Shown here: positions 1 through 64,000 of the stretch, piece after piece | Layout of the letters: each line of letters opens with the position of its first letter | Numbering within the stretch: the first letter of the stretch is position 1 | From: Leucoraja erinacea | Lineage: Eukaryota | Assembly (NCBI RefSeq): GCF_028641065.1 | Contig: NC_073401.1 | Location: 19,592,001 to 19,656,000, forward strand | DNA: 64,000 nt | Direction of reading: 5' to 3' | Program-made: the position numbers and the translations under genes | The notes under the pieces: generated by a model | Told to the model about the DNA's origin: nothing | Seen by the model: only the letters and a program-made list of their open reading frames with translations | The model's database searches: none

Positions 1-106
1 TGGACTTTCATTGGCTTGAAACCTGGTTCTCCTCACATCTTTTGTTTAATGTTTCCGTCCTGCCCTCTCTTATTCCCTCTTCACTTCTCTCCCTCTCTCC
101 CCGCAG

Positions 107-268
107 CTTGCAAAGAAGTACAACATGGTAGTAGTCTCTCCAATCTTGGAGCGGGATGAGTCTCATGGCGACACATTGTGGAACACTGCAGTGGTGATTT
201 CCAATACCGGCAAGATTCTTGGCAAGACCAGGAAGAACCACATTCCCAGGGTTGGAGATTTTAATGAG
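107..268 (+). CDS. UPB1: beta-ureidopropionase internal exon (first in window; 5' exons lie upstream)
   Basis: Polypyrimidine tract + CAG acceptor, GT donor at 269. 162 nt, [17 protein letters not shown]...[13 protein letters not shown], including the nitrilase-family catalytic Lys (RKNHIP). Confidence 0.97.
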
Positions 269-422
269 GTGAGAGCAGAGTTAAGTGTTAAATGTTTCAA
301 TGTGTAAAGTATGATGACTGCAGCAGCTGTTTTCTGGGGGATGTATTTCTGGTCTCTTTAGCTAGTGGGTGGCAGCATTCATGTAATTAATGAGATTGTG
401 CTGTCCAGTTACCCTGAGGCTA

Positions 423-1268
423 AAGGGCCTGTCCCACTTGCGTGTTCTAGGCACGCAAATTACGTAACCTCGTGGTCGCGTTGAGCGGAGACGGTCGAGC
501 GAAGGTCGGGCGCGATTACATGCGTACGCACAGGCATCTGGAACACGTGACGTCATTTGAAGATGCAGCCTGGAGTAACTCAGCGGGACCGGCAGCATCT
601 CAGGAGAGAAGGAATGGGTGATGTTTCGTGTTGAGACTCTCCTTCAGTTTGAAACTGAAACGTCACCCATTGCTTCTCTCCAGAGAAGCTGCTGGTCCCG
701 CTGAGTTACTCCTGCATTTTGTGTCTATCTTCAATTTTCTTGGCCCCGCTCTGGGAATAGAAGTGGGGGCGGATCCGGACCACAACGGCCGTGAGCGCCA
801 GGCCGAGTTCGGCAATCATTTGCCTGCGTCTGCTGCTGTTGAAGGTGAGACGTTGCATCGTGCCAGGGTCTTGGGCCTGTCCCACTTTGGCCTTCAGTTC
901 CTCGACAGCCTGTTGGCGTGCAAAGATTTAGTTCACTGCAAGAATTTCGGAGCCCCGCGCGATGTCGGGACCGCACAACTCCATACCCCTCCGCGCTTCT
1001 AAGTGGGACCGGCCCCGCGTGGCCATTCATTCAGATTCAGATTCAATTTTAATTGTCATTGTCAGTGTACAGTACAGAGACAACGAAATGCATTTAGCAT
1101 CTCCCTTGAAGAGCGACATAGCAAACGATTTGAATAAAAAAAAAAATAATAAGTGTCCGGGGGGGGGGGGGTGATTGGCAGTCACCGAGGTACGGTGACT
1201 GTACCCCTCAAGCGACCACGAGGTTGTGTAATTTGCGAGCCAAGGACGTGTAAGTGGGACAGGCCCTT
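423..1268. mobile_element. non-autonomous DNA transposon (TIR AAGGGCCTGTCCCACTT, TA flanks) with nested insertions
   Basis: 17-bp terminal inverted repeats, TA on both sides. Same TIR at 27926-28134 and ~19273. Confidence 0.75.
569..728. mobile_element. Penelope-like terminal repeat, fold-back pair
   Basis: Inverted copies of ggagtaactcagcggga...gggtgacgtttc. Confidence 0.7.
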
Positions 1269-2046
1269 TAGACGCCCCCTTCAATGTTGAGCTGAGCTAA
1301 CTGAGGAAGAGAGCTCCTGCTCAGTGTTGCAAGGACTTGCTATGATGATAGTGAGCTACTGATATAATCTCTGTCCTAACGAAGGGACCTTGCTCATGGT
1401 TGTTGTCCACTGATTACATCAGCAGACTAGGGCTATGGGTCTATTTATTATTGTCAACCATGCAGTGAAAACTTTGATTTGCATGCTATCCAGGCAGATT
1501 ATACCATATGTGACTACAATCAAGCCATACACAAATACAACACATAGTACAAAGAGAAATATAGAGTGCAGCACCGTATTAAATCTACAGAGATGGTGCA
1601 GATAACCTAAACGTGCAAGGGGTGCAAAAAGATAGGTTAGCAGATCTCCTCTTTTAGCATCTAATAAGTCAGTTCAGTAGTCTGATAACGGCAGGGATGA
1701 AGCTGCCCCTAAAATGAAATCTGGGTTTTATATGGCACTTTTCATGTTCCCTGAGAGGACCTCTCCATGTGTTCACTTGTAAGAAACACAGCAACAATCT
1801 GCCTCTTCAACGGTCCTATCCACCACTGCATTTCCCAACTTTTCCGTTGATCTGTGTTTTCCTGCGTCTTTCGGCAACCTTCTTTGCTGTGATTCACCAA
1901 GTTGCAAATTTACGAATCAGACCACCTACATTTTAATCCAAGTATTTACATATTACAAACAACAAACGCTCAGCCATACAAAGTCAAAGTCAATTTTATT
2001 CGTCACTTGTTTATACATCACGTTATATTTTTCCACCCCTCAACCG

Positions 2047-3241
2047 TTATCCTCTTGCTATTGAGGGAGTGCAGCGTAGGTTTACAATGTTTATTCCCGG
2101 GATGGCGGGACTGTCATATGCTGGGAGAATGGAGCGGCTGGGTTTGTATACTCTGGAGTTTAGAAGGATGAGAGGGAATCTTATTGAAACATATCATCCA
2201 TGCCTTCATCTCCTCCTGACTGGACTACTGCAACTCACTTCTCCTTGGCATCAGCTCCACCTACATCAACCGACTCCAACTGGTCCAGAACGCAGCCGCC
2301 CGACTCATCACCCACACCAAATCCTGGCATCACATCACTCCAGTCCTCAAACAACTCCTCTGGCTTCCCATCTCCCACCGGATCACCTACAAAATCCTGG
2401 TCCTCACCTACAAAGCCCTCCACCATCTGGCCCCCCCATATCTCACTGACCTCCTCTCCCCCTACCAACCCTCACGGTCCCTCAGATCCACCATCAGCCG
2501 GTCTCCTCTCCATCCACAAATCCAACCTCCGCAGTTTTGGGGACAGAGCCTTCTCCAGGGCAGCTCCCAGGCTCTGGAACTCCCTCCCCCAACTGATCTG
2601 CAATTCCATATCCCTCACCATCTTCCAGTCCTGCCTCAAGACCCATCTCTTCACCTCTGCCTATCCTTAGCCCCACGTCCCCCTCCCTTTTCATCTGTGC
2701 TTGAATTGCCTCATATTGTGTTTTGAATTGAATTCTGTCTTTAATTTGTGTACTAGTCATGTCTCTACTATTTATTTCATTCCGCTTACATGTTTTTCCT
2801 CTACTTGCTAAATTTTTGTAAGGTGTCCTTGAGACTCTTGAAAGGCGCCCATAAATAAAATGTATTATTATTATTATTATTATAAGATTATTAAAGGTTT
2901 GGACACGCTAGAGGCAGGAAACATGTTCCCGATGTAGGCGGAGCCCAGAACAAGGGGCCACAGTTTAAGAATAAGGGATAAGCCATTTAGAACGGGGACG
3001 AGGAAACACTTTTTCTCACATTGAGTTGTGAGTCTGTGGAATTCTCTGCCTCGGAGGGCGGTGGAGGCCGGTTCTCTGGATACTTTCAAGAGAGCTAGAT
3101 AGGGCTCTTAAAAATAGATATGGGGATATGGAGTGAAGGCAGGAACGGGGTACTGATTTGTACGATCAGCCATGATCACATTGAATGATGGTGCTGGCTC
3201 GAAGGGCCGAATGGCCTACTCCTGCACCTATTGTCTATTGT
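2047..3241 (+). mobile_element. CR1-clade LINE 3' end, interrupted by an L2
   Basis: ...VQRRFT..IPGMAGLSY.ERMERLGLYTLEFRRMRG...HFFS.RVV.LWNSLP; 3' UTR ending cctattgtctattg. Confidence 0.85.
2194..2883 (+). mobile_element. L2-clade LINE 3' fragment
   Basis: IHAFISS.LDYCNSLLLG...LQLVQNAAARLITH...GDRAFSRAAPRLWNSLP; ends aaataaaatg(tat)n. Confidence 0.88.
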
Positions 3242-3907
3242 TTCCTGTAACCAAGCTAATTTTGGATCCAGTTTGCCAGCACACTTCAGTTCCCTTGTGG
3301 CTTTATCTTCTGGACCAGCTTAACATACTGTATCTTGTAAAAATCCTACCAGTCTATGTAAACTACATTGATTGTGGTTCCTTCATTGATATTCTTCATT
3401 ACCTCCCCAAAATATTTTCAGCACAAAACCATGCTGACTACTCCTAATCAGTCCTTGCCTTTCCAAGTGAACATAAATCCTGTTGTAGGGAATTGCTAAT
3501 TGTGGTTTGTGGATTTTGGAAAATAGATTAAGGACTTGGATTGCATAGAACAGTTCTGGACAGGAACAGATCCTTCGGCCAAACATGATGCCAAGCTAAA
3601 CTAATTTCCATTGTCTACATGTGATCCATTCCCTGCATATCCACGTGCCTAGCTAATGCCAGCAATTCTCCTGTTATTGTTGTGCTAAGTGACCACCTAA
3701 TTCATTGAATTTTCTACATGGTATCAGTGTTACATCTGCAGTTGTCTGTATCTGGTTTGTCTCCTTCTTCATAGTTAGCCTGTTTCCAATCTATGGATGG
3801 ATCTCAGTAAATCCTGATAATAAATAGCAGTGCCTCCCAAATCTCCTCAATGGATTCTTATAACATCACGAAAGAGTTCCAAATCAACATGGAATGCAAA
3901 TATCCTT

Positions 3908-3911
<4 letters not shown>

Positions 3912-3938
<27 letters not shown>
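3912..3938. repeat. (TC)n microsatellite
   Basis: Read directly from the sequence. Confidence 0.9.
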
Positions 3939-3942
<4 letters not shown>

Positions 3943-4506
3943 TTTCTGAAGAGTCAGTGATTTTAAGGCATTACGTATGAGGAATTTCATTACGGAGAGT
4001 GTATGTTGTTCTCCTCCAACTCCCTTTGCATTGTCTGAAGGGAAACTTGTTCAGTGTGGTTATTGTGCAGAGATCTCTCCTAGGGGTGAGGTTCCCACAC
4101 TTGGGAATGAGGCAGAAACCTCAACAAGGTCCTGTATCATTGTACCAAGACATCTTTGCTTCTGAACTCTAATCCTCTTGCAGTGAAAACCACCATATTC
4201 TGTTTTGCTTTGAACTGTTTATTGTACATGTATGTTTGTTTTTAGTGACTGGAATACAAGGACATGCAAATCTAAGTAGGCATCAGCATTTCCCAGACTT
4301 TATAACACAAAATAACACACAATTTATTTAGTTTTTCCCACTGATTATTTCACATTTATTTAAGACTGCATTTGCCAAATACTTAAGACAGACACAAAAT
4401 GTTAGAGTAACTCAGCAGGACATCTCTGGAGAGATGCTGACTGTCCCACTGTGTCCCACGCATTTTGTGTCTATCTTCGGTTTAAACCAGCATCTGCAGT
4501 TCCTTT

Positions 4507-4976
4507 AATAGACAATAGACAATAGGTGCAGGAGTAGGCCATTCGGCCCTTCGAGCCAGCACCGCCACTCAATGTGATCATGGCTGATCATCCCCAATCA
4601 GTACTAGGTTCCTGTCTTCTCCCCATATCCCCTGACTCCGCTATCTTTAAGATACCTATTTAGCTCTCTCTTGAAAGTATCCAGAGAACCGGCCTCCACC
4701 GCCCTCTGAGGCAGAGAATTCCACAGACTCACAACTCTCTGTGTGAAAAAGTGTTTCCTCATTTCTGTTCTAAATGACTTGCCCATTATTCTTAAACTGT
4801 GGCCCCTGGTTCTGGACTCCCCCAACATCAGGAACATGTTTCCTACCTCTAGCGTGTCCAAACCCTTAATAATCGTATGTTTCAATAAGATACCCTCTCA
4901 TCCTTCTAAACTCCAGAGTATTCAAGCCCAGCCGCTCCATTCTCTCAGCATATGACAGTCCCGCCATCCCGGGAAA
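4507..4976 (-). mobile_element. CR1 LINE 3' end
   Basis: Reverse complement of the 2047-3241 family, with (tattgtc)n tail. Confidence 0.85.
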
Positions 4977-5648
4977 TCTACAACTTCCTACAACTCTGCG
5001 AAATACTTGCCAACTCAAACTGTCTGTTGTCTTGAAGCCTTTTGTCACACTCCCCAAAACACACTCAACGTCACCCAGATCTGAGTTGTAAAGAAATATT
5101 AAAACTCTTCCATTCTACATCATTATGAATAGCTGAGGCCTAGTTGGCCGATGACTTGCTATCTGTCCCAAGAAAACATTTCCTGAGGATTTTGGGAGTG
5201 CAAACTATGTTGATATCTATCATTTTTCACCATTAGCAGACAAATTACAGTAAAATGAATACTGACCGAGTCCAGGACAAAGCATTTATCACAGCCATTA
5301 TATACAACTGTCATTAAACATTGTGAAGCCTAAAGATGCAACAGGAACTGTCAGTTTTAAGAGCTCTGCTATTGCAGTTTATTAACATTGAGAACTGGAA
5401 GGCTGCCTAATGTGTTTTATTTATAGTCAAGTCAAGTTTATTTGTTACATACACATACGCGATGTGCAGTGATGCACATCTTTTGTATAAGTCATTAAGG
5501 ACCAGACCACATGCGCACACTAGACATTAAGTGAGGTAGGAAAAGATAACAAGACAATAGTGTTAGATTCTGAATCTGAGTGAGAAATAGCCCATACGCC
5601 TCTGTAAATGTAATGTATTATTCATTATTTGGAGTATAATGTGCCGTT

Positions 5649-6204
5649 TAACCTGGAGTATTGAGTGCAGATTTGGTCCCCTAATTTGAGGAAGGACATT
5701 CTTGCTATTGAGGGAGTGCAGTGCAGGTTTACAAGGTTAATTCCCGGGATGGCAGGACTGTCATATGCTGAGAGAATGGAACAACTGGGCTTGTACACTC
5801 TGGAGTTTAGAAGGATGAGAGGAAGTCTCATTGAAACATATAAGATTGTTAAGGGCTTGGACACGCTAGAGACAGGAAACATGTTCCCGATATTGGGGGA
5901 GTACAGAACCAGGGGCCACAGTTTAAGAATAAGGAGTAAGCCATTTAGAACTGAGACGAGGAAACACTTTTTCTCACAGAGAGTGGTGAGTCTGTGGAAT
6001 TCTCTGCCTCGGAGGGCGATGGAGGCAGGTTCTCTGGATGCTTTCAAGAGAGAGCCAGATAGGGCTCTGAAAAATAGCGGAGTCAGGTGATATAGGGAGA
6101 AGGCAGGAACAGGGTACTGATTGGGGATGATCAGCCATGATCACATTGAATGGCGGTGCTGGCACGAAGGGCCAAATGGCCTACTCCTGCACCTATTGTC
6201 TATT
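5649..6204 (+). mobile_element. CR1 LINE 3' end
   Basis: ORF 5665-6090 LEY..QIWSPNLRKDILAIEGVQ...; same 3' tail. Confidence 0.88.
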
Positions 6205-6461
6205 ATACTATGCCTTGTTTGAGACATTAAATGTGGTCTAGCTTGATAAGTTTGCATCAATATTTTCTCATGCATATTTTCTATTTGACTGTGTAATTTC
6301 CCCTTGGTTATTTATAATTCTACCCAAAATTGTGCTTCAGTCAATAATATGCTAATATACATAAATGGTTCCTTTTGAACAACATTTTGACCCAAACCTT
6401 GAGCAATACTCTGTGCCTGATATGATCACCATCTTAGTTCAGAGTGGAGAATTGCAGGGTT

Positions 6462-6560
6462 TAGATGGACACAAAATGCTGGAGTAACTCAGCGTGACAG
6501 GCAGCATCTCAGGGGAGAAGGAATGGGTGACGTTTCGAGTCGAGACCTTTCTTCAGACTG
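6462..6560 (-). mobile_element. Penelope-like terminal repeat with hammerhead core
   Basis: Minus strand reads CTGAAGA-AAGGTCTCGACTC-GAAAC-GTC. Confidence 0.7.
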
Positions 6561-7115
6561 TACATACCAGGGCACGGGGTGTAACAGTAGATGAGAGGAG
6601 ACTCTGCCAGCTGTTGACACTATTTGAGTTAATAGATTTGTGATTAAGCGAGTGTTTAGTTAAAAGCCTGTCATTTAGCAGCATAACAAATGTTAACTCG
6701 GAATAATGGAAAGATACAGCATTGAAACAGCACTTCGCCCTCTGAGTTCATGTCAACCAACAACCACCCATTTACCCTAATCCTACAATCCTGTTTTATT
6801 CTCCGCACACTCCCATCAGCTATTCTCCCCACCCCCCCCAGGTTTTAACACTCACCTGACACAGACGGCTGTGGAGTCCAAGTCAATGGATATTTTTAAG
6901 GTGAAGATTGACAGATTCTTGATTAGTAAGGGTGTCGGGTTATGGGGCGAAGGCAGGAAAATGGGGTTGAGAGGGAAAAATAGATCAGCCATGATTGAAT
7001 AGTGGAGTAGACTTGATGGGCCGAATGGCTTCATTCTGCTCCTAGAACGTATGAATTATCTTTGGGATGAAGGAAGAGACCAGAGGAGCTGGAGGAAACC
7101 TACTCAATTACAGGG

Positions 7116-7282
7116 NNNNNNNNNNNNNNNNNNNNNNNNNNNNNNNNNNNNNNNNNNNNNNNNNNNNNNNNNNNNNNNNNNNNNNNNNNNNNNNNNNNNN
7201 NNNNNNNNNNNNNNNNNNNNNNNNNNNNNNNNNNNNNNNNNNNNNNNNNNNNNNNNNNNNNNNNNNNNNNNNNNNNNNNNNN
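7116..7282. other. assembly gap (N run)
   Basis: 167 N. Confidence 1.
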
Positions 7283-7559
7283 CACCGGAACTGAGGCAGA
7301 GTGGCTCTACTGTCTACACCACTGTACCACCCACATCTTTGCCAGGAGTTATTCTGTAGTCTTCGTTGGCAGCTGCTCAGGGAAAACATCAAACCATTTG
7401 GACAATTTCTCCCATGATGCTTCTCCCTTCAGGGAGCGACTGTATTTGTGGTAACCATTGTTCACACACAGCCCACCATACCCTGTCTGAACTGTGTGCC
7501 AATTACCATGGATAAGCCAATGGTCTGTAAACTACAGCTGTGGTCTAATGCTGTATTGT

Positions 7560-7745
7560 GAGCGGGCCAGGCAGCACCTCTGGAGAGAAGGAATAGGTGA
7601 CGTTTCGGGTCTCGATTCTGAAGAAGGGTCTCGACCTGAAATGTCATCCATTCCTTCTCCAGAGATGCTGCCTGTCCCGCTGAGTTACTCCAGCATTTTG
7701 TGTCTACCGTCGATTCAAACCAGCATCTGCTGTTCTTTCCTACAC
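7560..7745. mobile_element. Penelope-like terminal repeat, fold-back pair
   Basis: Inverted arms around ctgaagaagggtctcgacctgaaatgtc. Confidence 0.7.
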
Positions 7746-8099
7746 TGTATTGTGAGCTGTGTCTTTCCAAACCATCCCACCAATGATAACTAAAATGATT
7801 CACTTTGCTTTGAAAAGAATTGGCATGTATTTTGTGAAATTAAAATGTTGGATAAATAGACTACGATTGACCTTGTACGTGGGATCAAGCTTCCTGCTTC
7901 CAAGCTCTCTCCAAAGAAAGCTAATGATTTCATGTATTAGAGTTTCTCTCCAAGAAATACCGGCTGCAAGATGTCTTGGAGAAGCATCTGGACCTCTTGC
8001 ACAATCACCGTGTCCATGAGACTTTTGAAACTTGAAGACATTAAAACCAGTTTTCTGGACATTGAATTTTCTGTACTAAACTTTAAAACTGGCTTAATC

Positions 8100-8134
8100 G
8101 GTCTGATGAAGGGTTTCGGCCCGAAACGTTGCCC
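8100..8134 (+). ncRNA. minimal hammerhead ribozyme motif in a Penelope terminal repeat (8100-8196)
   Basis: CUGAUGA + A + stem II GGGU-UUCG-GCCC + GAAA + CGUU; short stem I GGU/GCC. Confidence 0.6.
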
Positions 8135-11100
8135 GTTTCCTCCACTCCATAGATACTGCTGCACCCGCTGAGCTTCTCCAGCATTTTTGTCTACCTTTAA
8201 AATTGGCTTGTTATGCTTTGATTTATGTTGAGAAGTTGTTAAGTCTATGAAACAAACTAATCCTTCTGTGTGAAATCCTCTGGATGAGTGTGAAGGACAG
8301 TGCTACCACTGCACAAGATAACTGCTTGACAACTGTAGGTCTGCAGGAAGTGATTTCGATGCTTTTATCTCTATAGTGGACTTTTAATTTGCAAAATGGG
8401 TATCAGAATTTTGCTAAAAGCCTAGAGTGGGAGGGGAACTATATATTTGTGAATCCATAACTTGTTAAACATCCTGTATGATTCTTCAAAAATGTGACTT
8501 TATTTCCACAATCAAATTTACATTCAGCCCATTATGTATGTGTGTGACCAGCCTGACCCCATCTCCCTGCATAGCATCTATACCTTGTAGGTCACAACTC
8601 TTCGAGTCCAGCCCCTGGAACAGTCACCCTCATTACGAAAGGGCTGTGTTTCCTGAAATCCTGTCATACAAAATCTTGTTATTATAAATACACAATGACC
8701 ACACACGCAACCATACATATACAATTAAATAAAGACGCATTTATTTACAAGGCATGTCTAAATAACTTGGGAAAGGAGACTCCAGGACATGTTTCACTGC
8801 AAGGATTTTTTCACACGGGGCTTAATAATGTGGTATAACATTTTTTGAAAGCATTCATGGGTTCTGTCTCAACCACCCTTTTTCAGATCGTGACTTCCAG
8901 ATCTCTGTAACTTTAACTTTTCCCCTCTCCTCGCTCATATTCTTTACTAATTATGTCAAATGTCTGCTCGTGGCTTAGACTGCTCAGTCGAAGGAACTAT
9001 GTCCTTCACATTTGCTTTAATCGAGGCCCATCATAATTTGAAACTTTTCAACCTTCCTCTGATCCAAATAAAACAATCCCAGCCCATCTAATCTTTCCTC
9101 ATAACTACTAATTTTCCCTTTTATTAAATACTCTTCGACAGCCTCTTGATTTTTCTTGCATCTTCCCTGTAATGTGGTGACCAGAACTGTATGACTGTGT
9201 GCAGTGCTCATGCTGTGTGACTAATGTTTTATACAGATCTAGCATGGTCTGCCTGCCCTTCCTTTCTCTCCCTTGTCTACTGAAGGAAAATATCCTATGT
9301 TCCATGCCATATCCTCGCATTTATTGTATCCTTCCTCCCGTATGCTTCACCTCACCAACTGCTTTACTTCACTCTTCTCTGGATTAAATTCTAGTTGCCA
9401 TTTTCCTTTTGCCCAATTGACCAAACTCTATATCTTGCTACCGTTTCATACCTGCCTCTTTTCTTGCTAAATTAATTGGCATTTCCATCACCTGCAAACT
9501 TTTTTCTTCTCTCCTACATTTAGGTTAAAATCATTAGTAAAAACTATGCAAAGCACCTCCAGCATTCTCTTATCTTTAGATTTGCAGCATCAGCAGTTTT
9601 CTGCTTTTTATTATTTTTGACTGCTCCCCGTCTAATATAAATGTAGGTTTCTGTTGTCCCCTATAAATTGTGTCATGAATTTTCCTATGCCCAAAGTAAA
9701 AATAACCAGCCGGTAACTAAAAAGCAAGATACTGTAGGAATCTGAAAACAAAGCAAGTCCTGGAGGTAGTCAGTGGTCAGGCAGCTCCTGTAGTGATGAA
9801 TAGGAGTGTTATGCTGGCCTGTACTGCAGGGGTTCAGGAGTAAGGAAGTATGGTGAGCTCTAAGCACAGTTTTGGTCTCTGTATTTGAGAAGGATGCTTT
9901 GCAGATTCACTGCCCAGTATCCTCATATCCTCAACGATATCCCAGTTTCTAGTGCTGCAATCAATGCCCTGTGCCACCCAGTGGATCTTGACGGAGTCTA
10001 CTGGGGCAGTGCCGTCTCCTGCAAATCCACCCCCACTCTGTGTTTGGTTAAACTCGGTACAACGTGGATCCTCCCCTGCCATCCTGCTCGGCCCCAGGGA
10101 GAAAGGTAACACGTTTTTGTTACTTTAAATTGATTTTCACTGGATAACAGTCTCTGACTGCTAGCGAGTACAGTGTGCCATTGTTGGCCAAATGCCAGTG
10201 TTGTGTTTCCAAACTCCAGTGTGGCACAGAGTGGTGGATCCTGAACTGTGGATACTTTAATCAGCAATAAGCAGGGACTGGAACAGCCAAGTAATTAATG
10301 TTGGGTCGAAAGGCAGCTGTAGGAACAGGTCCAGTGCTTTCCCTCACTCTCGTAATCTCACAGAGCTCTGTTTCAACAAAAATCATAACTTTTAAAACAT
10401 GTGAATAAAGAATTCTTTTGAGTATAAATAAAAATGGAAAATGCTGGATATGCTCAAATTAAAAGGTCCCTGACCTGTGACGTGAACTCTTGCTCTCTCG
10501 CAGCAGAAGCCCAGTGACCTTGTGAGGATGTTCATCATTTTGTCTTTAATTTCCATTTTGCTTTTGGATGAAAGGACATTTTCCTGTAAATAAACACAAC
10601 TAGAAATCTAATAAGCAAAGCAAAAGTCGGAAATAACCTGGTGGGCCAGTCCGAATTCTTCCCATTTATTCTTGCTGATCCAAAACAACAATGGTTCCAG
10701 AGTGTTTATTTGTCATGTGCATGGGATGTAAACCAGAACAACAAAATGTGTACTTACTGCAGCTTCAAATGCATATTGCAGCAATAACAATAAATATACA
10801 ATAAATTATCAGTTATTCTAAGTCCATGATAATGCACAAGCCAAAGTACATAGAGCAACTGGAGTTGTGCAAACTGTGCAGTGGTTCGAAGCTGAGGCAG
10901 GGTTGCGCAGGGTACTTCAAGCATCTGATGGTTGATGGGAAGAAGCTGTTCTTGAACCTGTGCTTCTCAGACTACTGTACTTTCTTCCTAATGGTCATAG
11001 TGAGAAAGGACTGTGAGGTCATTGATATTAGCTGCTGCCTTGAGGTAGCACTTACTGTAGATGCTGTTGAAGGTGGGAAGGGTCAGTACCCATGATGGAC

Positions 11101-11389
11101 TGGGCACTGTTCACCACTTTCTGTAGCCTCCTGCATTCTTGAGCGTTAGAATTACTGAACTAAGTTGTGATGCAACCAGACAGCGTGCTCTCCACCATCC
11201 ACATGTTGAAGTTCAATTCAGCAACATCTGAGGAATCAAAGGTATTGGTAAGCTTTCTTTGTGATTGCTTCAATGTGCTGGGTCCAGGACAGATCATGAG
11301 ATCGTCAGAAATCGGAGAAGGTACAAATTGAAGCTGTTTTTTCTCAGCAGAAGGAATTTAAAACAGCAAAATGTGGCACGGTTGCAATT

Positions 11390-11825
11390 TCAAGATTCAA
11401 GAGTTTATTGTCATGTGTCCCTGATAGGACAATGAAATTCTTGCTTTGCTTCAGCACAACAGAATATAGAAGGCATGACTACAGAACAGATCAGTGTATC
11501 CATATACCATTATATAAATATATACACACATGAATAAATAAACTAATAAAGTGCAAATAACAGATAATGGGCTATTAATGTTCAGAGTTTTGTCCGAGCC
11601 AAGTTTAATAGCCTGATGGCTGTGGGGAAGTAGCTATTCCTGAACCTGGTTGTTGCAGTCTTTGGGCTCCTGTACCTTCTCCCTGAAGGTAGCAGGGAGA
11701 TGAGTGTGTGGCCAGGATGGTGTGGGTCCTTGATGATACCGCCAACCTTTTTGAGGCAGCCACTGCAATAGATCCCCTCGATGGAAGGGAGGTCAGAGCC
11801 GATGATGGACTGGGCAGTGTTTACT
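11390..11825 (-). mobile_element. Rex1/Babar-like LINE 3' end
   Basis: Minus strand [24 protein letters not shown]...RFRNSYFPTAIRLLN, with (cttgaat)n tail. Related pieces at ~10700-11330, 27710-28330, 50490-51030. Confidence 0.7.
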
Positions 11826-11938
11826 TCTCCTGCTTCTCATTCTCTTCTGCTTCTCCTACAGAAGGTAGCAATGGGTCTTCCATGAATTGCTGGCCTGGTG
11901 TGCTGATAGTGGTGACAGGTATATTTCTTTCTTTACAG

Positions 11939-12108
11939 TCTACATATTACATGGAAGGGAACACTGGTCACACAGTGTTTCAGACTACATTTGGACGGAT
12001 TGCTGTAAATATCTGCTATGGTCGACACCACCCGTTGAATTGGTTAATGTACAGCATTAATGGAGCGGAAATTATCTTCAACCCTTCTGCTACTGTGGGG
12101 GAGCTGAG
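11939..12108 (+). CDS. UPB1: beta-ureidopropionase exon
   Basis: ttacag acceptor, gtaaga donor. 170 nt, [11 protein letters not shown]...[12 protein letters not shown]...NPSATVGEL, with the catalytic Cys in NICYG. Confidence 0.97.
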
Positions 12109-15100
12109 GTAAGAGAATGGTATTATGTCATTTAATTTTACAAACTCATTAGAGTGTTTCAACCAAGTAAACCATGGTTTAAAAGAGCAGTTTGCTTTAT
12201 CTTTTTTCAAATGTGCTGGCATTGGGCAAAAGACATGGGGTACTTTTCCCCCCCGTGGTGCCATTCTTCAGATACTTTACACCAAACATCATGTAAAAAT
12301 GAGTCATTTGGTGGTGAAGGTGTGCGCTGCTTTCTGATGGCCCCTGTTACTAAACATTGACAATTTCAGGTTGAGAATAAGGGATGGGAGTGTGGTGTGA
12401 GTGCAGGAAGGAAATCACTTCATGTTAATGCTCCGCTTCAAATTACAACCGCATCTAGACTAATGAGCCTGCAATGCAAACCTAATTAACCAAATAAAGA
12501 CCTTGTTGGAAAGCTATGCAAGATACTGACGGAAGTTGTCCTCACCAGATGGAAGCTTTGTAATTCAATCTGAGCTTGTCGTCAGATTTAAATCCAGCTC
12601 AAAGCACAATATTTATCTCTCCGTTTCCGGTGAATGTTTGAGAGCAGATTCATCATTGGCGGTTAATCGATCAGAGTTTGGAGCACTCACTGAGTGGGAG
12701 TGAGCTATGTATCATGGCAGTGAGGGGGGGGGGGGGGGGGGAGAGAGAAACCTACAGCATTGGGGTAATTGTGTTGCTGAAGGGAGTGACACTGAAGAAG
12801 TAGTGCCTAGTGCTTACTGTTCTTGGAGATCACAGGACTGAGGTATGGGCTGGAGTAGACTAACGTGAGAGGGAGGGAGTCATAATGCCAGAGATTCCTA
12901 CACTGAGTCAAGCCAGAAGAGGAACCTCGAGGGTCAGGGGTTGTGGTGGATATATTGTTGTTCCTTCTGGATCCACAGAAATCTTAAAAACATCTGGACT
13001 GTTTTTTGAGCTTCATGTGAACAAGGAATTCCATTGCACCCTGGTGTATACGACAACAAACAAATCTGAATCTGAGGAGCCAGTGGAGGTCACTTTCAGT
13101 GAAGATGGGTAGAGGGTGTTCCGTGCATGCTTCACCCAGACGTACCTTCAGTGTGAGCTCGGGTCTGTTCGCTGGCATTGCGCCCTGATTGGGGGACAGT
13201 CACCCATGTGAAAGTCCCGTTCCCCGTGGATGCGTCGGGAGCAAATACTAAATGTTCTCTCATGTTTTTCAGGCTGTTGTGATCTTGCTCGGATTGGGTG
13301 AGGTTTGGCAGCCTGTGAGGTGTCGCACTTTTGGAGGTTGAATATCTGGGGAAAGTAAATAGTTAATGGCACGCCCCTTGACAGCAGTGATGTACAGAGG
13401 TCCAAGACCATAATTCCATGATAGTGGCAACACAGGTAGATAGAGTGGTAAAGAAGGCGCATGTTCTGCTTGCCTTCGTTGGTCAGGGCATTGAGTAAAC
13501 AGGGGATTAGCTACAGGGAAAGGTTGGGCAGACTTGGATTGCTTCTCTGGAACGCCAAAGATTGTAGGGAGACCTTATAGAAATAGATAAAATTATGAGA
13601 TGCAGAGATAGGGTTGACAGACGGAAACTTTTTCCCCCAGTATGGAAAAAACATACCACAGGGCATAGCTTTAAGGTGAAAGGAGCAAATTTCAAAGGAG
13701 ATGTGCAGGGCAACCTTTCTTTAGACTGGTGAGTGTGAGGAACACACTGCCAGGAACGGTATTGGGGGCAGAGATGAAATTGGCATTTAAGTGACTATTA
13801 GGTATTTGCAGGGAATGGAGGGATATCTCTCCATATCACTTAAATGCCACGTTCATATCTACCTCCAACACCTCTCCTGGCAGTGTGTTCCTGGTCCCAC
13901 ACATTACAAACTTCTCACGTCAAGACTAGTTTAATGTTGCATTGTGTTGGGGCATGGACATTGTAGGCCAAAGGACCTGTTCTACCGTTCTATGGGTGGG
14001 ACCCGTAAATATCAAGGTCATTTCATCTTGCTGAGGTACCAGAACTTACCTCTGTTCTGTCTGAGTCTTGGACAATACTGCCCTCCACAGCGTCAGTCCT
14101 ATATTAAACTTCAGTTCTGGACGTGCCTTTCCAGTAACAACCCCACAGCAGAAGAGTCCAGATCCAAACACACCCATCACTTCCTTCTAAACTGTGGGAT
14201 GTATTTACTTACTAAAGGCATGAAGGACTCTGCTAGAAATGCAGCTGTTGCTGCACAGCATGAGACTCACTCTGGGAATAAAATGCTCAAGGACTGTGAA
14301 GGATTAACAATTTATGCTAGAGTTGAAAAGTGCATTCAGGAACGCAGTTCTCTTTCTGAAATTTTTTTAATTGAACAATTATGGGGAGAAATTTGATTGT
14401 GCTGATGGACAAATTAATTTGAACTGGAGCAGAACTGTACCGTTGTCTCTGCACACATCACATTGTGGCTCCAGCCTTTGTCAGCCCTGTTCAGCATACA
14501 TTTGCAGGCTGTTACTTGCACAGCTGCAGGAGAGGGGCACAGACTGAAGCCATGGCCAGCATCTCCTACAGGGAGGGAAATGTCGGAACCAAGCCTTGCA
14601 GACCAGGATCAAAGGTGGCAGTCAGATGCCACTAAATGGCAGAGGGAGGTTCTCCAGGGGGCTGGGGGCACCACTGTGACCCAGTCTAGTCTCGGCAGCA
14701 GCTGGTTGGCACGGTTATCTACAGGTTTGAAACATGGGTGCAATGGTAAAGGAAGTTTAATGATCGGGATGCATACATCACCAAATCAGTTGGGCTTAGC
14801 GCAGAAAGGGTGACCACAGAAAGGGCGACCATTTTGTGTGAATTTGCGCTCTGTCCACCACAGCCATTTACAGTTCCTGTTTGCCAGTCATATTAATTCC
14901 AGTTCCCATTTTCGCACTGACCCGTCTGTTCTCAACCTCCTCCACTGCCAGGGTGAGGCCAAATGTAAACTAAAGGAAGAGGCTGCCTGGGTAGTCTACA
15001 ACATGAAAATTGAATTCTCCAATTTTGGGCAACCCTCATCCAATCTGTCTTCTTCTCTCCTCCTATCTACCCATGTCCCCTCACATGTTCTTTACACCCT

Positions 15101-16497
15101 CAGTTCCCAGCCCCTTGTCACCAAGTTGGTGATATGCCCCAGTAACACTCGGGCCATCAAGACCTACTGGATCTGTGGATTGCTAACCATTTTAGCTCTC
15201 CTTCCTATTCTCATACTGACCTTTCCGTCCTGGCCCCCTCCATTGCCAGAGTGAGACCACACGCAAGCTGGAGGAACTGAGGTCACGTTGAACCTCCTCT
15301 GCCACTTCTTCCAATTTGGACAGGTCTTCTGTCCCCTCCTGCATTGGGATCGTGCAAGGTTAACTTTGGTCCCTATGCTCGAGGTCAGACTGAAGGTCAG
15401 TGGAACACAAAACAAACCCTGTGTAAGAAGGAACTGCAGATGCTGATTTAAACCGAAGATACAAAAAGCTGGAGGAACTCAGCTGGACAGGCAGCATCTC
15501 TGGATAGAAGGAATGGGTGACGTTTCGGGTCGAGACCCTTCAGACCCTGTTCCAGGTCCATCCGTCACCTCTGTCAATCGTGTCCCACCACTGGGTTCTT
15601 GTGTGCAAGTTCCTTCTAAGCCATTGAGGGCCCATTGAATGGTGGGAATGGCTGGTTACTGTATTTCCCGGCAATGAAGACGCTATGTTTTACCCGAAAA
15701 TAAGGCCCGAAAATTTACCTGTGTCTTGGAGACTGAAGGCTCAATTGTTAGCCAAGAAAGATAGACTTGGGCCAAATCGCTTTTAAAACATGGGTGGGGG
15801 TGGGGTGGGCGACACAATGAGGCCTAACACAGGGGTTGGCAACCTACGACCCGTACTCCAAACTCAAGCGAACCCAAGCGAGCAGACCTGGGAACTGCAG
15901 CCATTCGCGGCACACGCTGCCAACCTGGGTGTCACAGCCAAACCTGGGGCAAGCGAGATGACCTGGGCGCTACAGCCAATCCCGTGGCACGCTGGCTCTG
16001 GAGGTGTGTGGCGGTTCTTGATCAAGTGAGAATAACAGAGCGAATAAGAATGTTGCTGCCTTGTCACGCGCACAAAAACAGTAGGTATTAGTTTTGAAAT
16101 TCTCGTAATCACTATTTTTGACCTGGCTTGGAGACCGGACAGTGAGGGGACCAGCTCAAGAGTCCCGGTGTGCACCCGTTTTTCAAACCATCTCTCCACC
16201 TGCCATCACCCTCCACCCTCCACCCAGTCAGTCATTCTGGATCTTGGGCAAATTGAATTGTTACTTTCTTTATTTTTATTTTTTATTTTTTGGAGCGTGA
16301 GAAATTCTATGCCCTGCCCGCCTTTTTTCAAAATTTAGCAACTCAAAATGTGGGTACGTCTTCAATGCCGGGAAATACGGTAATTGCTTACTCCTGCACT
16401 CTGCCAAAGGTGGAACAGCAGCAAAGACCCCGTGGAGACGTTGGGCCAGGCAATCTTCATCTTTTATTTATTGAACGGAATCATTTTAGTGTCTTAA

Positions 16498-16665
<168 letters not shown>

Positions 16666-19600
16666 TGAAACAGATCGGTCTAGGAACGGGATGCCAGGGT
16701 GCTACTTTCACCTCCTCTCGCACTTTCCTGCCATGGATAGCTGTCAATGAATCGCTGTAGGAGTTCTACCTCCCCAGGGTCTGGACCTTTAATGGGGAAA
16801 TCAAATTCTGGGAGCACATACAGAGTAAATGGCAGGGACCTTTGGAGCATTGACATGCAGAGACCATGGGCTGCATGTCCACAGTTCCCTGAGAATAATT
16901 AACACGTGAATGCAGTAATGAAGAAGGTATTCGGCATGCTTCCTTCATAGACTGTCGTTGAGTACAAGAGCTGGGACATGGTGTGACAGTTGTAAAACAC
17001 ATTGTAGATGCCTCACTTAGAGTACTGAGTACCATTGTGGTCCCCACGTTACACGAGGGATGTTGTAGCAATAGATAGTATACAGAAAATATCCGCCAGG
17101 ATGTTGCATGGAATGGTGGGCTGTAGTTATGGGAGCTGGGATCGATGCGGTCCATTCTCAGTGGAGCACAGCATGTTGAGGAGAGACCTTGGAGGATATA
17201 AAATTATGAGGGCATAGTCAGTATAGATGGTCAGGGTCTTTTTCCTAGGGCAACAGTGCAGAACTAGAAGGTGTAGATTGAAGTTGAGGGGGAAAATATT
17301 TAAGTAGGTTTTGCGCACAGGCCATTTGGAACAAGCTATCAGGAGGTGGTGGAAAAGGAAACGAATAGAAGATATAAATAGCATTGGGATCGATTCTTGG
17401 ATAGGGAAAGAGCAGAGGGACACTGGTCCAGTGTGAGTAAAAGGGATTAGTGTAGATAGACATCACGGTTGGCATGGATGAGGTGGGAGGGTCGGCTTGT
17501 GCGCTGCATGATTCCCACAGCGGAACAGGAAGGTGATATCAACACACAGGGATAATCACTAGACAATGACCTGCCAGCGATCCCAGTTCTCGCAGTGGAT
17601 CTTATGAAGAACCACCACGTTACTACCCGCTTGTTGCTGAACAACTTGGCATCCCCTTGAACCCGCGTTGGCAATCAGCCAGGCATAACCAGGTTATGGG
17701 AAGCCCCTTATTTCAGTTCCTTCTTTCTGTCACTGATCACTTTAGCCAATATCCTCCTTCTATCTCTTCTTAAGGCATGGAGGACCTCCCTCCTACTCCT
17801 GCTTCTCATGACTGAGGAGGAGGCCATCAAGTCTATGCCAGCATTCAGAGCAATCAGGCTCTGCATTCTGAAGCCATTTTTTGGGTAACTTCTCATTCTA
17901 AGTCCCATTCCCCCACTTATTTCTCTGTAACCTATTCCCTCTTGCATGCTCATTAACTCTCATAGCCCCCACCCACCCTGTCCCCACAGTTCTACCATCC
18001 ACCAATAATAGGTGATTTACATCAACCTACCAATCTTTTAACCAACGCGCCAAGTTCATTAACTATTCTGCCGAAGCTTTCATTCAGCTTCCAAAGTTGG
18101 GGGTGGTGAGCAGGAGTTGGAGGAGACGGGCCCTTCATCCTCTTACTGCAGCTGTGACTTCAGTCCGCATCCATTTAGTTTCAGCAGGTCTCACGGATTG
18201 CCGAAATTGCACTTGTGCCTGCACACTGGTGCAATGAGCAAGGTGAATAATATTGCCCATGTATTGCAACTGGATTCATGAGCTGCACGCATGAAATTTT
18301 GCATTCAAGCCATTGGATTAAACTCCCTTTATGCATCACAACTCCAGTGCAGTTGCATTTCTTGGCTAGTATTTGGTTGTTATGTTCCTGCTGTTTGTGG
18401 GGCCATGCCGTAACCAATTGCTTCTGTTTTTCCTATATTACATCAGAAGCTAAACTTAAAAATCAATTCACTGGCTGTAAAGTGCTTTGGGAATTCTTAA
18501 GGTTGTATTGTGGGGGCAGGCTTTCCTTGGCATGGAACTTCATACGGATTCTCTGGAACAAGATCAATGATGTGGTTCTAAGAGAAACAACAGACAAATT
18601 CCCCAGAGCCACATATGTTATTTAACTCCCCTGCTTTTCATAAGTGTGGGAAGTTCTAGGCTAACTTTTGACCCCAGGACTCTACATTCTGAAGATTTTT
18701 TTGGATGGCTTTTCATTCTAACCGTCTCCTAAGTTTTTTCCACAAGTGAAAGCTATTCCTCCTGTGGGACCCAAATTGACTGTGGTAAGCATGGGAATAA
18801 GATGCACTAAGTCTGTCACGTACAGCACTCACTACAGGAATATGTTGTTAAAGCAGCAGACGGCTTGCCCTTAAGTCATGGAACCTGCTTCATAAATTTA
18901 ACTTATGTAACTTATTAATGGTAAAATATAAATTGAAATCCCTGATGTTTAGTTTAGGTTTAGGTTCATTCTTATCACATGTACTGAGGTACTGTTTGAT
19001 GAAAGTACTCAGTAAAAGGAGGCATTTTCTCAAGCCAATCCTCTGCTCCTAATCCATCCGCTACCCTTGCTCAGCACACACCCACCATCCAAAGCTCAGA
19101 CATGTCAGTCGATCCCCGTGAATCCAAATGTTTTTAAGGCACAATGGCTGGGATTTGTACCTCCCTTTGTGTAACAAACTGTTTCCACATTTTCCGGCCA
19201 TGTGTCCCCTTCAACCATATTTGAGATCCAGAACCGGTGTCTGTGACGATACCACAAATAATATAGGAACTAATGGGCCTGTCCCACTCGGGCAACTTTT
19301 TAGGCGACTGCACGAGACAATGCCGGGTTGATGATTGCCGGGTAGTCGCCTTCATGGTCGCGAGGAGTTCCCGCATCTTGGGAACTAGTCGCGGCCTCAT
19401 TATTTGTGTCTATCTTCGGTTTAAACCAGCATCTGCAGTTCCCTCTTCCACGTGGATTATACAGTTAGTGGCTAGTATGGTATAATGCACTAGATATAGA
19501 CACTGCCTAAGTTTATGTATGTGTTGATACTGATTATACCACTTGGTACGACTTGCTACACCTTGTACCTGACACTGCCATCAGTCGAGAGTTAATGCTT

Positions 19601-21540
19601 TCAGGAAGAGCTGCACCTCTGCTTTTTGCATTTACACCCAGCGACACTACAGAGACAACAGACATCCACAAACTCAGGGTGTCAAACATATCACACTGAC
19701 TGCACGTTCCTGTCGTATAGTAAACAAGGACATTTTAGCAGTTTAAGACAATGGTCTTAAATTTGCTTACTGCCTTGTCATGTCAATGAAACTGCACTAT
19801 CAGTCACCCAAGTGCTGCTCATCAATGTGCCATAATGATCAAGAGGTTCATTTGCGGATCACAGAGCAGTAATACCAGGTTTCAGGTACAGCGTGATGCA
19901 CTCCATTGTTTGCAGGTTTTTGTAGCAACAGCACTGGGTCTCAGGGCGTAGCCACTGAAACATCCAGGAGCATGCTGTGCTCTCCAAACACAGGGGATCA
20001 TTGCTCCAGTGACTGGGAGTTGTGATAACAGGAAAAAGCTGGATAGGTAAGCATCATCAGGTGGCACACTCTTGCAAGGGGCCAAAGATAGATATGGCTA
20101 GGACTGCAGATGGACTCCACAGATAGACTGCCAGGACTGCAGCCGCCTCTCCTGATGGGAGGTTGCCAGTGAGATTTTGAAAGACATGAGTGCCTGCACT
20201 TTGGGAACCTGCAGTTGAGGCAAATGTTCATACCCATTCTGGAGGCTCTGGGCTGAAGAGAAGGTGCAGTCTCCATGAGTACGTCGTTCGTAGCGGAATG
20301 GGACATGCGGCAAAGATCCTCCTTGACCTCTATCAAAGCTGACCAAGTACCGCTGTGAAGTTATATCGGAGTTTCCAGATTGCAGAGAGGATGAGTTCCA
20401 GACCCAGTGCCTTTAACAAATGTGGTTTTGAAGACAAGGTTGGCTGTGTACAAGTAAATAAGAGCTTTAGGCCACTCTGGAGATGAGCTTTCGGCATTGG
20501 ACTGTCGCAGAGGTCACTTAGGAAAGTTTTTGTGCTAGGGCCAAGGCAAGATAGGCAAACAGAAATCGACCAAAACTGTCAGGACTGCAGAATTTCTTGC
20601 CAGTGCTGTTTGTGTGGTTGCTGTTGAGCAAGCAATGAGTGCCTGCACTGGTTTTCAAGGTGGTTTTCAAATGTTCATACCCTTCTGGAGGCTTGTGCAA
20701 GAGAAGGTGCCTCTCCTGGAAGTCGTTTGCTCGCGGAATGGACCATGGAGCATAGGTTCCTTGAGGCAAACTAGCAATTGCTGCTGAGCTGTGAGGGTAC
20801 GAGTAATGCAGAGAGGATGAGTTCCATCACCAGTGCCTTAACAGCCATTCGCACTTCTTGCAAGTCGCATGTGTAGCATCCATGCAGCAGCCTCTAGGCA
20901 TCATGAGATCTGTTTCTCCATTGGATGTTGCACCGCCTCACTTAGGACCTTTAACCTTGGAAGAGGCAAATGGGGAAACTCTCCAAAATGTCAGGAGTGC
21001 TTTGACATCAGCTTGTGCGCCGTGCATGGTGCTTGAACCTGCGGCGTGTGGGGCTTCCGGGAGTGTTTGTTATCGATCAGCTCCGCGAGTGAATCTGACC
21101 AGATTGGATGCATCACTGAGGTTGGAACTCTTCTCTCAGCTCTGGTGAAATGCCGGCAGGAGCTCTGCTGGGTGATATGAGACTTGTTGGTTGAGCCGAG
21201 GATGATACCCATGTCTCAGCAAGGGAGCAGTCTTTTTTTTTTTTGGCTGTAATTTCAGTTGGTTGATTTTCAAAGCTTTTTAATATGTTGAATGGGACCG
21301 TTATTTGAACTACAGGAAGGAATGGCTGAGTAAGAGAGTCAATGCAAGGAAGATAAACAGGAGGATGAGGTCAAGAGTGTCCCACAGAACAAATACAACA
21401 GCATTTGGATGTCACATTACAGAAACCTTATCAAATCGTGTTTCTCACAGAACCACGAGCTGATACTACGAACAAGAAAGGGATATGTTTCAAGCATGGA
21501 CCTAAATTAGTAAAAGTTGAAGAGACACTCCAAGGTTTAG

Positions 21541-21746
21541 GTAGGAAAGAACTGCAGATGCTGGTTTTAAATCGAAGGTAGACACAAACTACTGGAGTAA
21601 CTCAGTGGGACAGGCAGCATCTCTGGAGAGAAGGAATGGGTGCTGTTTTGGGTCTGAAGAAGGGTCTCGATCCGAAACGTCACCCATTCCTTCTCTCCAG
21701 AGATGCTGCCTGTCCCGCTGAGTTACTCCAGCATTTTGTGTCTACC
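21541..21746. mobile_element. Penelope-like terminal repeat fold-back with central hammerhead motif
   Basis: ~65-bp near-perfect inverted arms; core CTGAAGA-AGGGTCTCGATCC-GAAAC-GTC at 21654-21681. Confidence 0.75.
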
Positions 21747-22094
21747 CCCAAGGTTTAGGCTTAGTTGAGGTTTCACCATGGTTGATCAATCCAGATTGAG
21801 GATGATCAAGAAGCAAGAATTAGGCTCTCATTGCCGGGCACTTCAGTGGCACAAATGCTTCTTGCCAGCCCTGTTTGATTGGTGTCTGGGTCTTGCTGCA
21901 TCGAGGCTGTGACTGGAATTGACCAATGTGCAGTCATGACTGACTATCCCCAATTTTGATGGCTGGTCATTTGTTGAAACAACTAAAGGTGGGTCCGTCT
22001 TAGGGGACTGGCCTGAGGAACATCTGTGGCAATATCCTGGGAATAGTATGTTTGATTTCCAACAACAAAAACCATCTTTCTTCAAATTCGTTCA

Positions 22095-22430
22095 AATTCA
22101 TAAGACATAGGAGCAGAAGTAGGCCATTCGGCTCATCGAGTCTTCCCCGCCATTCAATCATGGCTGATCTAACTTTCCCTCTCCACCTCATCTCCTGCCT
22201 TCTCAGTGGCAATGAATTCCACAGATTCACCACCCTCTGACTAAATAAATTCATCCTCAACTTTCTAAAGGTGCGTCCATTCTGAGGCCATACCTTCTGG
22301 TCCCAGACTCTCCCACTAGTGGAAACTTCCTCTCCTGTATCCCGGTCTTTCACTATCCGGTAAGTTTCAATGAGGTCCCCCCCCTCATCCTAAACTCCAG
22401 CGAGTACAGGCCCAGTGCTGTCAAATGCTG
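22095..22430 (-). mobile_element. CR1 LINE 3' fragment
   Basis: NLFSQRVVNLWNSLP on the minus strand, plus CR1 3' UTR. Confidence 0.75.
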
Positions 22431-23122
22431 GCTGTTGGGTCTGACTCCAAACATTGGGGTGTTACTCCTGTGATATCCATTTAATTCGTTTTACAGGGTC
22501 TCCTTGATATCACACCCAGTCAAATTCAGCTTCAAGGGTGAGGGCTGTCACTCTCACCTCCCCTCTTAAATTCATGCACTTGTTCCACATTTGTACAAGG
22601 CTGTGCGAGTTCCCTCACGATGAGAACGATGACCTCCTTCTCCGCAGAGGATTCACTGTGGTGATGTTGTAGTTAATGATTAACGCAAAACGCTCGGCAC
22701 TGGGACAAGGTACAGCTGGATTGCATTAAGGGAGTTCAAACCCACGTCCCACACGCTTTCAGATAATCCTGCGGCCTGATACTTGTGGGCGTTTGGATTT
22801 GGGTTCACACAGCAAGCACTGGACCAGAATCCAGACACTGGTCGGCTAGGGTCTCTGGGCCTGGGGATTGCCAGCCTGGGAGTAGATCTGGGTTTGTGTG
22901 TTCATGTTGGTCGGATCATTTTCATCATTGCCCGTGCCACCTTCTCGTTGTGCTCGAAGGCAAAGCTCCTGCCGTAAGAGGAAACATCTCAGAGAGGCGG
23001 GGGGGAAGGAGATGTGGAACTGCAGCCAGTTGTTGAGGACATCCTTGAATGCCCCGTTGAGAAGTGTGCAGATGCCCAGAGTGCTGTCCGCACCACCTCC
23101 ATGTTCCTTGTGGTGTTGGAAC

Positions 23123-23156
23123 CAAAGATACTAGAGGAGCTCCTCTAGTGTCTTTG
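23123..23156. mobile_element. 34-bp palindromic transposon remnant with 8-bp TSD (P-element-like footprint)
   Basis: GTTGGAAC | CAAAGATACTAGAGGAG CTCCTCTAGTGTCTTTG | GTTGGAAC. Confidence 0.75.
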
Positions 23157-23989
23157 GTTGGAACATACGTGGGGCTGCAGCGCCCCCTGGTTGGAGATTT
23201 TCATTCTCATTCATGTCAGCAATGCCACAGAAAATTAACCACGAGCATTACATCCCAATCAAACCACAACGATGACTAGGCTGTAGTATAACACTAGCCT
23301 AAGCATTTCACACGATTGTCAAACTATGAAAAAAGATCACCTCTGATTATTCATAGATATGATCGCCTGCTAAACAATATTTTTTTTCCTTTAGTTTATT
23401 GTCACGTGTGCCGATGTACACTGAAAAGCTTTTTTGTTGCATGCTAATCAGTCAGCAGAAAGACAAAGATGATTACAATTGATCCATTTACAGGGATAGA
23501 TACATGAACAGGGAATAACGTGTAGTGCAAGGTAACGCCAGCAAAGTCCGATCAAGGGTAGACCGAGGGTCACCAAAGACGTAGATCGTTGTTCAGCACT
23601 GCTCTCTGGTATAACAATAGAATATTGAATACACACAACATTTCAAGCTAGCATAATTCTTGAACTGTCCAGAACTGAAAACAATACTTCAAATGTTGCC
23701 GAACCAAAGCTTGATAAAGCTGCAATGTGACTGGCCAATGTTTACAATTGGTATTGGCTTATTATAGTCACGTGTACTGAGGTACAGTGAACAGTTTTGG
23801 CTGCGTGCAATCTGGTCAAATCATACTGCACTTGAGTCCAATCATGCCGTACACGTACAACAAAGTGCAAAGAAACAATATCCGAGGGCAGAATATAGTG
23901 TCACAACAGTTATAGTGTTACAGGTATAGAGTAAAAGGGCAAGGTCGGCAATGAGGTCTGGAAGATCAGGACTACATCCTAGTCGTCAT

Positions 23990-24290
23990 TAATGCCTACC
24001 CTTTTGTGGGGTACATCGAACAATCCCTGTTCCAGGCGTACACTGGTCCTATCCCCGAACTCTATCTCCGTTACATTGACAACTGCACTGGGGCTACCTC
24101 CTGCACCCATGCACAACTCATGGACTTTATTAACTTAACTAACTTCCACTCTGTGCTCAAATTCACTTGGAACATTTCCAAGACTTCACACCTTCCCATT
24201 TTCACCGCTTTCTGCCTTTGCTGAGAGCATTCCCACCCCAACTCTCTTGTTCACTCATTCCTTCCCACCCAAACCATCCCCTCAGGGATA
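23990..24290 (+). mobile_element. Penelope-like reverse transcriptase fragment
   Basis: LFVGYIEQSLFQAYTGPIPELYLRYIDNC (YIDD-type motif)...FHSVLKFTW. Confidence 0.75.
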
Positions 24291-24412
24291 CAGACAGGGA
24301 TAAGGGTGATGGTTGGTCGGTGGGCAGAAGGACCTGTTTCTGCGCTGCATCTCTAAACTCTAGGCTGCTCACCCATCGGAATTGCACCTTATCTGCTCTC
24401 CTTCCCTCCCAG

Positions 24413-24455
24413 GAACAGTTCAAGAACGAGTTCACTTCTGGTGATGGCAAGAAGG
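24413..24455 (+). CDS. UPB1: beta-ureidopropionase exon
   Basis: cccag acceptor, gtaagc donor. 43 nt, EQFKNEFTSGDGKK+G. Confidence 0.95.
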
Positions 24456-24919
24456 GTAAGCAGGAACACTTTCTATTTCATTTGTAATCTGATGCCTTTA
24501 TTACTCCAGCTCTTGATCGGTAGCTCGCACCAGAAAAAACTTAATGTCTTGAAAGGACTGGCTTCTTGACACTGAACTTTGGGACACAGGTCACGACTAT
24601 TCCATCCTCCTCACCTGTCCAAGCACTGAGTCTTGTTGGAAGCTTCCATCACTTACCTGTAGCTCTTTCCTTTACCCACTCCCAGCTCCACTGGCTCTTT
24701 ACCGATGTTGGTATAAACTACTCCAACCTACAGACTCGCGTGAGGTGCTAATTTGGCAGCCGAAGCATAAGCTGATCCTGAATCTCGGTCTCGGATAACT
24801 TTTCCCCAGCCAGTGTGCATCCACACCTCCCAGTCGCAACAGCAGGCTGTCTGGCCCTGGTTGAAAGGCAGTCACAGCGGGGAGGGACAAGGGGGAATAG
24901 TTAGTGTTTTGGTGAAGAG

Positions 24920-25335
24920 TATCTCCATTGTCTGAGTGAGGCCAAACGCAAATTGGAGGAACAGCACCTCGTATTTTGCTTGGGTAGCTTATAACCCAGC
25001 AGTATGAATATTGATTTCTCTAACCAAGTAATACCCTTGCATCCCCTTTCTCTCGGTCCCTCCCCCACCCTAGTTGTACTAATTTCAATGTCATCCTGGT
25101 GAGTTTCATTGTCTGCAACTTATTTTCACCGAGCCCACAGCTAAGAATAGCATGTTTCCTTTATCATCATTACTTTTTTGCATATCCTTCATTCATTTGT
25201 TCTATATCTCCCTATATCAGTGTCTATATCTGTAATTACCCTTTCCCCTGACTGTCCGTCTGAAGCCGAAATGTCACCTATTCTTTAAATGCTGTCTGAC
25301 TCACTGAGTTACTCCAGCTTTTTGTGTCTCCTATC
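24920..25335 (+). mobile_element. Penelope-like 3' end (GIY-YIG C-terminus + terminal repeat)
   Basis: LHCLSEAKRKLEEQHLVFCLGSL.PSSMNIDFSN followed by a degenerate terminal repeat. Confidence 0.7.
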
Positions 25336-25505
25336 TTTGCTTACGGACGATGTCTATTAGCAGTTCAGTCTCGGATACAAAATATTGATTAAACTGGCAT
25401 TTGATATTCATGGCTGGCAGTTCTTGGGACGGTGCTTCAGGTGTATTGTCCGGTCAGATGCTGCATAGTTGTATTAATCCATTTTTCTCTGTTCCCTTTT
25501 GAAAG

Positions 25506-25660
25506 CTCATAAGGACTTTGGACATTTCTACGGCTCCAGCTACGTTGCTGCACCTGACGGTAGTCGGACTCCTGGTCTGTCCCGTACCAGGGACGGGTTG
25601 CTTGTTGCTGAGCTGGATCTCAATTTGTGCAGACAGACAAGTGATAAATGGGGCTTCAAG
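25506..25660 (+). CDS. UPB1: beta-ureidopropionase exon
   Basis: aag acceptor, gtaatt donor. 155 nt, (A)[32 protein letters not shown]...KWGFK. Confidence 0.96.
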
Positions 25661-25729
25661 GTAATTAGAAGCGGAGCTACTTCCTGGTGCTCTCTCTTTC
25701 TCTGTGACCCTTTCTGCTCTCCGCAGAGA

Positions 25730-26110
25730 CCCTTTCTGCTCTCCGCTCTCCTCTACAACTCCTCAGTTCACTCATCACTTCCCACCCAAACCACTCCCTC
25801 CCCACATCCTTTCCCATACAACCACGGGAGATGTAACATGTGTCCCTATACCCCCTCCCTCGTATCAATCCAGGGACCCCAGTACCTCTACCAGGTGAGG
25901 CAGTGGTTCCCATGCACCTCCACTAACCTCATCTACTGCATTTGGTGCTCTCGACGTAGCCTCCATTACATCGACGAGACCAAGTATAGACTAGGCGACC
26001 GTTTCATTGAACACTTTCCCTTGGTCCGCCTATGTCCACACAAGCGTAATGACCAGCCCCCTGTTTTCACCCTGGGCACGTTACAACCTTCTGGCCCAGG
26101 TCATCGAACT
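25730..26110 (+). mobile_element. Penelope-like GIY-YIG endonuclease fragment
   Basis: [34 protein letters not shown]. Confidence 0.75.
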
Positions 26111-27096
26111 CTCCACTTTCCGATAATTTACTCTGTTTGTATTGGAATTGCTCATCTTTGCTGTTGTCCACCTGTGATGTAGGCTCAGAATTCCCCCTTC
26201 ATTTGCAAACCCTGACTATTCGGTATAACACATCACACCTGCTTTATCACCTTCTACATCGTCTATTAGCTGCTCGGCTCCACACCAATCCCAGTTCCTA
26301 AGTTATCGCAGGTATTCTTTCCCTGCCACTTCTTTCCCAGTACTCATGGAAACATTCTCTCTCCACAGATGCTGCCTGACCTACTGTGTTTCCTGTATTT
26401 GTTTTGTTATTTTAGATTTCCAACATATGTGGGTCTTTCTCGTGGCCTGCATTATCCACTGCACTCTCTCCACCAGTATTTTTGCTGTCCTTCTCATCGG
26501 CACAATATGCCTCCCAAACCGGGATGTGACCTGTGACACTGTCACATTCAGCTCAAATCAATCTACTCGGTTTGAAATGCCCCAGTCAGTTCCCTTTCTC
26601 TGCCCTCTACTCACGACCCTTCTCCTGCTGCATCCTTACTTTTCCTCTCTTTTGGTACTGAAGCAGTGTTCTTGACCAGGGGTGGGGATGGAGTGAGCCC
26701 AGATTGGGGCGGAGAATTGAGCGAGCCCAGACGTGCAGGGGTAGGGGCGACATTGAGTGGAGGGGACCTGGCCTGCTACAGAAAACGCTTTGTAGGACAG
26801 GCTAGTTTGGTGTAGCCTCTGTCCCAGGGCTTGCTGAAATACCCCCTCCTGAACAAGTCCTGTATTCCCAACCTGCCCAGCACACAGAGACTGGTGCTCA
26901 GAGGTACTTGTGGGAGCTGGAGGTTGTGGGGTATGCACGCTGTTAATTGTCCGGCAGGATGCCACTGCAGCGAGCTGACAAAGAGCTTCATTGGTAGCTT
27001 GAGACAGCCTTGCATTTGGATGAACATGACAAGGGTGGTAATTTCTTGCTGGGGAACTTGTATTCCTAACCCCTTTATTTTAATTTTCATCCTCAG

Positions 27097-27183
27097 ATGA
27101 CTGCGAGGCTGGAGACGTATGCGGACGAGCTTTATCAAGCAGTGCAGTACAACTTCCAGCCCAACATTGTCACTGAGTATTGA
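27097..27183 (+). CDS. UPB1: beta-ureidopropionase terminal exon
   Basis: ctcag acceptor. MTARLETYADELYQAVQYNFQPNIVTEY then TGA. Confidence 0.94.
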   Translation: MTARLETYADELYQAVQYNFQPNIVTEY

Positions 27184-27298
27184 CACAAGCTGGAGGCCTG
27201 GACCAGAGGGGCAGGGTTTAATCAGCTCAGCTTCCTTCCCGTCTTTTGCCCAAGGTCACTCACTATACTTCGGTCACTTTGTCTTGTAGAAAAAAGCT

Positions 27299-27304
27299 AT
27301 TAAA
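27299..27304 (+). terminator. candidate poly(A) signal (ATTAAA) of UPB1
   Basis: ATTAAA ~115 nt downstream of the stop codon. Confidence 0.5.
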
Positions 27305-27925
27305 AAAAGAGCTGCCAACTTGAAAGCACCATTTGGGCTGTTCACTTCATCTCATAGTCAGTCAATCGATCTATCGCCTAAAGTCTGACTCTATCCAACA
27401 ATGGTGGTGTTGTCAGCGAATTTAAAGATGGAGTTGGAACTGTGTCCAGTTACACAGTCAGAGTCATACAGCTGGCCATTTGGCCCAACTTGCCCACACC
27501 AGCCAACATGTCTCAGCTGCACGAGTCCCACCTGCCTGCGTTTGGCCCATATCACTCCAAACCTGTGCAATCCATGTACCTGTCTAACTGTTTCTTAAAC
27601 GTTGAGATAGTCCCTGCCTCAGCTACCTCCTCCATGCACCCACCACTCTTTGTGTGGAAAAAGTTACCCCTCAGATTCCTGTTAAATCTTTTTCCTTTAA
27701 CTTGGGCAAGAGTGTTTTAGTGTCATATGTCCCAGATAGAACAATGAAATTCTTACTTGCAGCAGCACAACAGAATATGTAAACACAGTACACTGATATA
27801 TAATATGTACACACAAAAAAAACCACACAATAATAGTGTAATAATAGTCTAGTTCAGAGCTTGAGTTTGTAGTGTTTAATAGCCCAACATCTGTAGGGAA
27901 GAAGCTGTTGCCGAACCTGGATGTA

Positions 27926-28134
27926 AAGGGCCTGTCCCAGTTGCCTATTTTTTCGGCGAGTGTCGGCATCATTGACTGACGTATCAGGTCACCAAAAAGT
28001 CGTGGCGTGACGACGTATATTGACGCGCGGTGTCTCAAGTGTCGCAACACTTTTGTCGCCACTGGATTTTGAAATGTTCAAAATCTCGCTGGCTGGCAGT
28101 CACCGAAAAAAATCGCCAAGTGGGACAGGCCCTT
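27926..28134. mobile_element. MITE (TIR AAGGGCCTGTCCCA, TA TSD) inserted in a Rex/Babar-like LINE
   Basis: 209 bp with TIRs extending to ~40 bp; host LINE sequence resumes on both sides. Confidence 0.8.
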
Positions 28135-29024
28135 TAGTTTTCAAGCTTCTATACCTTTTTCCCAATGGCAGGGGTGAAATGAGTGCGTGGCCAGCATGGT
28201 GTGGGTTTCTGATGATGCTGGCTGCCTTTTTGAGGCTGTGACTCCGGTAAATCCCTTTGATGGGTCCAGGAAAGATCTTTGGAAATATACATGCCCAAAT
28301 ATTTGAAGCATTTTGACTCTCCACCATAAACAGGATTGTGGGTCCTCATCCTTCATCTTCAAGGGCAGTAATGGCTGGTCATTAAGATCCAAGTGAAGAT
28401 CAGGTGATGCAAGGGGCCAGAGAAATCAGAGGCAGAGTACTTGCATCTCATTTGGGGCAACAAAGAATTGTGATAAAAGATGAGAGATTCCATTTTAAAA
28501 ATTGACTCCATGTTGTTTTGTGAAAGGACATCAATGGGGTCCAGGATCTTGAGGAAGTGTCCAGTATAAACGAGCCCCATTTGTCCTGCTGAAATTGAGA
28601 CCATCAGCATATAAATGATTGAGAAATCCAGCGGGAATATTTATCAAATCACCTTTTAATTCAACCCACGATATTGAAATAAACATAGACATACAAGATG
28701 GAGATGCTGGAATCTTGATCAAAAAAACAGTGCTGGGTGAACTCAGCAGGTTAGTCAGCATCTGTGGAGAGAAATGGACAGGCAACATTTAGGGTCAGGA
28801 ATCTGAAGAAGGGTCGAGACCCAAAATATCATCTGTCCACAGATTTCCTCCACAGATGCTGCCTAACCCACGGAGTTCCTCCAGGAGTGTGTTTTTTTGA
28901 CAGTGAAATAAATGTAATTATAAACAAAAAACTAAATCACAATAATAAAGGAAAATGTTTCTTGGATAAATGGCATCAATGCAGCCATGGAACCAAATCT
29001 GAAAAATTCATCTACAACCATCAT

Positions 29025-29030
29025 TTTAAT
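29025..29030 (-). terminator. candidate poly(A) signal (ATTAAA) of GUCD1
   Basis: TTTAAT on +, followed on - by GT/T-rich sequence. Implies a ~1 kb repeat-poor 3' UTR. Confidence 0.4.
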
Positions 29031-30059
29031 CAAGGTGTATCCTGTGTCTCTTGACAAGGCTAGGTCACGTTAGTGGTTAGACAGGACCTGCCAACAACAG
29101 CACCTGCCAAAACGAGGCAAGGACTGGCAGGTGGGGAATGTGACAGAATCGCAACAGTGGTGGTGAGAATGGCACAGGTTATGTCTTCTCTTTGTGAAGT
29201 GGAAGGAGATATTCTTTACTGAACTGATTTGGACATATGGGAATGCATCTTATCAAGCATTTTATATCTACCAGAAAGGTGTAGGACGTAGGGGCCCCTG
29301 TCCCAGGTGAGACTCACTGCCTCCTCTTCACACCCTGGTAGCCTGGACCGGAGACTGCTCTGGATGGGCAGCCATGTTCAGCAGGGGGCTGTCAATGGCC
29401 ATGGCTCTGCAGTTCTCCATCATGTGTACAGGGTTGACACAGGGGCAGTGTTTTCCTGTTGACTAGTTACTCCGGTGGCTGCGGAGTATGACGCAACAGT
29501 GACAGGGGCGCCAGCCCAACGAGAGGTCACCTGGACAGGACGAGCGCAGCAGCCAGCAACAGATTCTGTCGACCACATCACACCTGGACCCACCAGTCTT
29601 TACCTTCCCCACAACCCCCAAAGCAAGCAGCTGCATTCCAAGCATGCAAAATCAGTGTTTACTAGTTCTCAAGAGATTTCCTTCTCAGAATGAAAGATTA
29701 CAGAGCAAGGAAATAGGTTTGATTCTGGCCTTTCAAACCGACTTAGCTCATTGGTTTGTAAGCAGCATGGCACAGGATCAATGGAACCCGATGCTGAAGC
29801 AGGCGGTGAGACACGGGCGAGATGGGTCGTTACTCTCCTCGGTGCCATGTCCTGGGATTCATTGGCACGTTTTGAATAGAAGAGAAGGAACTTCCAAAAG
29901 AGGGTCATGTAAAGATCCCATTCAATCCATGAGGGGAGCAGTGTTGGGTATTGTGCAGCAGTGGGAATTGGGCACACTTGTGCAATGCAGGCAGGCACCA
30001 CCACGTTCCTACATCCTTGGAATGCTCTTAGAGCGAGGGTCATGTGGGCCGCACTGCAA

Positions 30060-30440
<381 letters not shown>

Positions 30441-30700
30441 TCACCAGATACCATCACTAAAAAAGATAGCATCCTTGTTATATTTAATGTCCAACATCTC
30501 ATTTGGCCAGTGTCCAATTGGATGAATGGATCCCAGGACACGCTCCAGACGGTGAGTTCTCAATGTCCTACACAAGGAGGAACACCGATGCACAATTCCC
30601 TTCAATTTTCCCATCAAACTCCCCCCAAAGCACAGGCTAATCATTTCCACATTTTATTCCCCGTCATCTCGGGCATGACCTTGGAATGACAACGTGGTCA

Positions 30701-31021
<321 letters not shown>

Positions 31022-31118
31022 TTAGGGCAGAGAGAAATCACAACAGAAGGTCCAAACCAACCGTTGAAGCCTAAGACAATCCATGATCACCAGTGGCACA
31101 GCCAGTACATCGCCCAAA

Positions 31119-32215
31119 GATAGACACAAAGTGCTGTAGTAACTCAGTGGATCAGGCCCACCATCTCTGGAGAAAAAGGATGGGTGACATTTTGAGTCGG
31201 AACCCCTTCTTTTGATTATGTATGGGGTGGAGAGGAGGGTGGGGTTAAGACTGGTGGCAAGAAAAAACCAGGACCAATCTGGGCCAGGCACAAATGACCA
31301 AGGAGTTGCTATCACCCACCAAGGGATCCCACCACTCATCACATCTTCCCGTCTCCACCCCTTTCCACCTTCCACAGGGACTGTTCCCTCCACAACTCCT
31401 TGGTTCATTCATCCCTTCCCACCCAAACCGCCACCCCCCCCCAGGTAATTTCCCCAGCAAATGCAAGAGAGGCAACCCATGTTTATACCTCCTCCCTCAA
31501 CTTCATCCAGGGTCCCCAACAGTCCTTTCCGGTTAGACAGCGGTTCACCTGTACCTCGTCTAACCTCATCTACAACATCCGGTGTTCCCAATGTGGGCGC
31601 TTGTACATCAGTGAGCCAAAACGTAAACTCGGCAACCATTTCACAGAACATTTACGTTCGGTCTGCCTAGAGCTATGGGATCTCCCGACTGCTAACCATT
31701 TTAACTCCCCTTCCCATTCCCATACCGATCTTTCTGTCCTGGGCCGCCTCCATGGCCAGAGTGAGATAACACGCAAACTGGAGGAACAGCAACTCATATT
31801 TTGCTTGGGCAGCTTACACCCCAGCAGAACGAACATTAAACTCTATAATTTTAAGTAACTTCTTACTCCCCTCCCCCCTTGCCCCCTTCCTCCACCCTAG
31901 TTGTTTTACCAGTTCCACAGTGCTTCATGTTGTTTGCTGCTTGAGATCACACCTTCCCTAGCAACAGTGACCATACCAGGCACCACCCTGTCAGAGGTCA
32001 TTTGTGGCTGGCCCTGATCGGTCCTGGTCTTTTATCATCTCCAGCTCTTTAAGTACCCCCCCCCCCCCAACCCCTACTTTCAGTCTAAAGAAGGGTCCCA
32101 GCCTGAAAAGTCACCCATCCTTTCTCCCCCGAGATGCCCTGACCCGTTGAGTTGGTCCTGCACTTTCTGTCCATCTTTGGTATAAACCCACATCTGCAGT
32201 TCCTTGTTTCTACAG
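31119..32215 (+). mobile_element. 5'-truncated Penelope-like element with GIY-YIG ORF remnant and inverted terminal repeat
   Basis: ORF 31400-31858 (NLIYNIRCSQCGRLYISEPKRKLGNHFTEH...KLEEQQLIFCLGSL). 31119-31300 is an inverted copy of ~31995-32175. Confidence 0.82.
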
Positions 32216-33034
32216 TACATCACTCAGTTTAGTGGACCAGAATCTATCAGCCCAGGAAAGGCCCTGGTCACCTCTCCCCACAGACTCAGGCTTCCAGTCA
32301 TCATTGACTCTGCTGTGAGAGACGGCACCAGAACAGCTCCAGCAGGCTCCCAATTGATCTGGTGTCTTCTGTGCTCCACATTTAGCTTTCCCCAAAGACC
32401 ACATCCCGCCCAAATAAAACATGTGGTCAATGGGCTAAAGGGCTGTTTATCATAAGAGCAAATGGTGGATGTTCTTACTACAATCAGTGAGAAGCAGAGG
32501 TGCAAGTATGTATTGGCTAGTCATAATGCACCTACCTGATCAGTGCACAAAGTGCTTTCTGTTTATTGCAAGGAATTTCCTTTGATATCCAAAATGATGC
32601 CAGGAAGTTCTTGAAAGATCTTATTTTTTAAGATGGATTTTCTTAATTGTGCAAGAAAATGTAAACACTCAGAGAAGTAAGCACTTGGGACCATTATCAG
32701 TTTAGTTTATTGCCATGTGTACCGAGGTACAGTGAAAAGCTTTTGTTGCATGCTAACCTGTCAGCGGAGAGACAACACACGATTATCATTGGCCCATCCA
32801 CAGTGTATAGATACATGAGAAGGGAATAATGTTAGAGCATGGTAAAGCCAGTGAAGTCCAATTAGCAGTTAGGATGCAGCTAGTGCTGAGAGATTTTGGG
32901 CTGCCAAGCAGAAAGTGCAGCAAACGCAAATTCTTCTCGCAACCTTGGGCCCCTGAGTGGGAGATTTAAACACAGGTCTGGTTTCGACTTCATTTGTCAT
33001 GCAGTCGTCAAACTGCTATTCCGTGCACAACCTA

Positions 33035-33184
<150 letters not shown>

Positions 33185-33815
33185 TCAAAATAACTGCAGA
33201 CGCTGGAAATCTAAAATGAACGCTGGGAACACTCAGTAAATCAGGCTACACCTGCAGGAAACAGCGTTTAAGTTTCAGCTCAAAGTGAGTATCGCCAGTT
33301 TTTGCCCAGACATTGGGTTTCACCCATAAACCGGGTGAATGCAATAACATGCAGCAAAGGTCAGGCAATAGCTTGTACCCAGGTGCAAGGCATGGAATCC
33401 TCTGCCTTATCCCTAAAAGTAGAGGTGCATGAGAATGTTCCTCAATGAAACACCAATGAACTGGACATTATTCAAGCATCCTGGGACCGCAGAGTGCAAG
33501 ATCATTGGAAACTATGGAAAAAGCCGGATCAGGGAAGGACTCAAGCTGTAGTTAGGGAAAGAACTGAAGCTCAGATATACAGGAGCCATCTCTGTGCTCC
33601 CGTGGACTGGGAACAGAAAGAGAGAAGCACACACATTTAGAGTTTCATTAGCACTCGTCTTTCTCAGCATTAAGATAGCTGTGTGATTAAGATCTTATTC
33701 TGGGATGACGTTTATCCTGTAACAATAGGTTTGTTGCCATGGTTAATAAAACAAAAAGATTAAGAATGGAGCAAGCCCAGTCTCTGGGCTGGGCCATGAT
33801 TGTAACTGGTTGTTA

Positions 33816-34238
<423 letters not shown>

Positions 34239-34264
34239 TCACAGAGGAGAGTAAAGGTTACAGC

Positions 34265-34880
34265 TAGGTCATAAGTGATAGGAGTAAAATTAGGCCATTC
34301 GGCCCATCAAGTCTACTCTGCCATTCAATCATGGCTGATCTATCTCTCTCTCCTAAACCCATTCCCCTGCTTTCTCCCCATAACCTCTGATATCTGTACT
34401 AATCAAAAATCTATCTATCTCTGCCTTAAAAATATCTACTGACCTGGCCTCTACAGCCTTCTGTGGCAAAGAATTCCACAGATTCACCACCCTCTGACTG
34501 AAGAAATTTCACCTTCCTAAAATAATGTTCTTTAATTCTGAGACTTATGACCTAGACACTCCCACGAGTGGAAACATCCTCTCCACATCCACTCTATCCA
34601 AGCCTTTCACTGTTCTGTATGTTTCAATATGGTCCCCCCTCATTCTTCTAAACTCCAGCCAGCACAGGCCCAGCGCCGATACGCACTCATCATAGGTTAA
34701 CCTACTCATTCCTGGAATCATTCTTGTAAAACTCCTCTGGACCCTGTCCAGAACCAGCATATCCATCCTCAGATACAGTGCCCAAAATTGTTCACAATAT
34801 TCCAAATGTGGCCTTACCAGCGCCTCAGCATTACAGCTCTGTTTTCGTATACAAGCCCTCTTGAAATAAATGCTAGCATC
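34265..34880 (-). mobile_element. CR1 LINE 3' end
   Basis: ORF 34545-35000 ALVRPHLEYCEQFWA...VQRSFTRMIPG. Confidence 0.85.
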
Positions 34881-37800
34881 GAGTTTCTTTAGGGTCAGTG
34901 AGGGCTGACGTTGAACGAGTCTGTGTGGACCTTTCATATATTTAAGGAAATAAATATGATATGATATAGGAAGAGGCCACACTGATTTGACTGGCCACAC
35001 TGGGGTACTGATTTTGGATGATCAGCCATGATCATAAGGAATGGCGGTGCTGGCTCGACGGGCTGAATGGCCTACTCCTGCACATATTTTCTACGTTTCA
35101 CACAGCCCATCAGGTTTAGCTTCCATTTTCCTTCCCATAATTTATTCTCTCTCACATGCCATCTATTCCCCTCAATTCTCCTGCCACTCATCTACACACT
35201 GGGGGCAACACAGCATCCAGTTAATCATCCTTCCTTGAGATGTGGCAGGGAAACGGAACACCTGGGAAGAACACAAATAGTCACGGAAGAATGTGCAAAC
35301 CCCACATAGACTGTACCCGAGGTCAGGGTTGAACCTAGGGCGCCGGAGCTAGAGGTAGCAGCAAGTCTTTTTGATAGGAACCTGCACAACAGGCTGGCCA
35401 ATAAAATAAAACTCCATGGAACCCAAGATAGGGTGACATATTAGGTTCAAAACTGACGCAGGCAGGGAACAAAGTGGAACAATTAATGGGATTTTGTGAC
35501 CAGGCTCAGCACTTGGCCCATGCTTGTGTATCATTGTTATTTGTAAGAGAATAAAATAAGAGCCTACAAATGAGGTTCAGGAGGTGGTACCCTGCCCTCG
35601 AGCTGCTAGCCCCTTTACTAAAGTCAATCAGATTGCAATGTCAACTCTACAATCCCGTTTACCTGCGAAAGGCTTTCACTTCCCCGTTCATCAAGAAGCC
35701 AACTCTGCTGTCAAATAATGACAGAATCTTTCCAGCAGACCGAGGATGATTTCAACAGTAGACAGATCAGTGTTTGAAGAGCAGTGATCTGTAGGGCCAA
35801 GGCCCTTATGCAGCAGGGTGGGATCTAATTTAGTAGCCAACAATGGCCAAGTGCATCCTGTGCCATACATGCAAGAGGCATTTGATCAGTGAACAGGGAG
35901 CAACAAGCTAAATAGTAGGTGGTCAATGCTCATTTGCATAGTATATATTTTTGCATGTTTGCTGGCATGGCTGTAATAAGCCATACATAACAAATTATAT
36001 TCATCTTTTCTATTCTTTGTATTGTGTAGAGCAGAAAATTAAAAAATATGCATTGCATTCACAAGACTTTATAAATGGATGAAAAAAAAGATTAAACCAC
36101 TACATTAGACAGCTGGGCACATTTTAAACTCTGGCATCATATTCTATGGATTGCGAGAGACGGAGGAGAAGTGTTGACAGCAATAACACAACTGAATTAT
36201 GTAAACAGCTGAACAACAGAGAGCAGTGAAACCCAGCTCCAGACCTGATGCAGGAAGCTTGCGAGTGGATAACTAAACAGGGTAGAAAGACCTCAACTCA
36301 ACCTCAAGCACTGAAAGAGCAGAGAAAGACTTATCCAAAGCAGATAGGACATACTGTTGAAGAGAACTGGTCAGCATGGCCTCCTGTCCAACCCAGCTGA
36401 CAAAACAGTGCAAGGCATCATTAGCAGTGGCAACCTATACACTGCATTGGAGAATTCTACAGCTGGGAAGTGACCACTGGCACTGCGATGCTGGAGGAGC
36501 TGTCAAGTTAACTCCACTCTTTCCTCATAGATCTGCCATTTGTTTCCCCTTAATGTTCATCCACTTTATTGACAGTTATCACTGATTCCACACCCACCAT
36601 TTCATTTGGGCAAGTGTTTCAGATCACAAGCGAGCTGTGTCCTCAGCCCACACTGGCTTCTTTGCAAAGTTATCTCCTCCAGCCATTGGAAGATGATTTA
36701 TTGTTTATTACCAAATGATTTGGTCATCACATCTTAGGAAGGATGTTGAGGTTTTTGAGAGGACTTTGAAAAGATTTACTACAATTGTCCCAGGGAGAAG
36801 GGATTTCAGTTCCAAAGTTAGACTGGGAAGGCTCAGCATGTTCTCCTTGGAGCAAGGAGGGTTGAGAGGAGACTAAAGAGACTGCAGATGCCGGAACCTA
36901 GAACTAAAATGCTGGAAGTACTCAATGGGTCAAGCAGCAGCTGTGGAGGCAAAGGTGCAGGTCAACATTTCGGGTCCATCGGATCCTACTTCAAGGTTGA
37001 GAGAAGTTTTGACTGAGTTGGCAAGATGATGGTGGGCTTCCACTGTAGTAATGGAGCAAAATTGCTCTCGTTTGCAGAGAGATTCAGGAACAATGGAACA
37101 AAGTTGATAGGCAGGGCAGCTGCATAAACATATGATGCAGTGAGTGGTTTTGAACCTGATCGTGCAGCTTGAAAGACTGTGTCCTGTCATGACTTTCAAA
37201 CGGAAAGCGGATGGGCATAAGAGAGAACATCTCCAAGCCCAGGAGAATGAACAGAAAAACACATCCGATAGATTGCTTTAAAATCAGACAGCGCCGGACA
37301 CATCAATCCCATGCCTCTTTCAAGGATGTAACAAACACTCTTCCAGCTGAGAACTTTAAATAAATCATTGGCTTTGATTAACAACCTTCCCACTTTGTCC
37401 TGTCATCTTGCAGGATTTTCACACCGCCCCAACTCTGTTCCTGCATCACACTAGGTCCAGGGCTGAAGAAATGTCATTGACCTGTAATGTTGACTGGCTT
37501 TGCTTCCCACAGATGTTGATCAACTGACTGGGTTCTTCCAGCATTTCTGTTTTTGTTTCTATTCCTGCAACTTATTTTACATTTCACTATTTGATGAACT
37601 GCCTAGTGCATTGTTCCTTCCAGAATAGATCAATACACGTTTATAAGGTGAGAATTTTGAAGTTATGCCTATGTCCAGATTAGGTGTAGGTTATTAACAA
37701 TTTTTTTTAAGATGTGATCATCACATTGCCCTAGCCCCAATCTGAAAAACAACCACATACTATCACTCCCAAATAAAATAATTAATAGCTGGAACCACTC

Positions 37801-38014
37801 ATCAGGTCAGGCCACACTGTCAGAAGAGTAACGGTAGCAACATTCTGACAAAGTGTCTCCAACCTGAAACTTTAACTCTGTTTTTCTTCCCACCAATGTA
37901 GCCTGAATATTTCCAGCATTTTCAGTTTTTATTTTAAATTCACAGTATAGAAAGATTTTTATATTTACATAATTTACATTCCCTTTATGCCTATTTTTTC
38001 TATTTACCCATTCT

Positions 38015-38930
38015 TAGTCAGGAGATAGGGAGAGTAAATTGGGAGCACTTGCCCACATCAGACATGCGGGAGTTATTTAAAGGCCAGCTGATGAGTGTTC
38101 AGGACTGGTATGTTCCAGTAAGGAGGAAGGATAATGATGGCAAGGTGAGGAAACCTTAGATGACCAAAGTAGTTGGAAATTTTGTTAAAAAATAAAAAGG
38201 AAACCTATGCAAGGTTTAAGATGAAATCAGACAAGTCCTTTGAGGAATATAAAGCAAATAGGAAAGTACTCACGAGGGCCATTAGAAGGGCCAAAATGGG
38301 CCGTGAAGTGTCTTTGGCGAGTTGGAATAAAGGCAATCCCAAGGCTTTTTACAGGTACATTAAAAACAAGAGGGTAACCAGAGAAGATAGGACTGCTCAA
38401 GGATGAAGGAGGTTGTTTGTGCTTTGAGTCAGCATGTAGAGGAGGTACTAAACGAACACTTTGCATCTGTATTCACCAAGGAGAAGCATGTGGTGGACAG
38501 TGATATATATCAGTGTAGAAAATACTAATTTGACAGGGCAGTTTGAGATTAAGAAAGTGTTGAGGCTTTTGAAGAGCATTAAGATGGCTAAATCCCCAGG
38601 GCCTGATGGGATCTGTACCAAGTTATTAAGAGAAGCTTAAGAAGCAAATGCCTTGTATCTTCTCTAGCCACAGACGAGGTCCTGGAGGACTGGACAGTAG
38701 CCACTTTGTTCCTTTGTTTAAGAAGGGGAGAGAATCTATAGAATTATAGGTCGATGAACCTCAGGTGAGTGGTAGAGAAGCTATTGGGAAGGATTCTTCA
38801 GGGTAGGATTTACTCGCGTTTGGAAGAGAATGGGCTAAATTAGGGACAGTTAACAAGGCTTTGCACGCAGCAGATCATGTCTTACTCCTTTTTCGAGGAG
38901 TGACGAAGGTGGTTGATGAGGGTAGAGCAA
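38015..38930 (+). mobile_element. degraded CR1 ORF2 (pre-RT/RT start)
   Basis: NPKAFYRYIKNKR; SPGPDG; FEEVTKVVDEGRA-like segments. Confidence 0.75.
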
Positions 38931-39570
38931 TGCTGATGACCTCTTCACATAAAGCGCATAGAATAAACAGAATACAAATGGTAACAATAAATACGAGAGC
39001 AAAGCAGCAGAATGGTACAAGATGGTGCAAAAATCCAATATGCAAAAGAATATTAAAGTGCAACAGCCAACTGAGGGAGAATTGAGAGCAAGAATAATTG
39101 GCAACACCTTTGCGAAATGAGTGTGAAAGAGGTGATTGGTTCAGGAGCCTGATAACAGTGGGGAAGATGTTTTTTAGTTTGGATGTCCGGGTGCCAAGCT
39201 TGATAAAAATGGTGGAAGTGACTAACCTGGCGTCACCCTGACCACACCATGGGTTAGCGAGCAGTCTGCATTGTATTACACTCCACGGATTATGAATCCC
39301 CACAGGTAAACTTCCTGCCCCTGCTCCTTACAAAATACTCTATATTTACCTGCATTAAACATCAGTCTACCCTCTTGCACCCTCCCCTTCTCCCATACCC
39401 CGCCCACCCTCACCCACTCCACTTCCCCCATCACCACTCCATCTCTCCAACCCTCCCACCTATCTACCCTGGTACAGAACCAGTGTGATGACGATGGTAC
39501 GGAAGACTAATACAGAACCAGTGTGAAGACGATGGGCCGATTGGCCTCCTCTAGTCAATGGCTCTACTTA

Positions 39571-39702
<132 letters not shown>

Positions 39703-39994
39703 CTAGGCTGATCCTGAGCTTGCACTGCCAATTCAGGCCAGGAGCTGCACACCATGCATGCAGCCTGAGTCTCAGGCTGCAACAGTCATCTCTACAGACT
39801 GTGGAAGTGCTGCTGTGCTGCAGGACCTGGGCGCTGGTCCAACCTCAGGTCCTGCTCACTGACCCGTGGCCTTTGTATTGCAGCAAGGCCCCAGACGAAC
39901 CTCCGCAACCTTCAGCCTTCTCACCGAGCCCCCAACTTCAGGCCTCACGCACTGACCTCTGGCCCAAACCTCTCAATTCAGCAAACAAGGACAA

Positions 39995-40810
39995 GCTATG
40001 TGTGATATATGTAAATGATCTGGACGTAAAAATGGACGGGTTGGTTAGTAAGTTTGCAATTGTCACTAAAATTGGTGGAGTTGCGGACAGTGAGGACGGC
40101 TGCCAGAGTATATAGCAGGATATACATCAGCTCCAGAAGTGGGCAGAAAATTGGCAGATGGAGTTCAATCCGAGTTGAGATGCTGCACTTTGTGAGGACA
40201 AATGTAAGGGGACCATTAACAGTTAACGGCAAGATCATTAACAACATTGATGTACAGAGGGATATTGGGTTTAAAGTCCATAGCTCACTAGAGACAGCAA
40301 CACAAGTAGGTAGAGTGGTAAAGGAAGCATATGGTAGGTCTGACTTCTTTGGTCATGGCATGAGTACAAGAGCCAATATGTTGTACCATTACAAAACTTT
40401 GGTTAGGCTGCATTTGGGATGTTGTGTACAGTCAGGTCCTCTCATTACCAGAAGGATGTGGAGGCTTGGGAGAGGATACATCAGAATGCTGTCTGGACAA
40501 GAGGTCATGACTTTTACGGAGGTTGGACATCAGTGGTTGAGGGGAGACTTGACAGAAATATATAACATGACGCTAGACATGGAGACATTATCAGTACCTT
40601 GTTTCTCAGGGTTGACACTTCAAAGAGCTTTAAAGTGATAGGGGCAACTTTTTGTATACAGAGAGTTGTGGGTGCCTGAAACCCGCTGTCACGGGTGGTG
40701 GTGGGGGCAAACAGGACAGCGGCATTTTAGAGGCTTTGAGGGAGACACATGGATATGCAGTGGATGGATCATATGCAGGCAGTTTAACTTGGCATCATGT
40801 TCGGCACAGA
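39995..40810 (+). mobile_element. degraded CR1 ORF2 RT/C-terminus
   Basis: VIYVNDLD...VSKFA..TKIGG...YKTLVRLHLGCCVQ. Confidence 0.78.
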
Positions 40811-40866
40811 CACTGTTCTAGTTCTAGTGACCTTCCGCCGGTTTCCCCCTCCATCCACTCACTCAC

Positions 40867-40897
40867 TGGTCAAGATGTCGGGCTCACTGGGCTTCAT
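40867..40897 (-). CDS. GUCD1: GUCD1 exon 1 (start)
   Basis: ATG in GCCGTCACAATGA context, MKPSEPDILT+A, gtgagt donor. Phase matches exon 2. Total CDS 708 nt. Confidence 0.8.
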
Positions 40898-41910
<1,013 letters not shown>

Positions 41911-42133
41911 ATGTCTGAATGCAATCAATTCCTGTGGTGAAATGTTTTCCCATTGCCACTGTACATGCTACGATAAGGGTTCCACAAACTGGCACAATAA
42001 CATCAGATGGTCCAACACAATCGGGCGGCACTGTACTGCAGCAGTAGAGCTGTAGTCTTACAGTACACACAGGGTGGGGGGGGGGGGGGGGGGGGGGGGG
42101 TGCACATTCTGGCTGGCTTGTTTGCCTTTCTGA

Positions 42134-42439
<306 letters not shown>

Positions 42440-43214
42440 TGATTTTCCTGGCTACTGTCCCTGATATTCCTCCAGCAGCTTCAATTCAAACCTGAAAAGT
42501 CATTGACTTGTTTCCTACCTGTCCCTCTCTCCACAGATGCTGCCTTACCTGCTGCGTGCTTCCAGCATTCTGTTTTATTTCATATTTTCAGCATCTGCAT
42601 AAACCTATGTGACGGTTTGGGTTGTGAGGACGAATAGAGATGGAATGTAACAGGAAAACTAACGCATTTGGTAGAAAAGGCAGGGTATTTTGAAAGATTG
42701 AAAGGTTATTAGTGTTCAGTGGAAACTGAGCATTCTTGTACATGGATCGTTGATAATTAAAATAGGGGATAGCAAGCATTTGGCCTTGAGAACGTGGGAC
42801 TTTTCAAGAAAGGAATTGAGGACAAAAATGGAAGTGCCTTTTGGGGTCCCGGTAAGATTCTGCTTGGATTATTGAGCCCTAGCCTCCTGCCTAAGAAAGG
42901 ATGCATTTCCAAAGGTAGGTGTGCACTGAAGGTCCACCAGAATGATTCATGGGGAGCATTGGTTAATGCGGAGAGATTAGGCAGAGGGGCCTGACAAGTT
43001 CAGATGAAGGGAGGTGATCTGATTGGAACTTACAAAATTCTTACAGGGCATGACAAGGTGGATGCAGGATGAGGATGCCCCTGGCTAGGGTGTCTCAAAG
43101 TAAGGCAATTCAGGGCATAGATGAGAAATTTCATCTGAGGATGGTACATCTCTGAAATTCCTTTACCTCGGAGGGCTATAGAGGCTCATTCAATGAGGAT
43201 TCAAATGGGAAATG

Positions 43215-43789
43215 TGGGTAGTTCTGCTATAATGCGTGCTTCCACATCACAAATGGAATATAATGCAATTGATGAATTAGGGAACACTATTTCTATCATG
43301 CCAGTTGAATTGGCTAGGACGAATTTTCAATCAAGAGCCGGAGAACCACTTAAAAGTTACTTTAGAAATTGGCGAGCAGAAAAAAAGCTGACTTGGGAAA
43401 AAAATGTTGAAAAATATAACTGTAACCTTCCAGCAGTAACCAGACACTGTTGTTTCCTAACATAGTTGCAACTGTCACCATGGGAGGCCATTGATGCTGA
43501 CAAGCAATCGCCTCTATTGACACTTGTGCAATGATACCCTATTAAAAATGTTACATACAGTTATGTTACATACATACTTTTACTTAAAGTAACAAAAGTA
43601 AACAAACATATTGAAATTGCCCTTTAAAAAAAAAATCCAGCTGGGAAAAAAAACATTGTTATTGCGAGTTTAAAATGCTTGTGCTCCGAACCCCCTTTCC
43701 CCAAGTAAGGCAATTATTTTTGTAACATGATTTTCTACAATATGGGGTTTCTTGGGGGCACAACTATTGTGTTAGAGCAGAACTTCCTG
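43215..43789. mobile_element. old Tc1/Tigger-like MITE in SNRPD3 intron 2
   Basis: Degenerate TIRs ggtagttctgctataatgcg / tgtgttagagcagaacttcctg around an AT-rich interior. Confidence 0.5.
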
Positions 43790-44023
43790 TTGATGCTAAG
43801 AAAGCTGCAGGATGTGACAGGACTGTTGGACAGGCTGCCTTGAGGGAGATCAGCCTGCTCCTATCTCTGGGGTTTTTGTGAAGGCTTCTGATTGCCACTC
43901 CAGGTCTTGGTTGGCTTGTTGTCAGCAGGGCAGTTGCTGTGTGAATACTTGTTGACCCTCTGCATGAAGCCAGCGGAAATTGAAGGTTTGACTCCTTGTC
44001 TGATTGTTTCTCTCTCTCTTCAG

Positions 44024-44085
44024 TGGCTGCGCGAGGGAGAGGCCGTGGTATGGGACGAGGGAACATCTTCCAGAAGAGGAGGTGA
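44024..44085 (+). CDS. SNRPD3: Sm D3 terminal exon (RG-repeat tail)
   Basis: (V)AARGRGRGMGRGNIFQKRR then TGA. Total 126 aa. Confidence 0.97.
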
Positions 44086-44183
44086 GGTCCTCCTCCCGCC
44101 TCACCGAAGGATTTCCAGGAGCTTTATGTATTTGTTGTTTTATAATTCTGTATACGGAGTCCATTGTGTTGTGGCTGGTTGAC

Positions 44184-44189
44184 AATAAA
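44184..44189 (+). terminator. SNRPD3 poly(A) signal AATAAA
   Basis: Canonical hexamer ~100 nt after the stop, with GT-rich sequence downstream. Confidence 0.75.
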
Positions 44190-44649
44190 CATTTTCCATA
44201 AAATGTGTTTGGTCCTGTGTAGACAGTGATCTTTTATCCTAGGATTGCCTCCCTCAGTGATTGGGCTGAGTTGCCTCTTCCTTCTGATTTGGCCCACTTT
44301 TTCTTCACAACTCTTCCTTCATCACAAAAAAAACTTGAGGGCATAGATTTAGGGTAAGGAGGAAGTGATTAAGAGGGGATCTGAGGGGCACTTTGTTCAC
44401 CCAGAGTGGTGTGTGCCAAGAATGCGCTGCAATAGAGCATGGTTAAAGCTGGGTCGCTGACAGCAATTGGGACGTGTCTAGATGAGATGACCCTTCTTCC
44501 CAACGTCCTACTGACCAAAGTACGGTCATGGTCAAAGAAGTATGTGAAGATGTCCAAGAGCCGACACCTTGCCTTCAAAGAGACTGGATGTACGTGGGAA
44601 ATTATCTCCATATTGAACAGAAATTGTTTAGAAAAACGACTCATAAAGC

Positions 44650-45150
44650 TATAAAACATGGAAATAGGCCCTTCGGTCCAACTGCATGCTGACCAAGATG
44701 CCCCATCTTCACTAGTCCCATCAGCCCACATTTGGCTCATATTCCTTAAAACTTTACCTGTCCAAATGTCTTTTAAATGTTGTTAAACTACCTGGCTCAA
44801 CTACGTCACCCGACTGCCTGTTCCATAATACACCCTGGTGTTGAAAGGTTGCCCCTCACTAAATCTTTCCCCACTCACCTTAAACCTGTGTCCTCTGATT
44901 CTTGATTTCCCTACTCTGGATAAAAGACTACATTAATTCTATTTATTCTCCTCTTGATTTTATACACCTCTATAAGATTACCCGCTCATCCTCCTGCACT
45001 CCAAGGAATAAAGTCCTAGCATGCCCAATCTCCCAATAACCTGGGCCTTCAGATCCTGGTAACATCTTTGTAAATCTTCTCTGCACTCTTTCCTGCTTAA
45101 CGACATCCTTCCTATGTAATTGTGTCTAAAACTGAACAAAATACACCAGA
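44650..45150 (-). mobile_element. CR1 LINE 3' fragment
   Basis: Reverse-complement CR1 3' UTR and ORF2 C-terminus. Confidence 0.65.
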
Positions 45151-45265
45151 CTATTTTGGGGGGAGGGGATTCAAAGGATGGATACTAAAACCATTACAGA
45201 AACATACAGGACAGCTCGCCCATGGTGACTATAATGCCTATCTTCAGTAATCCCATTTTCCTGCA

Positions 45266-46239
45266 ATAGGGAGGTTGCACGGCAGTTGGGTCAGGACCCG
45301 TGACCCGTACTGTTGCCACACAACGCCAACTGGAGTACATGCGATGAACTGCAGGTAAGCACTTACCATTGTTTCCAGCGTAGCGGGCCTGTTAAAAAAC
45401 GCTGAAATGGTAAATTTTTGCGCTGTAAATAATTATGGAAATCGGGGTAAGCATGAGGGACATTTATCCTACTTCTGAATTCCAAAAGTGATAAATCTGG
45501 CTGTAAAATTTAAAATTCGCCCACCCATGGTTCTCAAGTGGGTTTTTACATGCAAAAAGAAAATGCTTCTGAAGCAAAATTTATCATTAAAAAAAAAATC
45601 GCAAACCATACGTGGGTTTTGAATTACATTTTACTCAGATGCAAGCCAAGGAATATCTTTGAAAGGGAGTGGGTGTTTAAGCTGTCAGGACATTTTATCA
45701 TTTGCCAAAATATACATCTCAATACATAATGATAGAAAACTTACTTTTCCACACACCACTGGAGATGTTTTAATGATAAATTTAACTTCAGAAGCGATAA
45801 AATTTACAGCCAGATTTATCACTTCTGAAACTTTTTAGATACCAAAGGAATCAAGAAAAAACACAAATAATGCCCTACTGTTGATGAAATGCAGTGAGCA
45901 AATGCGATAATTGCCAATATTTTCAATCTTGATATCTGCACGGTCAATGTTCGCCAACCACTTTAATTTTTGTTGCCCCTTCAGCTCTCGTTTCTCTACT
46001 GTAATTTCTCCTCACTTTTGGAATTCTGCAGTAGGGTAAATGTCTCTCACGCTTATCCCGACTTCCACAATTATTTACAGCGCAAAAAAATGACCATTTC
46101 GACGTTTTTTAACGGTTAAGAAAGTACGCGTTTCGTGTATTAACAGTATATGCCGGAAGCGGCCATGTACACCACATGGATTGAGCTGCTCCGTGTGTCA
46201 AGCTCTTTGACCTGATGACCTTACGTGCAACCTCCCTAT
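45266..46239. mobile_element. non-autonomous DNA transposon with 16-bp TIR ATAGGGAGGTTGCACG and internal inverted repeats
   Basis: Perfect terminal inverted match. Internal inverted pair ~45390-45495 / 46012-46115. Confidence 0.75.
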
Positions 46240-46250
46240 AGGCTTGTGTC

Positions 46251-46275
46251 CAAAGGTACTATAGGAGCATCTTTG
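46251..46275. mobile_element. 25-bp transposon remnant with 8-bp TSD (P-element-like footprint)
   Basis: CTTGTGTC | CAAAGGTACTATAGGAG CATCTTTG | CTTGTGTC. Confidence 0.7.
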
Positions 46276-46479
46276 CTTGTGTCTCTCTATACCTTTACTA
46301 TCCAGGCATATGCCCAAATGCCATTTAAACTTATTTTAACTGCACCATCAACACCTCTCGATGCCCAGCTCTCTCTCAGTGAAGAACTTGCTCCTTCAGG
46401 TCTTGCTCCTGTTTTCAACTTATTCACACTCTGGGACAGGAGCTAGTGTCATCTGATGGAAAATCAGTAGCTGGTGCAC

Positions 46480-47040
46480 ATCTGATCCACGGGGCGGAGA
46501 GAGCGCCACCAGCCGGCGGGAGGTGCAGGCACCGACTGTAGGAGGTGAGGACCAAAGATCATAGTGCACCGCCCGCCGGCAGGGGGTCTGATCCCCGGGT
46601 GGAGGGGCGGAGACAGCGCCGCCCGCCGGCAGGAGGTCTGATCCCAGGGGCTGAGAGTGCGCCGCCCACTGGCAGGAGGACCGCGCCGCCACTCCTCCGC
46701 TCTCCGCCCCCGCCTGAGCCCGGCAGGCCGCGCGCCGCTCGTGTGGCCGCAACATGGATGTGAACGTGACGGACAGCGAATGGCGGACCATTGCTTTCCG
46801 GCAGAAGGTGGTGGCGCAGATGTGAGTGCGGGGACGCGGCGCGGTGCGCATCGTGCTCCCGGCCGGGCACTGACGGCGGAGAGAGGGGGGTGCGAGGCCT
46901 ACCCGGCCTGCAAGCCGCGGGCTTTCCTGGCGACTGGTAGCCGTCAGCGTGATGGGTTGAGGCCGAGGGGGGAAATCCACGCTGACGGGCGGGCGAAAGT
47001 CCCGAGATAAAACGGCGGGAGCTACAGATCCCCGTTCCCA
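46480..47040 (+). promoter_or_regulatory. MED15 CpG-island promoter
   Basis: CpG-dense, several GC boxes (GGGGCGGAG, CCGCCCC), surrounds the start codon. Confidence 0.8.
46754..46821 (+). CDS. MED15: Mediator subunit 15 exon 1 (start of KIX domain)
   Basis: MDVNVTDSEWRTIAFRQKVVAQ(I); 68 nt; gtgagt donor. Confidence 0.93.
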
Positions 47041-47773
47041 TCACAACCCCCCCCCCCCAGTCCCATTCACACCCGTCCCCGTCCCCTTCACCCCCCGTCC
47101 CCTTCACACACCCGCCCCCGTCCCCTTCATCCCCGCCCCCTTCAACCCCCCCCCACCCCCCCCACCTCCTCCGTCCCCCTCCCTCACCCGCCGGCCCCTT
47201 CACACCCCCCAGTCCCTTCACTCACCCCCGTCCTCCTCACTCACCCCCCCCCCCCGCACCCCTCACTCAATCCCCGGGCCCCTTCACTCAACCCCCCCCC
47301 CCCCCGTCCCCTTCACTCACCCCCGTCCCCCCACTCACTCCCGTCCCCCCACTCACTCCCGTCCCCCCCACTCACTCCCCCCGTACCCCTCACTCAACCC
47401 CCCCCAGCCCCTCACCCACTACCCCGTACGCTCACTCACCCCCCCTTCCCACTCTTCCCCTTCCCTCACCCCCCCCCCCCTCTTCCCCCCCCCCCCTCCA
47501 CTTGACTTACCTCCCCCGTCCCCCTCACATCATCCCCCGCCCCCCCCCTCACACCCCCGCACCCCTCACTCAACCCCCTCGGCCACCACCGTCCCCCCCC
47601 TTCATCACCCCCCACCCGTCCCCTTCACCTCCCCGCACCATCCTCCTGTCCCTTCACGTCCCCGTCTTCTTCGCGTCCCCGTCCTGTCCCCTTCATCCCC
47701 CCCCCCCGTCCCCTTCACCCCCCGTCCCTTCACAACCCCCGTTCCTTCAGTCCCCCTCCCCCTTCACCCCACC

Positions 47774-47811
<38 letters not shown>

Positions 47812-47832
47812 TTCACCCCCCCCCCCCCCCCC
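47040..47832. repeat. C-rich degenerate minisatellite (cccccgtccccttcactca-like) in MED15 intron 1
   Basis: Read directly; long poly-C runs. Confidence 0.85.
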
Positions 47833-48889
47833 ATTCACTATCTACCAATCTTCATCCACCCTACTCCTTATACCCTCAAAGAACTTGAGCATATTTTTCC
47901 AAACAATTTTTTATTTGAAAGGAACCTGGGCATCCTTATTCATAAGTTGCTGATAGCTAATATTCGACTGGCTATTGAGAAGGTACTTAGTGTATTGGTA
48001 TTTTATGCATTAGGATTTGTATTTAGGCATAAAGAGCAAAATTGTACAATGTTCCAGTTGGATTACTCTCTGTTGCCAAACCAAGTTTGACACTTTTATA
48101 TAAGTTGGTAAGAGTCGTTGGAGACATGCTGGATTTCCTCAGTCTGCTGAGGAAGTAGAAGCATTAATGTGCGTTTTTAGATATAGCTTCATTGTGGTTG
48201 GTCCAGGACAAATTGTTGGTCTTGGAATTTGAATCTCTCCACCATCTCCACTCTGGCACCATTGATGCTGATAGGGGTGTGTACACCATCTAGTTTTCTG
48301 AAGTTGATGACCAGCTCCTTCATCTTGCGGACACTGAGGAGGAGGTTGTTGTCTTGACACTGTCGCAATTAATTGGAAGATACAGCATAGAAACAGGCCT
48401 TTCGGCCCACAGAGTCCACATCGATCATTGATCACCATTCACACTAGTTCTATATTATTCCACCTTTGACACTGATGCAGTAGCTCTACCAGCTGGGTCA
48501 CTATGCTGCCTAGCTGCACAAAGCTTTATATCAGCCTCCAGCACTCCATCTCATCATTGTTCAAGGTCTGTCCCACGATAGTTGTACCTCATCCAAACCT
48601 GCAAATGGAGTTAGAGCAGAATTTGGCCGCACAGTCATGAGTGTGTAATGAGTTTCATAAAGCGCTAAGAACACATTTTTGTGGAGCCCCTGTTGTGATT
48701 TGCATGGAGGATGGTTTGTTGCCTATTTTTACTTACTGTGGTCTAAGGGTTAGAAGTCAAGGATTCATTCGGGATGAGGGGGGGGGGGGGGGGGGGGGGG
48801 GGGCGGCGATGCTGACTCCTAGGTCCAGGAATTTGAAGATGTGTTTGGTTGAGATTGTGGTGTTAAAGGCAGAACTAGAGTCATTAAAT

Positions 48890-50110
48890 AGGGTTGGGAC
48901 AAAGCCTGGCAAGTGATAGCGGATATAGATGAGATTGGATTGCCAGAAAGTTGGACAAAGGACAGAAATGAAAACACAAAAACCTATAAGATGATAGAAG
49001 AGGCATAAAATGTGAAGGAATATTGGTGAAAGGGGTGGGGGAATGAAAAAGGGAGAAATGGTGTGCATCTGGGTGGGACATAGGAAGGAGATTTGGGAGG
49101 GTGTGGGGGGGGGGGGTGAATTGGGATGTTTGTAGGATAGGTGCCTAAAATTGGTGAATTCAATGTTCATACTGTTGGGTAGTAGGCTACCCAAGTGTAA
49201 TATGAGGTGCTGTCCGTTTAGTTTGCATGTGATCTCACTCTGGCAATGGAGGAGGCCCAATACAGAAATATCACTATGGGAATGGAAAGTGGTGTTAAAG
49301 TGGTTAACAACCAGGAGATCCAGCAGGCTGTGGTGGACCGAGCACACATTCAGTGAAATCGTCACCTTGTCTATGCTTGGTCTTGCTGATGTAAAGGAGG
49401 CCTCTTTGGGAGCACAAAATGCAGTAGATGAGGTTAGGTCTGAGATGGATGTGATGGAGGAGGTATAGAGACAGGTGTTACATCTCCTGCGGTTGCAGAG
49501 AAAGTACTTGGGTGGGGGGGGGGGGGGGGGGGGGGGGTGGTTTGGGTCGGAAGCGATGAATGAACAAATGAGTCGTGGAGGGAGCAGTCTGTGGAAAGGG
49601 TTGGGGATGGGAGGATGTGACTAATGGTGGGATGATGGCAATATCAGAAACTGATGTATTGGATGCAGAGGATGGTGGGATGAAAGGTAAGGACCAGGAC
49701 AACTCTATCCTTGTTCTGTTGAGAAGAAGTGAGAGCTGACCCACTGATACAAAGGCAAAGAAGATGAGGGGTCCATCTATGACAGCAGGTGGGAAACCAC
49801 ATTTACTAAAGAGGACATATTGGAAGTCCTAGAGTGGAAAACATCTTGGGAACAGATGCAACGGTGAAATTGAAAGCAGAGGATGGCGTTTTTGCAAGAG
49901 GTGGAGGTGTAGTGCGGTGGGAGACAATGGGTTATAGCAGATATCAGTCGATAGGTTGTCCCCTGTGATGGAGACAGAGAGATCAAAAAAAGGGAGAGAG
50001 TTGTCCAAGATATCCAATTTGAGGGCAGGGTGGAAGATAGTGGTAAAGGTAATGAATCAACTGGTTCTGTACGAGTGCAGCCCTATTGCAGTTATTATAG
50101 CGGAGAAAGA
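48890..50110 (-). mobile_element. degraded Penelope-like element (RT C-terminus + GIY-YIG)
   Basis: SLPFFDLSVSITGDNLSTDI; NHFNTTFHSHSDISVLGLLHCQSE...HLILHLGSLLPNSMNIEF. Confidence 0.75.
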
Positions 50111-51726
50111 GTTGGGGGTGGTGTCAGTGTACCTTTGGAACAAGAACTTTCGACGTAACCGGGTTCTCCTTGTCCATTTCTGTATTCCCTTTATCCGCTC
50201 CAAGCTCACCCCCTCTGAACGCACATCGTTCAAATATTGTTATCAAACCCAACGGCAAGGGAAGTGTCGTCAAGAGTCTGGAGGCTGGCTTCCACCATGC
50301 TGAGGCCAGGTGCCATCTCCTAGACACTTCCTCATACCCCACAGGCAAACACCAGCCCACTCCTAAACTGTTACTGATCTCGTCCCCTCTGATGCGATCT
50401 CTCCTCCACAGCCTCCAGCCTTTTAGTTCCCCAGACCTATACTGCCCATTTCTATTTCCTCCCCAAAATACACAAAACAACTCTCGCCAACTTCTACTGA
50501 TGCACTGTGGAAAAGCATTTTATTGAGATGCATTACGGCATGTTTTGGGAACAGCTCCATCCAAGGCTGCAAGAAATGACAGAGAATTGTGGGCGCAGCC
50601 CAGACCATCACATAAACCCTTCCATTGACTCCGCCTGTACTTCACGCTGCCTCGGCAAGGTCATCAGCATAATCAAGGATGAGTCTCACTCCCTCTTCTC
50701 CCCTCCCATCATGCAAGAGGTACAGAAGTGTGAAAATGCAAACCCTCAGATTCAGAGACAGTTTCATCCCAGCTGTTATCAACCAACTGAACCATCCTAT
50801 CACCAACTAAAGAGCGGTCCTGAGGTTCTATCTACCTCATTGAAGATCGGTGGACTATCTTTAATTGGACTTTACTGGACCATATCTTGCACTAAACATT
50901 ATTCTCTTTACCATGTATCTGTACATTGTGGATGGCTCGTTTGTAATCATGTATAATTTTTCTGCTGACTGGTTGGCACGCAACAAAAAGCTTTTCACTG
51001 TACCTTGGTACATGTGACAATAAACGAAACTAAACATCCAAAAAATGTTGTCTTTAGTAAACGTAGTTTCCCCCTGCTGTCGTAGATGGATCCCTCACCC
51101 ACGTCTCCTCTGTTTCCCGTAGTTTAGCTCTTGGACCCCTTTGCCCTGTATGAAACATGGATAGAGTTACCCGATCCTCGCCTCATCTTTCACCGCATCC
51201 AACACATTATTCTCCGAAATTTCCACCATCTTCAACGTGATCCCCCCAGCATTCTCATCTTCCTGTTACCTACTGCATTCTGCCTGCTGTTTCTCTCGGT
51301 TGCTAATCATCCTTTCCCAGTCCCATGCTGATTTTACTTTCCTGGGACTTCCATTGCCTGAGTGAGACCACACGCAAACTGAAGGAACAACTCTCCATAT
51401 TCTGCTTGTGTAACCTACAACCCAATGGTATGAACATTGAAATCTTCTGTTTTAGACAACTAACTTACAAACCCTCCTCTCTTTCTCCCCCCCCTCTCCC
51501 TCTTCGCTGTGCCCCACCTGCGTGCTATCCAGTCAGCGAAAGGAGTATTCATGATTACAATCAAGCCATCCAGTTTATGTAGACACAGGATAAAGAGTAT
51601 AATGTTTAGTGCAAGGTAAAGTCTGATTAAAGATCGCAACTCCATTAATTTTAAGATTTTTAAATCGCGATAGGTCTGGATGTTGGGGGATGGTAGTTGG
51701 GGGAAAGCAGATTACAGTGTCATTAA

Positions 51727-52612
51727 TAGAGCCAGGATGTTAGGCACTAATAAACTCTGAAATAGGCAGGCAAAAAGGCATAATAAAATTACAAAAAAGG
51801 CACGAAAAGGCATTTATTGACATAAAAAGGGATATATTTCTACCACCAAAATATGGTTAAAAATGATAATATATACTATATTAAATGACCAAAGTTGCCA
51901 TGGTTGCACATAATTACTCGCATTTTTTTCAAATTATCTGGTGTTAAACTATGCCGTCTGTCAGACAGAATATGCTTCAGTTGTGAAAACCTTTCTACCT
52001 CAGCTGAGGTCCCTGGTGCATACCCGAAACAAGCTACATACTCTATATTCGTGTTGATATCTTGTGCATTACAACTACCTTTGAGAACTTTAGCTATGTT
52101 TTGTATTTCTTCAAGATCTTTGTTAGCTAAAATCACACTCTCACATTTTCCGTGTATGTCTTTACCTAATTCGCCAGGAACCTGACGAATATCGTCAGTT
52201 ACTTTGTTGAAAACCTGCAAGTTATTCACTAATGTTTCGCCACGTTCCTCAAGGGAAGTGGTAGCTTGTGGGAAGTTTGCAAAATTGGAAGCGATAAATA
52301 GATTTTGGAGAAGAATGAACTAGCAGGCAGCGGCATGAATGAATGAACGACCGACGGTGGTTCCCCCGGTTTCACCCCGGTAGTGGAAATCTTCTTGTAA
52401 TTTATACTATGTTAATACGTTAATAATAACAACATTAACGTGTTAACATGGAAAACGTAATTGTAATCACGGTACAACCAGAGAAAATAGCACAACCTTT
52501 TAGCAAAAAGGCTGATTTAGCCACTGGATAGTGAAAAAGGCATTATCTTGGTGAAATCATCAAAAATAGGCATGAAAAGGCACATGGCATTTATGGTAAA
52601 ATCCTGGCTCTA
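51727..52612 (-). mobile_element. hAT-superfamily (hAT19-like) internally deleted DNA transposon
   Basis: TIR TAGAGCCAGGAT; imperfect 8-bp TSD gtcattaa/gttattag. ORF 51876-52229 FGYAPGTSAEVERFSQLKHILSDRRHSLTPDNL resembles the hAT C-terminal dimerisation region. Confidence 0.8.
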
Positions 52613-52962
52613 GTTATTAGACAGGAGCTAGAGAGGGTAGATTAGGAGCAGTTGTTATTGGTTAAATCCACAGTTCTGACATGTTGGAGTCGTTTAAGGC
52701 CAGCTGATCAAAGTGCAGGATCAGCATGTACTAGCAAGGAGGATGGATAAGGATGGCAAGGCAAGGAACCACAGATGACCAATGAGGTTGCAAACTTGGT
52801 CAGGAAGAAAAAGGAGGTTCAAGAAGATTGTATCAGATGGGATAATGAGATATATAAAGCGAGTCGGAAAGAACTCAAGCGGGCAATTAGAAGGGACAAA
52901 AGGGGCCATGAAATGTCATTGGTGAGTCAGATTTTAAAAAATCCCAAGGTTTTTGATATGTG

Positions 52963-55113
52963 CAGTGTTCACCATAATGTTTGGGACAAAGACCCATCAT
53001 TTATTTATTTGCCTCTGTTCTCCACAATTTGAGATTTGTAATATAAAAAAAATCACAAGTGGTTAAAGTGCGCATTGTAAGTTTTTATTAAATGGTATTT
53101 TTATAAATGTTAGTTTCACCATGTAGAAATTACAGCTCTGTTTATACACAGTCCCCCCCCCCGATTTCAGGGCACCATAATGTTCGGGACACATGGCTTC
53201 ACAGGTGTTTGGAATTGCTCAGGTGTGTAAATGCCTCCTTAATGCAGGTATAAGAGAGCTCTCAGTACCTCGTCTTTCCTCCAGTCTTTCCATCACCTTT
53301 GGAACCTTTTATTGCTGTTTATCAATATGAGGACCAAAGTTGTGCCAATGAAAGTCAAGGAAGCCATTATGAGACTGAGAAACAAGAATAAAACTATTAG
53401 AGACATCAGTCAAACCTTAGGCTTATCAAAATCAACTGTTTGGAACATCATTAAGAAGTTCTGAGCTTACTAATCGACAGATCAGAAACACTCTTCAGGA
53501 GTCTGGAGTGGATTTGTCAATGACCACTGTTCGCAGAGGACTTCATGAACGCTGCAAGTTGCAAACCACTGGTTAGCTACAAAAATAGGATGGTTCGGTT
53601 ACAGTTTGCCAAGAAGTACGTAAAAGAGCGACCGCAGTTCTAGAAAAAGGTCTTGTGGACAGATGAGACGCAGATTAACTTATATCAGAGTGATGGCAAG
53701 AGCAAAGTATGGAAGAGAGAAGGAACTGCCTAAGATCCAAAGCATACCACCTCATCAGTGAAACAAAGTGGTGGGGGTGTTATGGCCTGGGCACGTATGG
53801 CTGCTGAAGATACTGGCTCACTTATCTTCATTGATGATACAACTGCTGGTGGTAGTAGCATAATGAATTCTGAAGTGTATAGACACATCCTATCTGCTCA
53901 AGTTCAAACAAATGCCTCAAAACTCATTTGCTGGCAGTTCATTCTACAGCAAGACAATTATCCCAAACGTAACTGCTAAAGCAACAAAGGGGTTTTTCAA
54001 AGCTAAAAAATGGTCAATTCTTGAGTGGCCAAGTCAATCACCCGATCTGAACCCAATTGAACATGCCTTTTATATGCTGAAGAGAAACCTGAAGGGGATT
54101 AGCCCCCAAAACAAGCATAAACTAAAGATGGCTGCAATACAGGCAATAGACAATACACAATAGGTGCATTTGTTTGGCGGCGCGACTCACCCGTTGCAGC
54201 GGCCCCCAGTCTTGTCTTTTTTTAAATTTTTTGTCTAGTTAAATGTAGTGTTGGTGTTTTTTAATACTGGTTTTAAATGTGTATATGTGGGGGGGCGGGG
54301 GAAACTGTTTAAAATCTCTTCCCTGTACGGGAGACCCGACCTTCTGTTGTCGTTGGGGCCTAGCACCGTGGAGCGGCCTCCAACCTGAATGACCCGGGGG
54401 CCCGGGAGACTGCGGAGCTGCGGACTACTCACCATTGTGGGGCTGGCTGGCCTCGGAGCGTGGGGAGTGGTGGTGACTCGCTGGGTTCACTGTGATGGAT
54501 GTTTGTGTGAATTAAATTGTGTGTATGTCTAGGAAATTGTCTTTGTATGGCTGTGGAAATGGAATTTCGTTTGAGCCTCACTGAGAGTCTTTAAGAGTCC
54601 TGTCTAGCTCTCTCTTGAAAGTATCCAGAGAACCGGCCTCCACCGCCTTCTGAGGCAGAGAATTCCACAGACTCACAACTCTGGGTGAAAAAGTGTTTCC
54701 TCATCTCTGTTCTAAATGGCTTACCCCTTATTCTTAAACTGTGGCCCCTAGTTCTGGATTCCCCCAACATCGGGAACATTGGCCTGACAGAGTATCAACA
54801 GAGAAGACACCCAGCAACTGGTGATGTCCATGAATCGCAGACTTCAAGCAGTCATTGCATGCAAAAATACTAATCATTGCTTTCATTTACATGACACTTT
54901 TGTGTTCCAAACATTATGGTGCCCTGATATGGGGGGGGGTCTATGTATAAACACTGCTGGAATTTCTACATGGTGAAACCAAAATGTATAAAAATAGCCT
55001 TTATTAAAATCTGTTAATGTGCACTTAATTTCTATTACAAATCTCAAATTGTGGAGTACAGAGACAAATAAATAAATGATGGGTCCTTGTCCCAAACATT
55101 ATGGAGGGCACTG
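52963..55113 (+). mobile_element. Tc1-family IR/DR transposon, decayed DD34E transposase, with nested retro-insertions
   Basis: ~230-bp TIRs starting CAGTG, each with a repeated ccataatgttyggga DR. HTH (IRDISQTLGLSKSTVWNII), VLWTDE, QQDN-34aa-E (WPSQSPDLNPIE); stops and frameshifts. Confidence 0.92.
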
Positions 55114-57746
55114 TATGTTTAAAAACTCGAGGGTGACTAGGGAGACTGCTCAAGGATAAAGGAGGATATGCCTGCTTGGAGTCAGTGGGTATAGGTGAGG
55201 TGCTAAATGAATACTTTGCATGTGTATTTACTGAGGTGAAGAACTTTGAGTAGAGTGAGATGAGTGTGGAGAATACAAATGTGCTAGTGCAGTTTGAGAT
55301 CGAGAAGGCGGTGATGTTGAGCTGCTGAAGAGAATTAACGTAGAAAAATACCCGGAATTGTAGGGATCCGGAAGGGAAGTAGAGAGAATCCAGGGAACAA
55401 TAGGCCGGTGAGCCTCGTATCAGTGGTAGGGAAACAATTGAAGAGAATTCTTCAATATAGGATCTACTCCCATTTGGAAGAGAATGGGCTAATTGGGGAT
55501 AGCCAGCATGACTTTGTACATGGCAGGTAATGTCTTACTGACTTGATTGAGTGTTTTGTTAATGTTACGAAGGAGATTGATGAAGGTAGGTGCGGTGGAT
55601 GGTGTACACATTGTACACATAAAAGAGCATCTCTGGAGAACATGAATCGTTGATGTTTCTGGGTGGGGCCTTTCTTCAGACTGATTGTTGAATTATTTCA
55701 GCACTTTGTCTCCTTTTGCGTATTAAACAGCAAAGCCGTTTTTTGGTTTCTACCAAGTTTTTAAGGTGATTCCGACGTGTAAAATCTGACTTACATAAAG
55801 GTTTACAAAATGTAACCCTTGCGTATCTCGGGGAGTGTCTGCATGTAAAATTATGCGTGGCACAATTAGGGTAGACAGTCAAACCCTTTTTCCGAGTGTA
55901 GAAATGTCCAACACTGGAGGGAATAACTATAAGGTGAGAGGGGGAAAGTTTAATGAAGATGTGTGGTGTTTTTGTCCAGAGAGTGGTGGGGGCCTGGAAA
56001 TCATTGCCAAGGGTGGAGGTGGAAGCAGATACTTTAGTGACGTTTAAGAGGCAAACATTGTGGGCTGAAAGGCCGATTCCTCTGATGTATTGTTCGATAT
56101 TTTATGTAATACTAATATGCAAGGGCAGTTTGAGATCAAGCAGGATGTGGTGTTGGGGCAAGTCAAGAGCATTATGGTGGATTCATCGCCAAGGCCTGAT
56201 GAGATCTATCCCACGTTAAGAAGAGTAAGCAAGGACATTACAGGAGCCTTAACAAAGGACTTTTCAACTTCTCTAGCCACAGGCGAGGTCTCACAGGACT
56301 GGAGGGTAGAAATGTTATCCCTTTGTTATGAAGGGAAGCAGAGATAATCAAGGCAATTATAGGCTGGCGAGCCTCACATCAGTGACAGGAAAGCTATTGG
56401 AGTGGATTCTTCATGAGAATTTACACTCATTTAAGGGAATGGGCCGATTAGGGATAGTCAACAATGGCTTTGTACACAGCAGGTCATATCTTACAAAATT
56501 GATCCAAGTTTTTGAGGATGTTACGAAGTTGATCAATGAGGGTTGGGTGATGGATGTTGTCTACATGAATTTTAATAAGGCATTTGATAAAGTACCCCAT
56601 GGTAGGCTGATCTAGAAGATGAAGATTCACGGATTTCATGATGATTTGGTTGTATGGATTCAGAATTGGCTTACTTGTAGGAGACAGAGGGTTGTGGTGG
56701 AATTATTCTAGCTGAAGGTCTGTGACCAGTTGAGTTCCTCAGGAATTCGTGCTGGGGCCATTGTTGTTTGTGATGTATATAAATCACTATCGTAAATAGA
56801 AATGGGTTGGTTAGTAAGTTTGCAGACATCAGCAAGATTGCTGGTTTTGTGTTGTGATTTGTGTGGGAATGCTGTCAAAAGATACAGCGGGATATAGACC
56901 AGTTACAGAAATGGGCAGAGAGATGGCAGATGTAGTTTAATCCGAGCAAGCGTTAGGTGTTGCATTTCAGGTGGTCGAATTTAAGGGTGTACGGTTGATG
57001 GCAGGATGCTTAACAGCATTAATGTACAGAGGGAGCTTGGGGTCCAGGTCCATAGCTCCCTGAAAGTGGTATAATTAGGTAGTGGTAAAGAAGGCATATG
57101 GGCGGCTAACCATCATTGGTTGGGGCTGAGTATAAGAGTCAGGAAGTCATGATGCAGTTCTATAAGACTCCGGTTAGGCTGCAGTTGGAGTATTGTGTAT
57201 AGTTCTGGTTGACACAATGCAGGAAAGATGATGGGACTGGAGAGGGCACAGAAGATGTTTACCATAGTGCTGCCTGGATTAGGTTGTAGGATATACAAAG
57301 AGAGGTTGGACAAATTTGGACTGTTTTCTCTGGAACGCCATATGTTATATGTTGGCTTTGGTGTTCACATCCAAGTTTCAGCATCATTATGGGTGGGGAT
57401 GCTCTGAGAGATGCCTCATTCTGTTAACCATTAATTGTTCACCTATTGTTCACGATAGGATGTAGAAGGCAGGAGTTCAACAATGAGATTGTTTAGCTAC
57501 ATCTATTGCTTTGTGATGGAGGCGGGCTACCATTCTGCTTCTGGTTGGCTAACAGTACATTGTGCAAGCCCAGTTTGGACCAAATGCCCCATTTCCCACG
57601 ACCACATCCCAGATTAAATCCTGCATGAAGATCTTAATTGGGATATTATAAAGCATTGTGATTTTCCACAGTAGTTGTGCCTCCCCGACTTGCCTGTTTC
57701 CGTTTAGCATGCCGGCGTTGCTGATTGCTCTTTTTCCTGTTTGCAG

Positions 57747-57834
57747 AGACGAAGCTATGCGGACGGCTGGAACTCCTGTCACCAAATCCAGCAAAGACAT
57801 GGAGAACCACGTCTTCCTGAAAGCAAAGACCAGG
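57747..57834 (+). CDS. MED15: MED15 exon 2
   Basis: 88 nt, DEAMRTAGTPVTKSSKDMENHVFLKAKTR; tgcag acceptor, gtaagt donor. Confidence 0.95.
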
Positions 57835-59767
57835 GTAAGTGAAAGTCCAAAAACAGCAGATCTCAAAGAGTAAAATAGTACAGAAAATATTGGAACCCCT
57901 CAGCATGTCAGGCGAAGGGGCCTCGATCTAAAATGTTAACTCTGGTCCTCTTCCCACAGATCCTGTCTGACCTGCTGAGCATTTCCAGCATTTTCTGTTT
58001 ATATTCCTTTGTTATTTATTTGTTGGTTGTATCTTAGCTGGAAGGGGTGATTATTAATGCCCATCATGAACTGTGGGCTTGGAAGTCAATTTTAGAGGGC
58101 AGTTTGCATAGCATTACAGTTGCTGTAATGCTATGTGCGATCTTGTGGGCCTGTGATGATGCTCTGCAGCCAATCCCTTTCCCTTGCCCTAATGGCTCTG
58201 TAATTTGTTTTCCATGTCTTTCTTTCTGTCTACCTCCAACATTGCCCAGATATGATCGGTTCACAAACTGGAGGGCAAATCCAGTCAGCCTTATTTTCAT
58301 ATTTCTATATGACATAGAAGGAGGATATTCAGTTCATTGAGAATCTGTCAGCGCTTGGAACAACCCCATCACTCTTTCTCCCTTATTTTTTCCTTAACCG
58401 TCCCATATTCCCTTCCCACTAACGCCATCCACCAATTCAACCACTCTCCTACACACCGGGGAAGCTTGCAATGGCCAATTAACCTGCCAATCTACAAGGA
58501 GGTGGGAGAGACAATCCTGACTTCTCTGTCTGATTGGAATTTACACGTTATCCCTGCGAAGTTTCCCCCTGAAGCTCTGGTTTCCCTCCACATCCCAAAG
58601 ACGTGGGTTGGTAAGTTAATTGCCCACTTAAAATCATGCAGGTGAGTGATAGAATCTGGGAGGAGTTGATGAGAATGTAGGGAAAATAAAAGGGATTAAT
58701 TTGGATTAGGGTAAATGGTCAGCACAATGGCAGTTGGTAAGATGCTGGTTGAAAATCAGCACAACTCTGGGCTGAAGGGCTTGTTTCTGTGATTACATGT
58801 ATGGTTGAAACCCACCTTAGACTGATTCACATTTGTCCTTGTTTCTCATCCCTCCTGAACTGCCCTTTGTCCTTGTTTTGTTCCTATACCTCTGAACACC
58901 TAATAGCTCATCTCTTACTGTTTAACTTTCTATCAAGCCCCACTGTGTTGGTTACATCTTCCTCCAAAGCCTGTTGATATCCCCATGAAGATAGTCCTCT
59001 TGAGGTGGAACCTGTCCACCTTGATGCATCAGACTGACTTCAGGGATCTGAAATGGAGACACAAGTGACTGGAGATGCTGGAATCGATTCAGATGAAAGG
59101 TCTCGACCCAACATCGACTGTTCTTTTCTCTCCATGTGTACTGCCTGAACTGCTGAGTTCCTCAATCAGCTTTTTGTTTGGCCTCGGGTTGTTTGGACTT
59201 GGGTCTTTTTATGTTAGATTAACGAAGATTAAAGGCAGTACGATAGAGCAACGTGAAATAAGTAATCCCTAGTACAGGGTAGATACAATCTGGATGTTAT
59301 GCCTTTATTTAAAGAGGGCTAAAAGACAAGCCAGGGTACTGGCTTGGTGCACAGGAAATTGAGTTGGGCTGAAGGGCCTACTTCCGTCTATAGAAATATG
59401 AAGTTTCCTGAAGCCAAGGGACTCTTAACAACAGGGCTTTGAACCAAGACTTTGAATAAACGGCAGGAGAAACAGTTTTAAAGATGGGAAATTTACTGCT
59501 GTTATCAGGGCACAATCAGTAATCATGCATCAAGATCAGATTGGATAGCCTCATGAAGTAAAGGGGAGAAATGGGAATGATAGGTAAAACCAGGCAAAAA
59601 TCCTGGTGCCCTCTTGTTTATAGCATTTTTTAAATGCTTTGGGATTGTTCTTAATCCTACTTGATAAGGTCACTTTATGGCCCTTTTTTCAGTCCTGGTG
59701 ATTCCATGTATAAGTTCTTTCCTGCTTCTTCTATATTAAGTAACTATAAGTAATAAGTAACTATAAG

Positions 59768-59980
59768 TAACTGCAGATGCTGGTTTACTTAAGATAGACA
59801 CAAAAAGCTGGAGTAACTCAGCGTGTCTGGGAGCATCTCTGGGGGAAAAGGAATAAGTAATGTTTCGGATTGAGACCCCCTTCTTCATTCTGCAGAAAGG
59901 TCTCGATCCGAGACATCACCTATTCCTTTTCTCCAGAGATGCTGCCTGACCCGCTGAGTCACTCCAGTTTTTTGTGTCTA
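59768..59980. mobile_element. Penelope-like terminal repeat fold-back pair
   Basis: Inverted agacacaaaaagctggagtaactcagc arms around degenerate hammerhead cores. Confidence 0.7.
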
Positions 59981-60545
59981 TAAAAGGATTAGTATGCTCC
60001 CTTCCCTTTGGACTATCAAATTCTACCTTTTAAATCTCTCACATGAAGGAAGTCCCAGTCACTATTGGGGAAATTAAACTGCAATACTCTACAATACTCC
60101 TCTGCAATGCTGCTGCTTTACGTATTTTCATGATCTAGCTACACATTTGTTCTTCCATCTCCTATTTGCTATTGTGATGCTTGTAGTCATCATTGAACCT
60201 CATCATAGTGATTGGACATTTCTTATTTTGAGCTATATCCATATTGTCTCCCTGGATGAGCCCTCCAAAATGTCCCCTCAGTGTACAGCTGTAATATTCT
60301 CCCTGAGCACTGGTTCAACTCCCCCAGCTCCTGGAATATTGAGCTGATAGTCTTGCCCTTCTCGCAACCAAGTCTCTAATGTCAACGACAAGAATGTTGT
60401 AAATGAACCAGAGAAAAATCTGGAAAGGAATGGGGCAATGTGAGCACTGGCACTCTTGAAAGGCAGTTTGGGAACTAACAACATTTTGTGATGTATATCA
60501 TCAGAACAGGCGGAGTCTTTGTCATTCTATTATGTGTTTCAACAG

Positions 60546-60597
60546 GAAGAGTATCTCAGTCTGGTGGCAAGGCTTATTCTGCATTTTCGAGACATCC
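60546..60597 (+). CDS. MED15: MED15 exon 3
   Basis: 52 nt, EEYLSLVARLILHFRDI+C; aacag acceptor, gtgagt donor. Confidence 0.95.
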
Positions 60598-61689
60598 GTG
60601 AGTACTCAAGAAATTTGCTCTCAACTTTCCTGGAGGAAGTGTTTTTGGTTTAGGAAATGCTTCGAGTGGAGACATGCATTGTCTTTGCTTTTAATATTTG
60701 TAAAACTGAAGATGCATTAATAGATTTGGCCATTAGATGACAGTATATCCTGGAAGTGAAAGTGGCTGATGGAAACTAACTCACTGAATTACAAATGTAC
60801 CTGCCGCCTTGGTGGATCAGGCATGTTTAGTCAGTTTGATGCTTTCCCATGCTCTAATTTCTTACCTCCAGCAACTGGCCGTCTGCACTAGTGGGCGATT
60901 AGGTATAAATCCGGGATGCCTAACATGGGTGTAGAAGCTTTATTGCCTGTTTTTGCCTTTCTTCTGAAGATGCTGATTATTGGTGGGATGGGAACCCTCT
61001 TAGGAATGATTTCATTTTCGTGCCTTTTCCAAATAACTATCCTCTTGTGATCTGAGTTAGTAAATGGCAGCGATGATTGTACTCTACAGATCAACGAGAT
61101 TTTCAACTTTTAAAGAATGATGGCTGGCATTTAGCAATATGTTTCACCAGCAATCCCTGGTCATGGTGTTACTTAGGTGCTGGAATTTGTCTTTGTTGAA
61201 CAAATAGCAAAGCGTGTGGTGATTTTTGGCCAGATCCTGTTTTTGATCAGAATGAAGGATCTGAAATTGTAATAAAGGGAAAACGTGCAATGTCTTGATC
61301 CAGTGGTAGGAATTCAAGTTTCAAACCAGAGGTTGATCACAAAATCCAGGCTGAGCTTAATTCTGATGGACTTCCAGAGATGTTATTTTTCGGATGAAAT
61401 ATTAATCTTTCAGGTCCCAAATTCCTCTTCAAGTAAGGGCTCGTATTTAAATTACAATTTAAAACCATACCATCTGATCTCATTGCATGAAGAATGCAAA
61501 TAGCCTGCAAAGATTCACCACCGCTGTTCAACAAGTACTTAATTAATAGATATAAGCACCATTCATGCCACGGTCTCTCAGAGCCCTATATAATAATGCA
61601 AATCAGGGGCTTTATTGCACCCATATCTTTTCCAGAGACGACCAGACATAACTAAGACAAATGGAGAATTTAAAATTAGTTAAATATTC

Positions 61690-62520
61690 TGGAATCTACT
61701 GGTCTCAGTTCAAAAAACCATGGCACTGATAGATTGTTAAAAAATCCATATTGTTACTCTGGACCCACCTGCCAGATTGAGCAATTAAACAGTCAATGGG
61801 AAGAGCACGCTTGAAGAAGATCCCCATTATCGAAAATGGCAGGTCTTAGTTGGTGAATACCAAAGGCAGTGCATCTGTATCTGCAACCATCTCCTGCCAG
61901 AAGTGCATTAGTATAAAAGGCATTTTTCAATCATTTTCATACATTCCACGAGATGTCAAGATAGCAACCCATTTTCTGCGTTGAAGATTGCTTCAGCAAT
62001 GCAATCTACTATTTCATGCAGTTACAACGTTAGCATCTATCTGGCAATCTGGAAATGTGTTTACAAAATCCAGTGTGGCTAATTATACCCAGTCTATCTA
62101 TTCCCAACCATCAGCAAAATGAAGGGCTATTTATCATCCAAGTGGCACACACTTGCCAATAACCGAACGGTCACATTACTCCAGACCTCATCATGCCTTG
62201 GTTCAGATAGATAGACACCAAAAACTTGAGTTCCAGCAGAAAACAATTTCACTTAATATTAAGCTAGCGTGACATCCTGGTAAAACAGAAGTCATCAGTC
62301 AAAGGACAAATCAATGCATAGTTATACCCCTCGCAAGTTGGAGGTCCATCATCTCAGCTCCTGGGCATCTCTGCAGGAGTTTCTCTGTGCAGTGTCCTCG
62401 GCCAAGCTCCCTTTAGCAGCTTCATCAATGACCTTCCTCCCATCATATGCTAGAAGTGGCAACGTGCAGTCTATGCCTGCATGCAACAAACCCTAGACAC
62501 CATTCAGTCATGGGCTAACA
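61690..62520 (+). mobile_element. old CR1-like LINE RT remnant
   Basis: Degenerate GV..GSVLG...FSSFINDL segment. Confidence 0.5.
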
Positions 62521-63398
62521 ACCAGAATACGAATGTGGGAAATAGAAACAGGAGTATGTCATTTAGCCCCTCACCACCCTCTTCACCATTCTGTGGGACA
62601 TGGCCAATCCTGTACCCCAGAGTCACTGACCCAGACTAACCCTGTAATTTTTGGTTTTCGTAATATCACCTGATGATCCCCGTCATGATTATACGGAACC
62701 CCTCAGAATTCACTGAGACAATTAAAATTCAACATCCTACAGGTGAAGAAATTCTCCTTATCACAGCCCCTTTATTTTGAGTTTTTTTTTTGTCATATCG
62801 ACCCTGCCTTGACTGGAAATAATTTGGCATGCTTTAATGTTCCATTGAAGGGAGGTTGTGGGGAGCTGCATGGACGTAGGGGAGGTGAGGGGGAGGGAGG
62901 CTAGCGAGCGAGGGCAGGCGCCCCATCAGTGTGATTTATGGGGTGGTTGGAGGCCAATCGGTCTCAGCAGAGGATTGGTCAGTCTTTTCAGTTGGTTTTA
63001 TTGAGTAATACATGTCAGGAACATCATGGGGCATAGTCATTTTTATGTCAGTTCAACATAGATTTTATGTATCTTCTCCCTAATTTGTCTTGCTTTTATT
63101 ATAGAGATGCATAACACTTGATATCAATCTTATTAGAATCATATCAATTATTGCCATAACCCTAAATGTTAGATCTGTACCCTTCAGTATATCCCAATGT
63201 TGCACGGATCTAGATGTGTTTTCTCTTGCTCCACTTCAGAGGACAGAGAATCGAATTGTACAGCATATGAACTGTTCAATGAGTCACCATTTGGTGAAAG
63301 GTTTGCACACTTATTGTTCTGTTCCTCTGAAGTTATAGTGAAGATGCGCAATTATTTTTTTCCACTGTATAATTGCTTGATCGTTTATGTTTTCATAG

Positions 63399-63419
63399 AT
63401 AAGAAGACTCGAGCTGGCG
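63399..63419 (+). CDS. MED15: MED15 exon 4 (21-nt microexon); gene continues beyond window
   Basis: tttcatag acceptor, gtaagt donor. Phase-compatible (H)KKTRAG+G. Confidence 0.75.
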
Positions 63420-64000
63420 GTAAGTAGTGTTTTAATTCCAAACTGATTTAAGAAAGTCAGGAGATGCGTAAATAGGTGCTTGGTAATCAGTGCAACTTGG
63501 TGAGGGCCATAGGACATTTTTCCATGCTGTATGAGTTGAACTGTTATTTTTGAATTAAATGGCTCTCATTTAGATGTGCTTGCATTAATTTAACAGCTGA
63601 ATAATTGCTTTCACATGCAGTTTTGGAACCCTTTGTTTTCCCACAGGGAAACTGTACACCCAGACGATCTTGGGAAAATCCAAGGAAAGGAGATTTGTTG
63701 GATTAGAGAATGGAGATGAACTTGTATGCAACTACATAAATAGATGTTGTCAAGATTTACCTCTGGGTCGGTGATGAATAACCTCACTCATGGTGGAACT
63801 CGGGGCAGGTCAAATTAGTTGTCAGCGGGGCTCTTTGTCAAGGGAGAAGTTCATTGGTCCTGTAGATACACTGGGACCCTTACTGTGAAATGTTTGTTGT
63901 GTGAGGAAAAATGTTCAACTGATGATAGCTGACTCGTCTTTTGGGAATGTGTTCACCATTTGTTGACCATGGGATGATCACAATGAATGGCGGTGCTGGC

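Follow-up and report, generated by a model that had tools for sequence, protein, structure and literature searches.

What kind of event leaves a short palindrome between two exact copies of an 8-bp repeat in the genome of a skate, and could that event be the excision of a P-type transposon? The DNA analysed here, hereafter the window, is a 64-kb stretch from Leucoraja erinacea. The initial annotation had pointed to one such structure (site 1), which it described as two inverted arms of 17 nucleotides, with one mismatch and no spacer, lying between exact 8-bp direct repeats at positions 23115-23164, and both the description and the coordinates proved accurate. The insert (23123-23156) is a palindrome of 34 nucleotides, 17+17, whose arms read inward are CAAAGATACTAGAGGAG and CAAAGACACTAGAGGAG and are identical at 16 of 17 positions. 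The direct repeat is exactly 8 nucleotides long, with two perfect copies and no possible extension. The insert folds at -11.2 kcal/mol (z = -6.1), a value that none of 200 shuffled sequences equalled.

A second example had been placed at 46243-46283 (site 2). Its related ends and its perfect 8-bp repeat stood up to scrutiny, but the insert (46251-46275) is only 25 nucleotides long and asymmetric, dividing as 17+8 or 18+7, with no 17+17 palindrome, and it folds no better than chance (27 of 200 shuffles equal it). The direct repeat of site 2 can formally be read as 9 nucleotides; the 8-nucleotide reading retains both CAAAG ends. The components of the two sites are listed in Table 1.

Table 1. 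Components of the two palindrome-like inserts and of the repeats that bound them, in window coordinates
Feature	Position	Strand	Basis or resemblance
Site 1, left TSD copy, GTTGGAAC	23115..23122	+	direct reading
Site 1, left stub of the terminal repeat, 17 nt (18 with the central GC counted as shared microhomology)	23123..23139	+	13/17 identity to the 1360 terminal repeat
Site 1, right stub of the terminal repeat	23140..23156	-	first 13 nt identical to the Drosophila 1360/hoppel terminal repeat; 14/17 overall
Site 1, right TSD copy, GTTGGAAC	23157..23164	+	direct reading
Site 2, left TSD copy, CTTGTGTC	46243..46250	+	direct reading
Site 2, long stub, 17 or 18 nt	46251..46268	+	15/17 identity to the site 1 left arm
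Site 2, short stub	46269..46275	-	7 nt identical to the site 1 left end; up to 10 nt with one mismatch
Site 2, right TSD copy, CTTGTGTC	46276..46283	+	direct reading

To see how often such structures arise irrespective of their end sequence, we scanned the window for any exact 8-bp repeat around an insert of 14-60 nucleotides bearing a perfect terminal inverted repeat of at least 5 nucleotides. Only two structures were returned, and these are site 1 and site 2. Across 100 dinucleotide block-shuffles the same scan averaged 0.07 structures, with a maximum of 1, none of them starting with CAAAG and none with 12 pairs or more. Neither site matched anything among 72,556 plasmid and 50,697 phage records, so that a vector artefact finds no support there, and in the GTDB genome contigs, used as a contamination check, there were no matches either to the palindrome or to the 1360 end. 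The palindrome within its target-site duplication (TSD) is a real feature of this DNA.

Pfam matches in the window correspond to carbon-nitrogen hydrolase exons, a gene with a guanylate-cyclase domain, an LSM protein and a Med15 KIX domain, and we take these genes to be UPB1, GUCD1, SNRPD3 and MED15. Site 1 lies between the hydrolase exons (16498-16665; 25478 onward) and its flanks are single-copy within the window. Site 2 is located about 470 nucleotides upstream of the Med15-like first exon and less than 300 nucleotides from a CpG-island-like stretch at the start of that gene, a weak and post hoc association, 9% of the window qualifying as such; a stretch of this type is found near one of the two sites, in a sample of two. 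P elements are described as favouring promoters (PMC7776569). The 14-bp targets that can be reconstructed for the two insertions are self-complementary at 8 of 14 positions for site 1 and at 4 of 14 for site 2.

The surroundings of both sites have features of their own. A coding-looking, single-copy stretch of the hydrolase intron (22430-23200) is interrupted by site 1, with a net addition of 42 nucleotides, a multiple of three. The left flank of the site within this stretch had no homologue in the PDB (two frames), in a word-index protein search (one frame, longer proteins) or in Atlas, in the full HMMER library (one other frame) or in Pfam (six frames), and no empty-site allele came to light by this route. 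A CTCF-like motif occurs on the minus strand at 23179-23193, 15 nucleotides from site 1. It is one of seven matches in the window, about 1% of which lies within 50 nucleotides of such a motif, and the observation was made post hoc; the motif may point to a target site that was accessible. A degenerate tandem array, with units of about 45-50 nucleotides and an internal inverted repeat of 22 nucleotides, occupies positions 46470-46700, directly upstream of the first Med15-like exon. A lone CAAAGATCATAG at 46553, inside this array, was not counted as a site, as it has neither a partner end nor a duplication.

Do the arms resemble the ends of any known transposon? A full-text literature query with 13 nucleotides of the site 1 right arm led to a paper on the Drosophila element hoppel/1360 (PMC13643785), in which the legend of Fig. 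1 prints a terminal repeat of 31 bp. Read inward, the right arm is identical to this printed repeat at the first 13 of 13 positions, and at 14 of 17 overall, while the other long arms agree with it at 13 of 17 (site 1 left) and 11 of 17 positions (site 2). Within the window, the matching 13-mer is found, at up to one mismatch, solely on the two arms of site 1. Setting aside the C, A and G positions, because these are common to many transposon ends, we estimate the chance of a match at the 10 remaining positions at about 1e-6 per comparison, and at about 3e-5 for 9 of the 10, in both cases before correction for the number of repeat families. Three published ends were compared with the arms (1360/hoppel, the D. 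melanogaster P element and zebrafish Pdre2), all of them from P-superfamily or P-like elements. There was no likeness to the D. melanogaster P end (2-4 of 17) or to the 13-bp Pdre2 end given in PMC10983969 (4-5 of 13).

The element 1360 is assigned to the P superfamily (PMC4168063, PMC3698922), and the TSDs reported for this superfamily are 7-9 bp long, with 8 bp for P and 7 bp for 1360 and Galileo (PMC3698922, PMC4168063). The skate sites fall within this range, with a duplication of exactly 8 bp at both, and their terminal repeats are related to one of the three known ends compared, that of 1360/hoppel. The likeness to 1360, hoppel and ProtoP extends to position 18 of the terminal repeat, which is a C in these elements, as is the base that follows the 17-nucleotide arms. 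However, positions 14-17 differ, the hosts are an insect and a cartilaginous fish, and both skate duplications are 8 bp long rather than the 7 bp reported for 1360 (PMC3698922); because of this last difference we keep the skate family apart from 1360. Among vertebrate P-like elements, zebrafish Pdre/THAP9 also has an 8-bp TSD and an enzyme that excises its own element (PMC10983969), but the Pdre2 end is different. In fly cells, excision by zebrafish THAP9 is reported to produce larger flanking deletions than excision by the fly enzyme (PMC10983969), unlike what is seen at the skate sites, and vertebrate enzymes thus need not leave tidy stubs.

Is the form of the inserts compatible with what a P transposase leaves behind? 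In Drosophila, P excision leaves 17-nucleotide 3' tails of the terminal repeat on the donor chromosome, the long staggered cut being described for the D. melanogaster enzyme (PMC7776569, PMC2895639). Table 1 of PMC2895639 gives 66 junctions sequenced from Rad51-mutant flies, among which 19 are perfect palindromes of 30 or 32 nucleotides with intact 8-bp duplications, and one is a 17+1+7 join of 25 nucleotides, the same length as site 2. We coded 45 of these junctions, leaving aside 20 isolates with long microhomology and one with a deletion past the duplication, and in 30 of the 45 the insert measures 25-36 nucleotides. The fly junctions are like the skate sites in having the 8-bp duplication on both sides and fused stubs of up to about 17 nucleotides each, and in including perfect palindromes as well as 25-nucleotide asymmetric joins. 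They differ in their unrelated end sequence and in being laboratory products of Rad51-mutant flies, whereas the skate sites are scars carried in the standing genome of a vertebrate. The P-superfamily origin put forward in the initial annotation is strengthened by these typical insert lengths, as it is by the terminal identity with 1360/hoppel.

The same annotation went further and proposed that the skate enzyme had the very same 17-nucleotide stagger as the fly enzyme, which is more than the data can carry. None of the 66 fly junctions listed in PMC2895639 is a blunt join of 17 to 17 nucleotides, and no insert of 34 nucleotides occurs among the 45 that we coded; the fly palindromes do not exceed 32 nucleotides because they formed by pairing of a 2-nucleotide microhomology (PMC2895639). 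The longest perfect fly palindrome having 32 nucleotides, against 34 here, site 1 calls either for a blunt 17+17 join or for a stagger of 18 nucleotides, and its junction fits 17+17 as well as a 16+GC+16 join made from tails of at least 18 nucleotides. At site 2, an 18+7 division entails two mismatches, versus three for 17+8 or 15+10. Tails of 18 nucleotides therefore suit both junctions at least as well as tails of 17, and the stagger would be 17 or 18 nucleotides if the stubs are cleavage tails. In three of the four arms the repeat ends after 17-18 nucleotides, for which a crude model of uniform lengths from 5 to 30 nucleotides gives a probability of about 0.08 per site, with two sites to draw on.

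We consider it probable, at roughly 70%, that both sites are end-joined donor-site scars of a single P-superfamily family with 1360/hoppel-like ends. The presence of related ends and intact 8-bp duplications at two unrelated loci argues for a transposon origin. An element would first have inserted at each locus and duplicated 8 bp of target, the duplication being what can still be read. By analogy with the Drosophila mechanism, a P-type transposase would then have excised the element by a long staggered cut, leaving some 17-18 nucleotides of each terminal repeat on the chromosome as single-stranded 3' tails. End joining would have fused these tails, with almost no loss in the product seen at site 1 and with a loss of about 7-10 nucleotides from one tail at site 2. 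The resulting germline alleles would have been inherited with few substitutions since, as inert scars presumably too short for transposition.

Alternatively, the parent may have belonged to the P superfamily while the stubs represent the short end of a continuum of internal deletions, which would have arisen either when gap repair from the sister chromatid was aborted or through deletion between long terminal repeats; the arrest at 17-18 nucleotides would then be a coincidence. Aborted synthesis followed by end joining is given as the main repair outcome in wild-type flies (PMC2895639) and as a source of defective P-superfamily copies (PMC4168063), and it can follow excision by any cut-and-paste transposase. 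Site 1 would also suit it, as a 2-nucleotide microhomology join for which at least 18 nucleotides of repeat are needed. We nevertheless regard this explanation as unlikely, because a common stopping point in three of four arms is not what it predicts under the crude uniform model, and because no copies of intermediate length with these ends exist in the 64 kb.

One structure would fit such a continuum. This third, weaker candidate (23259-23326), located 95 nucleotides from site 1, is an imperfect palindrome of 52 nucleotides, flanked by 8-bp repeats that differ at one position; but for one inserted base its left end is similar to the site 1 arm, and its folding z-score is -2.05. With a null mean of 0.067 per window (30 shuffles) it is borderline, and could be an older stub with a templated insertion or a product of chance. 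If real, it would exceed the 17-18-nucleotide limit and would favour the continuum left by aborted gap repair.

The initial annotation had looked to longer elements with the same termini and a P-transposase reading frame, and the 64-kb window has none to offer: these ends do not recur in it, together with a matching duplication, on any longer element, and a Pfam scan of 537 complexity-filtered ORFs of at least 50 amino acids returned no relic of a P or hAT transposase. A relaxed search counted 43 end-like sites, compared with 19-41 for 30 mononucleotide shuffles, and outside the arms of both sites none scored above 14 of 17. That search also brought up a pair of ends 1,024 nucleotides apart (1808-2831), which we judged to be due to chance, with 10 of 13 end matches and two mismatches in the duplication.

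A THAP-derived relic lies next to site 2. This non-autonomous element of 970 nucleotides (45268-46237) has terminal repeats of 14 nucleotides and a 2-bp duplication (AT or, alternatively, TA), contains the beginning of a THAP gene in two head-to-head copies, one at each end, and terminates 5 nucleotides before the site. Its two full-length Leucoraja relatives both combine PF05485, PF13613 and PF13359 (THAP, HTH_Tnp_4 and DDE_Tnp_4) and lack the P domain; we take the association of PF13613 and PF13359 to denote the Harbinger/ISL2EU type. We rejected this relic as the parent of the stubs on the grounds of its different ends, its 2-bp duplication and its relatives without a P domain. One transposon fragment of the window shares 80% identity with a Rhinoraja longicauda (Rajiformes) protein, which is itself 86% and 76% identical to two L. 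erinacea proteins. In a Rhinoraja record the THAP of the relic is fused to a cdk2ap1 domain, possibly through exonisation or as an annotation artefact.

Other repeats in the window include an element of about 850 nucleotides (420-1271) with 60-nucleotide inverted ends and TAA/TTA beside termini starting with GGG, presumably Harbinger-like, and a decayed Tc1-like transposon (52951-55125), whose inverted ends are long and which retains fragments of HTH and DDE_3. Hairpin-like elements of 140-190 nucleotides with long inverted arms are found at 572-712, 13738-13892, 21577-21746, 28721-28896 and 59794-59981, most of them from one abundant repeat family. An assembly gap of 167 N lies at 7116-7282.

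Could the parent have been a hAT element of which aborted gap repair or internal deletion spared only the ends? An 8-bp TSD, as seen at both skate sites, is typical of hAT elements, and hAT ends can agree at the first two and the fifth bases. Since hAT shares it, the 8-bp duplication is not diagnostic of P. The window, as noted above, shows no parent transposase, and hAT elements are present in all vertebrate lineages surveyed in PMC4350176, where P is patchy and recorded from platyfish and coelacanth. The skate sites are also like hAT and MULE footprints in their long target duplications and in being, in appearance, the end-joined donor sites of a cut-and-paste transposon (PMC5499845). However, with hAT and MULE transposases it is the flanking DNA that becomes hairpinned, while the ends of the transposon are set free (PMC5499845), a difference that the initial annotation had stated correctly for hAT, and terminal-repeat stubs are therefore unexpected from either. 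Donor repair after hAT excision is not expected to leave a residue of the transposon end, whereas 25-34 nucleotides of terminal repeat are retained here and the duplications are unaltered; aborted gap repair could get round this difficulty. The identity of 13 terminal nucleotides with a P-superfamily end and the lack of any hAT relic among the 537 ORFs of the window also speak against a hAT parent, which we hold to be improbable.

It is more doubtful still that the stubs are themselves minimal mobile elements that inserted as such, as a kind of micro-MITE. Their duplications are intact and they have no longer relative in the window, but one copy has 34 nucleotides and the other 25, and they are not alike in symmetry. 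Furthermore, fly P mobility is stated to require 138 and 216 bp of end sequence, and even the ends of mosquito P-MITEs, which measure less than 100 bp (PMC1562414), leave a total of 25-34 nucleotides far below what P mobility calls for. The least credible explanations are a chance palindrome, a fold-back repair insertion unrelated to transposons, a small-RNA hairpin or an assembly or vector artefact, given the shuffle null, two unlinked sites with 15 of 17 nucleotides in common that resemble a known transposon end, the unmatched plasmid and phage records, and Rfam scores for the miRNA families matching the site 1 hairpin of only 19-26 bits, where the cut-offs are 100-180.

Zebrafish has P-like elements (PMC10983969), and such elements have also been noted in platyfish and coelacanth (PMC4350176). 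In the literature covered, namely titles and the openings of abstracts, neither natural P footprints in a vertebrate nor P elements in an elasmobranch turned up, and a term search of bioRxiv 10.1101/2021.08.01.454642 gave no hits for cartilaginous fish. This coverage, which takes in few subscription papers and neither Repbase nor Dfam, makes for weak evidence of novelty. The mechanism is known from flies; the family and the lineage are apparently unreported. Scars of 25-40 bp probably escape repeat annotation, and they are probably functionless.

How common might such scars be? Counting one non-ascertained site per 64 kb, extrapolation from this single gene-rich window yields about 34,000 in 2.2 Gb (95% range 870-190,000). 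Zebrafish THAP9 has been reported to cut out its element but seldom to re-insert it (PMC10983969). It is conceivable, although we would not expect it, that the skate genome is littered with scars whose intact parents have become rare or have vanished, the family having been purged from the germline by a P-type enzyme that excised and seldom re-inserted, in which case the scars would provide a ruler for a stagger of 18 rather than 17 nucleotides and a fossil catalogue of germline end joining in cartilaginous fish. If the stubs are cleavage tails, the choice between a stagger of 17 and one of 18 nucleotides could be read from genome sequence alone, at the edge of the distribution of arm lengths. 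The reading that we favour, if true, would mean that a P family was once mobile in cartilaginous fish.

Follow-up and report, generated by a model that had tools for sequence, protein, structure and literature searches.

The closest described counterpart of the locus reported here is the P element of Drosophila melanogaster. According to the accessible text of PMC7776569, the P transposase cuts at the 3' end of the element on one strand and 17 bp inside it on the other, generates 8-bp target duplications, and moves elements that tend to hop locally. The donor site is left with 17-nt 3' overhangs, and the excision junctions sequenced in the P{wa} assay retain element tips of up to 17 nt with CA...TG ends between the 8-bp duplications; they include blunt 17+17 joins (3 isolates), joins of 17+filler+17, asymmetric joins through 1-3 nt of microhomology, and joins in which one arm is lost (PMC5466332, available portion). 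The 17-nt staggered cut is an unusual mark of the Drosophila enzyme in the excerpts of PMC7776569 and PMC10983969, and a natural cut of this kind by vertebrate P-like elements is not shown in the literature consulted. In zebrafish, the P-like family Pdre2/THAP9 has 8-bp duplications, CA...TG ends and a 13-bp terminal repeat, and its excision products are deletions, natural footprints not being described in the part of PMC10983969 at hand. P-related MITEs are non-coding, multi-copy and uniform elements with an interior: those of Anopheles have 8-bp duplications (PMC1562414) and BuT5, of ~1 kb, has duplications of 8-9 bp (PMC3698922), as far as the accessible sections go. In contrast, hAT and MULE elements, which also make long target duplications, cut at the element end through a hairpin formed on flanking DNA, and because of this they would leave flank palindromes or precise loss rather than transposon tips (PMC5499845, in the text available).

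The window analysed here, a stretch of 64,000 nt from the skate Leucoraja erinacea, contains a 41-nt site that resembles a P excision junction. The features to which the text refers are as follows.

45268..46237, no strand: high-copy MITE of 970 bp with a 14-bp terminal inverted repeat, AGGGAGGTTGCACG; AT flanks at 45266-67 and 46238-39
46240..46420, no strand: right part of an old interspersed repeat that hosts the scar; its left part lies at ~45180-45267, and both flanks align in order to the same window paralogs
46243..46250, no strand: 8-bp target site duplication, copy 1, CTTGTGTC; host-repeat paralogs fit one copy only
46251..46267, plus strand: full 17-nt transposon-end arm, CAAAGGTACTATAGGAG; 16/17 against the 17-mer of contig L172
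46266..46267, no strand: AG possibly common to both arms (2-nt microhomology), with one substitution needed at 46268
46268..46275, minus strand: remnant of the opposite end, 7-8 nt (10 nt with AG), reverse complement CAAAGATG
46276..46283, no strand: 8-bp target site duplication, copy 2, identical to copy 1
46754..46821, plus strand: probable first coding exon of MED15, MDVNVTDSEWRTIAFRQKVVAQ, then GT; Med15_N and PDB matches
23115..23164, no strand: sister scar, GTTGGAAC + 17-nt arm (23123-23139) + inverted 17-nt arm (23140-23156, one mismatch) + GTTGGAAC
Contig L172, 293-348: outside site with a second end type, reverse complement CAAAGGCAGTGCAGGAG

The letters at 46243-46283 are CTTGTGTC CAAAGGTACTATAGGAG CATCTTTG CTTGTGTC, that is, a 25-nt insert (17+8 nt) with CA...TG ends between two identical 8-mers, exactly as a sequence-only reading of the window had described it. 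That reading had also matched the left 17 nt to the arm at 23123-23139 at 15 of 17 positions, a count that we reproduce; the same 17 nt agree with the pattern CAAAGATACTAKAGGAG at 16 of 17. Its right arm, which it took to be shortened and joined through AG, is indeed reduced to 7-10 nt, but the microhomology is one of two equally simple descriptions of the junction. Read through AG, the right arm has 10 nt (reverse complement CAAAGATGCT) and needs one substitution, because it mismatches the arm at position 8; 17 nt, one filler base and 7 nt account for the same letters just as simply.

Such a structure is rare by chance. We scanned the window generically, at settings picked after the finding was known, for inserts of 10-60 nt that lie between exact 8-bp direct repeats and have a perfect terminal inverted repeat of at least 5 bp. 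Two sites qualify, 23115 and 46243, and each begins CAAAG. Block-wise dinucleotide shuffling, repeated 200 times, yielded 0.065 such sites on average; one shuffle reached two sites, and a CAAAG start never appeared. The arm pattern with up to two mismatches occurs three times in the window against 0.02 expected and none of 100 shuffles reached three, two of the three matches being the 23115 arms from which the pattern was built. As both the shuffle scan and the arm-pattern counts exceed expectation, chance is excluded for the scar, and inserts of this form are commoner in the window than in shuffled sequence, a comparison on which the sequence-only reading had staked itself. The same counts weigh against a local accident, whether a chance repeat or a template switch on the adjacent MITE end (CTCCCTATAG, near-complementary to CTATAGGAG) together with an 8-bp slippage duplication. 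The MITE end does lie 5 nt away and pairs with the last 9 nt of the arm in the minimum-energy fold, but this fold does not stand out from shuffles, 34 of 200 being as good. L172 holds the T variant of the arm unchanged between perfect duplications, and the arm matches 23123 at 15 of 17 positions; this family match largely refutes a local accident, which we regard as extremely unlikely. The 41-nt site has no notable hairpin of its own (52 of 200 shuffles fold as well), and 44800-47000 has no Rfam match. A profile built from the three arms in the window and run at relaxed settings, to pick up shortened or degraded scars as well, found nothing beyond 23115 and 46243. When longer elements were sought in the window, defined by matching 12-nt ends no more than 8 kb apart and duplications of 7-9 bp, six candidates emerged, with scar-family ends only at 23115. 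The site at 46243 is real and old, and probably an inert relic; it carries no sign of function and we propose none.

The host of the scar allows the insertion to be measured. It is an old interspersed repeat that we take to resemble a LINE 3' tail. Spacing between flank anchors was measured ungapped in 14 paralog rows, the MITE and one AT being left out at the scar site. The spacing is 44 nt at the scar (46240-46283) and 11 nt in the two best-scoring paralogs, 17472(-) and 27500(+); two of the weaker rows also have 11 nt and one has 9, the remaining rows are alternative pairings or lie near the score floor, and none of the 14 has 44. The best paralog has one CCAGTGTC where the scar site has CTTGTGTC twice. 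The step from 11 to 44 nt means that 33 nt were gained, the 25-nt insert plus one 8-mer, and the site is an insertion with an 8-bp target duplication. Multiple alignments of the scar site with its paralogs were discarded, the insert being forced onto unrelated letters.

Four of 24 sequencing runs (X1, X16, X17 and X19) were compared at the scar, the sampled-word share being at most 0.51 in all 24. X1, possibly from the same species and not an independent sample, covers 46212-46900 without a gap and differs from the window only by C>T at 46271, within the short arm; at that position X16 has the letter of the window. X17, which bears another organism label, spans 46182-46900 (719 nt) with 19 differing letters and 5 gap letters; it carries the scar, is 2.6% diverged there and lacks a 33-nt gap. 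Since the scar is common to the window and to a run of another organism label at this distance, it is old; judged by these sequences, it predates the split from a relative 2.6% diverged at the locus. Neither an empty (single-copy) nor a filled (full-element) allele appears among the matches listed in the three runs that cover 46271. X19, the most diverged of the four, has no cover at the scar, and its contig stops aligning at 46331 with 115 further letters, which could be an indel or another insertion and weigh neither for nor against the scar.

The sister site at 23115 holds an insert of exactly 34 nt, 17+17, and has a hairpin z-score of -7.9. Its duplication differs from that at 46243 and the arms agree at 15 of 17 positions, which supports the view, already taken in the sequence-only reading, that the two sites record independent insertions with the same end family. 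Lying 23 kb apart, they could reflect local hopping. The genomic abundance of scars cannot be inferred from them, as two sites in 64 kb give no density in a window that was flagged for them.

Further copies of the end were sought outside the window with a 17-mer, in metagenome contigs, prokaryote genomes and viral contigs, with 235 pattern loci overall; this query builds an arm of at least 17 nt into the search and so fixes its lower bound. The metagenome contigs contain 118 loci, most of them apparently chance matches in open reading frames; 116 were examined (72 distinct contexts), the other two lying too near a contig end, and flanks are 300 nt or shorter for 38 of the 118, L172 and L177 included. 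An exact upstream 8-mer is repeated 17-45 nt downstream at two of the 116, against 0.03 expected under uniform composition. L177 reads CCAGCGGC + 17-mer + CCAGCGGC, with one whole arm and none of the other (17+0), and L172 reads ATTGGGGA + 17-mer + GCAGGC + CTCCTGCACTGCCTTTG + ATTGGGGA, with a 40-nt insert. In controls, the same duplication test was positive in none of 44 contexts in prokaryote genomes (50 loci) and, with a slightly looser pattern, in one of 36 contexts from viral contigs (L057, where the repeat lies at +19); since L057 also has an exact repeat, L177 taken alone could be chance. L057 and six other loci (L011, L016, L023, L036, L039 and L049) belong to a phage family in which the arm pattern lies within a 27-nt spaced 8-bp repeat, and are false positives of the test. 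In the viral contigs, an inverted partner arm was found at 0 of 67 loci of the degenerate 17-mer, the two-arm pattern at two loci with a duplication at neither, and the 21-nt extended end at none. In the outside scans a second arm and a repeat occur together only in L172. Its second end shows that the family keeps CAAAG and AGGAG while the middle 7 nt vary. With L172 and L177 counted, four sites have an exact 8-bp duplication, and all those with two ends begin CAAAG and end CTTTG.

Some further loci carry the arm in eukaryote-looking DNA (L118/L149, L141 and L115/L163) and were not counted, being without a duplication or partner end. In L118 (4720-4740, minus strand) and L149, the 17-mer is followed by GCAG as in L172, so that L172 and L118 share 21 nt, 4 of them beyond the 17-mer, and GCAGGAGGCA recurs ~45 nt further in; this may be a longer, genuine element end. 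No second end or duplication lies within 4.7 kb of the L118 arm. The end of the 23140 arm (CTCTAGTGTCTTTG) recurs in L118 as 14 identical nt, 3037 nt downstream of the L118 arm; no duplication matches there, and the recurrence may be chance. L177 has microsatellites and L118 has split frames of a von Willebrand A domain, and in eight such metagenome loci nothing beyond the arm matches the abundant repeats of the window. These short pieces suggest that loci of the L172, L177 and L118 type come from an animal other than a skate.

The four sites differ in their junctions, which are 17+17 at 23115, 17+8 at 46243, 17+0 in L177, and 17+6+17 or 21+19 in L172, both of which may be read there. This bears on the possibility of a tiny mobile MITE family of 17-40 nt inserting as such. 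A perfect 8-bp duplication and inverted ends accompany every copy, as they would in such a family, and P-related MITEs with 8-bp duplications are described in Anopheles (PMC1562414, in the part available). But insert lengths of 17, 25, 34 and 40 nt at four sites mean that this is not a MITE of fixed structure, the alternative that the sequence-only reading had named against itself. L177 has a single end and 46243 just 7-10 nt of the second. In addition, depth at 46271 in X1 and X17 is one contig, so no high-copy identical unit mapped there, with the proviso that short matches may escape detection. A mobile uniform MITE, which has homogeneous length and both terminal repeats, was accordingly rejected, and the wider notion of a tiny mobile family is very unlikely. 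Excision of the hAT type was likewise rejected: it makes flank hairpins and leaves no element sequence, and the insert here is an end sequence common to four unrelated sites, not a flank palindrome.

We read the insert at 46243 as probably the excision footprint of a P-type transposon. A cut-and-paste DNA transposon with ends CAAAG-N7-AGGAG would have entered the old repeat upstream of MED15, duplicating an 8-bp target, and would later have excised in the germ line. Its transposase would cut as the Drosophila P enzyme does, one strand being cut exactly at the element end and the other ~17 nt further in, which would leave each chromosome end with a 17-nt single-stranded tail of transposon sequence. 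End joining would then have kept the left tail whole and trimmed the right one to 7-10 nt, the break being sealed by the 2-nt microhomology or by one filler base. The cut position is read from the scars themselves, the searches having turned up neither a full-length element nor a transposase nor a filled allele. With n=4 and a lower bound set by the 17-mer query, 17+17 and 17+0 fit a staggered cut of ~17 nt exactly, 17+8 is compatible with it, and L172 is ambiguous. The 21+19 reading of L172 would require repair synthesis over a few bases, or else a cut further inside the element. The proposal that end joining of 17-nt overhangs made these scars agrees with P excision in its junction shapes, and falls short for L172 read as 21+19, which simple joining does not give.

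The main competitor is extreme internal deletion by aborted gap repair, in which a P-like or hAT-like element with 8-bp duplications and CA...TG ends would be part-copied from the sister chromatid and joined, either after excision or without it; no arm length would then be fixed, and 17 would be a mere short terminal repeat. Elements of the hAT group duplicate 8 bp of target, and a hAT-like remnant with a duplication agreeing at 6 of 8 positions lies in the same window, so that an 8-bp duplication is not unique to P. Moreover, L172 is readable as 21+19 nt through the 4 extra bases common to L118, and sister-templated repair after excision has been described (PMC4423477, accessible portion). 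But the remnant in the window has other ends, TAGAGCCAGGAT, and the duplicate in L177 follows directly after base 17, while the insert at 23115 is exactly 2 x 17, lengths that aborted copying does nothing to explain. Aborted gap repair is, on balance, rather unlikely.

Compared with induced P junctions in flies (PMC5466332, in its available text), the skate scar likewise has an 8-bp duplication on both sides, CA...TG ends and tips of no more than 17 nt, and the four scars show the same range of blunt 17+17, filler, microhomology and one-sided joins. They differ in terminal sequence, CAAAG-N7-AGGAG against CATGATGAAATAACATA in Drosophila P, and in being natural, old, germ-line scars, those of the window in a cartilaginous fish; one outside copy (L172) may retain more than 17 nt, unlike Drosophila P tips. 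The vertebrate Pdre2 family, from what the accessible part of PMC10983969 gives, shares the 8-bp duplications and CA...TG ends, but its terminal repeat is of other sequence and the scar arm does not resemble it. P-related MITEs share the non-coding character and the duplications of about 8 bp and differ in being uniform, whereas the scars are of 17-40 nt with a junction that changes from site to site (PMC1562414, PMC3698922, both in the sections available). We infer membership in the P superfamily, whose transposases are homologous to Drosophila P and THAP9 (a THAP domain, and a DDE RNase H fold with a GTP-binding insertion), from the scars, because no parent element or transposase with scar-family ends on both sides was found in the 64-kb window or among the 235 pattern loci. 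Of the features of the superfamily, a target duplication of 7-8 bp is present (8 bp) and so are CA...TG termini, known from P (PMC5466332) and Pdre2 (PMC10983969) ends in the excerpts of these papers, neither being specific to P; the scars contain no element interior and hence no subterminal repeats or THAP binding sites to read.

Read in this way, the event is of a known kind, a P excision junction, and the family end did not turn up in our literature searches. Among the matches listed for the 11-letter arm start, none was on transposons by title. Titles and abstract starts revealed nothing on natural P-type scars in vertebrates or on P elements in skates or cartilaginous fish; repeat databases (Repbase, Dfam), subscription papers and supplements may already hold the family. 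Sharks and skates are absent from the available main text of two THAP9 surveys, and the accessible parts of PMC10824691, 10.64898/2026.09.03.748810 and PMC12361510 describe neither the scar arm nor natural P scars nor cartilaginous-fish P elements. Such scars are presumably too short for library-based repeat annotation to be expected to catch. From them, earlier P-like activity in skates could be recognised even after decay of the elements themselves, and sequence alone would answer whether vertebrate P-like elements cut like Drosophila P; 46243 matters as one of four consistent examples, with which a genome-wide test becomes inexpensive. A bolder reading, which we hold only tentatively and would not wager on, is that a P-superfamily family with the end CAAAGATACTA(T/G)AGGAG was active in skates and in a distant non-skate animal, with horizontal transfer the probable route, and left thousands of unannotated scars of 17-40 nt. 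If so, the scars would show from nature, and in a form that can be dated, that the staggered cut of 17 nt established by Drosophila biochemistry operated in the germ line of a vertebrate; they would also sample, in vivo and in large number, the joining of long single-stranded ends in cartilaginous fish.

Around the scar, the 970-bp MITE stops 5 nt before it, has termini unrelated to the scar arms and shows very deep multi-contig cover in all four runs. Its interior contains long inverted repeats that are imperfect, and it seems to be flanked by a 2-bp AT duplication, which we assume would fit the ISL2EU/Harbinger group. On the other side, the scar ends 471 nt upstream of the ATG at 46754, in agreement with its earlier placement upstream of MED15, the 22-aa exon there being probably that of MED15 by weak matches: to Med15_N at E 0.001, under the curated cut-off, and to MED15 residues 1-22 in PDB at E 0.11, weak as expected for only 22 residues. 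The hAT-like remnant (51727-52612, 886 bp) has a 12-bp terminal repeat and, on the minus strand, a frame of 147 aa; in the Atlas clusters nearest to this frame a minority of members carry a hAT dimerisation domain, and the frame has no Pfam match at E 0.01. A ~2.2-kb element at 52951-55125, with inverted ends of ~200 bp, is presumably Tc1-like. The window contains 167 N in total, with a long run near 7.1-7.3 kb (~7115-7280), and C-rich and G/A-rich low-complexity tracts at 47030-47850 and 41300-41700, just inside the first introns of neighbouring genes. The host is placed among the skates by a 51-aa exon of UPB1 (beta-ureidopropionase) at ~25508-25660, whose identity is 100% to Leucoraja erinacea, against 98% for Rhinoraja longicauda and 96% for Amblyraja radiata.
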